Origin: Alphaproteobacteria bacterium
GTDB lineage: Bacteria; Pseudomonadota; Alphaproteobacteria; UBA6615
Assembly: GCA_965261975.1 (NCBI GenBank)
Contig: CBDHEC010000034.1
Location: 1 to 58,797 of the forward strand
Length of the DNA: 58,797 nt
Direction: 5' to 3'
Both the position numbers and the translations under genes were made by a program. This document shows, piece by piece, positions 1 to 58,797 of the stretch. Numbering within the stretch: position 1 is the stretch's first letter; each line of letters opens with the position of its first letter. The notes beneath the pieces were generated by a model, which did not search any database, was not told the DNA's origin, and worked only from the letters and a program-made list of their open reading frames with translations.

Positions 1-502
1 TCATCGCGTCGACGAAGGCGAATTCGGACTGGTGTGCCGTCGTAGAGGATTTGCAGGTGTGGTCGTCACCGGCCAGCAGGAGCACGCCGCCATGGGCCGA
101 GGTTCCAGCCAGGTTGCCATGCTTGAAGACGTCGCCCGAGCGGTCGACCCCCGGGCCCTTGCCGTACCACATGGAGAAGATGCCCTGATGCTTGGCATCG
201 GGATACAGGTTGAGCTGCTGGGTGCCCCAGATGGCGGTGGCCGCCATGTCTTCGTTGACCCCGGCGCGAAACACGATGTTGTTCCGCTCCAGAAACGGCT
301 TGGCCCGAGCCATCTGCTGGTCGAGCGCGCCGAGGGGAGAGCCGCGATAGCCGGTCACATAGGCCGCGGTATCGAGCCCTGCCGCCACATCGCGCTGGCG
401 CTGGATCATCGGCAGCCGCACCAGCGCCTGGGTCCCGGTGAGGTAAACGCGGCCCGATTCGAGGGCGTATTTATCGTCGAGGCTGACGGCGGTCTCGGCC
501 AT
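1..502 (-). CDS. Indolepyruvate ferredoxin oxidoreductase family protein, N-terminal part (runs off window)
   Basis: Not in ORF track. Manual translation from ATG 502: MAETAVSLDDKYALESGRVYLTGTQALVRLPM...GYRGSPLG...GVNEDMAATAIWGTQQ...MWYGKGPGVDRSGDVFKHGN...GDDHTCKSST; GGGAGAG RBS upstream. Confidence 0.9.
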   Translation of the reverse strand, partial: MAETAVSLDDKYALESGRVYLTGTQALVRLPMIQRQRDVAAGLDTAAYVTGYRGSPLGALDQQMARAKPFLERNNIVFRAGVNEDMAATAIWGTQQLNLYPDAKHQGIFSMWYGKGPGVDRSGDVFKHGNLAGTSAHGGVLLLAGDDHTCKSSTTAHQSEFAFVDAM

Positions 503-739
503 GAATGTCTCTCCCTGCTGAGCCGCTGGGGCGGCCCCGAACAGAAATGTAAGCATTGCTGTCCTATTTGTCTAATCACCAACACTCACCAGTGCGTGGG
601 CATGACAAATAGGGCGTATTCCGTTTCCATTGTGCTTGTTTCACCGGGCGACGTGCAATCGCGGCGTGTCTGATTTATATGATCGGTTGAACATGCGCGT
701 GAGCATGTGCCCGAAGACGCAAGCGGATTTCGTGACGTC

Positions 740-1714
740 ATGACAGTTCTTCTGACCGGTGCGGCCGGTTTCATCGGTATGCATGTCGGCCAGGCGCTCC
801 TCGCGCGCGGTGAGACCGTCGTCGGCATCGACAACCTGAACGACTACTACGATGTCGCCCTCAAGGAGGCGCGTCTGGCGCAGTTAACGTCCCACGAGAA
901 TTTCTCGTTTGTGCGCGGCGACATCGCCGATCTCGACACCGTCATGGCCGCGGCCAAGGGTGTGGACCGGATCGTCCACCTCGCCGCCCAGGCGGGGGTG
1001 CGCTACAGCATGGAGAATCCCGGCGCGTATATTCAGGCCAATATCGTTGGCCATATGAATATGCTCGAAGTCGCGCGTACGCTCGGCGACGATCTGCAAC
1101 ACATGGTCTATGCCAGTTCCTCGTCGGTCTATGGGGGCAACACCAAGCTGCCGTTTTCGGTGGAAGACCAGGTCGACAACCCCGTATCGCTCTACGCTGC
1201 GACCAAAAAATCCGACGAGTTGATGAGCAACGCCTATGTGGTCACCTATGGATTGCCGCTGACGGGGCTGCGTTTCTTCACGGTGTACGGGCCCTGGGGC
1301 CGGCCGGACATGTCCGCCTATATCTTCACTCGCAAGATCGTGGACGGTGAGCCGATCCCGGTCTTCAACAATGGTGATATGCAGCGCGACTTCACCTATG
1401 TCGACGATATCGTCGCCGGTGTGCTCGCGGTGCTCGACCTGCCGCCGGCGCCCGATGCCGACGGCAAGCTGCCCCACCGGGTCTACAACCTGGGCAACAA
1501 CCAGTCAGAACAGCTGATGCGGTTTATCGGTGTGATCGAGGACGCGCTCGACACCAAGGCCGAGATCGACTTCCAGCCCATGCAGCCCGGTGACGTGCAG
1601 GCGACCTATGCCGATATCAGCGCCAGCCAGCGCGATTTCGGTTTCGAGCCCAAGACCCCGATCGATGTGGGTATCCCAAATTTCGTCGCCTGGTTCCGCG
1701 CCTATCACGGCTAG
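740..1714 (+). CDS. NAD-dependent epimerase/dehydratase (UDP-glucuronate 4-epimerase-like)
   Basis: TGAAGFIG Rossmann motif, HLAAQAGVRYS, YASSSSVYG, YAATK catalytic YxxxK, RFFTVYGPWGRPDM. Confidence 0.92.
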   Translation: MTVLLTGAAGFIGMHVGQALLARGETVVGIDNLNDYYDVALKEARLAQLTSHENFSFVRGDIADLDTVMAAAKGVDRIVHLAAQAGVRYSMENPGAYIQANIVGHMNMLEVARTLGDDLQHMVYASSSSVYGGNTKLPFSVEDQVDNPVSLYAATKKSDELMSNAYVVTYGLPLTGLRFFTVYGPWGRPDMSAYIFTRKIVDGEPIPVFNNGDMQRDFTYVDDIVAGVLAVLDLPPAPDADGKLPHRVYNLGNNQSEQLMRFIGVIEDALDTKAEIDFQPMQPGDVQATYADISASQRDFGFEPKTPIDVGIPNFVAWFRAYHG

Positions 1715-1726
1715 CCGACCGCTGGT

Positions 1727-3547
1727 TTAGCCCCGGGCCCGCCCATACAACGCCTCGAGGCGCTCTCCGTAGATTTCCCGGATCACGTGGCGCCGGATCT
1801 TCAGCGACGGCGTCATCAGGCCGTTCTCGGTGGTGAAGGCCTCATCCGCGATGATGAACCGTCGGACCTGTTCAATCGGGCCGAGGCGTCCGTTGGCCCG
1901 GTCGAGTGCTTCGCGCAGGCGTTCATGGAAGGCCTCGGAATCGGCGAGCGCGGCGAGGTCCGGCTCCCGGTCGTTCTCCGATGCCCAGGCGCGGATGAAA
2001 TCGTCGTCGGGCACCAGCACCGCGACCAGGTGCGGGCGCTTGTCGCCGTAAACCATCGCCTGGTTGATCTCGGCCTCGAACACGAGTGCCCCCTCGACGC
2101 GCTGGGGCGAGACATTGTCGCCGCCGGAATTGACGATGATGTCCTTCTTGCGATCGGTGATCTTGATGTAGCCGTCTTCGTCCAGGACGCCGATATCACC
2201 GGTATGCACCCAGCCGTCGCGCAGGGTTTCCGCCGTCAGATCCGGCGCGTTCCAGTAGCCCTGCATGGTCAGCTCGCCCTTGATCAGGATCTCGCCATCC
2301 TCGGCGATGCGCAGGTCGACCCCGGGAAAAGCAGGCCCGACCGTATCGATCTTGATTTTCGAGGGCGGGTTGGCACTGACCACCGGTGCTGTCTCGGTCT
2401 GGCCATATCCCTGGAGCAGGCGCACACCCAGCGCCAGAAAGAAGACGCCGATATCATAGTTGAGGGGCGCGCCGCCGGAGACGAACGCCTTGAGCCGGCC
2501 GCCGAAACGTTCGGACACTTTCTTGCGCACCAGCTTGTCGAGGACGGAATCTTGTAACCGCTCGACCATCGACATGCCGGCCGCGCCCGCTTCGTAGCGC
2601 TTGATGCCCAGAGACACGGCCTTGCGGAAGAGCTTCTCCGACAGCCCGCCCTTGCGCTCCACCCCGGCCATGATCCGCTGGTGCATGGATTCGTAGAGCC
2701 GCGGCACGGCCGTCATGATCGTGGGATGAATCTCGCCCATGTTCGCGGCCAGCTTGTCCACGCTTTCTGCGTAGTAGACCTGGGCACCGATCGAGATCGG
2801 GAAAAAAAGTCCCGCCGTATGCTCATAGGAATGGCTCAGCGGCAGGAAGGACAGGAAGGTCTCGTTGTCCATCTCCAGCAGCTTGTCCATTTCGAACAGG
2901 TGATAGGCACCCACGCAATTGCACAGGATTGCGCCATGGCTCAGCATCACCCCCTTGGGCGCGCCGCCGGTGCCGGAGGTGTAGATCAGGCATGCGGTGT
3001 CGGTGCGCGCGGTCCGGTCGACCACGGCGGCGACGTCGTCGTCGGTCTCCACACCCGAATCAAAGAGGTCGCGCCAGTTGATGATGACGATCCCGTCGCT
3101 CTCGCCGCCGGCACCCTCCATCGTGATGACGGTCTTGATGGTGCCGGTGTTGCGGATCGCTGGCAGCAGGCGTTCGGCCAGCCGTTCGCTGGACACGATG
3201 GCGACGCGCGGATCGCAGTCGGTGATGATGTGGATGTGGTCGGTCACCGTGTTGGTGGTGTAGGCGGGAACGGTTATGCCGCCCGCCGCCATGATGGCGA
3301 GGTCGGCCAGGCCCCATTCGGGCCGGTTCTCCGAGACCAGCATGACCCGGTCGCCGCGCTCGACGCCGATGCGCCGCAGGCCGCGCGAGACGGCGCTCAC
3401 CGTGTCGCGTGCCTCATGCCAGGATACGGGCTGCCAGGCGTCGTAACGCTTGGACCAAAACATCGCGTCGGTGCCGCGCGCGTCGGCCTTGTCGAAAAAC
3501 ATCTGCGGCAGGTTCTGCCAGCGTTCGTAGCGTTCGGCGTAGTCCAT
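1727..3547 (-). CDS. Long-chain fatty acid-CoA ligase (AMP-binding)
   Basis: IYTSGTGGAPKG P-loop, QGYGQTE, HTGDIG, DRKKDII, TPSLKIRR; start set at MDYAERY. Confidence 0.9.
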   Translation of the reverse strand: MDYAERYERWQNLPQMFFDKADARGTDAMFWSKRYDAWQPVSWHEARDTVSAVSRGLRRIGVERGDRVMLVSENRPEWGLADLAIMAAGGITVPAYTTNTVTDHIHIITDCDPRVAIVSSERLAERLLPAIRNTGTIKTVITMEGAGGESDGIVIINWRDLFDSGVETDDDVAAVVDRTARTDTACLIYTSGTGGAPKGVMLSHGAILCNCVGAYHLFEMDKLLEMDNETFLSFLPLSHSYEHTAGLFFPISIGAQVYYAESVDKLAANMGEIHPTIMTAVPRLYESMHQRIMAGVERKGGLSEKLFRKAVSLGIKRYEAGAAGMSMVERLQDSVLDKLVRKKVSERFGGRLKAFVSGGAPLNYDIGVFFLALGVRLLQGYGQTETAPVVSANPPSKIKIDTVGPAFPGVDLRIAEDGEILIKGELTMQGYWNAPDLTAETLRDGWVHTGDIGVLDEDGYIKITDRKKDIIVNSGGDNVSPQRVEGALVFEAEINQAMVYGDKRPHLVAVLVPDDDFIRAWASENDREPDLAALADSEAFHERLREALDRANGRLGPIEQVRRFIIADEAFTTENGLMTPSLKIRRHVIREIYGERLEALYGRARG

Positions 3548-3667
3548 TACGTTTACCCTGTTTTCCGGTCGTTTCGGCGGCCGCACAAGCACGTGAAAAT
3601 CCCGATGAGCGCTTGTTGCGCGCCTCAATGGACCCTATCTCTTGATCTGATTCAAGGAGCTGTCGAT

Positions 3668-5512
3668 ATGTCCCGAAATACCCCTGTCCCATCCCCGCTG
3701 CGGGCCCCCGAAGGCAGTCCGGCGCGGGCCAAGCGCGAAAAGCTGCCCGAGTGGGATCTGACCGACCTGTTTTCCGCACCCGACAGCCCGGAACTGACCA
3801 CGACCATTACGTCGTCACGTAAGGATTCAAAGGCTTTCGAGGCTCGTTACCAGGGAAAGCTCGCGGATCTCGATGGTGATGCGTTGGCCGCGGCCATTTC
3901 CGCATATGAGGCGATCGATGAGGCGCTGTCGCGGGTGATGAGTTACGCCGGTCTGCTGTATGCCGGCGACATGACCGATCCCGAGAACGGCAAGTTCATG
4001 CAGTCGATGCAGGAGACGGTAACGGAGATTTCGTCTCATCTCCTGTTCTTCGCGCTGGAGATCAACCGGATCGAGGATGACCGCCTCGAAACCCAGCTCG
4101 GGGAATCCGAGGCTCTGCGACGCTATGCACCCTGGCTGCGTGACAGCCGCGCCTACCGCGAGCATCAGTTGGATGACCAGCTTGAGAAGCTGTTGCTTGA
4201 GAAAAGTGTCGCGGGGCGTGCCGCATGGAATCGCCTGTTCGACGAAACCATGGCGGATCTGCGCTTCGACGTCGAGCTGCCGGCCGGCAACCAGGAAATG
4301 ACCAGTGCGGAGGTGCTCAACCTCCTTTCCGACGGCGACAGCGCGGTGCGAAAGGCCGCGGCCAAGTCCCTTGGCGCGGTGCTGGGTGCGAACGCGCGGA
4401 CCTTCACCCACATCACGAACACGCTCGCGAAGGACAAGGAGATCGAGGACAAGTGGCGCGGTTTTGCGCGCCCGGTCTCCAGCCGCAACCTCGCCAATGT
4501 GGTCGAAGACGAGGTGGTCGATGCGCTGGTGACGGCCGTGCGTAGTGCCTATCCCGACCTGTCCCATCGCTATTACGCGTTGAAGGCGAAGTGGTTCGGT
4601 GTCGACCAGCTCGACTATTGGGACCGGAATGCGCCGCTGCCCGACGATGACGATTCGACCATTCACTGGGGCGATGCGGTTACCAAGGTCCTCGATGCCT
4701 ACGGGCAGTTTTCGCCGGCGCTGGCCGAGGTCGCGCAGAAGTTTTTCGACAATGACTGGATCGACACGCCGGTCCGGCCGGGCAAGTCACCCGGCGCGTT
4801 CGCGCACCCGACCGTGCCCAGCGCCCATCCCTATTTGCTGCTCAACTATCAGGGAAAAACCCGCGACGTGATGACCCTGGCTCATGAACTGGGCCATGGC
4901 GTGCATCAGGTGCTGGCGGGCGGGCAGGGGCACCTGATGTCGGATACCCCGCTGACCCTGGCCGAGACGGCCTCCGTGTTCGGTGAAATGCTGACCTTCC
5001 GCAAGCTGCTGGCGGAAGCGGACGACACCAGGCTGCGCCGGACAATGCTCAGCTCGAAAGTCGAAGACATGATCAACACCGTGGTGCGCCAGATTGCGTT
5101 TCACGAGTTCGAGCGGCGGTTGCATGACAAGCGCGCCGAGGGCGAGCTCCTTACCGAGGAGATTTGCGACATATGGATGGAGATTCAGGCCGAGAGTCTC
5201 GGTCCGGCCATCCGCTTCGAGGATGAGTACAAGTATTTCTGGACCTACATCCCCCACTTCATTCATTCGCCCTTCTATGTCTACGCCTACGCCTTCGGCG
5301 ACTGCCTCGTGAACTCGCTCTACGGCGTCTATGAGGGCGCGGCCGACGGGTTTGCCGAGCGCTATCTCGACATGCTGCGGGCGGGCGGCACGCTCCGCCA
5401 CAAGGAGCTTCTCGCCCCCTTCGGCCTGGACGCGTCCGATCCGGCTTTCTGGCAGCGCGGGCTGGATGTCATATCCGGTCTCATCGACGAGCTCGAGGCG
5501 TTGGAGGCGTGA
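3668..5512 (+). CDS. M3 family oligoendopeptidase F
   Basis: LPEWDLTDL N-terminus, HELGH zinc motif, AETASVFGE, YIPHF..PFYVYAYAFG; AAGGAG RBS before ATG 3668. Confidence 0.92.
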   Translation: MSRNTPVPSPLRAPEGSPARAKREKLPEWDLTDLFSAPDSPELTTTITSSRKDSKAFEARYQGKLADLDGDALAAAISAYEAIDEALSRVMSYAGLLYAGDMTDPENGKFMQSMQETVTEISSHLLFFALEINRIEDDRLETQLGESEALRRYAPWLRDSRAYREHQLDDQLEKLLLEKSVAGRAAWNRLFDETMADLRFDVELPAGNQEMTSAEVLNLLSDGDSAVRKAAAKSLGAVLGANARTFTHITNTLAKDKEIEDKWRGFARPVSSRNLANVVEDEVVDALVTAVRSAYPDLSHRYYALKAKWFGVDQLDYWDRNAPLPDDDDSTIHWGDAVTKVLDAYGQFSPALAEVAQKFFDNDWIDTPVRPGKSPGAFAHPTVPSAHPYLLLNYQGKTRDVMTLAHELGHGVHQVLAGGQGHLMSDTPLTLAETASVFGEMLTFRKLLAEADDTRLRRTMLSSKVEDMINTVVRQIAFHEFERRLHDKRAEGELLTEEICDIWMEIQAESLGPAIRFEDEYKYFWTYIPHFIHSPFYVYAYAFGDCLVNSLYGVYEGAADGFAERYLDMLRAGGTLRHKELLAPFGLDASDPAFWQRGLDVISGLIDELEALEA

Positions 5513-5536
5513 TCGGTGACCGTTATGCGATGACCC

Positions 5537-6895
5537 ATGGCGGATGACGAGCGCGCGACCGTGCGCGGCCGGGTCGGCCGCTATGGCCGGGTCGGGGCTG
5601 CGGTCGGCGGGGCGGCGGTCCGCATGGCCGGGCAGCGCTACTTCGGTCGTCCGGCGGATCCCGAGCGCAACGCGGCAGACCTGAAGGCCGCGCTGGGCGG
5701 CCTGAAGGGGCCGCTCATGAAGGCCGCGCAGATCCTGGCCACCATCCCCGATGCGCTGCCGGCCGACTATGCGCGTGAGCTGGCGGAACTTCAGGCGAAC
5801 GCGCCGCCCATGGGATGGCCGTTCGTGCGCCGGCGCATGGCCGCCGAGCTGGGTGATGACTGGCAGGAGAAGTTCGCGGCGTTTGATCGCACGGCGGCCC
5901 GGGCGGCATCTCTCGGGCAGGTGCACAAGGCGACCGGCCATGACGGTGCGCCGCTTGCCTGCAAGCTCCAGTATCCCGACATGGCCTCGACCGTGGCCGC
6001 GGACCTGAACCAGCTCAAGATCGTGTTTGGTCTCTATCGCCGATACGATTCCGCGATCGACCCGAGTCAGATTCACGCAGAGCTTTCCGAGCGCCTGACC
6101 GAGGAACTCGATTACCGGCGTGAGGCCCAGCACACGAAACTATACGGTGCGATGCTGGCGGATGAGCCGGGAGTGCATGTCCCCCGGGTAGCCGACACCC
6201 TGTCCAGCGGTCGCCTCCTGACCACGAGCTGGCTCGAGGGGCAGCCCATGGCGGACTTCGCCGAGGCGGCGGATCCCGAGGCGCGCAAGGCCGCGGCGCT
6301 GAACATGTTCCGCGCCTGGTACGTGCCCTTCTACGGCTATGGCGTGATCCATGGCGATCCCCATCTGGGCAACTATACGGTGAATGATGACGCCACGATC
6401 AACCTCTACGACTTCGGCTGCATCCGGGTCTTTCCGCCCGCCTTCGTGCATGGTGTGATCGAGCTCTATCACGCATTGCGCGAGGGGGATCGAGACCGCG
6501 CCGCGCACGCCTATGAAAGCTGGGGTTTCGAGAATATCTCCAACGAGCTTCTCGACGCGCTCAACATCTGGGCGGAGTTCCTCTACCGGCCGTTGATGGA
6601 AGACAAGGTGCAGCGGATTCAGGAATCGGAATCGGGCCTCTACGGCGCCAACATCGCGCACCAGGTGCAGGAGAAATTGCGCGGCCTGGGCGGGGTCACG
6701 CCGCCGCGGGAGTTCGTGCTGATGGACCGCGCCGCCGTCGGGCTGGGCTCGGTGTTCCTGCGCCTGCGGGCGGAACTCAACTGGCACCGGGTTTTCCACG
6801 AACTGATCGACACGTTTGACATCGACGGTCTCGCCGACCGCCAGGCGAGTATGCTCGCGGCGCATGATCTCGAGGCGCCGGGCGCTGGCGGCTGA
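5537..6895 (+). CDS. AarF/ABC1/UbiB family atypical kinase
   Basis: KxxQ motif (MKAAQ), AASLGQVH, KLQYP, EELDYRREA, HGDPHLGN, DFG. Confidence 0.92.
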   Translation: MADDERATVRGRVGRYGRVGAAVGGAAVRMAGQRYFGRPADPERNAADLKAALGGLKGPLMKAAQILATIPDALPADYARELAELQANAPPMGWPFVRRRMAAELGDDWQEKFAAFDRTAARAASLGQVHKATGHDGAPLACKLQYPDMASTVAADLNQLKIVFGLYRRYDSAIDPSQIHAELSERLTEELDYRREAQHTKLYGAMLADEPGVHVPRVADTLSSGRLLTTSWLEGQPMADFAEAADPEARKAAALNMFRAWYVPFYGYGVIHGDPHLGNYTVNDDATINLYDFGCIRVFPPAFVHGVIELYHALREGDRDRAAHAYESWGFENISNELLDALNIWAEFLYRPLMEDKVQRIQESESGLYGANIAHQVQEKLRGLGGVTPPREFVLMDRAAVGLGSVFLRLRAELNWHRVFHELIDTFDIDGLADRQASMLAAHDLEAPGAGG

Positions 6896-6925
6896 CGACT
6901 TGCATGACGCGCGCTAGCGTCGTCG

Positions 6926-7534
6926 ATGATGCGCGCGATTGTTTTCATATGTTTTTTCGTGCTGTCGCTCACGCCGCTTGCGGCGTCGGCCCAGACCGAT
7001 ACGGACCCGGATATTCTCTGTGAGAACGCACCGCCGGGGACCGTCGCCGAAATTCCGCCGCCCGTCGCCAAGTGGATCATCCTGCTCTGTACCGAGAGGG
7101 GGCAGACCCTGACCGCGCGCGTCGGGGACGAGGTGGAGATGTGGCTCGAGCGTGGAACGGCGATCCCGTTCCAGCTCGCCGCCGCCCCGGCGCGTATCCT
7201 CGAAGGATCGAGCGCATTGACCAAGTATGATCTTCGTTTCGACCGGTTTGCCGCGCGTCTGGCGACCGATGCGCAGCGGGATTTTCTCCTGGATCTGTGG
7301 CGTAACGCCTACGAGGAGGAGGACATTCCGCCGGATCTCGGTGACGTGTTCCAGCTCGATACGGTGTCGGTGTACCGCGGCGACGTGGCGAATATGTTCA
7401 TCTATCTGCGCGGCGATGCGCCGCGCTGGATTGTTGTGTGCCGGGACCAGTGTCGCTCGGGGATCGCGCTCGATGTTTTGCGGGGTGCCGAATTGGAGGC
7501 GCGTGTGCGCGAGCAGGAACGCCTGCGGCAGTAA
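6926..7534 (+). CDS. Hypothetical exported protein
   Basis: Signal-peptide-like N-terminus (ASA|Q), four Cys in mature region, GC-rich codon usage; family not recognised. Confidence 0.7.
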   Translation: MMRAIVFICFFVLSLTPLAASAQTDTDPDILCENAPPGTVAEIPPPVAKWIILLCTERGQTLTARVGDEVEMWLERGTAIPFQLAAAPARILEGSSALTKYDLRFDRFAARLATDAQRDFLLDLWRNAYEEEDIPPDLGDVFQLDTVSVYRGDVANMFIYLRGDAPRWIVVCRDQCRSGIALDVLRGAELEARVREQERLRQ

Positions 7535-7610
7535 TTCTCCTCACGACAATGTTGCTTGTTCGTGGGCCCGACGATGGTGTCATACAGATAGAAATATCTG
7601 GAGGTGCATC

Positions 7611-8147
7611 ATGCTTGATCGACGCGCATTCATCGCCGCCGCCGCTACGCTCCCTGCCGCGATGCTGGCCGGAACCCCGGCCCGGGCCGCCACACTCGAC
7701 GGCGCGCTCAAGTCCGGTCTGAAGGGGCTGCAGGTCATCCGTGGTCCGGTGACCGACGCGAACTTCGACGGCCGCCCCGTCCTCGTGACCTTCTGGGCGA
7801 GCTGGTGTCCGCCATGCCGCGCGGAGATGGTCGAGCTCGCCGACTACATTTCCGACAACGGCAACAAGGTCAGCATGATCGCCGTGAACTGGATGGAGAA
7901 TTTCGCCGGGCCGGTCAGCCAGTCGCGTCTGCGCCGCTTCGTAGACGTCATTCACCCGGATATTTCGGTTGTCGTCGGCAATCGAACCTTGAGTGAATCC
8001 CTCGGCGGGATTTTTGCCGTGCCCGCGGTGGTCGTTTTCGACGGTCAGGGGCGTGAAGTGTTCAAGCTCGGCGGCGGTCGCGGCGAAATCGGCCGCGCCT
8101 TCATCACCCAGCGGCGGCTGACCGGGATCGTGAACGGGCTGTCATAG
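7611..8147 (+). CDS. TlpA-like thioredoxin-fold disulfide reductase with Tat signal
   Basis: DRRAFI twin-arginine signal, FWASWCPPC redox motif, cis-Pro AVP; GGAGG RBS. Confidence 0.85.
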   Translation: MLDRRAFIAAAATLPAAMLAGTPARAATLDGALKSGLKGLQVIRGPVTDANFDGRPVLVTFWASWCPPCRAEMVELADYISDNGNKVSMIAVNWMENFAGPVSQSRLRRFVDVIHPDISVVVGNRTLSESLGGIFAVPAVVVFDGQGREVFKLGGGRGEIGRAFITQRRLTGIVNGLS

Positions 8148-8160
8148 CCCGTTGCGCATG

Positions 8161-8820
8161 TCAGGTGACCGTCTGTTTGGTGACGGCGAGGGCGCCGTCG
8201 AGGGTGCGATCCACCGTGTCGGAGATATACGCCGCCAGGTCGGCCTCGACCGGTGAGCGATAGATGAACTTGCGCACGAAGTAATAGAAGATCGCGGCGT
8301 GGATGTTCCAGGCGGCCTCGATCTCGAGATCGGAGATCGGCACCTGGTCCGGGTCCGGTGCGCCGGCCGCGGCGCGTATCTCCGTGCAAATCGGGATCAG
8401 CAGGCGGCTCTCGAGCAGGTCGATATAGCGCCGGTTGATGTCCTCGCCCGCCAGCCCGGCGAACATGTAGATGCGAATCCACTCATAGGTCAGCGCCTCG
8501 CTGGCATAGGCGTCGTAGAAGCCGATCAGACGTTCGCGCAAGGGTATCGAGCGGTCGTCGATCAGCCGTTCCCACGCCGGCTTCCAGCGACCGATGAAGA
8601 CCTCTTCATAGACCTTCTCGATCAGGTCCTGCTTGGTGGGGAAGTACCGGTAGAGCAGCGGCTGGGTTATGCCGAGCCGCTGGGCGAGCTCGCGCGTCTG
8701 GCCCGCAAACCCCACATCGGCGAAGAACTGGATGGCGCCGTCGATGATGAATTGCTCGCGTTCCGCCGGGGCGAAACGCTGGCGCTTTGCGGTGTCGTTC
8801 GTCTTCACCGATACGGCCAT
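8161..8820 (-). CDS. TetR/AcrR family transcriptional regulator
   Basis: HTH signature FADVGFAGQTRELAQRLGITQPLLYRYFPTKQDL; AGAGGA RBS. Confidence 0.9.
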   Translation of the reverse strand: MAVSVKTNDTAKRQRFAPAEREQFIIDGAIQFFADVGFAGQTRELAQRLGITQPLLYRYFPTKQDLIEKVYEEVFIGRWKPAWERLIDDRSIPLRERLIGFYDAYASEALTYEWIRIYMFAGLAGEDINRRYIDLLESRLLIPICTEIRAAAGAPDPDQVPISDLEIEAAWNIHAAIFYYFVRKFIYRSPVEADLAAYISDTVDRTLDGALAVTKQTVT

Positions 8821-8851
8821 GCTTGATCCTCTTTGGTCGGGGCTGGCGCGG

Positions 8852-9895
8852 TCAGGCGGCGTCGGGCTCGATGCCCTCGGCCTTGCCGCCGGCCTTCGAC
8901 GAGTAGTTCCGGTCGATGTACCAGCACACATAGTCGTACATCGTCGTCGGCTCGTACTTCAGCTCCTCACCCGGTTCGGCGAAGTCGGCCGGGTCGGCCA
9001 GCGTCTCGGGTGCGGCATCGAAGAAGGTGGCCATCGAGATGCGGTCGGTCTCGGGCGGCACCACGCGGTGCGGCGAGGCGATGAAGCGGCCATTCGACCA
9101 GAGGTTCAGGAACTCGCCCGTGTTGATGACGAGCGCGTCCTTGTTGAAGCCCGCGGGCAGCCAGTTGCCCTGGCGGTTCAGCACCTGCAGCCCCGCGACC
9201 CGGGTGAGCGGCAGGATCGTCAGGAAGGAGTGGTCACTGTGGGGCGAGATGCCGAACTGGTTTTCTTCGGCCTCGACCGCGGGATAGTGGGCATTACGCG
9301 TCCACATGATCGGCTCCTCGAAATGCTTGTCGAAGAAGTCGATGGGCTTGTCGAGCGCCAGCGCATAGAGCGGCACGATCTTGCGACCCAGATCCGCACA
9401 CGCGTACTGGTAGCGCACCATTGGCTCGCGGAACCCTTCGATGGCCGGCCATTTGTTCGGGCCGGTGAAGCGGACGCCGTCGCGGACATAGGGGTGATCG
9501 TCGGGGCGATCGAGGCACAGAACGAGGGTCTCGTTCAGATCCTGCTTGGTGTTCTCGTTGATCTTCGATGTGACATAGACGGTGGATTTCGGGGCGATAT
9601 AGCCGACCGATGTTTCGTCGAACTTGTACGCCGCCTTTTCCTCCGGGGTCAGTTTGAAGAATTCCCTCAGCGCGCCATAGGCCCCGTCGATCAGCTCACG
9701 GTCGATCCCGTGATTGATGACGACGTAGAAACCGATCGTCTCCTGGATGAAACGGATGTTGGCGGCAAGCTCTTCGGCCGCGCCGGGTTCGCCGGCCAGA
9801 TACGGCCCCATGTCGAGGACCGGGATTTCCTCGAACTCGTCGGCCTTGTCCACGTTGCGGTAATCGAAAATTTTCGGCGCGGTCTCGGTGCTCAT
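8852..9895 (-). CDS. Isopenicillin N synthase-like 2OG-Fe(II) oxygenase
   Basis: IPVLD, GFYVVINHGI, HSD...H facial triad (PHSDH, SPHRV), RxS (RISM). Confidence 0.9.
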   Translation of the reverse strand: MSTETAPKIFDYRNVDKADEFEEIPVLDMGPYLAGEPGAAEELAANIRFIQETIGFYVVINHGIDRELIDGAYGALREFFKLTPEEKAAYKFDETSVGYIAPKSTVYVTSKINENTKQDLNETLVLCLDRPDDHPYVRDGVRFTGPNKWPAIEGFREPMVRYQYACADLGRKIVPLYALALDKPIDFFDKHFEEPIMWTRNAHYPAVEAEENQFGISPHSDHSFLTILPLTRVAGLQVLNRQGNWLPAGFNKDALVINTGEFLNLWSNGRFIASPHRVVPPETDRISMATFFDAAPETLADPADFAEPGEELKYEPTTMYDYVCWYIDRNYSSKAGGKAEGIEPDAA

Positions 9896-9924
9896 TCTTC
9901 GTCTCTCGGATTACGGATGGCTCG

Positions 9925-9946
9925 TTATTTATCATTTGATAAATAA
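9925..9946. promoter_or_regulatory. Palindromic operator 1 (TTATTTATCA-TT-TGATAAATAA)
   Basis: Perfect 10-bp inverted arms, AT-rich in GC-rich DNA, overlapping the likely -10 of the oxygenase promoter. Confidence 0.8.
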
Positions 9947-9969
9947 GCATTCGCGCCGAACCCGTCAAC

Positions 9970-9993
9970 GTTATTTATCAGGTGATAAATAAC
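9970..9993. promoter_or_regulatory. Palindromic operator 2 (GTTATTTATCA-GG-TGATAAATAAC)
   Basis: Same arms as operator 1, 46 bp away; TTGACG -35 box on minus strand (9963-9968) lies between the two. Confidence 0.8.
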
Positions 9994-10004
9994 AGAATCG
10001 CGGT

Positions 10005-11192
10005 CTATTCCGCCGGTCGGCCGAGCCAGCCGACCCAGGCGGCGATCATCGCGAGGGATTGGGTGCCGAAAATCACCCATGCCAGGGGGAGGTGGGTGGC
10101 GCTCGACAGGGCGCCGACCAGCAATGTTGCCAGCGCCGCCGTGCCATATTGCACCAGCCCGTTGATCGACGCGGCCGTGCCGGCATAGTCGGGCCGCACG
10201 CTGACCGCGGCGGCCATGACGGAAGGGAAGGCGATCGCCAGACCGATCCCGAACAGGGACATGGGCGCGATCGCGGCCAGGGGTGTCAGCACCCCGGCCA
10301 GTGGTAACGCCAGGTACAGGCCCGCGCCGAGCAACCCGATGAAGGTGCCCAGCACGATCATCCGGTTCACGCCGAGCTTGCCGGTCAGCCAGATGGCGCT
10401 GGCATAGCCGAAGAAGGCCCCCAACGTGCCGGTGAGCATGAGATAGCCGAACCGGTCCGGTGCGACGCCGTAATTGTCGATCAGGACGACGGGGACACCG
10501 GCGAACCAGGCGAACATGCCGCTGGCAATGAAGCCGATGTTGAGGCTGTAGGCGACGAAGGTGCGCTCGCCGATCAGCACCCGGTAGCCGCTCGCCAGCG
10601 CGCGGATGTTGCCGAGCAGGTCCGCCCCCTGGACGACATTGGTTTCCGCCATGCGCAGCGCACAATAGGTAAAAAGGGTGGCGCCCATGATTGCGAGGAA
10701 GATGAACGAGGCCTGCCAGCCGAACTGGGTGTGCAGATAGCCGCCGATGGCGGGCGCGGTGGCGGGCGCGAAGACCATGACGGTGGAGATGATGGCCAGG
10801 GCGCGGGCGGATTGTTTGCGGTCATAGAGGTCGCGGACGATCGAGCGAACCATCACCATCGACCCGGCCGCCCCGACGCCCTGCGCCACGCGCGCGAAGA
10901 TCAGCATCGTCATCGAGGTCGAGCCGGCGCAGACGAGGCTGGCGATCGTGTAGATGGCGAGACCCCACAGGAGGGTCGGGCGGCGGCCGAAGCGGTCGGA
11001 TACGCCGCCATAGAAAAGTTGTGCGATCGCGTAGGGAATCAGGAAGCCGATCAAGGAGCCCTGAACGGTGGTCGAGGGGACATCGAAGGCCCGCCCGATA
11101 TCGGGGATCGAAGGCAGGAACAGATTATAGGCGATCGCGCTGCTCGAGATCAGGATGGTCAGCAGCGGGATCGTTGGTGGACGGCGAAGAAT
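10005..11192 (-). CDS. Bcr/CflA family MFS efflux transporter
   Basis: GGVSDRFGRRP motif A, multiple TM helices. The frame stays open upstream of track start 11054 through NLFLPSIPDIGRAF; start tentatively ATT at 11192. Confidence 0.85.
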   Translation of the reverse strand: MLRRPPTIPLLTILISSSAIAYNLFLPSIPDIGRAFDVPSTTVQGSLIGFLIPYAIAQLFYGGVSDRFGRRPTLLWGLAIYTIASLVCAGSTSMTMLIFARVAQGVGAAGSMVMVRSIVRDLYDRKQSARALAIISTVMVFAPATAPAIGGYLHTQFGWQASFIFLAIMGATLFTYCALRMAETNVVQGADLLGNIRALASGYRVLIGERTFVAYSLNIGFIASGMFAWFAGVPVVLIDNYGVAPDRFGYLMLTGTLGAFFGYASAIWLTGKLGVNRMIVLGTFIGLLGAGLYLALPLAGVLTPLAAIAPMSLFGIGLAIAFPSVMAAAVSVRPDYAGTAASINGLVQYGTAALATLLVGALSSATHLPLAWVIFGTQSLAMIAAWVGWLGRPAE

Positions 11193-11226
11193 GGCGGGTT
11201 TCCAGGCGGTTTGGGCGGGTCTTGTG

Positions 11227-11637
11227 CTAGCGCACCAGCATATCGGCGTCCGACAGGTGCGGCACCTCCTCGTCGGACCCGGCGAAGGTGCGCGTGACCT
11301 TGTTGGAGCCGTAGATCCAGAGGATCACCATCGGTTCGTCGCCGATGTTGCGGAAGCAATGCTCGACGCCGGCCGTCACATAGGTCGTGTCATAGGCCTT
11401 GAGTTCGGTCGTCTCGCCGTCGATCTCGACCTCCGCACGGCCCGAAAGAAGCGTGACCTGCTCGTCGCAATTATGCTTGTGCAACGGGGCCGCCTGTCCC
11501 GCGGGGAAAGAGCTGATGCCGGTGGTGAAGGCCGCGTCGGGCCGTGCCTTGGGCACGATTAACGGCGTGCTCGCAACACCGCCGCCTCGCGCGAGGGTCG
11601 GAGTCTCGTCGAACTTCAGAATGACGTTATCGGACAT
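11227..11637 (-). CDS. Cupin domain protein
   Basis: PLHKHNCDEQVTLLSG and VTAGVEHCFRN cupin motifs; GGGAG RBS. Confidence 0.88.
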   Translation of the reverse strand: MSDNVILKFDETPTLARGGGVASTPLIVPKARPDAAFTTGISSFPAGQAAPLHKHNCDEQVTLLSGRAEVEIDGETTELKAYDTTYVTAGVEHCFRNIGDEPMVILWIYGSNKVTRTFAGSDEEVPHLSDADMLVR

Positions 11638-11751
11638 GGCGATCTCCCCAGATTGTCACGCGGCGCAACGGGTCGCCGCCGTGTCCTACCTGAGTAGCAG
11701 TCCGGTTTGCGGGTTCACAAGCCCCGGCGCCGAGCGGCGCGTCGCCTGGAA

Positions 11752-12192
11752 CTAGTCTGCGGCCTGCTCGTCGGCGAAGTAGTTGAGCTCAACCGTGATC
11801 CCGTTCGGGTCCTCGATGAAAATCTGGAACAGGTCGAGGTCGGGGACCTTGCGTTCGCGAAAGCGCACGCCCTTCTTCTCAAGCTTGGCCACCAGCATCT
11901 CGGGCTCTTTCGCCCGGAACGCAACATGGTCGAATGCGCCAGAGCCGCCTGTTCCGTCGAGCTTGGAAGCGTCGATGTCGCCGCCGAGATACTCGATCAG
12001 GCCCGATGGGTCGCCCGGGTCCACGCCGACCAGGTGGACGACAGGCTTGCCGTCGACATAAAGCCAGTTGCCGGGAAAGTCGAAATCGGGCCGATCACCG
12101 TCGATCATCCCGAGAAGGTCGACATAGAAATCCCTTGTTTCGTTCAGTTTGACCGTTCGGATCGAACAATGATCCAGCGTGCTGAGGGACAT
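11752..12192 (-). CDS. VOC/glyoxalase family protein
   Basis: LDHCSI, FYVDLLG, FDHVAF, QIFIEDPNGITVEL. Confidence 0.9.
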   Translation of the reverse strand: MSLSTLDHCSIRTVKLNETRDFYVDLLGMIDGDRPDFDFPGNWLYVDGKPVVHLVGVDPGDPSGLIEYLGGDIDASKLDGTGGSGAFDHVAFRAKEPEMLVAKLEKKGVRFRERKVPDLDLFQIFIEDPNGITVELNYFADEQAAD

Positions 12193-12368
12193 TTTCTTCT
12201 CCTGTTCGCGAGGGGGTGAGCGGAGGGGAATGTGCGCGAGGGGCGCCGACGCTGAATTGATCCAGGTCAGGGCCCCCGGCGGGTGGGCGGCGTATGAGTG
12301 GGGTGCGATGGGTCAGCACCCGTCACAGCTATCGTCATGCGAATCGGCCGAGAGGAGCTCGAATACCA

Positions 12369-12872
12369 ATGGACCCGGATACGAAGAAAACCGTCCTGCG
12401 CATCATCCCCTACGGGATCTATGTCGTCACCGCCAAAACCGCGGCCGGGGAGATCGCGGCGGCGACCGTTAACTGGGTGACACAGACCTCTTTCGAGCCG
12501 CCGTTGGTCGCCATTGCCGTGAAAGCGGATTCCGGCCCCCTGAATGTCATCAGGGAAGCGGGCAACTTCGCCCTCAACTTCCTGGGGAAGGGCCAGCAGG
12601 GATTCGCGTTCGCGTTCTTCAAGCCGGCGAACGCCGATGACGGGACGATCAATGGCGAGGCCTATCAGGACGGCGCGACCGGTGCGCCTATTCTGGATGG
12701 CGCGCCGGCTAATATCGAGTGCAAGCTTGTCGACATTATCGCCCATGGCGATCACCACCTGGTGCTTGGCGAAGTCGTCAATGCGGAAGCCAAGTTGCCC
12801 ATCGAGGGACGTCCCGATGTGGCCGGGCTGCACATGAATGAGCTGGGGGACAACGTCTTTTACGGCGGTTGA
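12369..12872 (+). CDS. Flavin reductase-like protein
   Basis: IPYGIYVVT, QTSFEPPLV, GAPIL, GDHHLVLGEV; GAGGAG RBS. Confidence 0.9.
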   Translation: MDPDTKKTVLRIIPYGIYVVTAKTAAGEIAAATVNWVTQTSFEPPLVAIAVKADSGPLNVIREAGNFALNFLGKGQQGFAFAFFKPANADDGTINGEAYQDGATGAPILDGAPANIECKLVDIIAHGDHHLVLGEVVNAEAKLPIEGRPDVAGLHMNELGDNVFYGG

Positions 12873-13045
12873 GTCCAAACACCGCGTGTGACCATCTCAG
12901 TGGTCCGAAATGACGACAAAATAGCGTCCTGATGCTGCTTGCCCTGCGTGCTGCAGCGCGGCATATTCCCCCCGCACTGTCAGGTGCACGGTGCAGGTGC
13001 CGACCGGCCCCGCACATGTTGGTTCGAACCGAGGTTCTTCACATC

Positions 13046-14278
13046 ATGAAGATCGCGATTGCAAAGGAACGCCGCCCGCACGAACGCCGCGTGGCCGCGA
13101 CCCCAGATACGATCAAACGCTACCTCCAGTGGGGCTTCGACGTGAGCGTCGAGAGCGGCGCCGGCGAGGGAGCATCAATTTCAGACGCGCAGTACAGCGA
13201 TGCCGGGGCGACCGTTGCGGCGTCACGTGCCGATGCGCTGGCGGGTGCCGATATCGTGCTCAAGGTCCAGCGTCCGCTGACCGCGGCGGACGGCGACGAC
13301 GGGATGGGCGACATTCCCGACGGGGCAATGCTGATCGCGTTGCAGAACCCGTATGGCGATCCGGCCGGCGTGGAGGCCTATGCAAAGGGCAACGTCACCG
13401 CTTTCGCCATGGAGATGCTGCCGCGTATCAGCCGCGCCCAGTCGATGGACGTGCTGAGCTCCCAGTCGAACCTGACCGGCTACAAGGCGGTGATCGACGG
13501 TGCTGCGAATTACGGCCGCGGCATGCCGATGCTGATGACCGCCGCCGGACGGATTAACCCGGCGAAAGTGTTCGTGATGGGTGCGGGTGTTGCGGGCCTC
13601 CAGGCCATCGCTACCGCGCGCCGCATGGGGGCCATCGTGTCGGCCACCGACGTACGCATGGCGGCCAAGGAAGAAGTGGCGAGCCTCGGCGCATCCTTCA
13701 TCATGGTCGAGCCCGATGAGGGCGATACCGGACAGACCGCCGGCGGTTACGCCAAGGAAATGTCCGACGATTACAAGCGCCGCCAGGCCGAGCTGATCGC
13801 GGATCACATCAAGGATCAGGATATCGTCATCACGACGGCGCTGATCCCGGGACGTCCGGCACCGGTGCTGGTCAATGATGACATGGTCGCCTCGATGAAG
13901 CCGGGTTCGGTGATCGTCGATATCGCGGCCGAGCAGGGTGGCAACTGCACCCAGACCAAGCCGGGCGAGAAGCATGTCACCGACAATGGCGTGATCATCC
14001 TGGCCGAACTCAATCTGCCCTCGCAGCTCGCCGCGGACACCTCGGCGCTGTATGCGCGGAACCTGCAGAACTTCATCGAATTGCTGGTCGACAAGGACGA
14101 AAAGAAAATCGCCATCGACTGGGAAGACGAAATTATCGTCGGCACCTGCCTGACGCGCGACGGCAAGATCGTGCATCCGGCCCTGCTGCCGAAAGACGAG
14201 ACACCGCCTGCCCCGGAACCTGCTGCCGAAGCAGATGATGAGGCGGACGACGAAACTTCATCCGAGCCGGGAGCCTGA
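13046..14278 (+). CDS. pntAa: NAD(P) transhydrogenase subunit alpha part 1
   Basis: [47 protein letters not shown]. Confidence 0.95.
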
Positions 14279-14280
14279 CC

Positions 14281-14688
14281 ATGGATCCTTCGACCCTAGC
14301 TGAAAGCGCCGCCCAGCTTGCCAATGACGCGCAGGGCATTGCCGAGCGCGCCGGTGCGCTGGCCCAGGACGCGACACAAATCGCCCTGACGCAAACCGCG
14401 GCCGGCGGCGACCCCTTCGTGTTCCTGTTCACCGTGTTCGTGCTGGCTTGTTTCGTCGGTTACTACGTGGTCTGGAGCGTCACCCCGGCGCTGCATTCGC
14501 CGCTGATGGCCGTCACCAACGCGATTTCGTCGGTGATCATCGTCGGCGCGCTGATCGCGGCCGGACCGGGTGAGTGGAACATTTCCAAGACTTTCGGGTT
14601 CATCGCCGTGATTCTCGCATCGGTGAACATATTCGGCGGATTTATCGTGACGCAGCGTATGCTCTCGATGTTCCGCGCGAAGAAGTAG
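14281..14688 (+). CDS. pntAb: NAD(P) transhydrogenase subunit alpha part 2
   Basis: [31 protein letters not shown]. Confidence 0.95.
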
Positions 14689-14701
14689 CAGAGCGCCGCA
14701 C

Positions 14702-16105
14702 ATGTCCGCTTCACTGACTGCATTTGCATATCTGATCGCCAGCGTCTGTTTCATCATGGCGCTGCGCGGCTTGAGCTCGCCGAAGACGGCCCGCATGGGC
14801 AATGTCTACGGCATCACGGGTATGGTCATCGCCATCCTCACCACCCTGACGCTACCAAGCGTGTCCTCTTTCGGCACGATCGCCCTCGGCATCGCGATCG
14901 GCGGTGCGCTGGGTGCGATCATCGCGCTCAAGATCGCCATGACCGCGCTGCCGCAGCTGGTTGCCGCCTTCCATTCCCTGGTCGGCCTCGCCGCGGTGTT
15001 CGTCGCGGGTGCGGCCTTCTTCTCGCCCGAGGCCTATGGCATCGGCACGGTCGGCGATATCAAGGTCGCCAGCCTGGTCGAGATGTCGATTGGTACGGCC
15101 ATCGGCGCGATCACCTTCACCGGTTCGATCATCGCCTTCGGCAAGCTGCAGGGCATCCTGCCGGGCAAGCCGCTGGTCTTCCCGGGCCAGCACATGGTCA
15201 ATCTCGGCCTCGGCATCGCACTGGTCGCCTGTGTGATCTGGCTGACCATCGCCCAGTCCGACACGGCCTTCTGGACGATCGTTGCGATCTCGCTGGTGGT
15301 CGGTGTGCTGATCATCGTGCCGATCGGCGGGGCGGACATGCCCGTCGTCGTGTCCATGCTGAACTCCTATTCCGGCTGGGCGGCCGCGGGTATCGGCTTC
15401 ACCCTGGCCAACCCCGCGCTGATTATCGTCGGCGCCCTGGTCGGCTCGTCGGGTGCGATCCTGAGTTACGTCATGTGCAAGGGCATGAACCGGTCCTTCT
15501 TCAACGTGATCCTGGGCGGCTTCGGTGGCGAGGCTGCCGCACCGGGCATGGAAGACCTGGGTGACCGGACGGTGCGCCAGGGGGCGGCGGACGACGCGGC
15601 CTTCATCATGGAGCAGGCGACCAAGGTCATCATCGTGCCGGGTTACGGCATGGCCGTGGCCCAGGCGCAGCACGCCCTGGCCGAGATGGCGCAGGTCCTG
15701 GAAGAGAAGGGCGTGGAAGTGCGCTACGCGATCCATCCCGTGGCCGGTCGCATGCCGGGTCATATGAACGTGCTGCTCGCCGAGGCGAGCGTGCCCTATG
15801 ACGTGGTGTTCGAGCTGGATGAGATTAATTCCGATTTCTCATCCACCGACGTGACCTTCGTCATCGGCGCCAACGACATCACCAACCCCGCGGCCAAGAC
15901 CGACAAGTCGAGCCCGATCTACGGGATGCCGGTCCTTAACGTCGAGGAATCGGGCACGGTGCTGTTTATCAAGCGCTCGCTCGCATCGGGTTATGCCGGT
16001 GTCGACAACCCGCTCTTCTATGAAGACAACACGATGATGCTGTTCGCCGATGCCAAGAAGATGTGCGAGGACATCGTCAAGGCGCTGAAGGGCGGCGGCC
16101 ACTAG
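14702..16105 (+). CDS. pntB: NAD(P) transhydrogenase subunit beta
   Basis: IGGADMPVVVSMLNSYSG, PGYGMAVAQAQH, HPVAGRMPGHMNVLLAEA. Confidence 0.96.
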   Translation: MSASLTAFAYLIASVCFIMALRGLSSPKTARMGNVYGITGMVIAILTTLTLPSVSSFGTIALGIAIGGALGAIIALKIAMTALPQLVAAFHSLVGLAAVFVAGAAFFSPEAYGIGTVGDIKVASLVEMSIGTAIGAITFTGSIIAFGKLQGILPGKPLVFPGQHMVNLGLGIALVACVIWLTIAQSDTAFWTIVAISLVVGVLIIVPIGGADMPVVVSMLNSYSGWAAAGIGFTLANPALIIVGALVGSSGAILSYVMCKGMNRSFFNVILGGFGGEAAAPGMEDLGDRTVRQGAADDAAFIMEQATKVIIVPGYGMAVAQAQHALAEMAQVLEEKGVEVRYAIHPVAGRMPGHMNVLLAEASVPYDVVFELDEINSDFSSTDVTFVIGANDITNPAAKTDKSSPIYGMPVLNVEESGTVLFIKRSLASGYAGVDNPLFYEDNTMMLFADAKKMCEDIVKALKGGGH

Positions 16106-16146
16106 GCCAAAGATTTTCCGGGTGCCTTGACGCACCCCTGAAACGC

Positions 16147-16183
16147 AAAACGCACGACCCAAAGGGTCGTGCGTTTTCTTTTT
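16147..16183. terminator. Bidirectional intrinsic terminator between pntB and rpsU
   Basis: AAAACGCACGACCC-AAA-GGGTCGTGCGTTTT hairpin followed by CTTTTT, between convergent genes. Confidence 0.85.
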
Positions 16184-16211
16184 CCTGAAAACAGGAGGTG
16201 TTGTCGCGGGG

Positions 16212-16427
16212 CTAGAAGCCTTCGCGTTCCTTGCGTTTGCGCGCGAGCTTCCGAGCCCGGCGAACCGCTTCCGCCTTTTCACGAGCGCGCTTTTCCGACG
16301 GCTTCTCATAGGAGCGACGGAGCTTCATCTCGCGAAATACGCCTTCGCGCTGCATTTTCTTCTTCAGCGCTTTCAGCGCCTGGTCGACATTATTGTCTCT
16401 AACTACGACCTGGACGATAGGAATCAC
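16212..16427 (-). CDS. rpsU: 30S ribosomal protein S21
   Basis: [31 protein letters not shown]...[15 protein letters not shown]. Start uncertain (GTG 16427 or non-canonical near 16415-16418). Confidence 0.95.
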
Positions 16428-16670
16428 CCCCTTCCGCACATTTCGGCCCGCAACCCGCATAAATTCACGGTTTTCGGTGCCGTCCCCAACGGGGAGGCGC
16501 CTTCTAGCACGGGTTTGCGCGAAAAGCCAAGGATTGGCGGCAACAGATTGGGCGTGCGTGCCGGAAAATCGCCTTAATTCGACGTTTCCATGGTATCCGG
16601 CGCTCATGTTGGGCATGCCGGCGCGATGGCGGTAACATCGCGGGACGCGTATCTGGATGGGAGTATCGGC

Positions 16671-17453
16671 ATGACGAACCGGCCGAATTTTGCAACGCCG
16701 ACAACAGCGGTAGCGTTTGCCTGCCTGCTGACGCTGGCGGCAGGCCCGGCCTGGGCGCAATCGACCCCGTCTTCGAACGCATCTGCCAGCCGCGATGCCG
16801 GCACGCTGTCCCACGACTGCACCGAGGTGACCGTCGACTACACCGACGATGCCAACCTGACCCGCGAGGAACGGATTGCCCGGATGGACCGCGCCTTCCA
16901 GCGCTCGTTGAGCCGGTTTGAGGAATGCCAGAGTGAACGCGCCGGCGCCGGCGGTGGAGCCAGTGGCGGCGGCACGGGTTCCGGCGCAGCGGGCGGCGGC
17001 GTTTCCGGGTCCGGGACCGCGGGATCTGAGCCGGACGGCAGCGAAACCTCGACGGCGGCGAGCGATATCTCCGGGCCGGACGCGCCGCTCGACGCGCCGG
17101 CACCCTCGGGCACCTCGACCGCGGCCAGCGATGTGACCGGCGATGAGCCGACCGTGACCGCCGCCACCACGCCCGACACGAATGCTTCGAGCTCAGGCGG
17201 CAAATGGACGCCGCCCGAGGATGCGGAAAACGGCCCATTGCCCGCAGACAGCGCGGCCGACGAAGAACCGGTGCGCGAGGCGGCGCGTACACAGAATAAC
17301 GGGAAGGTGCCGGAAGATATCCCGCCGGCGGACAACGACAGCGCGCTGGAGGCCCAAATACGCCAGGCGGCGATCGAGGAAACCGACCCGGAGCTGAAAA
17401 AACGGCTCTGGGACGAGTATCGCAGGTATAAGGGCCTGCCCGTGACGAACTAG
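16671..17453 (+). CDS. Secreted low-complexity protein (Gly/Ser/Pro/acidic) with helical C-terminal domain
   Basis: GGGAG RBS, signal peptide (AWA|Q), Cys pair, GS-rich linker, C-terminus [40 protein letters not shown]. Confidence 0.8.
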
Positions 17454-17473
17454 GCGGGCGGACGGAGACAGAC

Positions 17474-18739
17474 ATGCAAAAGTTTTTCCGCAATATGGGT
17501 GTCTACGCCCTGTGTGCGTGCTTCATTCTCACCGGCTGCGTGACCAACGGGAACGTCGGCTCGGGCGGCGGCGCGTCGGGTGCGAGCGGTCCCAATGTGG
17601 GCCCGCAGCTGTCGTCGCTGTTCGACCCCAAGGGGCCGGCCGTGGTCGACCCGGCCAAGCCGCGCCTTGATGTGATCGTGCCGGTGTTCGACCCGGGCCT
17701 TTCGGATGCTGGGCGCAACTACCAGGAAGAGGGTGTCTGGCCCGAGCTGCGGCGGGCCGAGGCAAACCGGTTTGCGGTGAAGCTGAAGGAGGCGCTCGAG
17801 AAAACGGGCGCGTTCGGCGCCGTGCGCGTGACCCCGGACCGCAACGCCACCGGCGATCTGTATGTCCTGGGGACCATCGTCGAATCCAACGGCGAGGACG
17901 TGGAGATCCAGGTCGAGGTGGTCGATGTGTCGGGCCGGTCCTGGTTCGTTCGCTCTTTCGACCATGAGGTATCCCCGGGATTTCACAAGAACACCCGCAA
18001 TGAGGGGCTGGATCCCTATGACCCGGTGTTCGATGAAGCGGCCAACCGGGTTGCCCTTGAGCTGGACGATTACTCGGTTGCGGAGCTGGACAATCTGGGC
18101 CGGCTAACCGAGCTGCGCTTCGGTTCGAACTTCGCCGAGGAGGCCTTCGCCGATCATCTCGAGGTCAAACGGAACAGTGTTTCGTTGCGCAGTTTTCCGA
18201 GCGATGCGGACCCGATGCTGGAGCGGACCCGCGCGGTACGGGTGCGGGACCAGTTGTTCGTGGACGGCTTGCAGGATCACTACCGCGCCTTCAGCGCCGA
18301 GATGCAGGAAAGCTACCTGATCTGGCAGGAGCAGAGCCTGTTCGAGATCGAGGCCCGGCGCGAAGCCAATGAGAAGGCGGCCGGTGAGGCCGCGCTCGGC
18401 GTGCTGGCCATCGGCCTGGGCGTGCTGGCCGTCATCGCCGGGGCGAACTCGGATTCCGCTGCCGGCCAGACAGCTGGTGTGACCGGCGGTATGGTGGCGG
18501 GAACGCTGGGGGCAACCCTGCTGTCGAGCAGCTTCCAGACCAGCAAGGAAGCCAAGGTGCACCGTGAAGCACTCGCCGAGCTGGGCGAATCCATCGATAT
18601 CGACCTCGCCCCGCGGGTGGTGGCGTTCAACGAGAAGACTGTCGAGTTGACGGGTACCGCCAAGGAACAATTCGCCCAGTGGCGGGCCTTCCTGCAAAAG
18701 GTTTTCGAGGAAGAGCGAACCCCGAACGTCCAGCTCTAG
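17474..18739 (+). CDS. Hypothetical lipoprotein
   Basis: GGAG RBS, lipobox ILTG|C, Gly-rich tether, Gly/Ala-rich hydrophobic hairpin (ALGVLAIGLGVLAVIAG...GGMVAGTLGA) near C-terminus. Confidence 0.85.
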   Translation: MQKFFRNMGVYALCACFILTGCVTNGNVGSGGGASGASGPNVGPQLSSLFDPKGPAVVDPAKPRLDVIVPVFDPGLSDAGRNYQEEGVWPELRRAEANRFAVKLKEALEKTGAFGAVRVTPDRNATGDLYVLGTIVESNGEDVEIQVEVVDVSGRSWFVRSFDHEVSPGFHKNTRNEGLDPYDPVFDEAANRVALELDDYSVAELDNLGRLTELRFGSNFAEEAFADHLEVKRNSVSLRSFPSDADPMLERTRAVRVRDQLFVDGLQDHYRAFSAEMQESYLIWQEQSLFEIEARREANEKAAGEAALGVLAIGLGVLAVIAGANSDSAAGQTAGVTGGMVAGTLGATLLSSSFQTSKEAKVHREALAELGESIDIDLAPRVVAFNEKTVELTGTAKEQFAQWRAFLQKVFEEERTPNVQL

Positions 18740-18754
18740 GTTACACTGGCGCCC

Positions 18755-20224
18755 ATGCTCCAGGAGAAACTCGAACAGGAAAGTCGGGCTGCCCAGCGTC
18801 GTCGGATGCAGATCGTGGTTGCCGTCGCGCTGAGTGTTGCGGTTGTCGGCCTCGCCTATGGCGGGCTGGTGCTGCTGCGCCCTTCCGGAGACGCGCCGGA
18901 CGTGACGAATGTGTCGCGCTCGACTCCCGCCGAGACGGTCACGAATGCGCCGGAAACCGTGGCGCTGGAAATTGCTGTCGACGATGCGGCGAACGAGGCC
19001 GCGCGCGCGCAGTTCAAGACCGACCTTGCGGCCTTCCAGGCCGACCTGGAGCCGGCGGTGGTGCATGCTGATTTCGCCCGCTGGGATGCCGCTGCCCAGC
19101 GCCGCGTTCTGGACGGCAAGGCAACCGCGATCGCGCTGTTTTCCGAGGCGGCCTATATGGCGGCCGTGGATGAACTGGCGGCGGCCCGCACGGTGGCCGA
19201 GGCGGCCCTGGCGGCCCGGGAGAAGGCATTCGATGATGCGTTCGCCGCGGCGGAAGCCGGCCATGGCGCGGACAATTACGACGTTGCGGCGCTGGCGATC
19301 GACCGGGCCCTGACCATCCGGCCGGCCTCTGCGCCGGCGTTGGCCCTGAAGCAGCGCATCGATGCGTTGCCCGCGCTGCTGGCGAAGATCGAGGACGCGG
19401 CCGTGGCCCGGGTCGAGAATAATCTGGACGCCGAGCGGCAGCATCTGGAGGCGGCCCTGGCGATCGATCCCGGCCGCACCGCTCTTGCGACGCGTCTGGA
19501 CGAGGTGCGCCGCCTGCAGCGCGACGCGCGCTTTGCCGGCCATATCGTCGCCGGCCTGACCGATGTGGAGGCCCGCAGACTGGCCTCGGCACAACGCAAC
19601 CTGGACGATGCCCGCGCGATCTATCCCGACCGCGCGGAGGTGGATGTTCTGGACGAGAAGATCGCCGGGCTGGAACTCGAACTCCTGATCGAGCGGCTGA
19701 CCCGGACGGCCCGGGGTGCGGCACAGGCCGACGACTGGGCGACGGCCGAACAATCCTATGTCCAGGTGCGCCGGCTGGCCCCGGCCAACCGCGACATCAC
19801 CGACGGGCTGGCGCTGGCCCAGACGATCAACGGGCTGCATGCGCGTGCCGCCCGGCACCTGGGCGCGCCCGACCGGCTCGCCTCCGAAGGGGTGGCCGCC
19901 GATGCCAGCGCGGTCGTCGCGGCGATCGCACCGCTGCGCGAGCACAGCCCGCGGCTCGCCGCCCAGGCCGATGCGCTCGCCGGGCTGGTGGCGGCCTATG
20001 GGGTGAAGGTGCCGGTGCGGATCGTCTCCGACGGGAAGACCGACATCACCGTGCGCGGGGTCGGGATCGTGGGGAAGGTGACCGAGCGGACCATCGAGCT
20101 GCGGCCGGGGCGTTATACCTTCGAGGGAATCCGCGAGGGTTTCCAGGCCGTTCTCGTGCGCGTCGACATCCCGCCGGGACAGGCCGACCTGGTCCTGGAG
20201 ATCGTGCCCGATGAACGAATCTGA
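18755..20224 (+). CDS. Membrane-anchored Ala-rich helical (TPR/coiled-coil-like) protein with C-terminal PEGA-like beta domain
   Basis: RRR + TM (IVVAVALSVAVVGLAYGGLVLL), helical repeats ending ALTIRP/ALAIDP/ARAIYP/RRLAP, C-terminal VRIVSDGKTDITV...LRPGRYTFEGIREGF. Confidence 0.8.
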   Translation: MLQEKLEQESRAAQRRRMQIVVAVALSVAVVGLAYGGLVLLRPSGDAPDVTNVSRSTPAETVTNAPETVALEIAVDDAANEAARAQFKTDLAAFQADLEPAVVHADFARWDAAAQRRVLDGKATAIALFSEAAYMAAVDELAAARTVAEAALAAREKAFDDAFAAAEAGHGADNYDVAALAIDRALTIRPASAPALALKQRIDALPALLAKIEDAAVARVENNLDAERQHLEAALAIDPGRTALATRLDEVRRLQRDARFAGHIVAGLTDVEARRLASAQRNLDDARAIYPDRAEVDVLDEKIAGLELELLIERLTRTARGAAQADDWATAEQSYVQVRRLAPANRDITDGLALAQTINGLHARAARHLGAPDRLASEGVAADASAVVAAIAPLREHSPRLAAQADALAGLVAAYGVKVPVRIVSDGKTDITVRGVGIVGKVTERTIELRPGRYTFEGIREGFQAVLVRVDIPPGQADLVLEIVPDERI

Positions 20225-22250
20225 ACCGCGTAAAGAACACGGGTTTGAACAGGGTCTGCGCGCGGCACGCGCGCGCCAGGCCCGGCTGTACCTGTTCGGG
20301 CTGGCAGCACTGGTGCTGGTGGTCGTGGCGGTCGCGGGGGTCCTGGTTTCTACCAATGCTACCCGGGTGACGATCCTGCGCGCCGAGGCGGAGCTGGCGG
20401 GCTCCATCGAGCTTGCCGAGGGCTTCGGGCTGGCGGTGGGAGACGCGGTCTACACGGTCTCGGCGCGGCCGGTGCTGCAGATACAATCGCCGGGGTTCCG
20501 CACGGCCAGGCGGGTGATCCAGCCCGGAGAGAAGGGTCGCCGGATCGCGGTGACCCTGGTGCCGCTGCCCGGCCGGGTGGTTGCCACTACGGCCCCGGCG
20601 CTGGACGACGCCCGCTGGTCGTTTGACGGGCGGCTGTTAACGGTGGGAGCAGTGCTCGATACCGAGGGTGAAGACGGTCCTCACGAGGTGGTGGTCGACC
20701 ATCCGTTCTTTTCTCCCGAGACACGCGCGGTGGATCTGCGGCGCGGCGAGGTGACGGAAATCGAGATTGCGCTCACGCCGGTCGCGGGTCGCGTGGCGAT
20801 ACTGTCAGATCCGACCGGTGCGACGGTCGCGATCGACGGCGCGGATGCCGGTGCGACGCCGCTGGATCGTTCGCTGGAGGGCGGGGAATACAATATCACT
20901 GTGACGGCGCCGGACAGGCAACCCCTGGAAGATATCATCCGGATCACCAACGCCAGGCCCGAGGTCGCGCGGAACTACAAGCTGCTGCGCTACGCCGCGA
21001 CACTGAACTTTGAGGTGACGCCAGCCGGGGGTGAACTGCTGGTCGACGGTCGCCGGGTCAACCCGGACGACCCGCTCGAAATCACCGCGGCGGCGGACCA
21101 CACGGTGGTGTATCTGCGCGACGGCTATCAGGGGGAGACCCGGACGGTACGGCTCGGCGCAAACGAGAACCGGACGATCGAGCTCGCGCTCAAGCCCGAG
21201 CTGGGACTGGTGGAGATCGAGGCCGCCCCGGCGGCGGAGATATATGTCGACGGCAAGTTGCGGGGTGAGGGCAGCGCTGCGCTGCGCCTGCTCGCGGTGC
21301 CGACGAGAATCGAACTGCGCAAGCCGGGCTATCGCAGTATTGCGCGCACGGTCGTACCGTCGGCGGGAAGCCCGCTGGTGATCCGCGAGACGCTGATCCC
21401 CGAGGCGGTGGCCCGGCTGGCCGAGGCGCCGCGGGCCTATACCAACAGCGCGGGTATCGAGCTTTTGCTGTTCGAGCCGAATGATGAATTCAAAATGGGG
21501 GCGCCGCGCCACGAGATTGGTCAGCGGGCCAACGAGTTTGAGCGACGCGTGCGCCTGACCCGGCCCTTCTATGCGGCGAAACACGAAACGACCAACGGCC
21601 AGATGGCGATGTTTCGCGGCAGCCGGGGCCTGGCCCCGAACGAGCCCGTGAGCGATGTGCGCTGGCAAGAGGCGGCCGCCTTCGCCAACTGGCTGAGCGT
21701 CAAGGAGGGATTGACGCCCTTCTATCGGATGACCGGTGACCGGGTACGTGGGTCCGATCCGGCAGCCGACGGTTACCGGCTGCTGAGCGAGGCGGAGTGG
21801 GAATGGCTTGCACGCAAGGCCGGACGGCCCGCGCGCACGATCTTCCCCTGGGGTGACGGGGCCACGGTGCCGCGCGGAGCAGGCAATATCGCGGATGAAT
21901 CGGCCAATGGTGTGGCTCGGAATTTCGTTCCCAACTACAATGACGGACATGCGCGGATCGCGCCCGTGGGCAGCTTCGCGGCTGAGGAATCCGGGCTGTT
22001 CGACCTGACGGGGAATGTCAGCGAATGGGTCCATGACGGATATTCGCTCGAGCCGCCCGCGAAGGGGTCTGTCGCGACCGACCCGCTGGGGCCGTCGTTC
22101 GGCGATGCCCATGTGGTCAAGGGATCGAGCTGGCGCTCGGGCACGCGCACGACGTTGCGTGCGGCCTATCGCGACGGCCTGTCCACCGGGCGCGACGATG
22201 TCGGATTCAGAATAGGGAGATATCTCCATGGCGAAGCCACAGCGCAATAG
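20211..22250 (+). CDS. PEGA-repeat protein with C-terminal FGE-sulfatase (SUMF1) domain
   Basis: N-terminal TM; PEGA-like units (SDPTGATVAIDG..G.TP, TPAGGELLVDG, AAEIYVDG...KPGY); FKMGAP, ETTNGQ, YRLLSEAEWEW, GLFDLTGNVSEWVHD, VGFRI. Confidence 0.88.
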   Translation: MNESEPRKEHGFEQGLRAARARQARLYLFGLAALVLVVVAVAGVLVSTNATRVTILRAEAELAGSIELAEGFGLAVGDAVYTVSARPVLQIQSPGFRTARRVIQPGEKGRRIAVTLVPLPGRVVATTAPALDDARWSFDGRLLTVGAVLDTEGEDGPHEVVVDHPFFSPETRAVDLRRGEVTEIEIALTPVAGRVAILSDPTGATVAIDGADAGATPLDRSLEGGEYNITVTAPDRQPLEDIIRITNARPEVARNYKLLRYAATLNFEVTPAGGELLVDGRRVNPDDPLEITAAADHTVVYLRDGYQGETRTVRLGANENRTIELALKPELGLVEIEAAPAAEIYVDGKLRGEGSAALRLLAVPTRIELRKPGYRSIARTVVPSAGSPLVIRETLIPEAVARLAEAPRAYTNSAGIELLLFEPNDEFKMGAPRHEIGQRANEFERRVRLTRPFYAAKHETTNGQMAMFRGSRGLAPNEPVSDVRWQEAAAFANWLSVKEGLTPFYRMTGDRVRGSDPAADGYRLLSEAEWEWLARKAGRPARTIFPWGDGATVPRGAGNIADESANGVARNFVPNYNDGHARIAPVGSFAAEESGLFDLTGNVSEWVHDGYSLEPPAKGSVATDPLGPSFGDAHVVKGSSWRSGTRTTLRAAYRDGLSTGRDDVGFRIGRYLHGEATAQ

Positions 22251-22395
22251 AACAAGAATGGGCCTTGTCCGGCGCCGGGCGACGCTGGCGCTGGTCGCCC
22301 TCGCCGCGGGAGTCGGGCTGCTCGGTTTTGCCTACGCCCAGTCTTCATCATCCATCAGCCTGAACTCGCCGGTTTCGTTTCCGGTCGATATCTAG
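22228..22395 (+). CDS. Small secreted peptide (55 aa) ending SFPVDI
   Basis: Not in ORF track. GGGAGA RBS 7 nt before ATG 22228; MAKPQRNRTRMGLVRRRATLALVALAAGVGLLGFAYA|QSSSSISLNSPVSFPVDI*; fills the gap between two cluster genes. Confidence 0.75.
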   Translation: MAKPQRNRTRMGLVRRRATLALVALAAGVGLLGFAYAQSSSSISLNSPVSFPVDI

Positions 22396-22417
22396 CTGCA
22401 GCTACAGGGACGAACGC

Positions 22418-23215
22418 ATGCCCGAAGTCGCCAAGAATATCCTCGCGCTGGTCGTCTCGATCATCGTCGTCCACCTGTTCTACGTGAGCTATGTCTGGCC
22501 GGAATCGACCCAGCTGATCGAGGCGGCACGCGCCGCGGGCCAGAGTGCGCCGCGCAATATCGTGGTGATCCTCAAGGACTGGGAACAGGAGATCGCCATC
22601 ATCCTGATGTTCTGGGGTTTGTATCTGATCTTCGAGAAATCCATCGCGATCATGCGCGAGCGCTACTTGTTCAATGTGGACCTCCTCGACGGCAACGGAG
22701 ACGGCGGCGGTGATATGGCCGCGACCCTCCGGACCCTTGAAGCCCTGCCGGAGAAGATCCGTACTGCACCCCTGGTCCGCACGCTTATGGCGAGCCTGCG
22801 CCGGTTCCTGATCACCGGCGACGTGCACAACACGTCCGAGACCATCGAGGCGAGCGTCGACGCGATGGCGCAAAAGCAGGAGGCCGAGAACTCCCTGATC
22901 CGCTACCTGATCTGGGCCATTCCGGCGATCGGCTTCATCGGCACGGTGCGCGGCATCGGCGAGGCGCTTTCCCAGGCCGACCAGGCGCTGGCGGGCGACA
23001 TCGCCGGCATGACCGAGAGCCTCGGCGTGGCCTTCAACTCCACCTTCGTGGCGCTGCTGATCTCGATCGTCCTGATGTTCCTGCTGCACCAGTTGCAGCG
23101 GCTGCAGGACGGGATGCTGGTGGACACCCAGGAATATTGCGAATCCTTCCTGTTGAACCGGATCAGCGCGGCGGGCCTGAGCCAGGCTGATTCCAACCTG
23201 GGCGGCGAAAGCTGA
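22418..23215 (+). CDS. MotA/TolQ/ExbB proton channel family protein
   Basis: AIPAIGFIGTVRGI and MTESLGVAFNSTFVAL match the P.lGllGTV.G / gi..Al.tT channel motifs; 4 hydrophobic segments. Confidence 0.9.
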   Translation: MPEVAKNILALVVSIIVVHLFYVSYVWPESTQLIEAARAAGQSAPRNIVVILKDWEQEIAIILMFWGLYLIFEKSIAIMRERYLFNVDLLDGNGDGGGDMAATLRTLEALPEKIRTAPLVRTLMASLRRFLITGDVHNTSETIEASVDAMAQKQEAENSLIRYLIWAIPAIGFIGTVRGIGEALSQADQALAGDIAGMTESLGVAFNSTFVALLISIVLMFLLHQLQRLQDGMLVDTQEYCESFLLNRISAAGLSQADSNLGGES

Positions 23216-24267
23216 GACGGCGCCGCTCACCCCCGGGGTTCAACCTCGCCTTCCTGGACATCATGTCCTGCGGGCTGGGGGCCATCATTCTCGTCCTGAT
23301 GCTGGTGAAGCTCGACACCGACAACGTGTCGGCCGAGAGCGACCGGTTGCGCGAGGATCTGGCACGCCTGGAAGCGACGGAGACCGATCTGGCCGTGCGG
23401 ATCACGGCCCTGCTGCGCGCCAAGGCGGTGAGTGCGGAGGAGGTCGCGGCCCGCGCGGCGGAACTGGCCCGGTTGCAGGCGGAGCTGGCACGCGAACGAG
23501 ACCGGATTGCCGCGAGCCAGACGGCGGCGCGTGCGCTCGAGGAAACCATCACCTCGATCGAGGTGCCCGAGAAACCTGATGTGATCGAGACCCGGCCGAC
23601 CGGCAGCGAAAATTATATCGTCGGGCTGCGGGTCGAGGGTGCGCGGATCGGGGTGCTGGTGGATTCCAGCGCGTCGATGACCGACGCGGTGCTGATCGAC
23701 ATCATCCGGCGCAAGAACATGAATGCGGCCGCCAAGCAGGCCGGGCCGAAATGGCAACGCACCAAACGCGTGGTGAACTGGTTCCTAGCCCGGATACCGC
23801 AACGCTCCGACGTGCGCGTCGTTGCCTTCAACGATCAGGCGCGGCCGCTCGGCGATGTGGTCGGCGGCACGGATGCTGCCGGGCTGGGCCGGGTGCTGGG
23901 CGACCTCGATGACGTGGTGCCGGCGGGGCCGACCAATTTGGCGGCGGGACTGGCGTCACTGGCCGCATTCCGGCCGACGGATGTTTATGTCATCACCGAT
24001 GGCCTGCCCACGGCGGGCACGGGCGGTTACCGGAGCCTCAACCCGTTCTCGGACTGCAGCGCGCTGTGGGGCGGTGCCACCTCGATTTCCGGCGCCTGCC
24101 GGGTTCGCCTGCTGCGGCACACGATCGACAATGCGGGGATCGGCAACGCGAAGGTCAATGTCGTGCTGTTGCCGATCGAGGGCGATCCGCAGGCGTCGCA
24201 CGAGTTCTGGAAATGGACATCGGCGACGGACGGTACCCTGATCAGCCCGGCATCGAGCTGGCCATGA
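23212..24267 (+). CDS. ExbD-like TM + coiled coil + vWA domain protein 1
   Basis: (CTG)RRRRSPPGFNLAFLDIMSCGLGAIILVLML TM with Asp; heptad-like segment; MIDAS DSSAS, GPTNL, ITDGLP. Probable CTG start overlapping upstream TGA. Confidence 0.85.
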   Translation: MRRRRSPPGFNLAFLDIMSCGLGAIILVLMLVKLDTDNVSAESDRLREDLARLEATETDLAVRITALLRAKAVSAEEVAARAAELARLQAELARERDRIAASQTAARALEETITSIEVPEKPDVIETRPTGSENYIVGLRVEGARIGVLVDSSASMTDAVLIDIIRRKNMNAAAKQAGPKWQRTKRVVNWFLARIPQRSDVRVVAFNDQARPLGDVVGGTDAAGLGRVLGDLDDVVPAGPTNLAAGLASLAAFRPTDVYVITDGLPTAGTGGYRSLNPFSDCSALWGGATSISGACRVRLLRHTIDNAGIGNAKVNVVLLPIEGDPQASHEFWKWTSATDGTLISPASSWP

Positions 24268-24277
24268 GGATGAGGCC

Positions 24278-25231
24278 ATGAGGCGAAAACGCGCCGAGTT
24301 CGAAATCTTCAACCTGTCGTTTCTCGACGTGATCTCCTGCGGCTTCGGCGCGGTGGTGTTGCTGGTGCTGATTTCGCCCTTCGGTGTGTCGGACGAGGCG
24401 GGCGGAAAGGACGAGACAAGCACGCTGTTGCAGCGGCTGATCAGTACGGAGGCGCGGATCGAGCAGCTGGAGACCGCGTTGGGGCGCGAGAGCGAGACTC
24501 TGGCCGAGACCAGAGCGCGGCTCGAATCCGAAGGCGCGGCCGTCGGTACCACAGAGGAGGAATTGCGCCGCGCCAACGCGGCGGCGGCCCAAGCGGCGCG
24601 CAACGTGGAAGGGCTCAAGACCGTCGAGAGCGCGCTGCGCAACCAGGCCCGGGCCGGGGTTTCGGCCCCCGAAGCGGCCCCGCGCGATGCCGAGGTTGGC
24701 GGCATTCCGGTGGATAGTGAATTCGTCGTCTTCGTCGTCGACACCTCGGGTAGCATGCAGTCGATCTGGGAGCGGGTGACCCGCGAGGTCGAGAACATCA
24801 TTCGCGTCCACCCGCAGATCAAGGGCTTCCAGGTGCTGAACGACAATGGCACCCACCTGATCGGCGGCTATAGCGGGCGCTGGATTCCCGATACCAAGGG
24901 TGCGCGGGACCGGGCAATAAGCCTGTTTCGCAGCTGGAAGAGCGCGTCGAACTCGAGCCCGGTCGAGGGGTTGGAGGTGGCGCTGAAACGCTATGTGAAG
25001 GCCAACGAGAAGACCTCGATCTACATCTTCGGTGACGACTACACCGGGTCGTCCTACGACCCCGTGATCGCCACCCTGTCGCGGCTCAACCGGAACCGCA
25101 TCACCGGTGACCCCAAGGCGCGGGTGCATGCCATCGGGTTCATCTCCCAGCAAACCCAGGGCCGCTTCGAGACCCTGATGCGCGAGGTCACGCGGCAGAA
25201 CAACGGCACGTTCGTGGCGCTGCCGCGTTAG
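24278..25231 (+). CDS. ExbD-like TM + coiled coil + vWA domain protein 2
   Basis: MRRKRAEFEIFNLSFLDVISCGFGAVVLLVLI; coiled coil; MIDAS DTSGS, IFGDD, RVHAIGF; GAGG RBS. Confidence 0.88.
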   Translation: MRRKRAEFEIFNLSFLDVISCGFGAVVLLVLISPFGVSDEAGGKDETSTLLQRLISTEARIEQLETALGRESETLAETRARLESEGAAVGTTEEELRRANAAAAQAARNVEGLKTVESALRNQARAGVSAPEAAPRDAEVGGIPVDSEFVVFVVDTSGSMQSIWERVTREVENIIRVHPQIKGFQVLNDNGTHLIGGYSGRWIPDTKGARDRAISLFRSWKSASNSSPVEGLEVALKRYVKANEKTSIYIFGDDYTGSSYDPVIATLSRLNRNRITGDPKARVHAIGFISQQTQGRFETLMREVTRQNNGTFVALPR

Positions 25232-26148
25232 CGCCGTACCGCGCGCGGGTCGAGGGCGTCCTGGAGGCCGTCGCCGAGGAAGTTGAAGGCCATCACCGTG
25301 ACGAAGATGACCGCGCCCGGCCAGATCGCCAGTGCCGGCGCGCGGGTGGCCAGCTCCTGGGCGTTGGTCAGCATGTTGCCCCAGCTCGGGATGGGCGGCT
25401 GGATGCCGAGGCCCAGGAAGCTCAGCACCGATTCCAGCAGGATCACCGTGCCGATCGACAGTGTCGTGGCGACGATGATCGGCGAGACGATATTCGGCAG
25501 GATGTGGCGCAGCATGATCACGCCGGGCCTGGCGCCCATGGCCTCGGCGGCGCGCACGAATTCGCGGGTTCGCACCGACAGGGTGCCGGCGCGGACCAAT
25601 CTTGCGACCGTGGTCCAGCCGACGACCGCGATGATGAAGACGATCCGGTAGAGGCTCGCCATTTCCGAGTTGGCGATGTCGGCGGGCACGCCCACCTTGC
25701 CCAGATCGACCGCCGCCAGGATGATCAGCAACGGCAGGAGCGGCAGCGCGATGACCCCGTCGGTGCTGCGCATCAACAGCGTGTCCAGCCGGCCGCCATA
25801 GTAGCCGGCCAGCAGGCCGATGGTCGTGCCGATGGTCGCCGCACCCAGCGCGGCCACGAGCCCGACCAGCAGGGAGATGCGCCCGCCATACAGCAGCCGC
25901 ACCAGCACGTCGCGCCCCGCCTCGTCGGTGCCGAGCCAGTGGGTGGCATCGGGCGGCGCATACTGGTTGAACAGATCGACCCGCGTGGCATCGACCCCGA
26001 GCATGGCCTCGAAGGCGGGCGCGAGGAGCGCGGCCAGCGCGATCAGGGCCAGCAGCATGGCGCTCGCCATGGCCGGGCGGTTGCGCCGGAACCGCTGCCA
26101 GAAACGCGAGGACTCCGACTGGCCGATTGTATCTGCGGCGATACTCAC
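25228..26148 (-). CDS. Peptide/nickel ABC transporter permease (OppC/DppC-like)
   Basis: HWLGTDEAGRD, EFVRAAEAMGA EAA loop, RHILPN, LSFLGLG, PSWG. Confidence 0.92.
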   Translation of the reverse strand: MSIAADTIGQSESSRFWQRFRRNRPAMASAMLLALIALAALLAPAFEAMLGVDATRVDLFNQYAPPDATHWLGTDEAGRDVLVRLLYGGRISLLVGLVAALGAATIGTTIGLLAGYYGGRLDTLLMRSTDGVIALPLLPLLIILAAVDLGKVGVPADIANSEMASLYRIVFIIAVVGWTTVARLVRAGTLSVRTREFVRAAEAMGARPGVIMLRHILPNIVSPIIVATTLSIGTVILLESVLSFLGLGIQPPIPSWGNMLTNAQELATRAPALAIWPGAVIFVTVMAFNFLGDGLQDALDPRAVRR

Positions 26149-27110
26149 GAAGCCTCCAGGGCGCGGAAGCTGATGCGCGGGTCGAGCGCGGCATAGGCGA
26201 TGTCGGCGAGGAAGTTGCCGATCAGGACCACCAGCGTGGCCAGCAGCAGGCCGACCAGCGCCAGGTTGAAATCATTGCCCAGGATGGAATCGTAGATCAG
26301 CTTGCCCATGCCCAGATAGCCGAACATCGTCTCCGTGATCAGCGCGCCCGAAAAAAACGTCCCGAAATCGAGCGCGATGATGGTGGTGAGCGGCAGCATG
26401 GCGTTGCGCAGCCCGTGGCCGAACAATGTTCGCCGCGGCCCCAGGCCCTTGGCCCGCGCGGTACGGATATAGTCCTGGCGCAGCACCTCGATCATGGCCG
26501 CGCGGGCGAAGCGGGTGTAGCCCGCCAGGCTGGCGATGGTCAGCGTGGCGACCGGCAACACCAGGAACTTCAGCCCGGCGAGGAACCCGGCATCGGCGGG
26601 CCCCATACCACCCGCCGGCAGCCAGCCGAGAGATACGGCGAAGACCATGATGAACAGCAGCGCCAGCCAGAAGGGCGGCACGGAGATGCCCGCGAAACAG
26701 AACAGGTTGATCGCCCCGTCGAGCCGGGACTGGGGCCGCGTCGCGGCGATCACGCCCAGCGGTATGGCGATGAGGATGGCGACGATGGAACTGAGGCCCA
26801 GCAGGATGACGGTGTTGCCCAGCCGCGGCAGCAGGATCTCCATCACCGGGCGGTTGTAGGTGCGTGAGAAACCCAGATCGCCGGTGAACACGCCGCCCAG
26901 CCAGTTGGCGTAACGCTCCCACAGGGGCAGATCGAGCCCATGCAGGCGCTTGAGGCGCGCGCCGTCGGCCGGGGTCAGGTCCGGGTTCGAGGTAATCATG
27001 ATGTCGATGGGATCGCCGGGCATCAGCCCGATCAGCATGAATACGATGAACGACATGACCGCCAGCACGGTGGCCATGCCGAACAGACGGCGGGTCAGGA
27101 AGGCGAGCAT
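26145..27110 (-). CDS. Peptide/nickel ABC transporter permease (OppB/DppB-like)
   Basis: LMPGDP, GDLGFS, DYIRTARAKGL, HGLRNA, LDPRI. Confidence 0.92.
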   Translation of the reverse strand: MLAFLTRRLFGMATVLAVMSFIVFMLIGLMPGDPIDIMITSNPDLTPADGARLKRLHGLDLPLWERYANWLGGVFTGDLGFSRTYNRPVMEILLPRLGNTVILLGLSSIVAILIAIPLGVIAATRPQSRLDGAINLFCFAGISVPPFWLALLFIMVFAVSLGWLPAGGMGPADAGFLAGLKFLVLPVATLTIASLAGYTRFARAAMIEVLRQDYIRTARAKGLGPRRTLFGHGLRNAMLPLTTIIALDFGTFFSGALITETMFGYLGMGKLIYDSILGNDFNLALVGLLLATLVVLIGNFLADIAYAALDPRISFRALEAS

Positions 27111-27141
27111 GCGGCCGTGACGGATAGTTGCAAACGCATGC

Positions 27142-28813
27142 TCACTCGGCCTTCCAGTTCTCGATCCAGAGCGTGCTCGGATACTGGTGGCCGGTGGGCG
27201 TAACGCCGGAGAGCCATGTGGGCATGACGAAGGCGTTGGCCCGGAAGTAGAGCGGCAACACCGGGAGCTGTTCGGCATAGGTCTGCTGGATCATGTTCCA
27301 GTGCCGGGTCTGGGCCTCGGGCCCACATTCCACCTCGACCCGGTCGATGGCCTCGTCCATCACCGGGTTGGCGAAGCCGGTGTAGTTCTGGCCCGACCAG
27401 CCGTTGTCGGCGGTCGGGATCATCGAGGAATGCATGGTCGTGCGCGGGATGTTCTCCGGGGTCGAGAACCAGGCGAACATGGCCATGCCCGGAAACTCGC
27501 GCTGGCGGATGGTCTGCCCGAACAGCACCCGGGCGGGCTGGTTGCGGATGCGCAGATCGACCCCGACCTCGCGCAGGTTCGACTGGATCACCTGCTCGAC
27601 CAGTTCGCGGACCCGGTTGCCCGCCGTGGTCATGATCTCGAGGCGCAGCGGCTCGCCCCCCGCGTTGTGGCGAATGCCCTTGCGAATGTCGGTCCAGCCC
27701 GCCGCGTCGAGCAGCGCGCGGGCCGTCTCCGGGTCGAAGGGATATTTGCGCACGTCATCGGTGTGCACGGCATCCAGCGGGTGGGACGAAGGTGTCGGCG
27801 ACGGGCTGCTTGCCCTCGAACAGACGCTCGCTGATCGCGTTGCGGTCGATCGCATGAAGCAGTGCGCGCCGGACATCCAGATCCGCGAGGATCGGGTTGT
27901 CGAGCCGCAGATCCACATGCTCGTAAAACAGCCCCGGCTTGAAGACCACGTTGAAGCGGTCGCCATGGCGTTTGTCGAAGGCGAGCGCCTGGTCCAGCGA
28001 GATGCCGTCCTCGCCGGCGATGTAGTCGATCTCCCCCGACAGCAGGTTTGCCTCCAGTGCCGCCGTGTTTTCGATGGTGCGCACGGTGATCCGTTTGAAG
28101 GCCGGTTTCTTGCCCCACCATGTGGGGTTGGGCTCCAGGGTGATGCTGGCCCCGGGTTCGACGTTGGAGATACGATACGGCCCGAAATACAGCCCGGCGC
28201 GGGTCGGGTCGGTGTCGTAGGCGTTGCGGGTGCGATAGGTCGCCGGGTCGCGTGCCGCCTCGGCCTCGAGATGGGCCGGGACGAGTTCGAAATCGTTGAT
28301 CGCCTCGGCGTTACATGTGCGCTTGTTCCAGAAAATGGTGAAGTTCTTCGCATCATGGGCGACGATCTTCTCCATCCGCCGATAGAGTTCCTGGTTGTTG
28401 ATACCCGCACTCTCGTCGCGCCCGATCGCCCAGGTAAATTTCACGTCCTCGGTGGTGACCGGCACGCCGTCGCCCCAGGTCGCGCCAGGCCGGATCGTGT
28501 AATCGACCTCCAGGCCGTCTTCGCCGGCCGCTGTCGTCCAGTCGCGGATGGTGCCTGCCGCGCGTGACGGCAGCGTCTCGCACAGCATGCAGATGAGCTT
28601 CCAGTCCGCGTCGTAGACGGTGAAGGGCCGCCGGGTCATGCCGTTGATCAGCGACAGGACCACATGGCTGGCGAGGTTGGGGTGGAAGCCCTGGGGAAAC
28701 TGGCCGACGCCGATGACCAGCTCGTCGCGTGCCTTGTCCTGGGCCGGCGCCGGGGCGGCGGCGAGTGTCGTGGCCAGCGCGGCGGCGGCGATCGCGATCT
28801 TGAGCTTCAACAT
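27142..28813 (-). pseudogene. Peptide ABC substrate-binding protein (family 5), split by one frameshift near 27784
   Basis: Signal peptide, WGDGVPVTTEDVKFTW, GPYRI, VRRALLHAIDR in one frame; HPLDAVHTDD..YPFDPETARALLDAAGW to NWKAE in another. One extra base at TTC GTC C CAC. May be a sequencing error. Confidence 0.85.
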
Positions 28814-28904
28814 GGCCCCATTCTAGGCGATCGGGCAGGTGTGCTGACAATCAACAATCTGCGTGGGCGCGGGTGTGCGGGCGGGTCTGTGACCGGCCCG
28901 GCAA

Positions 28905-29591
28905 TCACGCCATGGGTTTCCAGCCGTCGGGATCGTGGAGGTAGGCCTCGACACTGTCGAGCTGTTCGGTCGAGAAGGCGCCCTGTTCGCGCGCGGCGTC
29001 GAGGATGTCCCACCAGGTCGCCAGGGCGTGGAGACCGACGCCGAGCTCGTCCATCGTCGTCTGGCTTTCGGGGAAGATCCCGTAGTGGAAGACCACGTAG
29101 GTGTGTTCGACCTTTGCGTCTGCCGCGCGCAGCGCTTCGACAAAGCGCACCTTGCTGCCGCCGTCGGTGGTCAGGTCTTCGACCAGAAGCACGCGCGCAC
29201 CGTCGTCGAGCGCGCCCTCGATCTGTGCCATCCGGCCGAACCCCTTGGGTTCCTTGCGGACATAGACCATGGGCTTGCCCAGGGCCACGGCGATGAACGC
29301 GGCATGGGGAATGCCCGCCGTCTCGCCGCCGGCAACGGCGTCGATATTGTCCCGGCCGATGTCACGGTCGATCAGTTCGACCGCATGGGCCGTCATCGCC
29401 TCGCGGGCCTCGGGGAAGGCAATGACGCGGCGGCAGTCGATATAGCTGGGGCTGACCCGCCCCGAGGTGAAGGTGTAGGGGTCCTCGGGCCTGAAATTCA
29501 CCGCGCCGATATCGAGCAGATGATGCGCCGTGTCGCGTGCCGCCTTTGCCGCAGCCTCGCTGCCATGCACCATGTTTTCCGGTCGTGCCAT
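28905..29591 (-). CDS. pyrE: Orotate phosphoribosyltransferase
   Basis: FTSGRVSPSYIDCR, AGGETAGIP, YVRKEPKGFG, LLVEDLTTDGGS PRPP motif. Confidence 0.93.
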   Translation of the reverse strand: MARPENMVHGSEAAAKAARDTAHHLLDIGAVNFRPEDPYTFTSGRVSPSYIDCRRVIAFPEAREAMTAHAVELIDRDIGRDNIDAVAGGETAGIPHAAFIAVALGKPMVYVRKEPKGFGRMAQIEGALDDGARVLLVEDLTTDGGSKVRFVEALRAADAKVEHTYVVFHYGIFPESQTTMDELGVGLHALATWWDILDAAREQGAFSTEQLDSVEAYLHDPDGWKPMA

Positions 29592-29699
29592 GGTTCTTCC
29601 CTGTTTCGTTCGGTGTCCGGGTGTGGAATCCACAGGCAGGAAAATACCGGGTCGGGCGGAGTCGCGCGCCGCCGTCTGCTGCCTTTTCCTGTGGGAAAC

Positions 29700-30317
29700 C
29701 TAGTGCCGGTAGCGCGACGGGCTGTCGGCCGTAATGTCGATGGCATCGGCGGGTGCCCCGGCCGGCGTGGGCGCCGCCCGCGGTTCGACCGTCTCCTCGT
29801 TCCAGTCCAGCGCCCATTCTGAGCGTTCGAGAACGGTCAGGATGCCCTGGGTGAACTGGGTAATCTGGTCGCTGTTGAGGGGCACGTTCAGGGTCGTCGC
29901 CGTGTCGGATATTTGCAGCACATGCGCGCCCTTGGCTTTCGCGACGATGCGCAGACGGGTCACGAGATGGATATCCGGCTGCGGGGGTGGGGGCGTCGGC
30001 TCTGCCCTTGCTGTGGGTTCACCCGCGTTGGAATCATTCGCGTCGCCGGCCGGCATACCGCCTGCGGGTGCTGCCGTTCCGGCTGTCTGGTTGGTGTTCT
30101 CCGTCGCCGATTTCGGTGCCGGGGGATCGAACGGCATATCCGGCGTCAGGCGCGCGAAGGCATCATCGCCCATGATGCTGCGCAGCCCCGGCACCAGCCG
30201 CTTGACGATCCGCCGGGTGAGCCCGAATACACGCTCTTGCGCATCCTCGCCGGTGACGATGATGAGGACCCGATCCTGGACCGGTGAGTAGCGAATTTGA
30301 AACTTCTGTGCGTGCAT
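29700..30317 (-). CDS. Hypothetical protein
   Basis: Two globular-looking halves (QIRYSPVQDRVLI..LTRR; HLVTRLRI...SEWALDW) joined by a Pro/Ala linker; coding-like usage. Confidence 0.7.
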   Translation of the reverse strand: MHAQKFQIRYSPVQDRVLIIVTGEDAQERVFGLTRRIVKRLVPGLRSIMGDDAFARLTPDMPFDPPAPKSATENTNQTAGTAAPAGGMPAGDANDSNAGEPTARAEPTPPPPQPDIHLVTRLRIVAKAKGAHVLQISDTATTLNVPLNSDQITQFTQGILTVLERSEWALDWNEETVEPRAAPTPAGAPADAIDITADSPSRYRH

Positions 30318-30469
30318 TATGTGCCGACCGTTGGGCGTGCCATAATCGCAGTCCCGGTCGCGCAAGTCGAGACGATGCGGGAGTGGCGCCGTGCGGCGCG
30401 GCAGGGTTGCACGTCGCACGGGATGTGCGTGCTGAACAGGCTGGCGGTCTGCAGGAGACGGGTCCGGTT

Positions 30470-31024
30470 ATGTGCCGAAACACAGTGTCGATCTTTCTCG
30501 GTGCCTTTTTGCTGCTGACGGGCAGTGCGGGGATCGCCGATGAGCCCAAGCGCAGCTGGGAGGCCACGATCTCGGCGCGCACGCTGAATGTGCGGGCCGG
30601 CCCGGGCGAGGGTCATCCGATCGTCAGCAAGCTGAAGCGCGGCGACAAGGCCCGCGCCTTCGATGAGGACGGCCGCTGGATCCATATCCGTGAGTTCGAC
30701 GACACCGATGCGATGGGCTGGGTGCACCGGTCATTCGTGCTGTTGCCCAAGGAGTTCATGGCGCCCGCCTTCGGGAAGGCGGAGAATGATTTCCTCGAAT
30801 GGGCCTCGCAGCGCGGCGACCTGTCGGAGGTCTCGGTCGAGGCCGATGACCGGATTTCGATCATACTGGGCCCCGGCGTGGCCGCGGACCGCGCCGACGC
30901 GATTGCGCGCGACGTGGCCTGCACGTGGCGCGAACTGCTTGATCCGAAAGTCGACGTGACGGCGACGGTCTGGCCGGACACGGGCACCGGCGCCGGTTGG
31001 GTGACCCAGACACGCTGTCCCTAA
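30470..31024 (+). CDS. Secreted SH3 (SH3_3/SH3b) domain protein
   Basis: Signal peptide, LNVRAGPG, GRWIHI, GWVHRSFV; AGGAG RBS. Confidence 0.85.
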   Translation: MCRNTVSIFLGAFLLLTGSAGIADEPKRSWEATISARTLNVRAGPGEGHPIVSKLKRGDKARAFDEDGRWIHIREFDDTDAMGWVHRSFVLLPKEFMAPAFGKAENDFLEWASQRGDLSEVSVEADDRISIILGPGVAADRADAIARDVACTWRELLDPKVDVTATVWPDTGTGAGWVTQTRCP

Positions 31025-31668
31025 GGTTTGACGATCCGCCCCGTGCGGATCGCCACGGATTTGTCGGCAACACGTTCCGCGAAAACCGCATTCTGTTCGG
31101 CGACGAGGATCGCCGCGCCCGACGCCGATAATTCTCGAAGAGCGGCGGCGACGTCGTCGATGATTTGTGGGGCGAGGCCCAGGGTGGGCTCATCGAGAAG
31201 ATAGACATCGGGTTGGGCCATCAGGGCGCGGCCAATGGCCAGCATCTGCTGCTGGCCGCCCGAGAGCTGCCAGGCGCGGTCGTTCGTCCGTGCGGTGAGC
31301 TGCGGGAACAGGTCGAGCGCATCGTCGAACCGTTTTCGCCGCTCTTTTGCGTCGGACGGGCCGGCGACCAGCAGGTTTTCCCCCACGGTCAGGCCCGGAA
31401 AGACCCGTCGCCCCTCGGGCACATAGGCCAGGCCGGCGCGGATGCGGGCCTCGGTGGGCAGCTGCGAGATTTCCTGTGCGCCGAGACGAATGTTCCCCTT
31501 TGCTGCGGCGAGTCCGACGAGGGCGCGGAGCAGGCTTGATTTGCCGGCCCCGTTCACGCCGACCAGGCAGGTGATGGCGCCGGGTGCGGAGTCGAATGAT
31601 GCGTCGGCGACCGCGACAACCGCACCATGACGGACCGTCAGATTCTCGACCTGCAGCGCGGCGCTCAT
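31021..31668 (-). CDS. Branched-chain amino acid-type ABC ATPase (LivF-like)
   Basis: GVNGAGKS, YVPEGRRVF, LSGGQQQML, LLDEPTLGLAP, EQN. Confidence 0.92.
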   Translation of the reverse strand: MSAALQVENLTVRHGAVVAVADASFDSAPGAITCLVGVNGAGKSSLLRALVGLAAAKGNIRLGAQEISQLPTEARIRAGLAYVPEGRRVFPGLTVGENLLVAGPSDAKERRKRFDDALDLFPQLTARTNDRAWQLSGGQQQMLAIGRALMAQPDVYLLDEPTLGLAPQIIDDVAAALRELSASGAAILVAEQNAVFAERVADKSVAIRTGRIVKP

Positions 31669-33383
31669 GGCTGCACCAGCCCGAAATAGGCGCGTCGCAC
31701 GGCGTCGTTGGCGAGGACGTCGTCGAGGGGGCCGTCGGCGATCAACCGGCCGGCGTCGAGGCAGGCCAGGCGCGTGGCGAGCGGCCGCAGGAAATCTATG
31801 TTGTGGTCGATCACCAGGATCGCGAGGCCGGTCGCGGCGAGGGTGCGCAGGATTTCGGCGATCTCTGCCTGTTCGCCCGGGGCGAGCCCGGCGGCCGGTT
31901 CATCGAGGACCAGGAGGTCCGGTCCGCCTGCCAGCGCGCGGGCGATCTCCACCCGCCGTCGCATCCCGTGGGCAAGCGTGCCGCAGTTTGTGGCGGCGAT
32001 GTCCGTGAGGCTGCATGTGGCCAGCGCGCCGGCGGCGCGTGCGCTGTTGAGGTTTGCGTCACCGATATGGGCCGCGGCGGTTGCCACCGCTTCGTGGACC
32101 GTCAGCCCGTCGGGCAGCTGGGGGGTCTGGAATGTGCGCGCGATGCCCCGGCGCGCGATGGCCGTGGGGGCGGCGGTCGTGAGATCGAAGCCGGCGGACC
32201 GGATGGTGCCGGAATCGGCCCGGTCGATACCCGTGACGATGTTGGCCAGCGTGGTCTTGCCCGCGCCGTTGGGGCCGATCATTCCGACGATGTCGCCAGA
32301 ATTGATTGTCAGGGCGACGTCATCGAGCGCCTGAATGCCGCCATAGCGTTTGGAGAGGTTGGTGATCTCCAGCACCGGTGGGCCGTCGGGAACCGGGGTT
32401 GCCGGCACGGCGATCGCGGGTTCGGTCGTGGATGGGGGCGATGGTCGCGGGGGCTTGATGAAGGAAGCCAGCCCGTCGGGTGCGAACACCACCATGGCCA
32501 GCAGCAAAACGCCGACGGCAACGAGATAATACTCATCGAGACCGCGAAACCATTCCGGCAGGTGGGTCAGCAGCAGCGCGCCGATGACTGCGCCGAGGAT
32601 GCCGAAGCGCCCGCCGACCACGGTCATGGTCAGGCATGTGACCATGATTCCGAAGCCAAGCGTCTCGGGCGAGACCACCCGGTTGGTGTGCACGAACAGC
32701 GCACCGGCCGCCCCGCCGAAGGCCGCACTCAGCAGGAAGGCACGCAGGCGCAGCAGGCCGGGGTCGATGCCGAAGGCCGGGACCGCCAGCGGGGTCTCGC
32801 GCATGACCGTGAACACTGCGACCCGCAGCGGGTTGAGCTGCCAGCGGGCGATGAGCATTGCCACCACCGCCATGCCCCAGACGAACAGGAGGAGCGGCAC
32901 GCCGCGCGTGGCCTGCCAGTCGCCGATGGTGACCGGCGGGACGCCGGGCAGGCCGTTGGCGCCGCCCGTGACCGATTCCCAGTTCACCGCGATCAGCAGC
33001 AGGAGCTGGCTCAGGGCCAGCGTGGCCAACGCGAAGTAATGGGACGCCAGGCGCAGGACCGGCACGGCGACGATCAGCGCCAGCACGCTCGTCCCGATGA
33101 TGGACAACGGGAAGGTGATCAGGAACTCCGCCCCGTACCGGCTGGCAAGAATGCCCGTTACATAGGCCCCGAGGCCGAAGAATGCGCCCTGGGCGAGGCT
33201 CAGCGCGCCGGCATGACCGAAGATGAACTGATAACCCAGCACCATGATCACGTAGATGCCGGCGAGTGTGAGGATGCGCTGGTCATAGGAGGACGCGAAG
33301 AACAGCGCATAGATTGTCAGAACGAATCCCCCGGCGACGACCGGCAGGTTTCGTCGGTTCAGATATGAAGAAACAGCGCTCAT
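31665..33383 (-). CDS. Fused LivM-like permease / LivG-like ATPase
   Basis: GHAGALSLAQGAFFGLGAY, YFALATLA, TGGANG; C-terminal GPNGAGKT, GIARTFQ, LDEPAAGL, AYFG. Confidence 0.9.
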   Translation of the reverse strand: MSAVSSYLNRRNLPVVAGGFVLTIYALFFASSYDQRILTLAGIYVIMVLGYQFIFGHAGALSLAQGAFFGLGAYVTGILASRYGAEFLITFPLSIIGTSVLALIVAVPVLRLASHYFALATLALSQLLLLIAVNWESVTGGANGLPGVPPVTIGDWQATRGVPLLLFVWGMAVVAMLIARWQLNPLRVAVFTVMRETPLAVPAFGIDPGLLRLRAFLLSAAFGGAAGALFVHTNRVVSPETLGFGIMVTCLTMTVVGGRFGILGAVIGALLLTHLPEWFRGLDEYYLVAVGVLLLAMVVFAPDGLASFIKPPRPSPPSTTEPAIAVPATPVPDGPPVLEITNLSKRYGGIQALDDVALTINSGDIVGMIGPNGAGKTTLANIVTGIDRADSGTIRSAGFDLTTAAPTAIARRGIARTFQTPQLPDGLTVHEAVATAAAHIGDANLNSARAAGALATCSLTDIAATNCGTLAHGMRRRVEIARALAGGPDLLVLDEPAAGLAPGEQAEIAEILRTLAATGLAILVIDHNIDFLRPLATRLACLDAGRLIADGPLDDVLANDAVRRAYFGLVQP

Positions 33384-34263
33384 GCGCGCAACCGCCCGGG
33401 CTCGCCGAAGATGCCGTCGGGCCGGATCAGCAGCACCAGGAGGACGGCCACATAGAGCAGGCCCTCCGCCAGGGGTTGTGACGATATTGATGCCACGCCG
33501 ACTTCGAAGAACGCGATGAGCATGGCACCCAGTGCCGCACCACGCAGGCTGCCCCAGCCGCCGATGACGACCGCGATATAGGCCTTCAGGATCAGGGCCG
33601 CGCCGTCCGACGGGGTGACGAAGAACTGATGCGCAAGCAGCAGCCCCGCGGCCCCGGCGAAGGCGGTGCCAAGCGCGAAGGCCAGCAGGGTGATCCGGGT
33701 CAGGCGAATGCCCAGCGCGCGTGCCATCTCCGGATCCTGGGCGCAGGCGCGGAACTGGCGGCCAAGCTGGGTGCGCTGCAGGACGAAGGCGAGCGCGCCG
33801 ACCAACAACACCGCCGTGGCGATGATCGCGAGGGACTGGCGGCTGGCAGCAACACCCAGAAACTCACGGTGCCCGTGCCAAGAAGCGCGGGTGCGGTTCT
33901 CGGGGCGGCACCGAAGGCCGCGTTGAGGCCGTTGGTCACGATGATGCCGAAGGCGATGGTGGTGACGAAGACCGAGACCGGCGGCCGGTTGCGGATGGGC
34001 AGGTAGGCGAGCCCGGCGATCGCCAGGCCGAGTCCGGCGGTGAGAAGCAGCACGCCCGGCAACAGGATGACCCCGGGAATGTTGGTGCCCGCGGGGACCA
34101 GCATCGCGAGCGCGACCGCCGCGAACCCGCCGGCGACGACGCTCTCGCCATGGGCGAAGTTCACGGCCGTTGTCGCGTTCAGGACGAGGACGAAGCCGAT
34201 GGCGACGAGCGCATAGGCCGCACCCAGTGCCACGGCGTTCAGGGCGAGCTGTGCGCCGAGCAT
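33380..34263 (-). pseudogene. LivH-like ABC permease, split by one frameshift near 33865
   Basis: YALVAIGFVLV..VNFAHG in one frame; RTQLGRQFRACAQD...VVIGGWGS..RPDGIFG in another. Adding one G (GTG [G]AG TTT CTG) fuses them. Confidence 0.85.
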
Positions 34264-34283
34264 CAGCGGTATGTTTTCATCGG

Positions 34284-35411
34284 CTAGAGGACGCCCGTGA
34301 GGTTCTCGTAGCGCTTGACGATGGCCGGAACCCGGCTGTCGCCGCCATAGCAGAGGATCACCGCGGAATGGGCCATGTTGCCCTTGCCGTCAGACGCGTA
34401 GGTCATGGCGAGACCCTTGTAGCGCTGGGTCGAGAGGTACTCGCGGACATCGGTAGCGGATGTCGCTCCTTCCTCGATCGCGGCGAGCAACATCTGCACC
34501 CCGTCATACTGGCCGAGCGCGAACGCGTCCGGCTCGCGGTCGAAGGCGGCCCGGTAGGCATCGGCAAAGGCCGCGATGTCGGGGTCGGTCTCGGAGATCG
34601 GCGATGCACCCGATTCCGCACAAACCCCTGCCAGCTCCGTCGGTTCCAGCAGAGCGGCCGTTTCCGGCTGGTGCATGGCCGAGCCGGCGATGATGGGAAT
34701 GTCGAGGCCCATCGCGCGGGCCTGGCGCACCACCAGGGCTGTCGGGCCCGCATGGAGATGGAGCAGTAGCGCATCGGCGCCGGAGTCCCGGACCTTGCTG
34801 AGGACCGGCAGCATGTCCTTGACCGAGACGTCGAGCCCCTCGGCAAGGATCGGCGGGTGGCCCAGTGCTGAGAGGTTGCGGTCGAGCTCCGCGCGCCCGC
34901 TCTGGCCGTAGGCCGTGGTCTGGAAGATCACCGCCGGGCGCTTGGCGTTGCGTTCTTCGACGGCATAGCGGGCATGGGCGGCCTTGACGACCACGTCGCC
35001 GGGGAAAAAGCGAAAGACATTGGGGCTGCCCAGCTCGGTGATGCGCGCGGTCCCCGACACGGTCACCATGGGCACCTCGAACTCATCGGCCAGCGGCACG
35101 AGTGCCAGCATCTGGGTGCCGAGCATGGGCGCGACCACGGCCGCCACGTCATCGCGCTTGCGGCCCGACGTCAGGGCGCGCTCGAATGCGTTGACCGCGA
35201 TCTCCGGCGAGGTGGCTGTGTCGTCGACTTCGAATTCGACCCCCGAGCCGCGCAGCGCCAGTTCGGCGCCGTTCTTCTGACTGGTGCCCTCGAGCGAGAG
35301 AAATCCGGTAATCGGTACCAACACGGGGATGCGCAGCGGTTCGGCCTGGGCCACGGTCAGCGTGGCGAGGAACGCGGATAGGGCGAGGAAAATGCGCGGC
35401 AATGCAGACAT
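34284..35411 (-). CDS. Liv-type (periplasmic binding protein type 1) ABC substrate-binding protein
   Basis: Signal peptide (AQA|E), LRIPVLVPITG, DDTATSPE, PNVFR, TAYGQ, YDGVQML; GGAG RBS. Confidence 0.9.
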   Translation of the reverse strand: MSALPRIFLALSAFLATLTVAQAEPLRIPVLVPITGFLSLEGTSQKNGAELALRGSGVEFEVDDTATSPEIAVNAFERALTSGRKRDDVAAVVAPMLGTQMLALVPLADEFEVPMVTVSGTARITELGSPNVFRFFPGDVVVKAAHARYAVEERNAKRPAVIFQTTAYGQSGRAELDRNLSALGHPPILAEGLDVSVKDMLPVLSKVRDSGADALLLHLHAGPTALVVRQARAMGLDIPIIAGSAMHQPETAALLEPTELAGVCAESGASPISETDPDIAAFADAYRAAFDREPDAFALGQYDGVQMLLAAIEEGATSATDVREYLSTQRYKGLAMTYASDGKGNMAHSAVILCYGGDSRVPAIVKRYENLTGVL

Positions 35412-35473
35412 GTCTCGACTCCGATGCGTTGGTCCGGGATCGGGGCGGGTGGAGTGTCTGCGAAAGACGATCC

Positions 35474-35559
35474 GTGACAACTCCCTCCGCCGGCATAATC
35501 CGGATCAGGTTTGTGGGTTTCTTCTCAGCCCCGATTTTGGTGGGGCACCCCAGCGTCAC
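35474..35559 (-). ncRNA. TPP (thiamine pyrophosphate) riboswitch
   Basis: Minus strand reads GTGACGCT-GGGGTGCCCC..GGGGCTGAGA.GAAACCC..AACCTGATCCGGATTATGCCGGCGGAGGGAG-TTGTCAC: conserved GCUGAGA, ACCUGA and GCGnAGGGA elements, closed by a GTGAC/GTCAC stem; ~60 nt upstream of ATG 35411. Confidence 0.93.
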
Positions 35560-35604
35560 GAACTGATGGAACGATGGGTTGCGGACGACGATGAGTCAAG
35601 CGGG

Positions 35605-35922
35605 TCAGTTCGCATGGCCGCCGATCAGATATCGTGTGCCGTCATACAAGGAGAAATAATCGCCGAGCATCGGGTGATCGATCTGGGCCGGGTCCGCGGC
35701 GGCGATCAGGTTACGCTCGGCGACGTAGGTCGTGTGTGAGCTGTCATGGACGAGAACGTGATACCAGGGCGCGTCCTTGGGCGGGCGCGACTTGGCGACC
35801 TCGTTATACCATTCCTCGCTGCCCTCGAAGGTCGGGTCGACATCGAACACCGCGCCGCGATACCCGAAGAGCTTATGCTCGATGATCTGGCCCACATGGA
35901 AACGCGCAGAAAACTCGTTCAT
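35605..35922 (-). CDS. hspQ: Heat shock protein HspQ (YccV-like)
   Basis: ARFHVGQIIEHKLFGYRGAVFDVDP, PWYHVL, TYVAERNL, IDHP. Confidence 0.92.
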   Translation of the reverse strand: MNEFSARFHVGQIIEHKLFGYRGAVFDVDPTFEGSEEWYNEVAKSRPPKDAPWYHVLVHDSSHTTYVAERNLIAAADPAQIDHPMLGDYFSLYDGTRYLIGGHAN

Positions 35923-35928
35923 GGGATT

Positions 35929-36366
35929 CTATGATCCGGAGTTGGTCGTGGGGCGCCGCTGGGCGTCGCGATCGACATAGGCGTAGACCGCCTCGGCGCT
36001 GGCGACGAGATTGTCGTGCTCGTCGCGCACCTCGCCCGACGCGAAATAGATGCGCCGGCCCGCGCGAATGACCTTCGCGGTGCAGATCAGGGTCTTGCCC
36101 TTGGCCCGGCCCACGAAGTTGACGTTGAGGGACACGGTGACGTTGCCCCGGCGTTTTTCGGGATCCGGCTCATAGACCCCGCAGAAGCCCGTCGCCGCAT
36201 CGATCAGCGAGGCGGTGACGCCGCCATGGATGCCGCCCTGGCGGTTGCGGTGGCGGTCCTCGATATCGACGGCAATCTGGGCGAATCCCTCCTGCCAATC
36301 CATCAGCCGGAAGCCGAGGAATCCGTTGAGGCCCTCGGTGAGGTCGCGTGCTTCGAAGTCTGTCAT
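35929..36366 (-). CDS. PaaI family thioesterase
   Basis: NRQGGIHGGVTASLID hotdog motif, TVSLNVNFV, RAGRRI. Confidence 0.9.
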   Translation of the reverse strand: MTDFEARDLTEGLNGFLGFRLMDWQEGFAQIAVDIEDRHRNRQGGIHGGVTASLIDAATGFCGVYEPDPEKRRGNVTVSLNVNFVGRAKGKTLICTAKVIRAGRRIYFASGEVRDEHDNLVASAEAVYAYVDRDAQRRPTTNSGS

Positions 36367-36487
36367 GCGTGAAAGTCTCTGGCGGTAACAACTATGCGGA
36401 TGCTGATATGCCCGATCGGCGCGGGCGGGGCAATTCCCGTACGCGCCCGGGCCGGTTACACTGGTGGCCACGACGGGGAGAAGGAAT

Positions 36488-37672
36488 TTGGACGAAACCG
36501 TAAATATCGCCAACGGCGGGCGCCGGCTGCGGCCCGCGGTCGATGACCTCGAGGGGTCGCTGATCCGCAAGGTCGCCGAATCCAATATCGGCCGCGACGA
36601 TGTGATCCCGCTCTGGTTCGGCGAACCGGACCTGCCGACGCCGGACTATATCAAGCAGGCGGTCACCCAGGCGATTGCGGACGACCATGTCTTCTATGCG
36701 CAGAATCGCGGCATCCCGCCGCTGCGCGAGGCCATCGCGGCCTATTCGAGCAACCTGATCGGGCGCGAGATCAATGTCGACCGGATCACCGCGGCCGTCT
36801 CGGGGATGGCGGGCATCATGCTGACGTCGGAGGTGCTGGTCGACAATGGCGACAATGTCGTGGTGGTCGGGCCGGTCTGGCCGAACTGCAAGGGCACCGT
36901 GTTCATCATGGGCGGCGAGGCCCGTACGGCCCCGCTGCGCGCCGACGAAAGCGGCCAGTGGCATCTCGACCTCGATGACATCAAGAGCCGGTGCGATGAA
37001 CGCACGCGTGCGGTGTTCGTCAACTCGCCGGGCAACCCCACCGGCTGGATCATGGAGCAGGATCAGCAGCGTGAATTGCTGGAATTCACCCGCGAGCGGG
37101 GCATCTATCTGATTTCCGACGAGGTCTATATACGGCTGATCTACGACCGGCCGCGCGCGCCGTCCTTCCTGGATATCGCCGAGCCCGAGGACCGGGTGAT
37201 CGTCATCAACAGCTTCTCCAAGACCTGGTCGATGACCGGCTGGCGGCTCGGCTGGCTGACCCATCCGCCGGATCTCGGGCCGGACCTCTCCAAGCTCAAC
37301 GAGTTCAACATCGCCTCGCCGACGACCTTCGTGCAGCATGCCGGCGTCGTGGCGATCCGCGACGGCGAGCCTTTCGTGACCGAGATGGTCGCGCGTTATC
37401 AGCGGAACCGGGATCTGGTGTTTCAGCGGCTCGGGGCGATGCCGCGCGTCACCCTGTCGAAGCCCGAGGGGGCGTTTTATGCCTTCATGAAGATCGACGG
37501 GATGACCGACAGCGTCGCCTATGCGCGCCAGCTGATCGCCGAGACCGGCGTGGGCCTGGCCCCGGGACGCGCCTTCGGTGAGGAGGGCGAAGGCTGGCTA
37601 CGCCTGTGTTTTGCAGCCGAGCCGGACACCCTGTCGGCGGCGATGGACCGGCTGGAGCCGGCGCTCTCGTGA
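36488..37672 (+). CDS. PLP-dependent aminotransferase class I/II
   Basis: FGEPDLPTP, NSPGNPTG, SDEVY, NSFSKTWSMTGWRLG; TTG start after GGAGAAGGA. Confidence 0.92.
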   Translation: MDETVNIANGGRRLRPAVDDLEGSLIRKVAESNIGRDDVIPLWFGEPDLPTPDYIKQAVTQAIADDHVFYAQNRGIPPLREAIAAYSSNLIGREINVDRITAAVSGMAGIMLTSEVLVDNGDNVVVVGPVWPNCKGTVFIMGGEARTAPLRADESGQWHLDLDDIKSRCDERTRAVFVNSPGNPTGWIMEQDQQRELLEFTRERGIYLISDEVYIRLIYDRPRAPSFLDIAEPEDRVIVINSFSKTWSMTGWRLGWLTHPPDLGPDLSKLNEFNIASPTTFVQHAGVVAIRDGEPFVTEMVARYQRNRDLVFQRLGAMPRVTLSKPEGAFYAFMKIDGMTDSVAYARQLIAETGVGLAPGRAFGEEGEGWLRLCFAAEPDTLSAAMDRLEPALS

Positions 37673-37697
37673 GCGGCCCGGAAAAAGGGGGGCGCCC

Positions 37698-38686
37698 ATG
37701 AAGGTTGTGATCACCGGAGGGACCGGAATGCTCGGCCGCCGGCTGGCGATCCGTATTCTGGCGCAACCGGAGCTGTTGGGGCCGGATGGGGTGCCCGAGG
37801 CGGTGGACAAGCTGGTCCTGTTCGATGCCTTCGAGCCGGTCGAGCCGCCACCCGACGACCCGCGGGTCGAGGTCGTCACCGGTGACATCTGCGACCCGGC
37901 GACGGTCGATGGGCTGATCGACGGCGAGACGGATGCCGTGTTCCATTTTGCCGCCGTCGTCAGCGGCGGGGCGGAGGCCGATTTCGATCTGGGCTACGCG
38001 GTCAATCTAGCCGGTGGCCGTAATGTGCTCGAAGAGAGCCGGCGGACCGGGCGCTGCCCCAAGATCATATTCACCAGTTCGCTTGCGGTGTATGGCGGCG
38101 AGCGTTCGATCGATGATTCCACCGCGCTGACCCCGCAGACATCCTATGGGGCGCAGAAGGCGATCGGTGAACTGCTGGTCAACGACTACACCCGCAAGGG
38201 TTTCGTCGACGGGCGCACCCTGCGCCTGCCAACCATCGTGGTGCGGCCGGGCAAGCCCAACAAGGCGGCCTCGGGTTTCGCCAGCTCGATCCTGCGCGAG
38301 CCGCTGCAGGGCGATGAGGTGGCCAACCCGGTCGAGCCGGGACACGCGGATGTTGATCCTGTCACCCAAGCGTGCGGTGCAGGCCTTCATCGATGTTCAC
38401 AATGCGGACAGCGATGTCCTGGGGCCGAACCGATCGGTGATGATGAACGGCATCTCGCCTTCCATCGGCGAGATGCTCGATGCGTTGCGCGCGATCGCCG
38501 GTGATGCGGTCGCGGACCGGGTGCGCGACGCGCCCGATGCCCAGGTTCAGACCATCGTCGATAGCTGGCCCTGGTATGCCGACGGCGCGCGCGCGCGGAT
38601 GCTGGGCATGGCGCCCGACGCGTCGGTCGACCGAGATCATCGAGAATTTCGTCGCCGACGAACTCGACGGCGAAATCGTCCGCTGA
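37698..38686 (+). pseudogene. denD: D-erythronate dehydrogenase-like extended SDR, two frameshifts (~38340, ~38631)
   Basis: ITGGTGMLG, HFAAVVSGGAEADFDLGYAVN, SYGAQK, RLPTIVVRPGKPNKAASGFASSILREPL; continues in second frame (LSP...IVDSWP) and third frame (EIIENFVADEL). Confidence 0.8.
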
Positions 38687-39202
38687 TCAGGCGTCGAACT
38701 CAAGCAGGGCGGTGATCGGGACATCGAGATGTTCGCGCCCGCCCAGGCCGTCGAGCTCGATGATGAACGCCGCCGCGCGGACATCGGCGTCGGCCTGGCG
38801 CAGCAGGTGCAGCGCACCGCCGGCCGTGCCGCCGGTTGCCAGCAGGTCGTCGATGATCACCACTTTCTGTCCCGGGGTGATGGCATCGACCTGCATCTCG
38901 ACCGTGTCGGAACCGTATTCCAGATCATAGGTGTATGACGTCGTCTCGCCGGGCAGCTTGCCCTGTTTGCGCAACATGGTGAATCCGCAGCCCAGCTGCA
39001 GGGCCAGCGGCGCGCCGACCAGAAACCCGCGGCTCTCGATGCCCGCGATCACGTCGGGCTCGTGCTGGCGGATGGCAACGGCGAGCAGATCGACGGTGTG
39101 GCGCCAGGCCTGCGGGTGCGCGAGCAGGGTCGAGATGTCGTAGAACAGGATTCCCGGCTTCGGGAAATCCGGGATCGTGCGGATGTGTTCGGCGATGTCC
39201 AT
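38687..39202 (-). CDS. apt: Adenine phosphoribosyltransferase
   Basis: [48 protein letters not shown]. Confidence 0.96.
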
Positions 39203-39319
39203 GTGTCGTCGTCCTGCGGGCGGGAATGTCGTGCGGATGCTACCGATCGCAGGTTCGCGACACAATCGGACGGATATAGTATTACACTGCGCATATGTGT
39301 TTTTCCGCTTGTCGAATGG

Positions 39320-39337
39320 ATGAAACGGTTGTTTCAT
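39320..39337. promoter_or_regulatory. Palindromic operator ATGAAAC-GGTT-GTTTCAT
   Basis: Perfect 7-bp arms in the AT-rich apt/RpiR intergenic region. Confidence 0.55.
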
Positions 39338-39382
39338 ACCTGCCTTAAAACGATCCAACTGTTGCAAAGACCAGCAGGGCAA

Positions 39383-40408
39383 TTGAGTGGGGACCCGACG
39401 CCATGGACTGCAGACCGCGACCAGATTCCGAAGAGTGAGCAGATCCTGGCCGATTTGCAGGATGTGTATCCGAGGCTCAGCCCGCAATTGCGCCAGGCCG
39501 CGCATTACCTGATCGACCGCCCCGACGAGATCGCCTTCACCTCCATGCGCCAGCTGGCCGAGCGCGCCGACGTGCAGCCGGCGACGATGGTTCGCCTGGC
39601 CCAGGCGCTGGGTTTCGACGGTTACGAGGCCATGCGCGAGCCGTTTCGCGATGCCCTGCGTCAACAGCCGGCGGGATTCGGCCAGCGCGCGCGCAATCTT
39701 CTGGCACGCACCGGCCGGCGCCGGAAAGGCCGGGCCCTGGCCCAGCTGGCCAACGAAATGGTGGCGGCGGACCGGGACAACCTCTCCCTCAGCCTCGAGG
39801 CCATCGGTTCGGATGAACTGGCGGAGGCGGCCAATGTGCTCGCCACGGCGCGCCGGATATACGTCGTTGGTCAGCGAAGCCTGTTCCCCGCGGCATTCTA
39901 TGTGCACTACGCCTGCTCCATGTTCCGCGAGGACATGATCCTGATGGACGGCAATGGCGGCACCTTTGCCGATCGCCTGCGCGGCATCTCGTCGGAAGAC
40001 ACGATGCTGGTGTTCTCGTTCGAGCCCTATTCGCGTGGCGCGGTCGAGGCGGCCGAATTTGCGGCGGCCCGCGGCGCGACGATCGTTGCCGTGACCGACA
40101 GCCTCGTCTCGCCGCTGTCGTCCCTGACCCGGCACATGCTGCTGGTGGGAACCGATACCCCGGCGTTGTTCAAGTCGGTCGTCCCGGTGCTCAGCATCGC
40201 CCAGGTGCTGGTCGCGCAGATTCTGGCCCAGGGCGGCCAGTCGGCGCTCACGAGCGTGGCCGAAAGCGAGCATCAGCTCGAAACCTTCGGTGCCTACTGG
40301 ACGGAGGCCGACAGGGTCTTCGTGCCCGAGACGGATGACGACGATGCGCCGGGCGTTCGCGAGGACGCGGCGGCATTCGAACATGCGAAGGGTCGGCGCA
40401 GCTCCTGA
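39383..40408 (+). CDS. MurR/RpiR family transcriptional regulator
   Basis: [43 protein letters not shown]; SIS domain (IYVVG, FSFEPYS, AVTDS..SPL). Start uncertain. Confidence 0.9.
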
Positions 40409-40409
40409 T

Positions 40410-41792
40410 ATGGGCAAGCCCGTCACATCGCCGCGCGTGTCCGACATGCGTCCAGCCCCGCATACAAGGGTACTGCACCGCAATTCGCACAGCGATTTGC
40501 CTGTCGCCGCGTCGGGCGACGGGCCCTATGTCATCGACACGAACGGCAAACGGTATCTCGATGCGTCGGGCGGTGCCGCGGTGTCGTGTCTGGGGCACAG
40601 CGACGCAGACGTGATCGCGGCGGTGCAGGCGCAGATCGGCGAGATGCCGTTCGCCCACAGCGCCTTCTTTACGAACAAACCCATGGAGCAGCTTGCGGAC
40701 CTGATGGTCGACGGCGCGCCGGCGGGGCTGGACCGGGTCTATTTCACGTCCGGCGGGTCCGAGGCCGTCGAGGCGGCGCTGAAGATGGCGCGGCAGTATT
40801 TCATCGAGATCGGCCAGCCGGAACGCTCGATCTTCATCGCACGACGCCAGTCCTATCATGGTAACACGCTGGGCGCGCTGTCGGTCGGCGGCAATGAATG
40901 GCGACGCGCGCCGTTCCGCGAGATCATGGCCGAAACCCGGCATGTCGATCCATGTTTTGCCTATCGCGGCCAGCGGGAAGGCGAGGTAGACGAGGACTAT
41001 GCGACGCGTCTCGCCGATGAACTCGAAATGGAGATCAAGGCTGCCGGGGCCGAGCGGGTAATCGCGTTCATCGCCGAGACCGTGGTCGGGGCGACCAGCG
41101 GCGGCGTGGAGCCGGTCGCAGGATATTTCAGGAAGATCCGCGAGGTCTGCGACCGGTACGGGGTGCTGCTGATCCTCGATGAAATCATGTGCGGTTTGGG
41201 ACGCACGGGCTCGCTCTATGCGTTCGAGCAGGACGGCATCGTTCCCGACATGGTGACCGTGGCGAAGGGGCTGGCAGCGGGGTATCAGCCCATCGGGGCG
41301 GTGCTGCTGTCGGAGGAGATCTTCGATGCCTTCTATGACGGGTCGGGTTTCTTCCAGCACGGCCACACCTTCATGGGTCATGCGACGGCCTGTGCCGCCG
41401 CACTGGTGGTGCAGGAGAAGCTGCAGGACCCGGAGATGATGCCCCATGTCCGCGCCCTGGGAGACATGCTCGACACACGGCTGAACGACCGGTTCGGCAA
41501 CCATCCCCATGTGGGGGATATGCGCGGCCGGGTGATGTTCCGCGGGCTCGAGCTGGTGTCGGATCGGGCCACGAAGGCGCCGTTCGATCCGGCGTTGAAA
41601 CTACACGCACGGGTCAAGGCCGAGGCGATGACCCGCGGCCTGATGTGTTATCCGGCGGGGGGGACGATCGACGGCACCCTTGGCGACCATATTCTCCTCG
41701 CACCACCATTTGTGGTCGGTGAGAGCGAGATCGACCTTATCGTTGAACGTTTGGGGGAGGCGATCGATGCCGCTATTGCAGGCGCTGCGTGA
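40410..41792 (+). CDS. PLP-dependent aminotransferase class III
   Basis: [45 protein letters not shown]. Confidence 0.92.
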
Positions 41793-41966
41793 TGAAGCCG
41801 GCGTTTGTGTCATCCAAAAGTATGAAATTGCACGATTCTTTATTCTGGAATTGTGATGGCTGAGCATGTGACGCTAGTGTCACGGCAAGCAAAATGGGGC
41901 TGACCGCGTAAAAAAAAGGCCAGCCCGGTAAAACCAAGACAAGACAACAGGAAGAGGAGAGACCTT

Positions 41967-42935
41967 GTGATCAATTATCGTAAAACCCTTTTCTCGGCAG
42001 CCGTGGTCGCCTTCGGCGGCATGTCGCTTCACGCGACCGAAGCCAGCGCCCAGCAGCGCGATATCCTGATCGGCGGCGGTTCCGTCACCGGTGTTTACTA
42101 TCAGGTGGCCTTGCAGACCTGTCAGATCATGAACAAGCATTCCGGCGGCAAGTACAACTGCGTTGGTCGCCCGGCGCTCGGTTCGGTCTTCAACGTCAAT
42201 GCCGTGAACCGTGGTCTCCTCGACTTCGGTGTGGCCCAGTCCGATCGTAACTGGCAGGCCACCAACGGTAAGGCCGACTGGGACGGCAAGCCCGTCGGCA
42301 AGCTGCGCAGCGTGTTCTCGGCCCATCCGGAAGCCGTGCTTCTGGTGACCCGTGCCGACACCGGCGTGAAGTCGGTCGGCGACCTCAAGGGCAAGACCGT
42401 GAACATCGGCAACCCGGGTTCGGGCCAGCGGGGCAACTCGATGGACCTGCTGCCGCTCTACGGCATCGACCCGGACAAGGACATCAAGGCCGAGGGCCTG
42501 CAGCAGGGCGAGGCTTCCCGCGCCCTGGTCGATAAGAAGATCGACGCCTTCGTCTACACGGTCGGCATGCCGTCCGCGGCGATCGAAGAGCCCGCCAACT
42601 CGACGGATATCAACATCCTCGATATCAACTCGGACGCGGTGAAGAAGTTCATCTCCGACAAGCCCTACTACGTGCTCGCCAAGTATCCGGCCGGCATCGT
42701 GAAGGGTGTGGACGAGTTCGAGACCTACGCCGTGAAGGCGACGGTTATCACGAGCGCCGACGTCGAAGACCAGGTCGTCTACGACTATGTGAAGACGGTG
42801 TTCGAGAATCTCGAAGAGCTGAAAGGCACCCACGCCGCATTCCAGATTCTGAAGCCGGAAGACATGCTCGGTGGCCTGTCGGCCCCGCTGCATCCGGGTG
42901 CGGAGAAGTACTACAAGGAAAAGGGCCTGATGTAA
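41967..42935 (+). CDS. TAXI family TRAP transporter solute-binding protein
   Basis: Signal peptide, GGGSVTGVYY, GSVFNV, AQSD, GNPGSGQR, PLHPGAEKYYKE; GAGGAG RBS. Confidence 0.92.
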   Translation: MINYRKTLFSAAVVAFGGMSLHATEASAQQRDILIGGGSVTGVYYQVALQTCQIMNKHSGGKYNCVGRPALGSVFNVNAVNRGLLDFGVAQSDRNWQATNGKADWDGKPVGKLRSVFSAHPEAVLLVTRADTGVKSVGDLKGKTVNIGNPGSGQRGNSMDLLPLYGIDPDKDIKAEGLQQGEASRALVDKKIDAFVYTVGMPSAAIEEPANSTDINILDINSDAVKKFISDKPYYVLAKYPAGIVKGVDEFETYAVKATVITSADVEDQVVYDYVKTVFENLEELKGTHAAFQILKPEDMLGGLSAPLHPGAEKYYKEKGLM

Positions 42936-42945
42936 GTCGGTCCTG

Positions 42946-42984
42946 TAACGGGCGGCACCGAGCGGTGCCGCCCGTTATTTCTTT
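42946..42984 (+). terminator. Stem-loop after TAXI SBP (attenuating terminator or mRNA stabiliser)
   Basis: TAACGGGCGGCACCG-AG-CGGTGCCGCCCGTTA followed by TTTCTTT. Confidence 0.75.
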
Positions 42985-43017
42985 GACAAAGAAGTTCACG
43001 TTTCTGGGGGGAATGGG

Positions 43018-45216
43018 ATGACCACCCAAGACAACGCCGCCGAAGAGGTCGTTGAGACCGAAGAGCGGGATTTCATCGCCGAGGTCGAGAGTGGCCCGCG
43101 CAGCCCGACGAGCAAGATCGCCGTCGGCGTCATCACCCTGCTTTGTGTGGCCTGGTCGCTGTTCCAGCTCTGGATCGCCGAGAACCCCATCAATTCGCAG
43201 CTCGCCCGATCCTGGCATCTGGGTTTCGCGCTGGCGCTCGTGTACCTCGCATTCCCAGCCTATGACTATCGCAATCCGCCGCTCTGGGCGCGGACATTGC
43301 ATCGCATCCTGCCGTTCCTGCGGGGCAAGCGATCGAACCGGGAATATATCCCTGTCTTCGACATCATTCTGGCGATCATCGCCGCAGGGTCGTCGCTCTT
43401 CATCGTGTTCTTTCAGAAGGAAATCCAGGCAATGGGTGGGCTGGGCGGCCCGCGTGAAGTCTGGATGGGTGCCATCCTGATCGTCATGCTGCTGGAAGCG
43501 GCGCGGCGTGCACTGGGCGTGGCGCTGAGCACGATCTGTATCATTTTCATTATTTACGCGTTCGTCGGCAGCGAGCCGTGGATTCCCGATCTGCTGCGCT
43601 ATCGCGGCACGACCTTCGAGTTCTTCATCTCCGAAATGTATCTCACGGACACCAGCATCTTCGGTGTGCCGTTGGGCGTATCCACCAGCTTCGTGTTCCT
43701 CTTCGTCCTGTTCGGCGCGCTGCTGGACCGGGCGGGTGCGGGTAAATACTTCATCGATGTGGCCTTCTCGGGCCTCGGCCACAAGATCGGCGGACCGGCA
43801 AAGGCTGCCGTTGTCGCCTCGGGCCTGTCGGGCCTGGTCTCGGGTTCGTCCATCGCCAACGTTGTCACCACGGGTACCTTCACCATCCCGCTGATGAAGA
43901 AGGTCGGATTGCCCGCCTACAAGGCGGGTGCGGTCGAGGTGGCCGCGTCCACCAATGGTCAGTTGATGCCGCCGATCATGGGTGCTGCCGCATTCATCAT
44001 GGCCGACATCATCGGCATCCCGTATCTGGATGTGGTCCGCGCGGCATTGTTCCCTGCGATCATCTCCTACCTCGCGCTGTTCTATGTGGTGCATCTGGAG
44101 GCGCTGAAGCTCAACCTGCGGCCGCTGTCGAAGAGCGAACTGCCGCCGATGCTCAAGACCTTCGTCAACGGCAGCCACTATCTGATCCCGCTCGGGGTGC
44201 TGATCTGGTTCCTGGTGATTGAAAAACGCTCGCCGATTTTCTCGGCCCTCACCGCGATTGAAGCGCTGGCGGTGCTGATGGTCATCCAGCGTCCGATCAT
44301 CGCCTACCTGGCGCTCGGCGCGCACAAGAAGGCCGGTAGCCTGGATCCCGACACCAAGATCGGCGGGATCATCGGTGCCGCGTTCCTGGACGGCCTGAAG
44401 GATATCTGGGAAGGCCTCATCAATGGCGCACGCTCCATGATGAGCGTCGGTGTCGCCACGGCTGCGGCCGGTATCATCGTCGGTGTGGTCAGCACGACCG
44501 GTCTGACAGGACGTTTCGTGAACCTGATCTCCGCGGTTTCCGGCGGGAGCGTGATGGTCATGCTTGTCCTGACTGCGGTCACCAGCATGATCCTCGGCAT
44601 GGGATTGCCGACAACGGCGAACTACATCCTGATGGCGACTTTGACCGCGCCGGTCATTGTTGAACTCGGCGGCGATGCCGGGTTGATCTTCCCGCTCATC
44701 GCGGCCCATCTGTTCGTCTTCTACTTCGGCATCCTGGCGGACGATACGCCGCCGGTGGGCCTCGCGGCCTATGCCGGTGCGGCCATCGCCAAGTCCGACC
44801 CGATCAAGACCGGTATCCAGGGCTTCACCTATGATATGCGGACGGCGATCCTGCCCTTCGTATTCATCTTCAACACCGAGTTGCTGATGATCCAGGGCGT
44901 GGGACCGGAAGGCGAGATCATCTGGATCGATTCGATCATCAACCTCGTCTGGGTGTTCGGGATATCGTTGATCGCGATGTTCGCCTTCGCGGCGTTCATG
45001 CAAGGTTACTTCGCCGATAACTGCAACTGGCCGGAGCGAATATTCCTGCTGTTGCTCGCCATCGCGATGTTCAGACCCGCGCTGGTGACGGACCAGATCG
45101 GGCTGCAGCGCGAGATCGTCCAGGCCATTGCATTGGCGCTGTGGATCGCGATGTATCTCTATCAGAAACGCCGCAAGGCGGGCCGCGGCGACGGTGCCGC
45201 GCCTGCTGCGGCATAG
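43018..45216 (+). CDS. TRAP transporter fused 4TM/12TM permease
   Basis: GGPAKAAV, SGSSIANVVTTGTFTIP, MPPIMGAAAF, LGMGLPT, DDTPPVGLAAY. Confidence 0.93.
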   Translation: MTTQDNAAEEVVETEERDFIAEVESGPRSPTSKIAVGVITLLCVAWSLFQLWIAENPINSQLARSWHLGFALALVYLAFPAYDYRNPPLWARTLHRILPFLRGKRSNREYIPVFDIILAIIAAGSSLFIVFFQKEIQAMGGLGGPREVWMGAILIVMLLEAARRALGVALSTICIIFIIYAFVGSEPWIPDLLRYRGTTFEFFISEMYLTDTSIFGVPLGVSTSFVFLFVLFGALLDRAGAGKYFIDVAFSGLGHKIGGPAKAAVVASGLSGLVSGSSIANVVTTGTFTIPLMKKVGLPAYKAGAVEVAASTNGQLMPPIMGAAAFIMADIIGIPYLDVVRAALFPAIISYLALFYVVHLEALKLNLRPLSKSELPPMLKTFVNGSHYLIPLGVLIWFLVIEKRSPIFSALTAIEALAVLMVIQRPIIAYLALGAHKKAGSLDPDTKIGGIIGAAFLDGLKDIWEGLINGARSMMSVGVATAAAGIIVGVVSTTGLTGRFVNLISAVSGGSVMVMLVLTAVTSMILGMGLPTTANYILMATLTAPVIVELGGDAGLIFPLIAAHLFVFYFGILADDTPPVGLAAYAGAAIAKSDPIKTGIQGFTYDMRTAILPFVFIFNTELLMIQGVGPEGEIIWIDSIINLVWVFGISLIAMFAFAAFMQGYFADNCNWPERIFLLLLAIAMFRPALVTDQIGLQREIVQAIALALWIAMYLYQKRRKAGRGDGAAPAAA

Positions 45217-45228
45217 GGGAGGTCAGGC

Positions 45229-45654
45229 ATGTCCAAGCATATCCTTCTGCCGGTCGATCTTGAGGACGAAGCCTCGTCGGCGCAGGCGCTCGATGCCGCG
45301 GTAGCACAGGCGCAGGCGTCGGGGGGAACCCTGCACGTGATGACCGTGGTGCCGGACTTCGGCATGAGCGTCGTCGGCTCCTTCTTTCCCGACGATTTCG
45401 CGGAGAAGGCGCTGGCGGAGACCGCGAAGCGGCTCGACGCCTATGCCGGCGCGAATGTGCCCGACGGGGTCCCGGTGCAGCAAACCGTCGCCCATGGCCG
45501 GATTTACGACGAGATCATCAAGGCGGCCGACAGCAACGGCGCCGACCTGATCGTCCTGTCCGCCCATCGCCCCGATGTCGGCGATTATCTCCTCGGCTCC
45601 AACGCCGCGCGGGTGGCGCGCCATGCGAAGCAGTCGGTGCTGATTATCCGCTGA
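45229..45654 (+). CDS. Universal stress protein
   Basis: ILLPVD, ADLIVL, LLGSNAARVARHAKQSVL. Confidence 0.92.
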   Translation: MSKHILLPVDLEDEASSAQALDAAVAQAQASGGTLHVMTVVPDFGMSVVGSFFPDDFAEKALAETAKRLDAYAGANVPDGVPVQQTVAHGRIYDEIIKAADSNGADLIVLSAHRPDVGDYLLGSNAARVARHAKQSVLIIR

Positions 45655-45661
45655 CCCGGCG

Positions 45662-47278
45662 ATGCCGGAAGACAGCTCCTTCGACTATGTGATCGTCGGC
45701 GCGGGCAGCGCCGGTTGCGTGCTGGCCAACCGGCTGACCGAGAGCGGCGCGCACAAGGTGTTGCTGCTCGAGGCGGGCGGGCGTGACCGCAATCCCTGGC
45801 TCCACATTCCGCTGGGTTACGGCAAGGTCTTCGACGACCCCAAGGTGAACTGGTACTACGCGACGGAGCCCGACCCGACCTGCAACGGGCGGCGGATCGT
45901 CCAGCCGCGCGGCAAGGTGCTGGGCGGCTCCAGCTCGATCAACGGGATGGTCTATATCCGCGGCAACGCCGCCGACTATGACCATTGGCGCCAGCTCGGC
46001 AACACGGGCTGGAGCTATGACGATGTGCTGCCCTATTTCCGTAAACTGGAAGACAACGCCCGTGGCGAGGATGAATATCACGGTACTGGCGGCCCCCAGG
46101 CCGTGTCCGAGCAGCGGGACTTCCACCCGCTCGGCCGCGCCCATCTGGCGGCGGCCGTCGAGGCGGGCTACCCCCTGAACCCCGACTTCAACGGCGCGAC
46201 CCAGGAGGGTTTCGGGCGCTACCAGGTGACCCAGCGGACCGGCCGGCGCTGGTCGACCGCGCGGGGGTATCTGCGCCCGGCGCGCAAGCGCGCGAACCTG
46301 ACGGTTGAGACCGGCGCCTTCGCCAACCGGGTGGTCTTCGACGGGCGCCGCGCTGTCGGGGTCGAGTACCAGGTCGGTGATGAGATCCGAACTGTGCGCC
46401 CGAGGCGCGAGGTCATCCTGGCGCTCGGCGCCTTCAACTCACCGCAGTTGCTGCAGCTCTCGGGAGTCGGCCCCGCGGCGTTGCTGCGCGAACACGGCAT
46501 CGACATGGTGGCGGACATACCCGGGGTGGGCGCGGACATGCAGGATCATTACCTGGTCCGCACGGTCTACCGCTGCAAGCAGCCGGTGACCCTGAACGAC
46601 GTGATGCAGAGCCGGGTAAAACAGGCCGGAACCCTGCTGCGTTATGCCCTGTTCCGCCGGGGCATGATGGCGATGGCCGCCGTGCCGACAGGCGGGTTCT
46701 TCCGCAGCGATCCGAGCCTCGCCACGCCGGACCTGCAGCATCACATCGTGCTGTATTCGAATGGCGGGGCCACGGGCAAACACGGCTCGACCCTGCATGA
46801 ATTCTCCGGCCTGTCGGCGACGGTTATCATGCTGCGGCCGGAAAGCCGCGGGGCGGTGGAGATCGGGTCCGCCGATCCGCGCGCGACCCCGTTGATCAAG
46901 AGCCGTTATCTCGAGGCCGAGCATGACCGGCTGGCGCTGATGCGCGGGGTGCGCGCGGTGCAAAAGATCATGCGCCAGCCGGCGCTGGAGCCGTTTGTCG
47001 GCGACGCGGTGGAGCCGGGCGAGGACGTGGTCAGCGATGACGACATGATCGAGTATCTGCGCAATTTCGGGAACACGGGCTTCCACCCGACCAGCACCTG
47101 TCGCATGGGTGTGGACGACAAGGCCGTGGTCGACCCGCGGCTGCGCGTCCATGGGCTCGAGGGGTTGCGGGTGGTGGATGCGTCGGTGATGCCGGCAGTC
47201 ACGTCGGGCAACACGAATGCGCCGACGATCATGATCGCGGAGAAGGCGTCGGACATGATCCTGGCGGATGCGCGGTAG
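45662..47278 (+). CDS. GMC family oxidoreductase (choline dehydrogenase-like)
   Basis: GAGSAG, RGKVLGGSSSING, PQLLQLSGVG, FHPTSTCRMG, GNTNAPTIMIAEK. Confidence 0.93.
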   Translation: MPEDSSFDYVIVGAGSAGCVLANRLTESGAHKVLLLEAGGRDRNPWLHIPLGYGKVFDDPKVNWYYATEPDPTCNGRRIVQPRGKVLGGSSSINGMVYIRGNAADYDHWRQLGNTGWSYDDVLPYFRKLEDNARGEDEYHGTGGPQAVSEQRDFHPLGRAHLAAAVEAGYPLNPDFNGATQEGFGRYQVTQRTGRRWSTARGYLRPARKRANLTVETGAFANRVVFDGRRAVGVEYQVGDEIRTVRPRREVILALGAFNSPQLLQLSGVGPAALLREHGIDMVADIPGVGADMQDHYLVRTVYRCKQPVTLNDVMQSRVKQAGTLLRYALFRRGMMAMAAVPTGGFFRSDPSLATPDLQHHIVLYSNGGATGKHGSTLHEFSGLSATVIMLRPESRGAVEIGSADPRATPLIKSRYLEAEHDRLALMRGVRAVQKIMRQPALEPFVGDAVEPGEDVVSDDDMIEYLRNFGNTGFHPTSTCRMGVDDKAVVDPRLRVHGLEGLRVVDASVMPAVTSGNTNAPTIMIAEKASDMILADAR

Positions 47279-47291
47279 GGCGCGAGGGTGT

Positions 47292-47320
47292 TTGCAAAGC
47301 CGCGCCGGGCGTTGTAAGAA
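47292..47320 (+). promoter_or_regulatory. Putative sigma70 promoter of tRNA-Pro
   Basis: TTGCAA-17 bp-TAAGAA ending 9 nt before the tRNA. Confidence 0.45.
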
Positions 47321-47329
47321 ACCCGCCGT

Positions 47330-47406
47330 CGGGAAGTAGCTCAGCCTGGTAGAGCACTACGTTCGGGACGTAGGGGCCGGAGGTTCGAATCCTCTCTTCC
47401 CGACCA
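47330..47406 (+). tRNA. tRNA-Pro (CGG)
   Basis: 77 nt; acceptor CGGGAAG/CTTCCCG + ACCA, D arm GCTC/GAGC, anticodon arm CTACG-TTCGGGA-CGTAG, T loop GTTCGAATC. Confidence 0.97.
47361..47406 (+). repeat. att core (tRNA-side copy)
   Basis: GTTCGGGACGTAGGGGCCGGAGGTTCGAATCCTCTCTTCCCGACCA, identical to 52792-52837. Confidence 0.95.
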
Positions 47407-47551
47407 TTTCTTCTGAAAACCTGATGTGTAGAACGGTCTATTCGCGCCATTCCGGTGCGGCGACCGGCGTCCAGTTACGCGCGAGCCCGAGATCGTCCAC
47501 GATTGCATTCGCCGCGATGTAGTCCGATAGGTTTTTCTGACAACTACCCTG

Positions 47552-47646
47552 CTTGTTCCACTTCCTCGGTTAATAACGACCGTTGGATTCTATGCCACCC
47601 GGAATTCAATGTGAATGCATCCGGCGTGGAACAAGATTGGAACAAG
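47552..47646. repeat. Putative integrase arm-type sites, left arm
   Basis: CTTGTTCCAC (47552-47561, inverted), GTGGAACAAG (47626-47635), TTGGAACAAG (47637-47646). Confidence 0.7.
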
Positions 47647-47795
47647 GTTGTCGTCCTCGGTGGATGAAGACCATTACTGCCCAGCAGGACCGACAAATCC
47701 GAGAGGCGGGGGCGGAAACTAGAACTCGGCTGTAAAACCCAAATCACTGCCCTCGAGCAACGACCCTCTGAGTAACGAGGATTGTCGTTTGGCAA

Positions 47796-49271
47796 TCAAT
47801 CCGAATCCGTACCGGTAAGCCCTCCTAGAGCTTCTAGGAACCTTTGGTGTCTTTTCCTGTATCCATCTGTTGCAATTTCTTCTTCCCCTTCTTCCTTACG
47901 ATCAATGACAACCTGCTTGGCTCCTGTGACCTGCTGGTAGGCACTCACCATGGTTTGTCGGAGTAGGTCTTCGTGCTGTCTGGCCACGATGTAGCTGTCA
48001 TGGATGGTCAAAACAGGAATATTCATTTGGGTGAACTGGTCGATGATGATGTCGGTGATACGTCCATCGGTGTTCATCAGCCGATTGCCAACCCCAGTAC
48101 CTAGCTGGTCACCGACGATGGGATGTCGTTGTGGTATGGCCTCAAGTAGACGGTCGAGTAGGTTGTCAGTCAGACGGATGTCCCCGGTTCGACCACCAAG
48201 CGACTTCCGGACCGCCTTGAAGCCGGATGCCCTGTCCTTGGCGTTCAACATGATCAGAAGAAAAACCTTGATGATGTCGGGGCCAATGAGTTCCCCGGTG
48301 TCACTATCGAAGACCTCGATGGTCTCGTAAGGCCTTCGATCGGAACCCGCCCAGTAATCGACACCCGCCTCGGCATAGAGAAGAACGGGATGAAGACCGG
48401 CATAGTCCAGCTCGACGGTTGGTTCATCGTTGATGTGTAGGCGTTGTCGTTCCTCCGACTTGAGGCTCATCCAGAAGCCGCGCCAGAAGCGGCCTCCCTG
48501 ATCCCAGTCGCTATTTGAGAAGATACGGGAGACACGCTTAGACGATTGAGAGACCGTGACCCTTCGATAGGTTTGCCGACCGCGCGGCCTGACCTTGTTG
48601 GGCGTCACGATCACTGCCGGGTGACCAAGCCCCGGTATATCGATGAAGGTGCGGTCCAGCAGCAGATTGTAGTCAATGAGCCGTTGGCGCATCACCCGGG
48701 TCTCATCGGTGTCGATGTAGTTGATGTCGTTCTTGTTGGCATCACGCAGGATGATGAACTCGGCATTCTGGTGCAGCGTGATCGACTGCCGTGCCGAGAG
48801 GGGCAGGGCTTCAAACATCGCCACCAGATCAAGGTCAGGTCTGATCCGCGTCAGGAGGAGTTCATGAGTATCGGGGTGGGGGCCGCCACGACGATCGTCG
48901 ATCAGCCCGGCGTCGGATAGTCCATTAATATAGGTGATAATCAGTCCGGTTATCTCTGCTGGATTGTACCGATTGGACCGACCGTCGATCTTGGCCCGAT
49001 AGGCCTTGGGCCGGTTCGACATCGGCAGAGCAACGAATGCCTCTGGGTCGTCCCACCAGCACCGGTAAAGGTTGGCAATCAGCAACGACAGTTGTCGTTT
49101 GCCCACACCACTTTTGCGACTGTCGAAATATTCCCCCCAGAGCTGATCGACCAATTCGATGAAAACCGGATCTTCGGCAACGACCTGCAAGTCCAGACGA
49201 CAAAACGGGGCGTCGTCAAAGGACTGGATCTCTTCGCCTCTATCAGCAAATCGTGGGCGGCGTGTTGGCAT
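47796..49271 (-). CDS. Divergent PolA / T7-RNAP superfamily polymerase-like protein
   Basis: DWDQGGRFW, VELDYAGLHP (motif A-like), IKVFLLIMLNA (motif B-like), NRLMNTDGRI...LTIHDSY (motif C-like); GAGAGG RBS. ORF is solid; function inferred. Confidence 0.65.
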   Translation of the reverse strand: MPTRRPRFADRGEEIQSFDDAPFCRLDLQVVAEDPVFIELVDQLWGEYFDSRKSGVGKRQLSLLIANLYRCWWDDPEAFVALPMSNRPKAYRAKIDGRSNRYNPAEITGLIITYINGLSDAGLIDDRRGGPHPDTHELLLTRIRPDLDLVAMFEALPLSARQSITLHQNAEFIILRDANKNDINYIDTDETRVMRQRLIDYNLLLDRTFIDIPGLGHPAVIVTPNKVRPRGRQTYRRVTVSQSSKRVSRIFSNSDWDQGGRFWRGFWMSLKSEERQRLHINDEPTVELDYAGLHPVLLYAEAGVDYWAGSDRRPYETIEVFDSDTGELIGPDIIKVFLLIMLNAKDRASGFKAVRKSLGGRTGDIRLTDNLLDRLLEAIPQRHPIVGDQLGTGVGNRLMNTDGRITDIIIDQFTQMNIPVLTIHDSYIVARQHEDLLRQTMVSAYQQVTGAKQVVIDRKEEGEEEIATDGYRKRHQRFLEALGGLTGTDSD

Positions 49272-49390
49272 TAGAACCTCTCGACGAAGATTCTAACGGA
49301 CACTCAGAGATTAAGACGCAATCAGGCTTGTGGGTAACCCGCATAGCTCTGAGTTCCTGCATCTATCAATTCCGTGCTGGTCACGGTCCG

Positions 49391-49816
49391 TCACGACACC
49401 AGTCTCTGGAGGTTGTCGTGCCCTTCGAACGGGCCAGCCCAGTAACCGTCAAGGAATAGCCTCTTTCCGTTGTCGTCGACTTCTTGGCTTTCCCGAATAT
49501 CGTCAAGGAACTGCTCGAACGACATACCGTCATATGCCGGGTACAGGCCCGTGCGTGCCGCCAGATGATGGAAGAAGCGCTGAATTATCTCTTTCGCAAG
49601 AAAGACGATATTGCCCTGCGAATCACGAACGAAGTCGCTCGTCTCAGCAGGCGACGACGGATCGACGACGGAAACATAAAAGTACTCCACGTTTGTCTGA
49701 CCCGAGCCATCAAAGGTGATCATCCCCTTCAGTCGGTTTGTCGGGTCTGTTCCGGTGAATGTGGTGGTGAAAAGCCCATCTTCAACGGGTGGATATGTCG
49801 TTACCTCTGTTGCCAT
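49391..49816 (-). CDS. Hypothetical protein (island)
   Basis: AAGGAG RBS before ATG 49816 (MATEVTTYPP...); 141 aa, acidic, family not recognised. Confidence 0.7.
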   Translation of the reverse strand: MATEVTTYPPVEDGLFTTTFTGTDPTNRLKGMITFDGSGQTNVEYFYVSVVDPSSPAETSDFVRDSQGNIVFLAKEIIQRFFHHLAARTGLYPAYDGMSFEQFLDDIRESQEVDDNGKRLFLDGYWAGPFEGHDNLQRLVS

Positions 49817-50240
49817 GCCGATACTCCTTCTGACCAATTTTACGATGAGGTCGGCATGTTCAGAAGGAGATCTAGGTACGTTATGATGGTCGCATTGCCA
49901 ACCATGCGGTCGGTGGGACGAAATCATACCTGCTGAGTGGCTGGAAGATGGCATGCCAGACGTTGACTAAATCCGGCAGCGGTTCATCTACTCTGTCTGC
50001 GGCAGGGTCGCCGAGAAGCAGGTGCGGGCACCAAAGTTGGGGATGTCCAACGAGAGTGGGTACCGGGGGACGTGACTTACAGCTTCACGACATGTCAAAG
50101 GATTGACGATAGAGGCTGAGTTGGATAGCCGGTCGGGTTATCGGGGGATTTGAACGTAGCGTACTATGTTTGTGCTGAAAGGGGTTGCGGTTCGTCTATT
50201 TAGGAGAATTTTTGTGCAAGGGTTTAAAATAAAAAAATTA

Positions 50241-50558
50241 TTAATATTTATTTTTTCTGCATTCCTTTGTCATTTTTCTCCTTTTCGCCTCTTTAATAAA
50301 TATTTCTTTTTCTAGAACCCATTCATGTGCAATATTTGTTGATGCAAGGCAGACTTGCTCATCGGAGTAATTTTTCATAAATTTCTGGTCGTCTCGCAAG
50401 GCCTCTTCAAGCGCATAACCGCCAAGTTGTTTGGCCCCCTCTACCAAAGAGGGAATCGGTATGCACCCTGATAACAACGCCATCAGAGTAAGCGTTAGGA
50501 TTATGAAAAAATCCTTACCGGCCAACAACTTACCGGCCAACAAAGGGGGTTCCCTCAT
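50241..50558 (-). CDS. Putative small lipoprotein (island)
   Basis: FFIILTLTLMALLSG|C lipobox, two further Cys (SDEQVC...EAKRRKMTKEC); start ATG 50558 or TTG 50525. Confidence 0.55.
   Translation of the reverse strand: MREPPLLAGKLLAGKDFFIILTLTLMALLSGCIPIPSLVEGAKQLGGYALEEALRDDQKFMKNYSDEQVCLASTNIAHEWVLEKEIFIKEAKRRKMTKECRKNKY
50514..50543 (+). repeat. 15-bp tandem duplication CTTACCGGCCAACAA x2
   Basis: Exact direct repeat at 50514-50528 and 50529-50543. Confidence 0.9.
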
Positions 50559-50907
50559 GAAAAAATTAACCTTTCTTCTCATCGTAGCCTTATCACTAGC
50601 CGCTTGCAGTAAGGGGTCAAGAGAGATAGTTCCAACATACGTGTCGCCAGCACAGTATTCGAACTATGATTGCGATCAGATCCGTCAGGAGATGGTGCGT
50701 ATCAATGGAATCGCTAATCAGATGGCGGGGAAGTTGGACGACAATAAAGAGACGGATAACGCAGTAACGGCAGCGGGCATTATTCTTTTCTGGCCTGCGC
50801 TTTTTTTCTTGGGTGGAACTTCTGACGAAGAAGCAGAATATGCTCGCTTGCGGGGTGAGTATAATGCCTTGGAGCAAGCTGCTGTTCAGAAGAAGTGTTC
50901 CTCTTAA
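50557..50907 (+). CDS. Small lipoprotein (island)
   Basis: AGGGGG RBS, MKKLTFLLIVALSLAA|C lipobox, YVSPAQYSNYDC, internal hydrophobic AAGIILFWPALFFLGG, C-terminal Cys. Confidence 0.85.
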   Translation: MKKLTFLLIVALSLAACSKGSREIVPTYVSPAQYSNYDCDQIRQEMVRINGIANQMAGKLDDNKETDNAVTAAGIILFWPALFFLGGTSDEEAEYARLRGEYNALEQAAVQKKCSS

Positions 50908-51075
50908 TTTGGGATTGTAAATGGGCCTCATCTGCCAGACGTACTGCGGAGAGGCCCACCAGTCTCTATAATTCTGAAAGTCCTTGAGGTTCTGGAAAGC
51001 GTTTTTCTGCTGAGCGGCTGGGGAAACTGCCCTGCATGAACGACAATAACCCTGTATCGATCAGGAGATTTGTCG

Positions 51076-51516
51076 ATGTCGCTAAACGAGAAACAAACAC
51101 GCTTTGCCCACGCCTATGTCGCTTGTGGCGGTAACGGCCGTGCCGCAGCCATACAGGCCGGGTACAGCCCCAGCAGCGCCGCCAAACGTGCCTGTGACCT
51201 GCTCAAGAATACTGACGTGCAGGTCATCGTTCAGGGGCACCGTGACGCCATTCTGACGGTGACCGAGGACTTCGATGTCGTTGCTGAACTGAAGGACTTG
51301 TATCGTCGTGCAATCGCGTCAGGTGCGTTGGCGGTCGCGCATAATTCGCTGGCAACTCTGGGCAGGCTCGAAAATTTGGAACCCGTCCGGCGTTTCGAGG
51401 TGAGAAATCTAGATCCCGAGGAAATGGATCGGCAGATCACCCACTATCTTGATGTGATTGGCACCGACCAAAAGGAAAGGCCCCCGGAGACAATGCCTCG
51501 CGGGAGCCTGAATTAG
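51076..51516 (+). CDS. Phage terminase small subunit-like protein
   Basis: LNEKQTRFAHAYV..GNGRAAAIQAGYS..SA..RACDLLKN.DV HTH signature of TerS; AGGAG RBS. Confidence 0.85.
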   Translation: MSLNEKQTRFAHAYVACGGNGRAAAIQAGYSPSSAAKRACDLLKNTDVQVIVQGHRDAILTVTEDFDVVAELKDLYRRAIASGALAVAHNSLATLGRLENLEPVRRFEVRNLDPEEMDRQITHYLDVIGTDQKERPPETMPRGSLN

Positions 51517-51689
51517 CTGTCATATCGCGCGGCCAAAGGAGAAAACCGCCATATTGTGACGGGGTTTTTCGACTGCGGCACTCACCGTCTAATCCGCATC
51601 CACCCACCCGCATCTGTGGCCCCGGTGGCAGGGTCATTATCGTTTAGCGTCTAAATCTAAAGACGGAATCGAGCATGAGTGTGACGCGG

Positions 51690-52664
51690 TCAGGCCAACT
51701 TCCGGGCAAGGTCCTCGGGTCTTAGTTGGACGTACCGCTGCAGCATTCTGAGGTCCTTGTGACCTGTGATCGCTGCTACCTCCATTACGCCGAGACCCTT
51801 CTCGAAGAACCGTGTTGTTGCTTCATGTCTGAGGTCATGGAAACGAAGGTCTGTGATGTCGGCCCTGCCGGTTGCTCTGTTCCACAGGCCCTTTAGTGCC
51901 TCGGGGTGGACCGGTATGACGACACCACTCAGGCTTCTTGGTAGCGCCTCGATGGTTTGTCGCGCCTTTGGCGACAGCGGCACGTCCCTGCTGTCACCAT
52001 TCTTGGTCTGGGGTAGATGGACGTAACTTTTGTTGAGCTGGACATGCTCCCAGCGAAGACCGAGCAGCTCACCTCTGCGCATAGCTGTTTCGATTGCGAG
52101 GATAACCAACGGCTGAAGATAGGGGTTCGATGATGCCTGACACGACATCATCAGCCGCCCTTCTTCGCCTTCCTCCAGCCGTCGGGTTCGACCCTTTGGC
52201 TGTGTCGGTTTCCGGAGGTTGGCTGCTGGATTACCGGGAAGGTTAAAGCCCCACTCCGACATCGCAATACGAATGGCGTGGCTGATGATCGAGAGGTCTC
52301 GGTTACAGGCGGATGCTCCAACCTGCCGCAGTCTTTCGTCCCGATACTGTGCGAGATGACCCGAGGTCAGCTTTGACAGCCAAATACTAGATAGCCATGA
52401 ACGACGAAGCCGATCGACGACATAGGCCTCGACATAAGCGGATCGCTTGGTCGGCGTGATTTCTTGGCCGTACCTTCTGAGAAGGTCACCAACTGTGCAG
52501 TCGTTGGTGATCAGATGGCCGAGATCAATCTGACGTTCCACCTCAGATGCCCATCGTCGGGCATCACCGGCGCGATCGAATGTCTTAGTCTGAAGAGGTG
52601 TACCCCGACGTCTTACTCGAGCGGTGTACCGACCGTTTCTTTTTGTAATTGATGCCAATTCCAT
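51690..52664 (-). CDS. int: Tyrosine recombinase / integrase
   Basis: ETAMRRGELL (R), TKNG (K), FHDLRH (HxxR), GHKD..ML.RY (H, Y); N-terminal arm-binding-like ASITKRNGRYTARVRR; AGGAG RBS. Confidence 0.95.
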   Translation of the reverse strand: MELASITKRNGRYTARVRRRGTPLQTKTFDRAGDARRWASEVERQIDLGHLITNDCTVGDLLRRYGQEITPTKRSAYVEAYVVDRLRRSWLSSIWLSKLTSGHLAQYRDERLRQVGASACNRDLSIISHAIRIAMSEWGFNLPGNPAANLRKPTQPKGRTRRLEEGEEGRLMMSCQASSNPYLQPLVILAIETAMRRGELLGLRWEHVQLNKSYVHLPQTKNGDSRDVPLSPKARQTIEALPRSLSGVVIPVHPEALKGLWNRATGRADITDLRFHDLRHEATTRFFEKGLGVMEVAAITGHKDLRMLQRYVQLRPEDLARKLA

Positions 52665-52669
52665 CTCCT

Positions 52670-52690
52670 GTGGTACAGGAGTGGAACAAG
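52670..52690 (+). repeat. Putative integrase arm-type sites, right arm
   Basis: GTGGTACAGG (52670-52679) and GTGGAACAAG (52681-52690); same 11-bp period as the left-arm pair. Confidence 0.7.
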
Positions 52691-52791
52691 ACGAGGCCTA
52701 GGAGTTTTCCTTATCTCTTCACCCTCGGTAGAAAACTGAAAATAAACAGTTTTCTTCAGGGTAAGACGATCTTTTGTCAGACACACTTAAG

Positions 52792-52837
52792 GTTCGGGAC
52801 GTAGGGGCCGGAGGTTCGAATCCTCTCTTCCCGACCA
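52792..52837 (+). repeat. att core (integrase-side copy; 3' part of tRNA-Pro)
   Basis: 46-bp exact copy of 47361-47406, starting at the anticodon loop; no 5' tRNA half. Confidence 0.95.
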
Positions 52838-52882
52838 ATTTTCTTCACATGATCAATGATCGTCGATGGCCGTTCGCCGCGC

Positions 52883-54517
52883 CTAGAGGCGCGCCGCCGG
52901 CGGCGGGGCGTTGCCGAGGATCATGTCCGCGCCTTTCTCGGCGATCATCATGGTGGCCGCGTTGGTGTTGGCCGAGGGCATGGTCGGCATGACCGAGGCG
53001 TCGACCACGCGCAGCCCCTCGAGGCCGTGGACCTTGAGTTCGTCGCTGACCACATTGTCGCGGTCGGCCGCACCCATGCGGCAGGTGCCGACCAGGTGGA
53101 ACACGGTGGTGCCGTAGCGGCGCGCGAAGTCGAGCAGCTCGTCGTCGGTCTGGAGGTCGGCGCCGGGGACGATCTCGTGCTCGTAATACTGCGCGAGCTC
53201 GGGCGCGGTTAGCAGTTGCCGGTCGAGGCGCAGGCCGGCCACGGTGACCTGGCGGTCGGTTTCGTGATCGAGATAGTTGGGCTGGATGATCGGCTTGTCG
53301 GCCATGTCCGCCGAGCGTGCGCGGATGAAGCCCCGGCTGAGGGGGCGGAGCGCGAAGGTGGCGGCCGTCATGCCCGGCTCGTCCTCGAGCTTCGCGATCT
53401 TCCCCGCTTCGTAGGTGGCCGGGGTGAAGATCAGCTGCATGTCGGGCTGTTCCATGGCCGGGTGGGACTTCCAGAACACGAAGACCTGGCTGGGTGACAT
53501 GGCCAGCAGTCCCTTGCGGCGAAGGGCGTAATTCGCGACCTCCTTCACCAGGGACAGGCCGCGGGCGCGCTCGTTGATGGTGCGCGCGTTCTTCACCCGG
53601 GCGGTCATGCGGGCCAGATAATGGTCCGACAGGTTCTCGCCGACGCCGGGCAGGTCGTGGACGACCTCGACCCCGAGATCCTTTAGCAACGCCGCCGGGC
53701 CGACGCCGGAGATCTGGAGTAGTTGGGGCGAGCCGACCGAGCCGCTGGCGAGGATGACCTCGCGCCGCGCGCGGATTTCGATCTCGCGGCCGCCTTTCCT
53801 GTAGCGGATGCCGACGGCGCGCTTGCCCTCGAACAATATACGCCGGGTGTGGGCGTCGGTGCGGATGTCGAGGTTGGGGCGGTGGCGCACGGGATGCAGG
53901 AAGGCGCGGTAGGCGCTGACCCGGCGGCCCTTCTCGATGACCCGCTGGAAGTAACCGACCCCGGCCTGGGTGGCGCCGTTGTAATCGTCGTTGCGGGGAA
54001 TGCCGATGCCCACCGCGCCGTCGATGAAGGCCTCGCAGATGGGTTCGGGCCCATCGATGTCGGTGACCGGGAGTTCGCCGTCCCGGCCATGGAATTCCGT
54101 ATCGTCTCCGTTTTCTTCCGGGCCGCCGATGCGGCGCTCGCTGCGCCTGAAATAGGGCAGGATGTCGGCATAGCCCCAGCCGCGGTTACCCTCCTGTGCC
54201 CAGCTGTCATAGTCCATCCGCTGGCCGCGGTTGTAGATATGGCCGTTGATCGAGCTGGAGCCGCCCAGCGTCTTGCCGCGCGGCACATAGACCGGCCGCC
54301 CGGCCGTGCCTTCGCTGGGTTCGGACTCGAACAGCCAGTTGATCTTCGGGTTGGCCAGGGTGCGGGTGAAGCCGGCCGGAATATGGATCCACGGGTTGCG
54401 GTCGGGCGGCCCGGCGTCGAGCACGCACACGGTTGCGTCCCCCGCCGAGAGCCGGTTGGCGAGGATGGAGCCGGCGGAACCGGCCCCGACGATGATGTAG
54501 TCGAATTCATCCGCCAT
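52883..54517 (-). CDS. GMC family oxidoreductase
   Basis: GAGSAG, RGKTLGGSSSING, PQLLQISGVG, FHLVGTCRMG, ANTNAATMMIAEK. Confidence 0.93.
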   Translation of the reverse strand: MADEFDYIIVGAGSAGSILANRLSAGDATVCVLDAGPPDRNPWIHIPAGFTRTLANPKINWLFESEPSEGTAGRPVYVPRGKTLGGSSSINGHIYNRGQRMDYDSWAQEGNRGWGYADILPYFRRSERRIGGPEENGDDTEFHGRDGELPVTDIDGPEPICEAFIDGAVGIGIPRNDDYNGATQAGVGYFQRVIEKGRRVSAYRAFLHPVRHRPNLDIRTDAHTRRILFEGKRAVGIRYRKGGREIEIRARREVILASGSVGSPQLLQISGVGPAALLKDLGVEVVHDLPGVGENLSDHYLARMTARVKNARTINERARGLSLVKEVANYALRRKGLLAMSPSQVFVFWKSHPAMEQPDMQLIFTPATYEAGKIAKLEDEPGMTAATFALRPLSRGFIRARSADMADKPIIQPNYLDHETDRQVTVAGLRLDRQLLTAPELAQYYEHEIVPGADLQTDDELLDFARRYGTTVFHLVGTCRMGAADRDNVVSDELKVHGLEGLRVVDASVMPTMPSANTNAATMMIAEKGADMILGNAPPPAARL

Positions 54518-54534
54518 CGTGCCAAAGCCCCGAT

Positions 54535-55512
54535 CTAGAATTGTGCGACTTGTGGCGAATGCCCGCCCCGGGCACCGCCCTTGGCGACACCGGGCGGGAA
54601 GGCGGCGTCGATCCGGGCCACCTGATCGGCGGAGAGCGTGATATCGGCCGCGCCGAGATTTTCCCGCAGATGTGCGAGCCGGCGCGACCCCGGGATCGGG
54701 ATCACGTCGTCGCCCTTGGCCATGAGCCAGGCGAGGGAAAGCTGGCCGGGGGTCGCGTCAATTTCGGCCGCCATGGCGGTGAGTTCATCGAGGAGCGCGA
54801 GATTGTGGTCGAAAGCATCCTCCTGAAAACGCTGGTTGCTGAGCCGCCAGTTGTCACCCTCGGGCACGTCCGCGCGGCTTCGCATGCCGCCGCCGAAGAA
54901 TGCATAGGACAGCGGGCCATATGCCACGAAGGCGATGCCGAGCTCGCGGCATACGGGGATCAGGTCCACCTCCGGCTCGCGGGTGAACAGGGAATATTCG
55001 GTCTGCAGGGCCGCCATGGGGTGGGTGGCATGGGCGCGGCGCAGCTCGTCGGCGGTCGCGTTGCAGATCGCGAGGTGGCGCACCTTGCCGGCGGCGACGA
55101 GATCGGCCATCGCGCCGATGCTGTCCTCCAGCGGCATGTCCCTGGGGACCTGGTGCAGATAGTAGAGATCGATCACGTCGGTGTTGAGCCGCGCGAGGCT
55201 CTCGTCGCATTCGCGTTTGACGGTGGCCGGGCTGGCGTCGATGACAACCTTGCCGCTACTGCCGACATGGATGCCGCATTTGCTGGCGAGCACGACATCG
55301 CGGCGCCGGTCCCCCAGCATGGCACCGAAGAAGGATTCGCTGCGCCCCATGCCGTAGATCGCCGCACTGTCGATGAAGTTGAGGCCGCGGTCGATCGCCT
55401 CATTGACCGTGGCGACCCATTCAGCCTCGTTCGGGTCGAGCAGCCGGTTGGCCCCGAGGCCCAGCTGGGAGACCGACAGGCCGGATTGGCCGAGGGGGAC
55501 TTGCTTCAGCAT
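54535..55512 (-). CDS. Aldo/keto reductase
   Basis: LGQSGLSVSQLGLG, DSAAIYG (D, Y), LASKCG (K), IDLYYLH (H), PIPGS; AAGGA RBS. Confidence 0.92.
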   Translation of the reverse strand: MLKQVPLGQSGLSVSQLGLGANRLLDPNEAEWVATVNEAIDRGLNFIDSAAIYGMGRSESFFGAMLGDRRRDVVLASKCGIHVGSSGKVVIDASPATVKRECDESLARLNTDVIDLYYLHQVPRDMPLEDSIGAMADLVAAGKVRHLAICNATADELRRAHATHPMAALQTEYSLFTREPEVDLIPVCRELGIAFVAYGPLSYAFFGGGMRSRADVPEGDNWRLSNQRFQEDAFDHNLALLDELTAMAAEIDATPGQLSLAWLMAKGDDVIPIPGSRRLAHLRENLGAADITLSADQVARIDAAFPPGVAKGGARGGHSPQVAQF

Positions 55513-55638
55513 GATGGGGTCCTTCATGGCATCGTCTGGAAGGGCGTCAAACCCGCACGGCCAGCGTACGACAGGTTTCGCCGACGTGGTAGTTTCGCCG
55601 GCGCGTAATGTTTTCCCCATCTCTGGAAACCGACAGCC

Positions 55639-56742
55639 ATGACCCAGGACAATTCCAAGCTCAAGATTGCCGTGTTTGCCAGGGACGGCATCGGCCCGGA
55701 GGTGACCGCGCCCTGTGTCGAGTTGCTGGCTGAGCTGTGTGACACGCTGGGCGGGCCGGCCCTTGAGTTCGAGGCGCTCGCGGCGGGGGCCGGGCATTAT
55801 CAGGAAACAGGTGAGGCGCTGCCGCAGGCCTCCCTCGACCGGGCGGCCGAAGCCGATGCGATCCTGCTGGGGGCGATGGGCGACCCCGACGTGCGCTATC
55901 CCGACGGCACCGAGATCGTGCCGCAGATCGATCTGCGTGACTATTTCGAGCTCTATGCCGGGGTGCGGCCCGTCACGACCCGGCCGGGGATGCCCGTGCC
56001 GCTGGCCGACCCGCGCGCACATGAACTGGATTTCGTGATCATCCGGGAATCCACCGAGGGCCTGTTCGCCCATCGCGGCGAGGCCGAGGACACGGACGAC
56101 AGCTCCACCGACCGGCTGACCATCACGCGGGCGGCGTGCGAGCGGCTGTTTGATTTTTCCTTCGAGCTCGCACGATCACGCAAGGCCCGAGGCGGGCCGG
56201 GCATCGTGACCTGCGTCGACAAGGCGAATGTGCTGCAGTCCATGGGGTTCTTCCGGCGCATGTTCGACGAACGCGCGGCGGCCTTTCCGGATATCGAGCG
56301 GCGCTACATGTATGTGGATGCGGCCGCACTCGCGCTGGTCAAGCAGCCCTGGGTGTTCGACGTGATGGTGATGGAGAATTTACTGGGCGACATCCTGTCG
56401 GACCTGGGTGCGGGCCTGATGGGCGGGCTGGGCATGGCGCCGTCGGCGGATATCGGCCCCGGTCACGCGGTGTTCCAGCCCTGCCACGGCACCGCGCCCG
56501 ATATCGCCGGGCAAGGCAAGGCCAACCCGACGGCGATGTTCCTGTCGGGCGCGATGATGCTCGACTGGCTGGGCGAGCGGCAGGAGTCGCCCGAACTGCG
56601 ACAGGGTGCGGGAATTTTCCGGGGCGCCGTCGATGCGGCTTTCCGCGACGGCACGCTGCAGCCGACCGAGCTGGGCGGCAGTGACGGGCTGGCCGAGATT
56701 ACCGCCCGGGTGCGCGCCGAAATGCAGGCGGGCCTGCGCTAG
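55639..56742 (+). CDS. Isocitrate/isopropylmalate/tartrate dehydrogenase family protein
   Basis: [45 protein letters not shown]. Confidence 0.92.
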
Positions 56743-58436
56743 GCGTCGAGCAGGACGTTGAGCAACGCCGGGCGGCCCTCCGCGATCGCCGCGAAGGCCT
56801 GCTCCAACACGCCGGGCAACTCGGCCGGGGCCTCGACCTTTGCGCCGAATGCGCCGAAGGGTTTCGCGAGTTCCGCATAGTCGAACTCGGTGATCGGGTG
56901 GCCCATCCATAAATCGTTCCGGGCCGCCACGCCATCGGGGTAATAGCTCTCCTGGTCCTTCCGCATCGCGTTGTAGCCGTGATTGTTGAACACGATGGTG
57001 AGGGTTGCGAGATTATGCTCGCGGGCGAATGCGAGCGCCTGGACGGCCGGGTTGTAGAGGAAAGTGCCGTCGCCCAGCGTGTTGACCACGGCGCGTTCGG
57101 GTGCGGCCAGGGCGGCGCCGAGCGAGACCCCCATGGACTGCCCCAGCCCGCCATTGACCCGGAAATAGCTGTGCGCGGCCCCGGTGCGCAGGTGGCGCAG
57201 GATGGCCGGGCGGTGGGTGATGCATTCATCGACGAAAATGGCGTCGGCGGGGGCGGCGGCACGGATCGAGGCGGCGAGCAATGCCGGCGAGATCGTGTCG
57301 CGCCCTGCGGCCTCGTCCTCGTTCGCCCTTATTTCTGCGCGGCGTGTCTCGGAGGCTTCGGTCCATGTCGCGCGGCGCGCCGCGACGGCATCGGAGTCCG
57401 GGCCGGCGGCGCGCACGGCGGCGGCGAGGAGTTCGAGGTTCGCGGTGATCGTACCCTCGAGGAAACGCTCGGCCTCGTTGGGCTGGTAGACCATGTGATC
57501 GCGGAACGGGGTGTCGTCGATGGCGACGATGCGCGCCTTGGCCGGCGTTTTCGCCAGCGGATACCAGGGCTGGCGGCAGCCGATGGTGAGGATCAGGTCC
57601 GCCTCGTCGACGAGCGGCGGGCGGCCCGGCCCCTGATAGAGCGGGTGGTCGGTCGGGAAGTTCGCGTAGAGCGCGAACAGCCCTTCGACCACGGGGATCG
57701 CGAAGAGCTCGGCGAGTTCGAGCAGTGCCGCGTGGCCGGCCGGGTCGCGCCCGGCTTCCTCGGTGATGATCGCGGGGTTCTTCGCGGCGAGCAGCATCTG
57801 GGCGACGGCGTCGATGTCGTCGGCGGTGGCCGTGAGCACCGGCGGCGGCGGCGGGTCGCGCAGTTCGTCGGGCGGGGTCCAGGGCTGCGTCATCACCTCG
57901 ATGGGGACGGACATATAGACCGGCGCGCGCGGCGTGCGCTGGGCGAGTTCGCCGGCGCTGACGATCTGCTGGTGCACGACCGAGACATTGCCGGCCTGTT
58001 GCGACCATTTGACCAGCGGCTCCATCAGCCGCGGGTTGCTGCCGACCTGGTTCAGGAGCGCCTGCCACTGGAAGCCGGGGTTGAAGTCGGGATCCTCGCC
58101 GAAGCTGAGGGATTCGCCCGACAGGACGACCATCGGGATGGCGCCGCGCAGCGCGCCCTCGACGCCGAGTGCGCCCTGCAGCAGGCCGACGCCGGCGTGG
58201 AGCATCACCGCCTGCATGCGGCCCGTGATCGAGGTGTAGCCGACCGCCAGATTGACCGCGAGGGTCTCGTGGGCACAGGTGAGGTAGGTGGGGCCGGGTT
58301 CGTTGGAAAGCTTCTGCTGGGCCATCGCCTCCCAGACCGGACCCCATTCGGAGCCCGGGGAGGACATCACATAGTCGATGCCGAGCGCGCGGAAGGCCTG
58401 GAGGACGGCATCGCCGCCGTCGGGTGAGTTTTTCAT
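56739..58436 (-). CDS. Thiamine pyrophosphate-dependent enzyme (acetolactate synthase/decarboxylase-like)
   Basis: SSPGSE, HETLAV catalytic Glu, GDGTFLY...VFNNHGY TPP-binding motif. Confidence 0.9.
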   Translation of the reverse strand: MKNSPDGGDAVLQAFRALGIDYVMSSPGSEWGPVWEAMAQQKLSNEPGPTYLTCAHETLAVNLAVGYTSITGRMQAVMLHAGVGLLQGALGVEGALRGAIPMVVLSGESLSFGEDPDFNPGFQWQALLNQVGSNPRLMEPLVKWSQQAGNVSVVHQQIVSAGELAQRTPRAPVYMSVPIEVMTQPWTPPDELRDPPPPPVLTATADDIDAVAQMLLAAKNPAIITEEAGRDPAGHAALLELAELFAIPVVEGLFALYANFPTDHPLYQGPGRPPLVDEADLILTIGCRQPWYPLAKTPAKARIVAIDDTPFRDHMVYQPNEAERFLEGTITANLELLAAAVRAAGPDSDAVAARRATWTEASETRRAEIRANEDEAAGRDTISPALLAASIRAAAPADAIFVDECITHRPAILRHLRTGAAHSYFRVNGGLGQSMGVSLGAALAAPERAVVNTLGDGTFLYNPAVQALAFAREHNLATLTIVFNNHGYNAMRKDQESYYPDGVAARNDLWMGHPITEFDYAELAKPFGAFGAKVEAPAELPGVLEQAFAAIAEGRPALLNVLLDA

Positions 58437-58558
58437 CGCATGTACTTCCCTGATGAGACCGGCAGCCCGATTGGTTCCCCGGCACCTGTTCGCTGCATCG
58501 TGGTGCAATGGACGGGGACAGGCAACCGTCCGGGACGGGCAAAAATGTCGGGCGGCTA

Positions 58559-58797
58559 TCAGGTCGTTTGAGGCCGGGGTGTGTTGCGGGTTGTATACCG
58601 CCGGGCCTCCCACTCGCCCGCGGCCTGTTCCAGCCCGCGCAGGGTGTAGGTGACGTCGCTGCGGGCATCGTCCAGCGGCAGCAGGTCGCGCAGATCGTCG
58701 GTCGCGATCCGGCCTGCTCGTCGATGCGATCGGGCGAGGGCGCGGACCGCGTCGATGGCGGTGAGATGGGTTTCCAGCGCGGCGATACGTTCGCGCA
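58559..58797 (-). CDS. C-terminal part of a hypothetical protein (starts outside window)
   Basis: Open frame ...RERIAALETHLTAIDAVR...LEQAAGEWEARRY...QTT* with GC3-rich codons. Confidence 0.55.
   Translation of the reverse strand, partial: RERIAALETHLTAIDAVRALARSHRRAGRIATDDLRDLLPLDDARSDVTYTLRGLEQAAGEWEARRYTTRNTPRPQTT

Follow-up and report, generated by a model that had tools for sequence, protein, structure and literature searches.

In the T9SS, PorK/GldK is the FGE-fold partner of the GldLM motor, and the genes stand in the order gldK-L-M-N; that order serves below as a comparison for the cassette described here. Contact between an FGE fold and a vWA domain also has a precedent. Excerpts of one paper have TagR, of the FGE superfamily, modelled together with the TagQ lipoprotein on the periplasmic domain of PpkA (PMC13713981), and excerpts of another identify that domain as a vWA domain (PMC3224232).

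Closer still is a core that was predicted in silico, with AF3 models, in Mol Biol Evol in 2025 (PMC12204202). As the main text presents it, this core has no TolR/ExbD; its TolQ/MotA-like channel is joined by a heterologous vWA pair, each member of which carries an Asp-bearing "transpore helix". The initial annotation of the locus discussed here read it as a candidate undescribed motor. The motor reading stands at the sequence level, with a MotA/ExbB channel, two Asp-helix/stalk/vWA paralogues and no ExbD/TolR. "Undescribed" was too strong, because the channel and paired vWA core had already been predicted there.

The locus is probably a member of these predicted TolQ/MotA-like 5:2 motors with heterodimeric vWA "B" subunits, here carried in a self-contained cassette of eight genes. 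Its membership is judged by the defining features of the family: g6 belongs to PF01618, the cluster lacks ExbD/TolR, and the N-termini of g7 and g8 align with the Asp helix of TolR.

The eight-gene cassette

The window is the whole stretch of DNA that was analysed, 58,797 nucleotides of an alphaproteobacterial contig. Between 16671 and 25231, its ORF list holds eight envelope ORFs on the + strand, all co-directional and packed or overlapping, just as had been annotated.

g1, 16671..17453, + strand: secreted protein, 260 aa, starting at M28 of the 16590 ORF
g2, 17474..18739, + strand: lipoprotein, 421 aa, with an LTGC lipobox
g3, 18755..20224, + strand: single-pass membrane protein, 489 aa, TM at 20-38
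g4, 20211..22250, + strand: single-pass membrane protein, 679 aa, PEGA E 4e-24, FGE-sulfatase E 6e-31
g5, 22228..22395, + strand: micro-protein, 55 aa, from ATG 22228 with GGGAG upstream
g6, 22418..23215, + strand: MotA/TolQ/ExbB-family channel subunit, 265 aa, PF01618 (MotA_ExbB) E 7e-14
g7, 23212..24267, + strand: transpore-helix vWA protein 1, 351 aa, from CTG 23212, VWA_2
g8, 24278..25231, + strand: transpore-helix vWA protein 2, 317 aa, helix FNLSFLDVISCGFG with Asp17

Gaps of 20 nt (g1/g2), 15 nt (g2/g3), 22 nt (g5/g6) and 10 nt (g7/g8) separate some neighbours; others overlap, by 14 nt (g3/g4), 23 nt (g4/g5) and, if CTG 23212 is the start of g7, 4 nt (g6/g7). On one side of the cassette is a divergent rpsU, on the other a peptide-ABC operon that runs convergently. 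The stretch upstream, earlier taken to be intergenic, encodes this rpsU on the minus strand. A ninth gene was looked for upstream of g1, and none was found. Nothing in the cassette encodes an outer-membrane barrel, a domain that binds peptidoglycan or an effector in the cytoplasm.

The channel and its paired vWA proteins

Four hydrophobic segments are expected in g6. Three were scored (8-26, 61-79 and 204-222), and one was placed by eye (about 162-182). The last two helices hold the conserved motifs IWAIPxxGFxGTVRGIG and AFNST; GTVRGIG and AFNST are kept in at least 90% of 74 orthologues. The closest solved chain is MotA 8gqy, a weak match (E 0.08), and BLASTP against the genome's own TolQ is not significant (E 3.2). 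The genome has four PF01618 genes, g6 among them. Its single PF02472 match is tolR, on another contig within a canonical ybgC-tolQRAB-pal locus, and no ExbD/TolR gene (PF02472) lies in the cluster.

The g7 protein runs from a basic cytoplasmic N-terminus through the helix FNLAFLDIMSCGLG, with Asp16, and a stalk to a vWA head (VWA_2 at E 4e-6, 28 bits against a cut-off of 27). This head carries a DSSAS MIDAS, Thr, Asp and two invariant Cys, and the invariant Cys pair fits a periplasmic location. The ORF earlier drawn from ATG 23263 was mistaken; that start sits within the conserved helix, cuts into it, and was rejected. The true start is probably upstream, at CTG 23212, within a CTGA over the g6 stop.

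In g8, a coiled-coil-like stalk, whose region gives weak matches to solved coiled coils, leads to a vWA-like head that is divergent but keeps D-T-S-x-S, SNSSP and GDD invariant. This head falls under every Pfam vWA cut-off; sub-threshold vWA matches (E 0.011-0.014) lie at the DxSxS motif, which is invariant among orthologues.

Paralogy between g7 and g8 is confined to their first 77 aa, helix included (35% identity, E 1e-10). Both have F-L-D-[IV] in the TM helix, and both N-termini can be aligned to the Asp helix of TolR from this genome, F and D being invariant. From the helix Asp to the MIDAS, the median distance is 135 residues in g7 (133-143) and 136 in g8 (131-169), as measurable in 63 of 80 loci. 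A stalk of about 135 residues is fixed in both paralogues, and the MIDAS residues are invariant in both heads. Pfam finds no OmpA-like peptidoglycan-binding domain in either protein.

The upstream partners

Three products had been annotated as a secreted low-complexity protein (g1), a lipoprotein (g2) and a micro-peptide (g5), and a signal peptide, the LTGC lipobox and a conserved small ORF bear this out. The signal peptide of g1 (AWA|Q, read directly from the sequence) is followed by an N-terminal domain in which two Cys are conserved. A low-complexity linker of Gly/Ser/Thr/Asp then leads to a C-terminal block that is conserved across 59 orthologues (DIP.ADNDS..aqir.aa..e.dp....LwneYrkykglp). 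Pfam and NCBIfam gave no match to g1, which is present in all 63 loci with flank; the best matches of two (L084, L090) fall outside the cassette. The g2 lipoprotein has a Gly-rich hydrophobic hairpin at about residues 306-353, and neither Pfam nor PDB sequences match it. Its family is large and unannotated (1020 representatives at E <= 1e-3), with relatives named only "hypothetical" or "lipoprotein".

An 18 aa cytoplasmic N-terminus, a helical, TPR-like periplasmic part and a C-terminal beta-rich domain make up g3, which has an orthologue in 62 of 63 loci. The PEGA domain annotated in it was not confirmed in the window: no Pfam match appears at E <= 1, and BLASTP against the g4 repeats gives E 0.42. 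Among five orthologues, sub-threshold TPR appears in three and sub-threshold PEGA/CarboxypepD_reg (E 0.004-0.009) in one.

Pfam matches to both domains agree with the annotation of g4 as a TM-PEGA-FGE protein. About four to five PEGA/Ig-like modules precede an FGE-sulfatase-fold domain at 426-668; four of five sub-segments match PEGA, only one of them over the Pfam cut-off. The protein contains no Cys. Judged from its sequence, the cysteine-free FGE domain must act as a scaffold or binder.

The micro-protein g5 (45 aa from the alternative ATG 22258) combines a basic N-terminus with a hydrophobic stretch some 20 aa long and a likely AxA cleavage site. Its invariant tail, ...SLNSPxSFPVDI-stop, ends in -P-x-D-I. 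Of 63 loci, 56 show this motif between g4 and g6, and L35, P38, P42, D44 and I45 are invariant in 62 sequences. An AxA stands at most 12 aa ahead of the motif in 44 of the 62, whereas 200 shuffles averaged 14.1 and never exceeded 23. In orthologue alignments of g3 and g5, the TM helices have no conserved residues of the kind expected at a docking site on the pentamer.

Conservation and distribution

Whether synteny is conserved had been proposed as a check. It is strongly so: g1-g4 and g6-g8 follow one another in an unchanged order at 59 of the 63 related loci that have sufficient flanking sequence, which is far beyond chance, and the set is preserved as a block. The colinear cassette occurs in Alpha-, Gamma- and Zetaproteobacteria as well as in Desulfobacterota and Binatota. 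Its neighbours are not conserved; the commonest flank cluster recurs at 6 of 61 loci.

The cassette, an accessory system, turns up sporadically, in 8 of the 212 genera sampled. A g8-head profile is positive in 20 of 401 genomes and a g2 profile in 21 of 401, with g2 present in all 20 head-positive genomes. The gene tree, a quick one (SH-aLRT 99-100), mixes phyla; Binatota fall inside an alphaproteobacterial clade, and Desulfobacteraceae group with Nitrosomonadaceae. Planktonic marine lineages are among the carriers.

What the cassette might do

The function of the cassette we infer as follows. By analogy with MotAB, ExbBD and TolQR, and with published AF3 models, five copies of g6 would form a channel around the Asp-bearing helices of g7 and g8. 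Ion flow via Asp16 (g7) and Asp17 (g8) would turn the pentamer relative to the dimer, which would project as a matched stalk ending in two unlike periplasmic MIDAS heads. Through metal-dependent contacts, these heads may bind periplasmic partners that the cassette itself encodes. The FGE domain of g4, which lacks cysteine and would be carried on four to five Ig-like modules, is the likeliest partner; the g2 lipoprotein and the invariant -P-x-D-I terminus of g5 are other candidates. Such binding would couple the PMF to an outer-membrane-proximal complex. The output would then most likely be energised tethering, remodelling or surveillance of the outer envelope, accessory to canonical Tol-Pal. 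Weighing against this reading are the weak match of g6 to MotA and its non-significant one to TolQ, the sub-threshold vWA head of g8, the TM helices of g3 and g5 with no conserved docking-type residues, and the absence of a barrel, a peptidoglycan-binding domain and a cytoplasmic effector.

The cassette might instead be a sensor of envelope damage or state, and not a force generator, although we consider this unlikely. Here, g2, g4 and the g7/g8 heads would work like TagQ, TagR and PpkA, the g6 channel would be gated by head engagement or would report it, and the system would act through ion flux or, in certain lineages, through phosphorylation of Ser/Thr. The domain set does match the T6SS TagQ/TagR/PpkA module as excerpts describe it (PMC13713981, PMC3224232), and the sporadic, accessory distribution (8 of 212 genera) fits as well. 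Further, g3 is fused to an N-terminal Ser/Thr kinase (Pkinase E 2e-29) at two loci from metagenome contigs, L105 and L106, and in L106 an FHA-domain gene lies between g6 and g7. These two loci are 83% identical and thus one lineage, however, beyond which no kinase variant was found in the genome contig collection. In the window, the cassette lacks any cytoplasmic output domain, kinase and FHA included, and its g3 has a cytoplasmic tail of 18 aa. The proton-binding Asp and the GT motif are strictly conserved, and for this reason an active motor is favoured.

Less likely again is a rotary drive for surface movement or secretion, like the T9SS/gliding GldKLMN or the Myxococcus Agl-Glt, in which the g7/g8 shaft would turn against the g4 FGE scaffold, moving an adhesin or exporting cargo such as g1. 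Against solved structures, the FGE profile of g4 fits PorK/GldK (E 4e-23) as well as true FGEs (E 3e-25), and over a longer stretch. GldK is also its best NCBIfam match, but at 60 bits against a cut-off of 350. The order of FGE protein, channel and single-pass shaft proteins mirrors gldK-L-M-N; yet Pfam and NCBIfam found no GldL, GldM, GldN, SprA, Glt or other outer-membrane translocon, and g4 is no lipoprotein but has an inner-membrane anchor. Myxococcus gliding involves vWA adhesins, according to an excerpted source (PMC9946355), whereas the cassette has planktonic marine carriers and no evident cargo.

Defence had been listed among the possible functions. Zorya-like anti-phage or anti-competitor defence on a MotA-like motor is very improbable, and nothing in the analysis favours it. 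Such a system would fit the patchy distribution, the phylum-mixing gene tree and the weak match of g6 to ZorA (E 0.0017). Against it, that match scores only 15 bits, PADLOC finds nothing for seven of the eight proteins, every product is an envelope protein, no nuclease, NTPase or other effector is present, the neighbours are housekeeping genes (pntAB, rpsU, peptide ABC transporter), 72,556 plasmid records hold no match, and no defence genes recur in the flanks.

Comparison with known systems

Searches of PADLOC, NCBIfam, Pfam and the literature found no characterised system that matches, as had been expected. With TolQR-TolA-TolB-Pal and ExbBD-TonB, the active motor proposed here shares a PF01618 channel, an Asp partner helix that aligns with TolR, and an operon that encodes, in addition, a lipoprotein, secreted proteins and single-pass proteins that span the periplasm; in the variant loci L102-L104, the g2 lipoprotein even carries a TonB_C domain. 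It differs in lacking the ExbD/TolR periplasmic domain (PF02472), TolB and an OmpA-like Pal. Unlike those of TonB/TolA, the TM helices of g3 and g4, read from sequence, have no His. The genome has its own complete Tol-Pal locus in addition to the cassette.

With TagQ/TagR/PpkA(/Fha1) of the Pseudomonas aeruginosa T6SS, as excerpted, the cassette shares an outer-membrane lipoprotein (g2 being likened to TagQ by type), a periplasmic protein of the FGE superfamily and a periplasmic vWA domain that is anchored in the membrane. The kinase (L105/L106) and FHA (L106) variants widen this likeness. The window, however, has no T6SS genes nearby, no kinase and no FHA gene, and the Tag/PpkA module lacks the MotA/ExbB channel and Asp helices. 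In GldK(PorK)-GldL-GldM-GldN, an FGE-fold scaffold gene likewise adjoins a 5:2 motor with single-pass periplasm-crossing subunits. But g6, unlike GldL, is of the MotA/ExbB family, the charged residue of the shaft helix is a TolR-type Asp, and GldN and a translocon are absent. In Zorya ZorAB and flagellar MotAB/PomAB, too, a pentamer-type channel of the MotA family works with a partner that bears an Asp helix. The cassette differs from these in having no OmpA-like peptidoglycan-binding domain on g7/g8, no long ZorA tail, no ZorC/D-type effectors and no flagellar genes.

The closest likeness is to the family of PMC12204202, in the features its main text gives: in both, a gene of the tolQ/MotA family stands in close linkage with two heterologous vWA genes whose products are TM-anchored, tolR/exbD is missing, a helix of the TolR/ExbD type bears a conserved Asp, and the distribution is mainly proteobacterial. 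The five upstream partners do not appear in that main text, where "PEGA", "FGE", "formylglycine" and "sulfatase" occur 0 times each, although Fig. 4c may draw neighbours; nor does it mention a micro-protein, a fixed stalk length, or TonB_C, kinase or FHA variants. New here are the CTG start of g7, the fixed stalk, the intact MIDAS in both heads and the cysteine-free FGE domain, together with the conserved -P-x-D-I micro-protein, the TonB_C lipoprotein, and the g3 kinase and FHA variants.

Organization of the locus

Eight plus-strand genes, g1 to g8, occupy 16671-25231 of the window, with neighbors spaced 10-22 nt apart or overlapping by 4-23 nt, and with the same G+C content as their surroundings. 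The features upstream of this cassette, and those within it as far as g6, are these.

12932-16105, + (pntB): pntAA, pntAB and pntB, upstream of the cassette
16147-16177, between pntB (+) and rpsU (-): terminator hairpin, a 14-bp stem followed by a T-run
16212-16424, -: rpsU, ribosomal protein S21 (Ribosomal_S21, PF01165, E 7e-21), divergent, upstream of g1
16671-17453, +: g1, secreted protein (AWA/Q signal peptide) whose C-terminal block and two Cys are conserved and whose linker is of low complexity
17474-18739, +: g2, lipoprotein (lipobox LTGC) with a hydrophobic hairpin rich in Gly
18755-20224, +: g3, single-pass protein with an 18-aa cytoplasmic tail
20211-22250, +: g4, single-pass protein with PEGA segments and an FGE-sulfatase domain (E 6e-31)
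22228-22395, +: g5, small ORF between g4 and g6
22418-23215, +: g6, MotA_ExbB channel protein (PF01618, E 7e-14) with three hydrophobic segments scored and a fourth seen by eye

The last two genes encode the vWA proteins; g7 overlaps the stop codon of g6, and g8 starts 10 nt after g7.

What had looked like a long intergenic gap upstream of g1 is occupied by the minus-strand rpsU, which the initial annotation overlooked. The start of rpsU is probably a GTG preceded by GGAAGGGGG. A conserved non-coding leader 5' of g1 was considered and rejected, the conserved stretch being rpsU itself on the opposite strand. The adjacency of rpsU and cassette is kept in five aligned related loci (L011, L013, L014, L022 and L024), and the hairpin could serve as a terminator for both pntB and rpsU.

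Downstream, a peptide ABC-transporter operon is convergent with g8 and overlaps it by 4 nt. Because rpsU diverges upstream and this operon converges downstream, the cassette forms a separate transcription unit, with a promoter expected in the ~245 nt at 16425-16670. A promoter scan performed at chance level (one found, 1.2 expected), Rfam gave no match in 15900-25600 at E <= 0.1, and the 24 sequencing runs listed include no RNA run.

Two further observations concern the rest of the window. The transporter's gene for the solute-binding protein (SBP_bac_5; 27142-28813, minus strand) is split into two overlapping ORFs in different frames, 27755-28813 covering profile positions 14-249 and 27142-28410 covering positions 242-350. 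The gene is frameshifted or a pseudogene, or the contig is misassembled here. The segment 48001-52000, with a G+C content of 0.51-0.55 against 0.62-0.69 in the rest of the window, may be a foreign island.

Conservation and spread

The gene set was present in order in nine of the first ten loci, which came from Rhodospirillaceae-like MAGs, Mariprofundaceae, Poriferihabitaceae, Pseudomonadales and Alteromonas. An alignment search with the g8 head, made on contigs representing one genome per species, then gave at least 553 confirmed stretches from 584 candidates. Synteny was analyzed in the best 80 of these, 63 of which have at least 7.8 kb upstream. Here, g1, g2, g4, g6, g7 and g8 are present in all 63 loci and g3 in 62, and the cassette is complete and colinear in 59. 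The eight-gene envelope cluster proposed in the initial annotation is borne out. The four exceptions are two loci whose best g1 match lies elsewhere, one that is missing g3, and one, L095, that is rearranged.

In L095, from a Rickettsiales MAG, g4-g8 stay together while g1-g3 are inverted just downstream. This split suggests that the cassette contains two sub-modules.

The flanks hold no recurrent gene, the best cluster occurring in 6 of 61 loci. A ninth conserved gene was accordingly rejected, with nothing conserved upstream of g1 or in the flanks.

The phylum was sampled with 401 genomes, of which 20 have the g8 head and 21 have g2. Every head-positive genome carries g2, and the additional g2-positive genome is 70% complete. 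Carriers fall in 8 of 212 genera. Within the window's own genus, g7 was matched in 8 of 11 other genomes. The cassette is concentrated in marine bacteria, and its cultured carriers include Magnetovibrio blakemorei, Sneathiella, Denitrobaculum, Aestuariispira, Agaribacter and Glaciecola.

A quick maximum likelihood tree of the FGE domain and both heads, unrooted and with MAG labels that may be imprecise, mixes phyla. It places Binatota within an alphaproteobacterial clade (SH-aLRT 99), Desulfobacteraceae with Nitrosomonadaceae (100), and Amphritea beside Sneathiella (94). Such mixing suggests horizontal spread. A search of 72,556 plasmid records with g8 gave no match.

The predicted motor core

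The channel protein g6 carries the motifs IWAIPxxGFxGTVRGIG and AFNST, which are, including the Thr in both, at least 90% conserved in 74 orthologues. In TolQ, ExbB and MotA, the lumen Thr sits at these motif positions. A BLASTP comparison of g6 with the TolQ of its own genome was not significant (E 3.2).

Proteins g7 and g8 share a layout: a basic N-terminus, a helix (FNLAFLDIMSCGLG and FNLSFLDVISCGFG, respectively), a stalk, and a head, the vWA domain, with DSSAS or DTSGS. Within the helices, FNLAFLDIM (g7) and FNLSFLDVI (g8) align with INVAPFVDVM of the genome's own TolR, the F and D being invariant in seven sequences. The two proteins are related over their first 77 residues only (35% identity, E 1e-10); their heads cannot be aligned by BLASTP.

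For g7, an ORF that begins at the ATG at 23263 would start within the conserved helix and lose its Asp. The open frame upstream has no ATG, GTG or TTG; it does have a CTG at 23212, within a CTGA (23212-23215) that lies over the TGA of g6. This arrangement is common to the five closest relatives and one Mariprofundaceae locus, and in this clade no other start of g7 is plausible. Among 45 loci examined, 11 offer CTG as the sole candidate, whereas in more distant orthologues an ATG takes the position of the window's CTG. We infer that g7 starts at the CTG, with translational coupling.

The distance between the helix Asp and the MIDAS Asp has a median of 135 in g7 (range 133-143, and exactly 135 in 36 loci) and of 136 in g8 (range 131-169), as determined in 63 of 80 loci, the other 17 being truncated or missed by the pattern. 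This near-equal spacing fits a matched heterodimeric stalk. Over 62 sequences, the g7 head has an invariant DxSxS, Thr and Asp together with two Cys, and the g8 head an invariant D-T-S-x-S, SNSSP and GDD. The g8 head scores below the Pfam vWA cut-offs. Against the PDB, the g8 profile gave weak coiled-coil matches only, and the g7 head profile weak matches only (best E 0.0044).

The genome contains four PF01618 genes and a single ExbD/TolR (PF02472) gene, the latter on contig C30 within a canonical ybgC-tolQ-tolR-tolA-tolB-pal locus. The MotA_ExbB-family genes on contigs C8 and C43 (open frames of 305 and 287 aa), with no ExbD-family neighbor detected, presumably encode flagellar stators.

The accessory proteins

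The lipoprotein g2 belongs to a large family, with 1020 cluster representatives at E <= 1e-3, 652 at E <= 1e-10 and 285 at E <= 1e-30. It matched nothing in Pfam or NCBIfam, its relatives are named just "hypothetical" or "lipoprotein", and a PDB search with its profile (E <= 1) gave no sequence match. A search for fused forms longer than 738 aa gave a single match, P0061, which looks like a read-through of g1 into g2.

For g3, the idea of a PEGA protein is rejected in the window, whose copy shows neither TPR nor PEGA; five orthologues gave sub-threshold matches only, to TPR in three and to PEGA/CarboxypepD_reg in one. At L017:4773-6887, the open frame of the g3 orthologue reaches ~230 residues upstream of the conserved part, which is either an extra N-terminal region or a read-through inserted gene.

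In g4, four of five sub-segments match PEGA, one of them above the Pfam cut-off. Against solved structures, its FGE profile matches FGEs at E 3e-25 and PorK/GldK at E 4e-23, the latter over a longer stretch. A catalytic formylglycine-generating enzyme needs two Cys. As g4 contains no cysteine at all, and thus lacks the active-site pair, it is not a catalytic FGE.

The micro-protein g5

The small ORF g5 ends in the pattern ...[ILF]SL[NDH][STA]Px[STRAK][FL]P[VISA]DI-stop. It was seen by eye in nine of nine first loci, and the pattern was matched in 56 of the 63 loci. Over 62 sequences, L35, P38, P42, D44 and I45 are invariant. The motif expression gave no match in the divergent cassettes L102-L104 and L106.

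In 44 of 62 sequences an AxA precedes the motif by no more than 12 residues; 200 shuffles averaged 14.1 such sequences, with 23 as the highest count. Cleavage at this AxA would release a periplasmic peptide of 15-20 residues. Alternatively, because its hydrophobic segment is long (a median of 19 uncharged residues), g5 may stay in the membrane as an uncleaved anchor. Since the invariant Asp adjoins the free C-terminus, g5 is a candidate ligand of the MIDAS, or of the groove of the FGE fold.

Variant cassettes

Variant forms of the cassette give hints of its function. In three metagenome contigs (L102, at 1279-2925, L103 and L104), g2 ends in a TonB_C domain (PF03544, E 1e-14), and the cassette is otherwise complete. 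In one other lineage, L105 and L106, the g3 orthologue has an N-terminal Ser/Thr kinase (E 2e-29), and L106 additionally has, between g6 and g7, a gene for a 469-aa protein with an FHA domain. The features of this variant are at these positions.

L106:11222-13156 and 16621-18030: kinase-g3/FHA variant
L105:5836-7776: kinase-g3 variant

Searches of genome contigs gave just generic kinases with the kinase-g3 query and no match with the periplasmic part of the fused protein. With the FGE fold, vWA heads and lipoprotein added, these variants reproduce the set of domains used by the H1-T6SS damage sensor of Pseudomonas.

Assignment to a predicted motor family

The initial annotation spoke of a candidate undescribed machine driven by the proton motive force. 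This reading has the kind of system right, but a prediction of its core has already been published. A 2025 in silico study (PMC12204202) describes genes for membrane-tethered vWA proteins in tight linkage with tolQ homologues, with no tolR or exbD there; most of the vWA genes form heterologous pairs. The transpore helix (TPH) of these proteins bears a conserved Asp and is placed inside the pentamer by AF3 models; the function of the systems is stated there as unknown.

The predicted motors are also marked by a 5:2 complex with a Thr ring that lines the pentamer lumen about the Asp pair; g6 has conserved Thr in GTVRGIG and AFNST. Our locus has the following features of these predicted TolQ-like + TPH-vWA motors. 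In g6-g8, a PF01618 gene directly adjoins genes for membrane-anchored vWA proteins. There is no syntenic tolR, exbD or motB, and no PF02472 or OmpA match in the eight proteins. The vWA pair is heterologous, with an invariant DxSxS in both g7 and g8, and both have a helix with the TolR-type Asp. On these features the locus is a member of the family, whose motor mechanism we infer from sequence.

The words PEGA, FGE, formylglycine and sulfatase each occur zero times in the available main text of PMC12204202, and a full-text literature search found no other paper on this gene set. As far as our searches reach, the literature has neither the eight-gene cassette nor the micro-protein nor the sensor-like variants.

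Possible function

Ion-driven 5:2 motors power flagella and uptake through TonB, serve envelope maintenance in Tol-Pal, and drive gliding, type 9 secretion and Zorya defence. The TPH-vWA family would extend these uses, with inner subunits that themselves carry metal-dependent heads across the periplasm.

One speculative reading, which we consider unlikely, is that the cassette is a PMF-powered machine for envelope surveillance and tethering. Here, the processed g5 peptide (~15-20 residues, ending in the invariant -P-x-D-I-COOH) would be the metal-coordinating ligand of the vWA heads, or a ligand in the groove of the pseudo-FGE, and would so gate or clutch the motor. The FGE/vWA/lipoprotein logic of TagQ/TagR/PpkA would here be coupled to a 5:2 motor, and in some lineages also to signaling by Ser/Thr kinase and FHA. 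If true, a peptide clutch that is itself genetically encoded would act on an ion motor, something without known precedent. Concrete and inexpensive experiments follow from the complete inventory of parts, from the conserved g5 and from the link to the TagQ/TagR/PpkA sensor.

Comparison with known systems

Unlike ExbBD-TonB and TolQRA-Pal, the cassette has no PF02472 periplasmic domain in g7 or g8, even at E <= 10. In contrast with MotAB and PomAB, g7 and g8 end in vWA heads and have no OmpA-like peptidoglycan-binding domain. Zorya consists of a long-tailed ZorA, ZorB and type-specific effectors (ZorC/D, ZorE or ZorF/G); PADLOC matched g6 to ZorA at just 15 bits (E 0.0017), and the other seven proteins had no match. 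With respect to the GldKLMN proteins of the T9SS, g4 scores 60.3 bits for GldK against a cut-off of 350, and GldL, GldM and GldN gave no matches.

The comparison with the TagQRST-PpkA-Fha1 pathway of the T6SS involves the variants as well. That pathway is marked by a Hanks-type kinase that has a periplasmic vWA domain, by an FHA protein and by linkage to T6SS genes. In PMC13713981, TagR is a protein of the FGE superfamily that is held by the TagQ lipoprotein and is modelled as binding the periplasmic domain of PpkA, which is a vWA domain according to PMC3224232. The eight proteins of the window, in contrast, have no Pkinase or FHA domain. In the L105/L106 variant, the kinase (both loci) and the FHA domain (L106) are present but reside on proteins other than the vWA ones.

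Follow-up and report, generated by a model that had tools for sequence, protein, structure and literature searches.

The occurrence of a riboswitch for thiamine pyrophosphate (TPP) in front of an ABC transporter operon of the branched-chain amino acid (Liv) type raises the question of which compound this transporter carries. The locus lies in the window, i.e., the whole 58,797-nt stretch of alphaproteobacterial DNA that was analyzed. On the reading favored here, a B1-sensing RNA switch governs an ABC importer that resembles an amino acid transporter and probably takes up the thiazole half of the vitamin in marine bacteria unable to make it.

An initial annotation of this DNA had placed a TPP aptamer on the minus strand about 60 nt ahead of a four-gene Liv-type operon and had proposed a check with the Rfam TPP model. 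The search yielded a match to RF00059 on the minus strand at 35464-35562, above the gathering score (60.8 bits against 54.3, E 1.7e-9) and over the full model (positions 1-105). The distance between the aptamer and the ATG of the binding-protein gene was 52 nt. The variable P3 stem of the aptamer is short, and the cores CUGAGA and ACCUGAUCCGG..GCCGGCG..GGGA were found. Two TPP riboswitches were detected by Rfam in the source genome (3.03 Mb), the aptamer at the Liv-type operon being one of them. The leader and the four minus-strand genes 3' of the aptamer are as follows:

35464..35562, minus strand: TPP riboswitch aptamer (RF00059), covariance-model match over the whole model
35412..35463, minus strand: expression platform, from reading of the sequence
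34284-35411, minus strand: binding protein, 375 aa, Peripla_BP_6 (E 1.9e-43)
33380-34263, minus strand: LivH-type permease, BPD_transp_2 match in both halves, in two frames
31665-33383, minus strand: LivM-LivG fusion, 572 aa
31021-31668, minus strand: LivF-type ATPase, 215 aa, ABC_tran (E 6.3e-30)

The platform contains a CUCC..CCGCC..CCGGA stretch that complements the aptamer's 3' half; the CUCC in this stretch is also able to pair with the GGAG Shine-Dalgarno sequence located 8-11 nt 5' of the ATG. The stretch from the aptamer to this ATG holds no terminator-like site, and no sigma-70-like promoter was detected. The GGAG/CUCC and GGCGG/CCGCC pairs were kept in 9-11 of 11 orthologous leaders, with little covariation, since the pairs are mostly invariant. 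These features suggest translational control by masking of the Shine-Dalgarno sequence. At low TPP, the aptamer would be unfolded, the ribosome-binding site free and the operon translated; upon TPP binding, the aptamer would close and the freed CUCC would mask the Shine-Dalgarno sequence. Single-sequence folding of the leader gave no extra stability over shuffled sequences (z 0.49) and did not recover the aptamer.

The gene order given in the initial annotation (SBP, LivH, LivM-LivG fusion, LivF) agreed with the profile matches, to which a frameshift in LivH, absent from that annotation, has to be added. The operon holds all parts of a HAAT/Liv-type system (TC 3.A.1.4): a Peripla_BP_6 binding protein, two BPD_transp_2 permeases and two ABC ATPases. 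In the LivM-LivG fusion, BPD_transp_2 spans residues 36-297 and ABC_tran residues 353-497, and the BCA_ABC_TP_C tail of LivG scored 24.1 bits, just below the cut-off of 25.5. In the majority of complete loci, a single match covered the greater part of the fusion; such a one-piece match above the 60-bit filter was not found in loci L049, L056 and L082. LivF is the last gene of the operon and is followed by a convergent SH3-domain gene. None of the NCBIfam equivalogs for LivJ, LivH, LivM, LivG and LivF or for UrtA-E was found above its curated cut-off, with values of 54.1 against 477 for the binding protein and 206 against 286 for the best ATPase; the models closest to LivF were UrtE and LivF, both under their cut-offs. 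Compared with the E. coli LivJ/K-HMGF system, the families, the architecture and the fold are the same, but identity to LivJ and LivK is only 21-22%, the present operon joins LivM to LivG in one protein and is under a TPP riboswitch, and the NCBIfam scores lie far under the cut-offs.

The pairing of riboswitch and operon was examined in 80 related loci. The TPP-core pattern occurred exactly once, directly 5' of the orthologue, in 71 of them, and Rfam added two loci at the threshold and two slightly under it. Leaving out two loci without upstream DNA, the aptamer preceded the binding-protein gene in 75 of 78 (the check on orthologues that the initial annotation had proposed); in the remaining three (L031, L055, L078), neither the core pattern nor Rfam gave a signal. 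Within the order to which the source genome belongs, a TPP match on the same strand and no more than about 250 nt upstream was present in 23 of the 25 genomes with the binding protein, the gene lying at a contig start in the other two. The link spans at least 15 alphaproteobacterial families, and the pairing is far beyond chance. In none of the 80 loci did an E. coli-type thi gene lie closer than 6 kb to the operon, and no kinase was found among the flanking ORFs of the six loci inspected.

The binding protein carries a signal peptide ending in AQA, followed by EP, and has a cluster-B/type-I fold (AlphaFold2 model, pLDDT 90.8). The closest PDB structures to the model in Foldseek were Liv-type binders with 14-24% identity, and a PDB sequence search gave a best E of 1.6e-19. 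Foldseek against PDB and the ESM Atlas returned generic Liv-type relatives only, with no clue to the ligand. Orthologues are well conserved, with a mean column identity of 68% in an alignment of 46 sequences. The pocket was compared on the basis of Y18, S79, A100-T102, Y150, Y202 and E226, which we take to be the ligand residues of LivJ, and four of the six positions were changed. The amino-acid pocket was kept only at T121 (for T102) and Y168 (for Y150), while Y18, S79 and Y202 were replaced by E41, G98 and H220; the E226 position is variable and preceded by an invariant six-residue insertion, GSAMHQ. The residues E41, Q100, T121, Y168, H220, H247, Q248, E266 and H348 are invariant among the orthologues. 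An alpha-amino acid pocket of the LivJ kind thus appears to be absent. All named homologues are nevertheless labeled 'ABC transporter substrate-binding protein' or 'branched-chain amino acid transport system substrate-binding protein', and the expectation that automatic annotation would call this an amino acid transporter proved right.

The fold family also takes in aromatic-carboxylate binders, among them those of Rhodopseudomonas palustris (4evq, 4evs, 4eyg, 4f06), with TM-scores of 0.78-0.81. They differ from the present protein in their 16-19% identity, their role in the catabolism of lignin-derived acids and their lack of a riboswitch. They show that the Liv-type family is able to bind aromatic acids of small size, a class of compounds to which 4-methyl-5-hydroxyethylthiazole-2-carboxylate (cHET) belongs.

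The thiamine genes that the source genome lacks, which the initial annotation had suggested examining, narrow the range of substrates. In this genome, estimated to be 94.6% complete, ThiD (293.5 bits, cut-off 205), ThiE (158.7 bits, cut-off 145) and ThiL are encoded, and the search found no ThiC, ThiG, ThiO, ThiS, ThiM, TenA, thiamine pyrophosphokinase (TPK, PF04263), ThiK homologue or ThiB. E. coli ThiB had no match in the 80 operon loci either; E. coli ThiP had none in these loci and a single weak one (24% identity) outside the operon, on another contig of the source genome (C52). The second TPP riboswitch of the source genome lies ahead of an operon of the NitT/TauT type that resembles ThiXYZ.

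Across the order (30 genomes), the binding protein was found in 25 and ThiG in four, with no overlap, a mutual exclusion for which two evolutionary events could be sufficient (genera g3 and g14 versus the rest). One genome (G014) has neither. These genomes hold one to three TPP riboswitches, mostly two, and the second riboswitch sits ahead of either the Liv-type operon or the thiG operon, the distance to thiG being 1.4 kb in the four genomes that have it. ThiE was kept in all 30, and ThiM (PF02110) was found in none. ThiC was present in only one of the 30 and was missing in the four ThiG genomes too; the operon therefore tracks the loss of ThiG and not that of ThiC. A further case is the complete chromosome of Nisaea (G032), which carries thiC under a TPP riboswitch, a ThiX-like ABC operon, the Liv-type operon and ThiE, and lacks ThiG. 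Since Nisaea makes the pyrimidine, thiazole is the sole moiety left for it to import. A fusion of ThiE with a kinase was ruled out there, the gene encoding a plain 210-aa ThiE within the cluster tkt-gap-fba-thiE-efp.

In further genomes with the binding protein, ThiE was kept in 20 of 22. Of 22 genomes from outside the order, 11 had ThiG alongside the operon; in Azospirillum, the operon stands beside a full de novo thiamine pathway. In an even sample of 301 Alphaproteobacteria, the operon was present in 20 genomes from at least 15 families, and ThiM in 32 genomes, only one of them among the 20 with the operon. ThiG was missing in 15 of the 20 genomes with the binding protein versus 139 of the 281 others (Fisher p 0.036, kinship ignored), a modest enrichment. 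Thi4 was considered as an alternative thiazole synthase; nearly all matches covered its N-terminal nucleotide-binding part only, the longest reaching profile positions 13-137 of 235, and none was taken as real because of this partial coverage.

The suggestion of the initial annotation that the operon is a candidate uptake system for thiamine or a precursor is thus strengthened by the riboswitch link across families and by the gene-content pattern. Because the operon tracks absent ThiG, not ThiC, and ThiD and ThiE are kept, the substrate can be narrowed to thiazole. From these comparisons of genomes, we consider it likely that the operon encodes a TPP-repressed importer of the thiazole moiety, either 4-methyl-5-hydroxyethylthiazole (HET), cHET or a derivative. 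A Liv/HAAT-family binding protein would have been retooled to take HET, its 2-carboxylate or a close derivative; the imported thiazole would be phosphorylated and then joined by ThiE to HMP-PP, with HMP entering through the riboswitch-controlled ThiXYZ-like system and being phosphorylated by ThiD, and ThiL would perform the final step to TPP. Of the parts needed for thiazole salvage, ThiE is present and ThiM absent, and the ThiM search of the source genome, the order and the class sample disclosed no thiazole kinase to accompany the operon. Either an unassigned kinase, presumably standing in for ThiM, or an already phosphorylated substrate must therefore be assumed. This is the main gap of the thiazole reading; further points against it are the co-occurrence with ThiG outside the order, the modest enrichment in the class sample, the few evolutionary events that the exclusion may comprise, the genome G014 with neither gene, and the absence of thi genes near the operon. 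It is conceivable, though rather doubtful, that the binding protein recognizes specifically cHET, the circulating form of thiazole in seawater, or phosphorylated cHET, activated without ThiM. A predicted thiazole transporter is already known in Firmicutes: ThiW, of the ECF type, is regulated by thiamine-responsive riboswitches and usually lies beside thiM. ThiW shares the proposed substrate class, but it is an ECF S-component and not a binding-protein ABC system, and the operon described here occurs without ThiM.

The chief rival to import of thiazole is import of intact thiamine (or TMP/TPP), in which the system would stand in for ThiBPQ where a lineage is without it. Thiamine importers often sit behind TPP riboswitches, no ThiB homologue is encoded in the source genome, the operon of Azospirillum accompanies a full de novo pathway just as ThiBPQ does in E. 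coli, and the missing ThiM would need no explaining. ThiBPQ is likewise a TPP-riboswitch-repressed binding-protein ABC importer for thiamine supply, but it belongs to another ABC family with another binding-protein fold, and the gene content found here points to thiazole instead. Without TPK and ThiK, the source genome has no known enzyme for activating free thiamine. Moreover, ThiG-less genomes keep ThiE (25 of 25 within the order), ThiD and the riboswitch-controlled pyrimidine importer, and Nisaea keeps thiC, all of which would be useless with whole thiamine as the input. Import of intact thiamine is therefore considered unlikely.

Less probable still is another thiamine-related compound, such as an oxidized derivative of thiazole or thiamine (thiazole- or thiamine-acetic acid), a thiazole that is taken up in phosphorylated or adenylated form and thereby bypasses the kinase, or an amino acid with a TPP-dependent metabolism. 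Carboxylates are frequent ligands of Liv-type binders, and a phosphorylated substrate would account for the missing ThiM; however, we know of no phosphorylated thiazoles that serve as environmental nutrients. Another operon of Azospirillum under TPP control encodes a LuxE-like acyl-protein synthetase together with an SDR; operons of this kind are tied to the salvage of oxidized thiamine moieties in PMC11223231. Against this, no additional salvage operon was seen in the source genome and the 30 genomes of its order, each with its one to three TPP riboswitches, and an amino acid is at odds with both the altered pocket and the ThiG exclusion.

TPP riboswitches commonly control transporters for pyrimidine salvage, and the source genome has ThiD and no ThiC; import of HMP, AmMP or FAMP is nonetheless very improbable, as 29 of the 30 genomes of the order lack ThiC regardless of the operon (the four without it included), so that the operon does not track pyrimidine auxotrophy, as Nisaea carries it despite having ThiC, and as the ThiXYZ-like system under the other riboswitch already fills this role. 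ThiXYZ, the FAMP/HMP importer, is also a TPP-riboswitch-controlled ABC importer of one thiamine half and the partner of the Liv-type system in the same genomes; it differs in its unrelated SsuA/NMT1-like binding protein, in serving the pyrimidine branch and in being present with or without ThiG. ThiXYZ, ThiV and CytX are named among such transporters in PMC10881298.

In full-text searches of the literature, no paper was found that connects a Liv/HAAT system with thiamine, thiazole or a TPP riboswitch. As far as their accessible sections go, marine B1 studies infer thiazole use from thiM alone and give no thiazole transporter (PMC10881298, PMC12998435). If the operon is a thiazole importer, genomes at present classed as incapable of precursor use would have to be reassigned, thiazole or dual auxotrophy could be traced in metagenomes by a marker gene, the Liv family would be widened to a vitamin precursor, and attention would be directed to the missing kinase. 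In the rather doubtful case of a specificity for cHET or its phosphorylated form, activated without ThiM, the operon and ThiXYZ would together form a complete, previously undescribed two-transporter salvage route, including an unassigned thiazole kinase, that would define a marine alphaproteobacterial 'dual auxotroph' lifestyle. The operon occurs in Azospirillum and Nisaea, both of which are in culture, and this makes the question of the substrate directly testable.

The frameshift in LivH results from a 1-nt deletion near 33864-33866, located by the alignment gap versus loci L004, L005 and L007; in relatives, both halves lie in a single frame. No public sequencing run had a word share above 0.38, and the contig from run X1 stops short of the site. 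Contigs from three other runs (X2, X5, X8), with about 98.5% identity, carried an extra C behind 33864, and the frameshift was confined to this assembly among the sequences compared.

The TPP riboswitch that the initial annotation had placed on the minus strand ahead of a Liv-type operon was confirmed by the Rfam covariance model, and the four genes proposed behind it were all found on the same strand:

35464-35562, minus strand: TPP riboswitch aptamer (Rfam TPP model, 60.8 bits against a gathering score of 54.3, E 1.7e-9, whole model)
34284-35411, minus strand: periplasmic substrate-binding protein (Peripla_BP_6) with signal peptide, first gene after the aptamer
33380-34263, minus strand: LivH-type permease, second gene, split into two frames
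31665-33383, minus strand: LivM permease fused to LivG ATPase, third gene
31021-31668, minus strand: LivF ATPase, last gene

The operon ends at a convergent SH3-domain gene, and its upstream neighbour is an hspQ/YccV gene. The aptamer has a short P3 stem, and the ATG of the binding protein follows 52 nt after its end. The leader holds a stretch, CUCC..CCGCC..CCGGA, whose sequence complements the aptamer's 3' half and whose CUCC could also bind the GGAG Shine-Dalgarno; of 11 orthologues, 9-11 retain these pairings, with hardly any variation. No terminator-like site was found between aptamer and start codon in the window. The sequence would suggest translational control.

The split of LivH results from one missing base near 33864-33866 (minus strand). 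The base is present in relatives at 87-94% protein identity, and an additional C stands behind 33864 in contigs (~98.5% identity) of three public runs; in the public run sharing most words with the window, no contig spans the site. Since relatives and these environmental contigs have the base, the split comes either from faulty assembly or from a lesion (pseudogene) peculiar to this strain. The family itself is intact.

When the binding protein was used as query, 279 relatives were retrieved; the analysis covers the best 80 loci, which come from marine alphaproteobacterial MAGs, Azospirillum species, Nisaea and one Stellaceae MAG. The expectation that orthologues also follow TPP riboswitches was borne out in 71 of these best 80 of 279 loci, where the TPP-core pattern occurred once per locus, directly upstream of the orthologue, and in a further four by Rfam, two at threshold and two slightly short of it (51.9 and 53.4 bits). 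Two of the others have no upstream DNA, and in the last three (L031, L055 and L078) no aptamer was detected upstream at E 0.01 with Rfam. All four regex-positive control loci were confirmed by Rfam. Gene order, including the LivM-LivG fusion, was repeated in most complete loci. Two of the three genomes holding L031, L055 and L078 have ThiG; the third has neither ThiG nor ThiE matches. One MAG (G023) carries two riboswitch-plus-binding-protein loci, L005 and L007 on contigs C20 and C21, which are 90% and 87% identical to the query; the cause is a duplicated locus, a mixture of strains or contamination. In L007 the leader contains GTCGTCTGTCACAG twice as a tandem repeat between aptamer and start codon.

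The initial annotation had proposed checking which thi genes are missing from the window's genome (3.03 Mb, 59 contigs, 94.6% complete). ThiD (TIGR00097, 293.5 bits, cut-off 205), ThiE (TIGR00693, 158.7 bits, cut-off 145) and ThiL are present. Searches with Pfam models and with E. coli, Azospirillum and Nisaea queries, also at relaxed thresholds, returned no ThiC, ThiG, ThiS, ThiH, ThiO, ThiM, TenA, thiamine pyrophosphokinase, ThiK or ThiB. The cell would therefore be capable of HMP phosphorylation, coupling to thiazole phosphate and TPP formation, and can make neither of the two halves. Only two TPP riboswitches were found, the second preceding a ThiXYZ-like operon that encodes ATPase, permease and binding protein of the NitT/TauT type. 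The thiD gene is followed by two EamA/DMT-family permease genes (TIGR00950-like) with overlapping ends and no riboswitch (L093, G000:C30, 4674-7309), which could be co-transcribed with it. thiE lies away from other thi genes in a conserved housekeeping cluster, tkt-gap-fba-thiE-efp-suhB, both here (L092, C24) and in Nisaea (L097).

Gene content was compared across all 30 genomes of the order with completeness of 90% or more, which represent 14 genera. Of these, 25 encode the binding protein and four ThiG (G002, G019, G020, G021), never together; both are missing from G014, an assembly of 400 contigs with a single riboswitch. ThiE is present in all 30, ThiM in none, and ThiC in one genome with 7% contamination. 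Thi4 matches were rejected: almost all stayed within the profile's N-terminal nucleotide-binding segment (longest 13-137 of 235), so none was taken as real. The 61 TPP riboswitch matches amount to two in nearly every genome. Gene content behind the ThiXYZ-side riboswitch was read in the window's genome alone. Of the 25 genomes with the binding-protein gene, 23 have the other riboswitch no more than ~250 nt from it, and in the remaining two the gene begins the contig; in the four ThiG genomes this riboswitch stands 1.4 kb ahead of thiG. As it precedes either the operon or thiG, the operon takes the position of thiazole synthesis, in regulation as in metabolism. Its presence goes with loss of ThiG rather than of ThiC, and the exclusion could reflect as few as two events, kin not being independent.

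Beyond the order, 25 genomes were reached through the loci; three (G033, G035, G036) are G018, G013 and G017 by identical match coordinates, leaving 22. ThiG was found in 11 of these, mostly Azospirillum, and ThiE in 20, the two exceptions being MAGs of unknown completeness. No full-length ThiM was found in the five further genomes searched. In the complete chromosome of Nisaea (G032), one TPP riboswitch each stands before thiC (ThiC_Rad_SAM, E 6.8e-137), before a permease operon of ThiX-like type and before the binding-protein operon, three in all. Besides the ThiX-like operon, the binding-protein operon is its only riboswitch-controlled transporter; ThiE is present and ThiG absent. Nisaea thus keeps the costly pyrimidine synthase without a thiazole synthase, so thiazole must come from outside. 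A further ten carriers without ThiG yielded ThiC once (G049); of these ten, G035 and G036 are already in the order's ThiC tally.

Across the class, an even sampling of 301 genomes from 248 genera contained the binding protein in 20 genomes, ThiG in 147 (including the unpublished genome G260, which enters no other result) and ThiM in 32. ThiG was lacking in 15 of 20 carriers versus 139 of 281 non-carriers (Fisher p 0.036, uncorrected for kinship), a modest enrichment; ThiM was found in 1 of 20 versus 31 of 281. Operon and ThiG together are common in soil lineages, just as prototrophs, E. coli among them, carry salvage systems.

The initial annotation had proposed an uptake system for thiamine or a precursor. 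A thiamine-related importer under TPP control is very probable from this genomic evidence, and within that range gene content makes the thiazole moiety the best-supported, and a reasonably probable, substrate: the operon and ThiG occur in complementary fashion, and ThiD, ThiE and ThiXYZ are kept, plus ThiC in Nisaea. Activation is its weak point, because ThiM is absent. Import of intact thiamine, the main rival, meets an activation problem too, with neither TPK nor ThiK present, and leaves the retained coupling enzymes unexplained; it is rather unlikely. Oxidised or phosphorylated thiazole derivatives, together with other options, are more doubtful still, and a pyrimidine substrate, which does not fit the gene-content pattern, is very improbable.

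The AlphaFold2 model of the binding protein is confident (pLDDT 90.8). Its structural counterparts are Liv-type binders whose ligands are amino acids, aromatic acids, urea and amides (14-24% identity), and no close relative was found in PDB sequence and structure comparison. The ligand residues of E. coli LivJ are taken by us to be Y18, S79, T102, Y150, Y202 and E226, positions that agree with its sequence; E226 holds the ligand amino group. In the alignment, T102 and Y150 are retained as T121 and Y168, whereas Y18, S79 and Y202 are replaced by invariant E41, G98 and H220, and the residue aligned with E226 is variable, behind an invariant six-residue insertion, GSAMHQ. These differences argue against an alpha-amino acid ligand and leave the ligand itself unnamed.

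Thiamine regulons were reportedly treated in comparative-genomics work of 2002. Full-text searches found no paper linking a Liv/HAAT transporter with thiamine, thiazole or a TPP riboswitch. The accessible text of PMC10881298, PMC12442306 and PMC12998435 lists ThiBPQ, ThiT, ThiXYZ, ThiV, CytX, YkoF, ThiPerm and Omr1 as transporters, with thiM as the sole marker of thiazole use.

Azospirillum brasilense has a fourth TPP riboswitch (L115, G030:C13:61800-72000, near 420-550), which precedes a LuxE-like acyl-protein synthetase gene, followed by an unscanned gap of ~1.4 kb and an ABC ATPase; after another unscanned gap come a ThiY-like binding protein and an SDR. The Pfam scan covered LuxE, and the other names were read from ORF sequences. 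The cluster resembles the OarX/acyl-CoA-synthetase clusters proposed, in the accessible part of PMC11223231, for salvage of oxidised thiamine moieties. Elsewhere in the window, a Proteo-phage-1 RNA (Rfam, 54.5 bits; 51554-51634, minus strand) lies ~4 kb from a tRNA gene (47330-47403, plus strand, 65.8 bits), and the pair may mark a prophage or integrated element.

Follow-up and report, generated by a model that had tools for sequence, protein, structure and literature searches.

The low-GC insert of 5,431 bp that lies 3′ of a tRNA-Pro(CGG) gene in the window (the whole stretch of alphaproteobacterial DNA analysed, 58,797 nucleotides) is best read as an intact representative of a family of tiny integrative elements that is confined to one lineage. 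On this reading, the constant parts of the family are a tyrosine integrase, a phage-type terminase small subunit (TerS) and conserved end sequences, with variable additions comprising a TV-Pol-like polymerase (a self-replication module, usually with a 141-aa orphan ahead of it) and between one and three cargo genes whose products are envelope or secreted proteins. We consider the chance a little better than even that the island is a phage satellite of the TerS type, akin to the marine tycheposons and VEIMEs and pared down to three core genes. By analogy with such elements, it most likely spreads inside the heads of another phage.

The target gene is the sole tRNA that ARAGORN finds in the window. 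A repeat search revealed a direct repeat of 49 nt with one mismatch (47361–47409 and 52792–52840), the leading 46 nt of which are exact and correspond to the tRNA 3′ end. In G010, a genome of the same genus, the empty site is precise, with the tRNA directly abutting the right flank of the window, and alignment to it places the crossover inside the 46-bp core. Since the empty site joins the tRNA to the right flank, with the switch within this core, the insertion is real, and the exact 46-bp att repeats named in the preliminary description are borne out. The GC content is ∼0.67 in both flanks and 0.50–0.58 in the island, falling to 0.385–0.43 at 50000–50600. Between the att repeats lies a stretch of host DNA with 80–94% identity to the tRNA-proximal DNA of four genomes (G007, G005, G009, and G011). 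It includes the end of an FAD oxidoreductase gene that is the downstream neighbour of tRNA-Pro in other genomes of the genus, and is common to the metagenome copies L081, L082, and L086; from its sequence, it may be a trace of imprecise excision.

Features of the island and its target site
Feature	Position	Strand	Remarks
tRNA-Pro(CGG)	47330–47406	+	Integration target, intact after insertion; ARAGORN
attL core	47361–47406	+	46 bp, tRNA 3′ end; exact repeat of 52792–52837
Captured host DNA	47415–47526		Last 27 codons and spacer of 529-aa FAD oxidoreductase gene
Conserved non-coding end segment	47549–47647		Three TGGAACAAG 9-mers: 47552 (−), 47627 (+), 47638 (+)
Minimal family-A-like (TV-Pol-like) polymerase, 491 aa	47796–49271	−	phrog_4756, E = 5e-43
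Orphan, 141 aa	49391–49816 (ORF 49391–49954, 187 aa)	−	Just upstream of the polymerase gene, same strand
Cargo lipoprotein	50241–50582	−	Lipobox LLSGC, read in translation; start codon uncertain
Cargo lipoprotein, 116 aa (MKKLTFLLIVALSLAAC...)	50557–50907 (ORF 50431–50907)	+	Lipobox LAAC; translation
TerS, 146 aa from ATG	51076–51516 (ORF 51070–51516)	+	Pfam Terminase_2, E = 2.4e-12
Tyrosine integrase, 324 aa, intact	51690–52664	−	PF00589, E = 1.2e-26; phrog_1, E = 2e-57
Fourth TGGAACAAG site	52682–52690	+	Between integrase start and attR
attR core	52792–52837	+	46-bp copy of tRNA 3′ end; repeat search and empty-site alignment

The integrase was described beforehand as intact, and all of its catalytic residues (R, K, HxxR, H, and Y) are indeed present when read in translation. 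The proposed terminase small subunit was likewise confirmed, scoring 48.1 bits against Pfam Terminase_2 (PF03592; cut-off 26.1). Residues 5–136 of TerS are 32% identical to TerS of Staphylococcus phage 80alpha and its relatives, with 89% of the length aligned, and its profile matches the SF6-type TerS structures 3zqp, 2cmp, and 4zc3. TerS homologues number 155, with at least 70% identity in all 120 matches listed, and the mean column identity is 82% across 14 sequences; the nearest TerS proteins in IMG/VR show at most 53% identity over the N-terminal 47–59 residues, or 26–29% across most of the protein. The source genome has no second PF03592 gene; no TerL adjoins this one, and in the elements compared it always adjoins the integrase gene in convergent orientation. 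Purifying selection acts on each of the three core genes (dN/dS 0.08–0.17 for the integrase, 0.08–0.22 for TerS, and 0.11–0.12 for the polymerase). By its sequence, TerS is a genuine, full-length small terminase of the SPP1/SF6/80alpha type, under selection.

The polymerase is assigned to family A because of its fold and motifs; the earlier label of PolA/T7-like holds to that extent but finds no support in Pfam or NCBIfam, where no model matches the protein. All top Foldseek matches to its AF2 model (pLDDT 87.7) are family-A DNA polymerases, and residues 101–463 align with apPol (9qsc_A) over 257 residues with a VIA Z of 12.0 and an r.m.s. deviation of 3.9 Å. Arg249, Arg261, Glu287, Asp289, Lys335, His424, and Asp425 are invariant, whereas the Arg of the fingers RxxxK motif is absent in this protein and in two of its three closest relatives. 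The family comprises 11,981 representatives at E ≤ 1e-3, and the protein is a presumed replicase or primase-polymerase. The true start of the adjacent orphan is, from its sequence, probably Met47, shortening it from 187 to 141 aa. L234 and L236 each have a homologue (36–37% identity) upstream of the polymerase gene, L229 has a fragment of one, and one metagenome cluster is 96% identical and also 141 aa long. The orphan matched no family in Pfam or PHROG profile searches, and its predicted fold was unusable.

The ORF translations and both lipoboxes agree with the earlier account of one orphan ORF and two lipoproteins. The minus-strand lipoprotein gene is the lowest-GC part of the island. The other, for which the sequence makes 50557 the probable start, matches phrog_13472 (unknown function; E = 1.7e-6), and both are absent in the metagenome relatives. 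No domain of a capsid protein, TerL, primase/helicase, AlpA, Xis, or repressor was recognized in the six ORFs of the island and 12 further small ORFs, as the preliminary description had largely anticipated, nor was an AlpA-, Stl-, MerR-, or Xis-like gene found. Exact copies of TGGAACAAG occur five times in the 58.8-kb window, four of them within the island ends. In L232, L235, and L236 the left end segment is conserved at 73–76% and its sites are arranged identically; L228 retains it too, while a counterpart of the fourth site is found upstream of the integrase gene in L228, L229, and L232 and, with one mismatch, in L234–L236. The 9-mers are putative integrase arm sites; alternatively, the segment at 47549–47647 might serve as pac or ori.

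A check for recurrence of the gene combination, proposed beforehand, found integrase plus TerS elements, often with a polymerase of this family, in 10 of 46 genomes from the order, spread over two genera and located at tRNA-Pro, tRNA-Val, and tRNA-Ala; TerS was present in two of the 401 genomes sampled from the class, both within the same family. The combination with the polymerase recurs in close metagenome relatives and in three more elements from genomes, situated at tRNA-Val, tRNA-Ala, and tRNA-Pro, whose polymerases belong to the same family with only 28–30% identity; copies that have it include L087 and L089, and L229, L232, and L236. Close metagenome relatives retain all three core genes with the cargo exchanged for other genes encoding envelope or secreted proteins. 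The seven elements compared range from 2.6 to 9.9 kb, the smallest having exact att repeats and containing the intact integrase and TerS genes alone. The polymerase is missing in L228 and L235, so self-replication is not obligatory; proposed beforehand to take the place of a pri/rep module, the polymerase is not constant, as the 2.6-kb copy lacks it. In another genus, an integrase–TerS copy has 93% nucleotide identity (96% and 92% amino acid identity for integrase and TerS, respectively) between flanking genes that are far more diverged. Frameshifts, stops, or fragmentation have disrupted many of the copies in related genomes, and decay in place is therefore common. The search for attP/attB junctions was negative: contigs of the source-like run contained neither joint, and the island depth (6.28) equals that of the flanks (8.59 and 6.64), although rare excised forms would be missed because contigs only were searched.

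Among known systems, the PICI-like tycheposons, as described in the part of Hackl et al. drawn on here (10.1101/2020.12.28.424599), are marine elements that integrate at tRNA 3′ ends, leaving a partial tRNA repeat, and have, besides a tyrosine recombinase, a module for replication (polymerases, primases, helicases) and one of two further genes, terS or a capsid gene; modules are exchanged among them, and they were found in viral fractions. The island shares the target, repeat, recombinase, replication module, and terS, whereas that account concerns mainly Prochlorococcus elements of 10–20 kb, against 5.4 kb here; its authors never saw a terS-type with extra cargo, a combination present in the island's family, and the island has no recognized excisionase or regulator. 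VEIMEs are, in the sections of Eppley et al. 2022 used (PMC9618062), small elements packaged as concatemers in tailed-phage particles, with hosts that include Pelagibacter and other Alphaproteobacteria. Their module 6, with a tyrosine integrase in 94.9%, TerS in 52.3%, and a DNA polymerase (COG0749) in 40% of members, matches the island in gene content, but VEIMEs are defined by presence in virions, whereas the island is known from a genome sequence; the members listed are 11–14 kb with 40–49% GC, and their polymerase is recognizable as COG0749, unlike the model-less polymerase of the island. PICMI, whose six genes make up a minimalist marine satellite of ∼6 kb (Barcia-Cruz et al. 2024, PMC10803314, in the portion consulted), resembles the island in its tiny size, small, fast-changing cargo region, and lack of capsid-remodelling genes; its concatemer fills a helper-sized head, the helper being a virulent phage. 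Its core is int, alpA, and primase (DUF3987/DUF5906) beside fis, without terS, whereas the island has terS, a family-A-like polymerase, and a tRNA target but no alpA. Like SaPIs and PICIs in the account of PMC10085698, as far as seen, which redirect pac-type helper packaging with their own TerS, the island has an integrase and TerS, here belonging to the family that includes the TerS of the helper phage 80alpha, and no virion or lysis genes. It carries two of the five PICI core components (int and terS; core as in SatelliteFinder), lacks an alpA/stl/merR regulator, a pri-rep homologue, and a capsid-morphogenesis gene, and is about one-third of PICI size.

TV-Pol, in the passages of Iyer et al. 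2008 used (PMC2579912), is a family-A polymerase of minimal form: it lacks exonuclease domains and has a thumb, a β-hairpin Arg, two palm Asp, and a fingers Lys, and its gene accompanies that of a lambda-type integrase or a resolvase in small mobile elements. The island polymerase is alike in architecture and in its family's integrase/resolvase neighbourhoods, but no D5-type helicase lies near it, TerS is not reported in the TV-Pol neighbourhoods of those passages, and no direct link in sequence to a named TV-Pol emerged, the A1 profile giving no match in the Ma-LMM01 record. In SCCmec, the part of Bebel et al. 2020 used (PMC7581432) describes CCPol as priming de novo only with a small partner, MP, from the adjacent gene of the same operon; by analogy, one might guess that the 141-aa orphan is such a partner. 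Pipolins (PMC11551731, in part) share direct-repeat flanks, their own primer-independent polymerase, recombinases, and exchangeable cargo, but are larger, with a family-B polymerase (piPolB), defence cargo, and no terS known in that account.

These last systems underlie the strongest rival, an unlikely one: a self-replicating, phage-independent integrative element of the TV-Pol or pipolin kind, in which the integrase would move the element, the polymerase would replicate the excised circle, and the TerS-like protein would be re-used as a DNA-binding accessory (e.g., a recombination directionality factor or origin-binding protein), with transfer by vesicles, transformation, or an unknown route. 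Integrase and this polymerase family without TerS is the usual arrangement elsewhere: loci of more distant polymerase relatives have a tyrosine integrase neighbour in 38 of 79 cases and a resolvase in six, TerS was found by BLASTP in none of the 79, and none of 150 small neighbour ORFs scanned (of 200 listed) matches Terminase_2. The lack of a recognizable excisionase and the invariable, convergent placement of TerS beside the integrase also fit, and phage fractions yielded no tycheposons with cargo in the part of that study cited (10.1101/2020.12.28.424599). However, the alignment of TerS to a proven packaging TerS extends beyond the HTH, so that TerS is more than a small HTH protein; it is strongly conserved, and integrase and TerS remain intact in L228 despite the loss of the polymerase, which is hard to square with replication as the core function.

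Less probable again is a fixed cargo island, once mobile, whose genes persist while excision and transfer have been lost in this genome. Its chromosome-equal depth, the lack of junction contigs, the decay of many relatives, and the lack of a recognized regulator agree with this, but none of the three core ORFs is broken, the att cores match exactly over 46 bp, dN/dS is 0.08–0.22 against close and distant copies alike, and a near-identical copy exists in another genus. It is very improbable that TerS initiates packaging while the element is still integrated, as in lateral transduction, or hijacks a gene transfer agent, in which case flanking host genes would also be moved; polymerase-less copies and captured flank DNA are compatible with this, but imprecise excision explains the latter equally well, and no RcGTA-type capsid (PF05065) or portal (PF04860) gene was found in the source genome (94.6% complete) by searches that did match a Caulobacter control genome. 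Finally, a decayed prophage remnant that kept integrase and TerS by chance, as their phage-type character and the broken copies might suggest, is barely credible and, as far as sequence can show, refuted, because the compact integrase–TerS(–polymerase) layout is found again at several tRNAs, where the att repeats are exact and the genes intact and selected, and the elements are small, with no virion, lysis, or TerL fragment found in any of the seven compared.

In the life cycle proposed for a TerS-type satellite, the integrase would place a circular form into the 3′ end of tRNA-Pro(CGG), an insertion that the precise empty site documents. Excision would then follow when a headful-packaging (pac-type) helper infects the cell, although no excisionase or sensor was recognized, and the polymerase, acting as a primase-polymerase, could turn the circle into concatemers, following the TV-Pol and CCPol-MP precedents. 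The element's TerS would bind a pac site on the element and recruit the large terminase of the helper, multimers of the 5.4-kb unit would fill helper-sized heads, as in PICMI and VEIMEs, and injection would be followed by re-integration. Mobility is supported by the att repeats, the G010 empty site, the copy in another genus, the captured host DNA, and the three tRNA targets. Against the satellite reading stand the chromosome-like depth, the lack of a regulator or Xis, the distance of the IMG/VR TerS proteins, the decayed and polymerase-less copies, the missing Arg in the fingers motif of the polymerase, and the failure to find a helper phage, with no PF05065 or PF04860 gene found in the source genome; the link to VEIME module 6 is one of gene content only. 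Anatomy and recurrence sustain, in part, the preliminary description of a minimal phage satellite, but its novelty was overstated, as tRNA-integrating, terS-carrying tycheposons and VEIME module 6 were already in print. Taken together, the island would represent a smaller variant of these elements, without a regulator, in a new host lineage.

The island sits at the only tRNA gene in the window, a tRNA-Pro(CGG) at 47330-47406 (ARAGORN), whose 3'-terminal 46 nt (47361-47406) are repeated exactly at 52792-52837, the direct repeat extending to 49 nt with one mismatch. G+C content drops from ~0.67 in the flanks to 0.50-0.58 between the two att copies, reaching its minimum (0.385-0.43) at 50000-50600. 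Another genome of the genus, G010, has the empty site, where the window's right flank directly adjoins the tRNA with no island; in a four-way alignment G010 matches attL before the core and attR beyond it, which gives an insert of 5,431 bp and puts the recombination inside the 46-bp core. Right-flank gene orthologues are present in all 11 other genomes of the genus. In four genomes (G007, G005, G009 and G011) a gene for a 529-aa FAD oxidoreductase lies between the tRNA and this same right flank, and its last 27 codons plus spacer make up 47415-47526 of the window, inside the att repeats beside attL. This captured stretch also occurs in metagenome copies of the element, and its simplest reading would be an ancestral imprecise excision from an oxidoreductase-type genome followed by re-integration. 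A further genome (G003) has a remnant at the window's own locus, which keeps attR and a TerS pseudogene but has lost int by deletion.

Two features of the surroundings are recorded separately. The island is flanked by convergent paralogous GMC-type oxidoreductase genes (45662-47278 and 52883-54517), a pair that yields long imperfect inverted repeats (I1-I5, 72-80% complementary) and has many further paralogues in the same genome. In G011, a cassette of two ORFs (96 and 107 aa; L193, 4102-4722) lies between tRNA-Pro and the 529-aa oxidoreductase gene and, from its layout alone, may be a toxin-antitoxin pair.

ORF calling confirmed the gene list of the preliminary description, with six ORFs between the att copies. 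Only the tyrosine integrase (int) and the small terminase (TerS) belong to named families in Pfam, PHROGs and NCBIfam. The preliminary description had recognised no capsid, large terminase (TerL), primase/helicase, AlpA or repressor gene, which the same three databases bore out: no primase or replicase family was matched by the six ORFs (Pfam, PHROG, NCBIfam), nor any capsid-morphogenesis, structural, tail, holin, portal or lysis gene (Pfam, PHROG), and AlpA, MerR, Stl, Xis and repressor matches were absent both from these and from 12 further small ORFs of at least 40 aa, which carry no Pfam domain at all.

Features of the island and of related elements inserted at tRNA genes
Feature	Position	Strand	tRNA	Basis or content
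Polymerase-like (pol) ORF, 491 aa	47796-49271	-		ORF call
Orphan ORF	49391-49954	-		ORF call
Small ORF with lipobox	50241-50582	-		ORF call
Small ORF with lipobox	50431-50907	+		ORF call
TerS ORF	51070-51516	+		ORF call and Pfam Terminase_2
Tyrosine integrase ORF	51690-52664	-		ORF call and PF00589, E 1.2e-26
TGGAACAAG site	47552	-		Exact match
TGGAACAAG site	47627	+		Exact match
TGGAACAAG site	47638	+		Exact match
TGGAACAAG site	52682	+		Exact match
L228 (G041, other genus)	6296-8876		tRNA-Pro	Exact 46-bp repeats 2.58 kb apart; int and TerS intact
L229			tRNA-Val	Frameshifted int, TerS, orphan fragment and pol (29%)
L232			tRNA-Ala	Frameshifted int, TerS and pol (28%)
L234			tRNA-Pro	int, frameshifted TerS and orphan, reaching contig end
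L235			tRNA-Pro	int and broken TerS; pol as a scrap only
L236			tRNA-Pro	Frameshifted int, broken TerS, orphan and pol (30%)

The TerS protein scores 48.1 bits against the Terminase_2 model (cut-off 26.1), a match that takes in no more than the N-terminal HTH, residues 5-63 being aligned to profile positions 1-58 of 141. A tblastn search of phage records matched residues 5-136 (32% identity, E 3e-7) to the TerS annotated in Staphylococcus phage 80alpha and to 87 further records from Staphylococcus, Streptococcus and Lactobacillus phages; of these 88 records, 55 match over 80% or more of the protein. A profile built from 14 homologues matches the SF6-type small-terminase structures 3zqp, 2cmp and 4zc3. 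Because the 80alpha alignment continues beyond the HTH and SF6-type structures are matched, the protein is a full-length small terminase of the headful (pac) type; with a model score above the cut-off and similarity past the HTH, it belongs with the SPP1/SF6/80alpha-type small terminases. It is the sole PF03592 gene in its genome. The protein database has 155 homologues; those listed (120) share 70% identity or more and come mostly from short metagenome contigs. No TerL was found within the island (Pfam, PHROG), and TerS is thus not encoded beside a large terminase.

The pol protein, described beforehand as PolA/T7-like, proved to have the fold and motifs of family A, whereas no PolA model recognises it and the likeness is structural only, at 9-14% identity. 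It has no Pfam or NCBIfam family (no PF00476 or named PolA model), a phmmer search of PDB sequences returned nothing relevant, and its one family match is phrog_4756, of unknown function (E 5e-43). The AF2 model (pLDDT 87.7, pTM 0.88) gave 22 Foldseek matches at E<=0.001, consisting of family-A DNA polymerases (apicoplast Pol, Bst, Taq, Klenow) and one mitochondrial RNA polymerase. VIA-align superposed it on 9qsc_A with Z 12.0 and an rmsd of 3.9 Å over 257 aligned residues (model 101-463), and gave Z 9-11 for T7 DNA polymerase, Pol theta, Pol nu and mitochondrial RNA polymerase. A word-based search found 22 relatives, and a profile from 20 of these reached 11,981 representatives of clusters drawn at 50% identity at E<=1e-3 (5,612 at E<=1e-30). 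Twelve invariant residues of the alignment (R249, F251, G260, R261, R275, E287, D289, Y315, K335, G395, H424 and D425) map to the ELDYxGLH strand, the RxxxK..LN helix and the IHDS strand, with R249 and R261 on hairpin strands 247-251 and 259-264, D289 in ELDYxGLH and H424-D425 in HDS. The fingers motif RxxxK is the family consensus; in the window's protein Pro replaces the Arg, which is also missing in two of the three closest relatives (one has Thr).

Such features define the TV-Pols, described in PMC2579912 (Iyer, Abhiman and Aravind, 2008) as minimal family-A polymerases of mobile elements and predicted primase-polymerases; one member, CCPol of SCCmec, is reported in PMC7581432 as an active polymerase capable of de novo priming with a small partner, MP. 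The shared elements are the thumb helices, a β-hairpin with conserved Arg, two palm Asp residues and K335 of the fingers, together with mobile-element neighborhoods containing a lambda-type integrase or resolvase. The pol-family profile did not match the record of Microcystis phage Ma-LMM01, a TV-Pol carrier named in PMC2579912, an empty result that carries no weight. Members of the family were also found in three plasmid or chromid records and in 240 records of phages, all of them large (Vibrio, Aeromonas, Rheinheimera and similar phages), with the listed matches annotated as hypothetical.

A genome scan for pol yielded 511 relatives, of which 79 loci were kept, mostly from marine Alphaproteobacteria and 28-39% identical. 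Clustering of 905 neighboring ORFs placed a tyrosine-integrase cluster at 38 of the 79 and a resolvase at six, the other neighbors being heterogeneous (caspase-like, Sel1, HNH-HIT, M10 protease, cyclases, BLUF). BLASTP found TerS in none of the 79, and Terminase_2 was absent from all 150 small neighbor ORFs scanned (of 200 listed, those of loci L002-L060; the 50 of L061-L079 were left out). With TerS at 0 of 79, the distant loci fit the TV-Pol elements of 2008 and TerS is no general partner of pol.

Recurrence of the gene combination had been named beforehand as a test, and the combination did recur: int with TerS in 10 of 46 genomes, and with pol in L087, L089, L229, L232 and L236. The 46 genomes are those of the order, the window's own included, and the 10 fall in one family and two genera; an even sample of the class gave TerS in two of 401 genomes, both in that family. 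Thirteen genomic TerS stretches were fetched, those beyond the loci in the table being TerS fragments. L228 is 96% (int) and 92% (TerS) identical in amino acids and 93% in nucleotides over int; it has no pol, keeps a conserved non-coding end segment and may be a non-autonomous derivative. The orphan of L236 is 40% identical by tblastn and 36% in alignment A5. Seven elements compared have 50-53% GC, and sizes in the family range from 2.6 to 9.9 kb. TerS is matched 10 times in one genome (G044; L231, L234, L235, L237 and L238), at no fewer than five places and mostly as fragments or frameshifted copies, and repeated insertion with decay in place appears to be common.

Nine loci from metagenomes are close relatives. 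In L087 and L089, TerS and pol are adjacent and divergent, an outer-membrane β-barrel gene lies between int and TerS, and the orphan and lipoproteins are missing. In L081, L082, L086 and L088, a secreted dienelactone-hydrolase-like gene lies between pol and the tRNA beside a duplicated pol 3' end, which looks like a scar of cargo gain through recombination between related elements. At L081 (1437-2932) a 334-aa secreted alpha/beta hydrolase gene is followed by a duplicate of the last ~64 codons of pol. Contigs of metagenome runs X1, X2 and X4 cover int, TerS and pol and leave 50292-51002 without cover. The runs with parts of the element come from estuarine, salt-marsh and coastal waters. Since these close relatives keep int, TerS and pol and swap their cargo, the three genes form the core. 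In X1 and X4, summed contig depth was 35-120 over int/attR (51477-52898) vs 2-32 over pol, which would fit an int end common to more elements or organisms, although contig depths alone cannot rank the genes. Terminal overlaps of 15-200 nt were found in none of 28 whole short contigs with pol.

The 141-aa orphan yielded a single cluster in a homologue search, no usable match in the ESM Atlas and an unusable AF2 model (pLDDT 47.3); its predicted complex with pol scored 0.00 in a run without controls, a value uninformative on binding. PADLOC defence models matched none of eight proteins (six from the island and two cargo proteins of relatives).

Purifying selection is seen on int (dN/dS 0.08-0.17) and TerS (0.08-0.22) across close and distant copies; for pol dN/dS is 0.11-0.12, and 0.40 at saturation against L232. 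The reading as a decayed prophage was rejected, as a compact architecture recurs at several tRNAs with intact genes under selection.

The 9-mer TGGAACAAG has five exact copies in the 58.8-kb window, four of them at the island ends, and 18 matches with one mismatch allowed vs 6.8 ± 2.7 in shuffled sequence. One site lies just upstream of int, with two tandem and one inverted at the far end, a layout repeated in L228, L232, L235 and L236 even at a different tRNA. The sites are read as putative arm sites of the integrase, but they may also serve as pac or ori. L234, L235 and L236 are 82% identical in nucleotides to the window over int and TerS, and their homology with it ends at TGGAACAAG sites. 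Their tRNA-Pro core is oriented opposite to the window's relative to the gene block, with a full tRNA copy at both ends. For this inverted orientation, bidirectional integration through the palindromic TTCGAA overlap in the T-loop was considered and rejected, because it destroys the tRNA acceptor arm and produces no direct repeats.

Taken together, these data establish that the island is an element with site-specific integration and that it belongs to a family which recurs and moves horizontally. They also establish int and a genuine TerS, both under purifying selection, as the genes that stay constant in this family, the family-A-like polymerase as a frequent but replaceable and dispensable module, and a cargo that turns over between members. 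Packaging into a helper's heads is, with slightly more confidence than doubt, the best explanation for an intact TerS that lies beside int in 2.6-9.9-kb elements with neither TerL nor virion genes. By the precedent of PICMI (PMC10803314) and VEIMEs (PMC9618062), for both of which these sources report concatemer packaging, elements so small would enter the heads as concatemers. As the main rival, the island would replicate independently of phages and its TerS-like protein would serve integration or replication.

Evidence on mobilization came from public sequence data. In a source-like run the island contig (47377-52837) has a depth of 6.28 vs 8.59 and 6.64 in the flanks. No excision or circle joint of 47361-47406 to 52792-52837 was seen in assembled contigs of bulk public runs, where the island contig breaks at the repeats. 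In IMG/VR no close copy of the island was found and no match to TerS as a single query; a TerS alignment retrieved 309 distant relatives, none close. Among the best of these, identity does not exceed 53% across the N-terminal 47-59 residues and is 26-29% where most of the protein is aligned, and no helper phage candidate emerged from this search. In the window's own genome (94.6% complete) no capsid PF05065 or portal PF04860 was found, and the sole TerL detected there lies on another contig, C40, beside a different TerS and an integrase. This C40 element (L202, 1105-10353) begins at the contig end and encodes an 83-aa TerS (phrog_891) and a 672-aa TerL (phrog_38, E 6e-98), with a tyrosine integrase ~6 kb further on.

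Set against the PICI components used by SatelliteFinder, as described in PMC10085698, the island shares the integrase and a small terminase without tail, holin or portal genes, but lacks the alpA/merR/stl regulation module, the primase-replicase module, whose slot is taken by the non-homologous family-A-like polymerase, and the capsid-morphogenesis gene; with two of five core components it is not a PICI by that definition. The PICMI core in PMC10803314 is int, alpA and a primase (DUF3987/DUF5906) next to fis, whereas the island has int only, at tRNA-Pro. It fits the published description of terS-carrying PICI-like tycheposons, matched by description and not by sequence, in its tRNA 3'-end integration, partial tRNA repeat, tyrosine recombinase, replication gene and terS. 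The suite of tyrosine integrase, TerS and DNA polymerase given for VEIME module 6 in PMC9618062 also matches, in gene content only and not in sequence relatedness; VEIMEs are known there as concatemers inside virus particles. The proposal of a candidate new minimal satellite is thereby narrowed to a smaller variant of gene suites already published, the new aspects being its size, the lack of a recognizable regulator, an unannotated minimal polymerase and a new host lineage. A full-text literature search found no paper joining TV-Pol with TerS or satellites; the VEIME supplement may bear on this.

A more far-reaching joint reading, which we hold only tentatively and consider rather doubtful, makes the family the smallest TerS-type satellite class. 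Its core of int, TerS and a primer-independent TV-Pol-like polymerase may be about 4 kb, and the two-gene, 2.6-kb int-TerS derivatives may rely on relatives or the helper for replication. Virulent pac-type phages that infect marine alphaproteobacteria would carry long concatemers in their heads, and single outer-membrane, lipoprotein or secreted-enzyme genes would be shuttled, altering the cell surface seen by the helper.

If the elements are not packaged, what remains is a small genomic island of the ordinary sort in which two genes are unusually paired. If they are, the size and gene count of known satellites are lowered to int, TerS and one polymerase with no recognizable sensor or regulator. 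The family forms a natural deletion series (2.6 kb with int and TerS, ~4-5 kb with pol added, 5.4-9.9 kb with cargo), which, with the clean empty site in the same genus, makes the minimum requirement of a satellite directly testable. The lipoproteins, β-barrel and secreted hydrolase suggest that cell-surface traits are moved between marine bacteria. Packaging, if true, would also give a testable role to a very large polymerase family without a Pfam or NCBIfam model, and the smallest-satellite reading, if true, would provide the first concrete biological role for this TV-Pol-like family of ~12,000 clusters at 50% identity.
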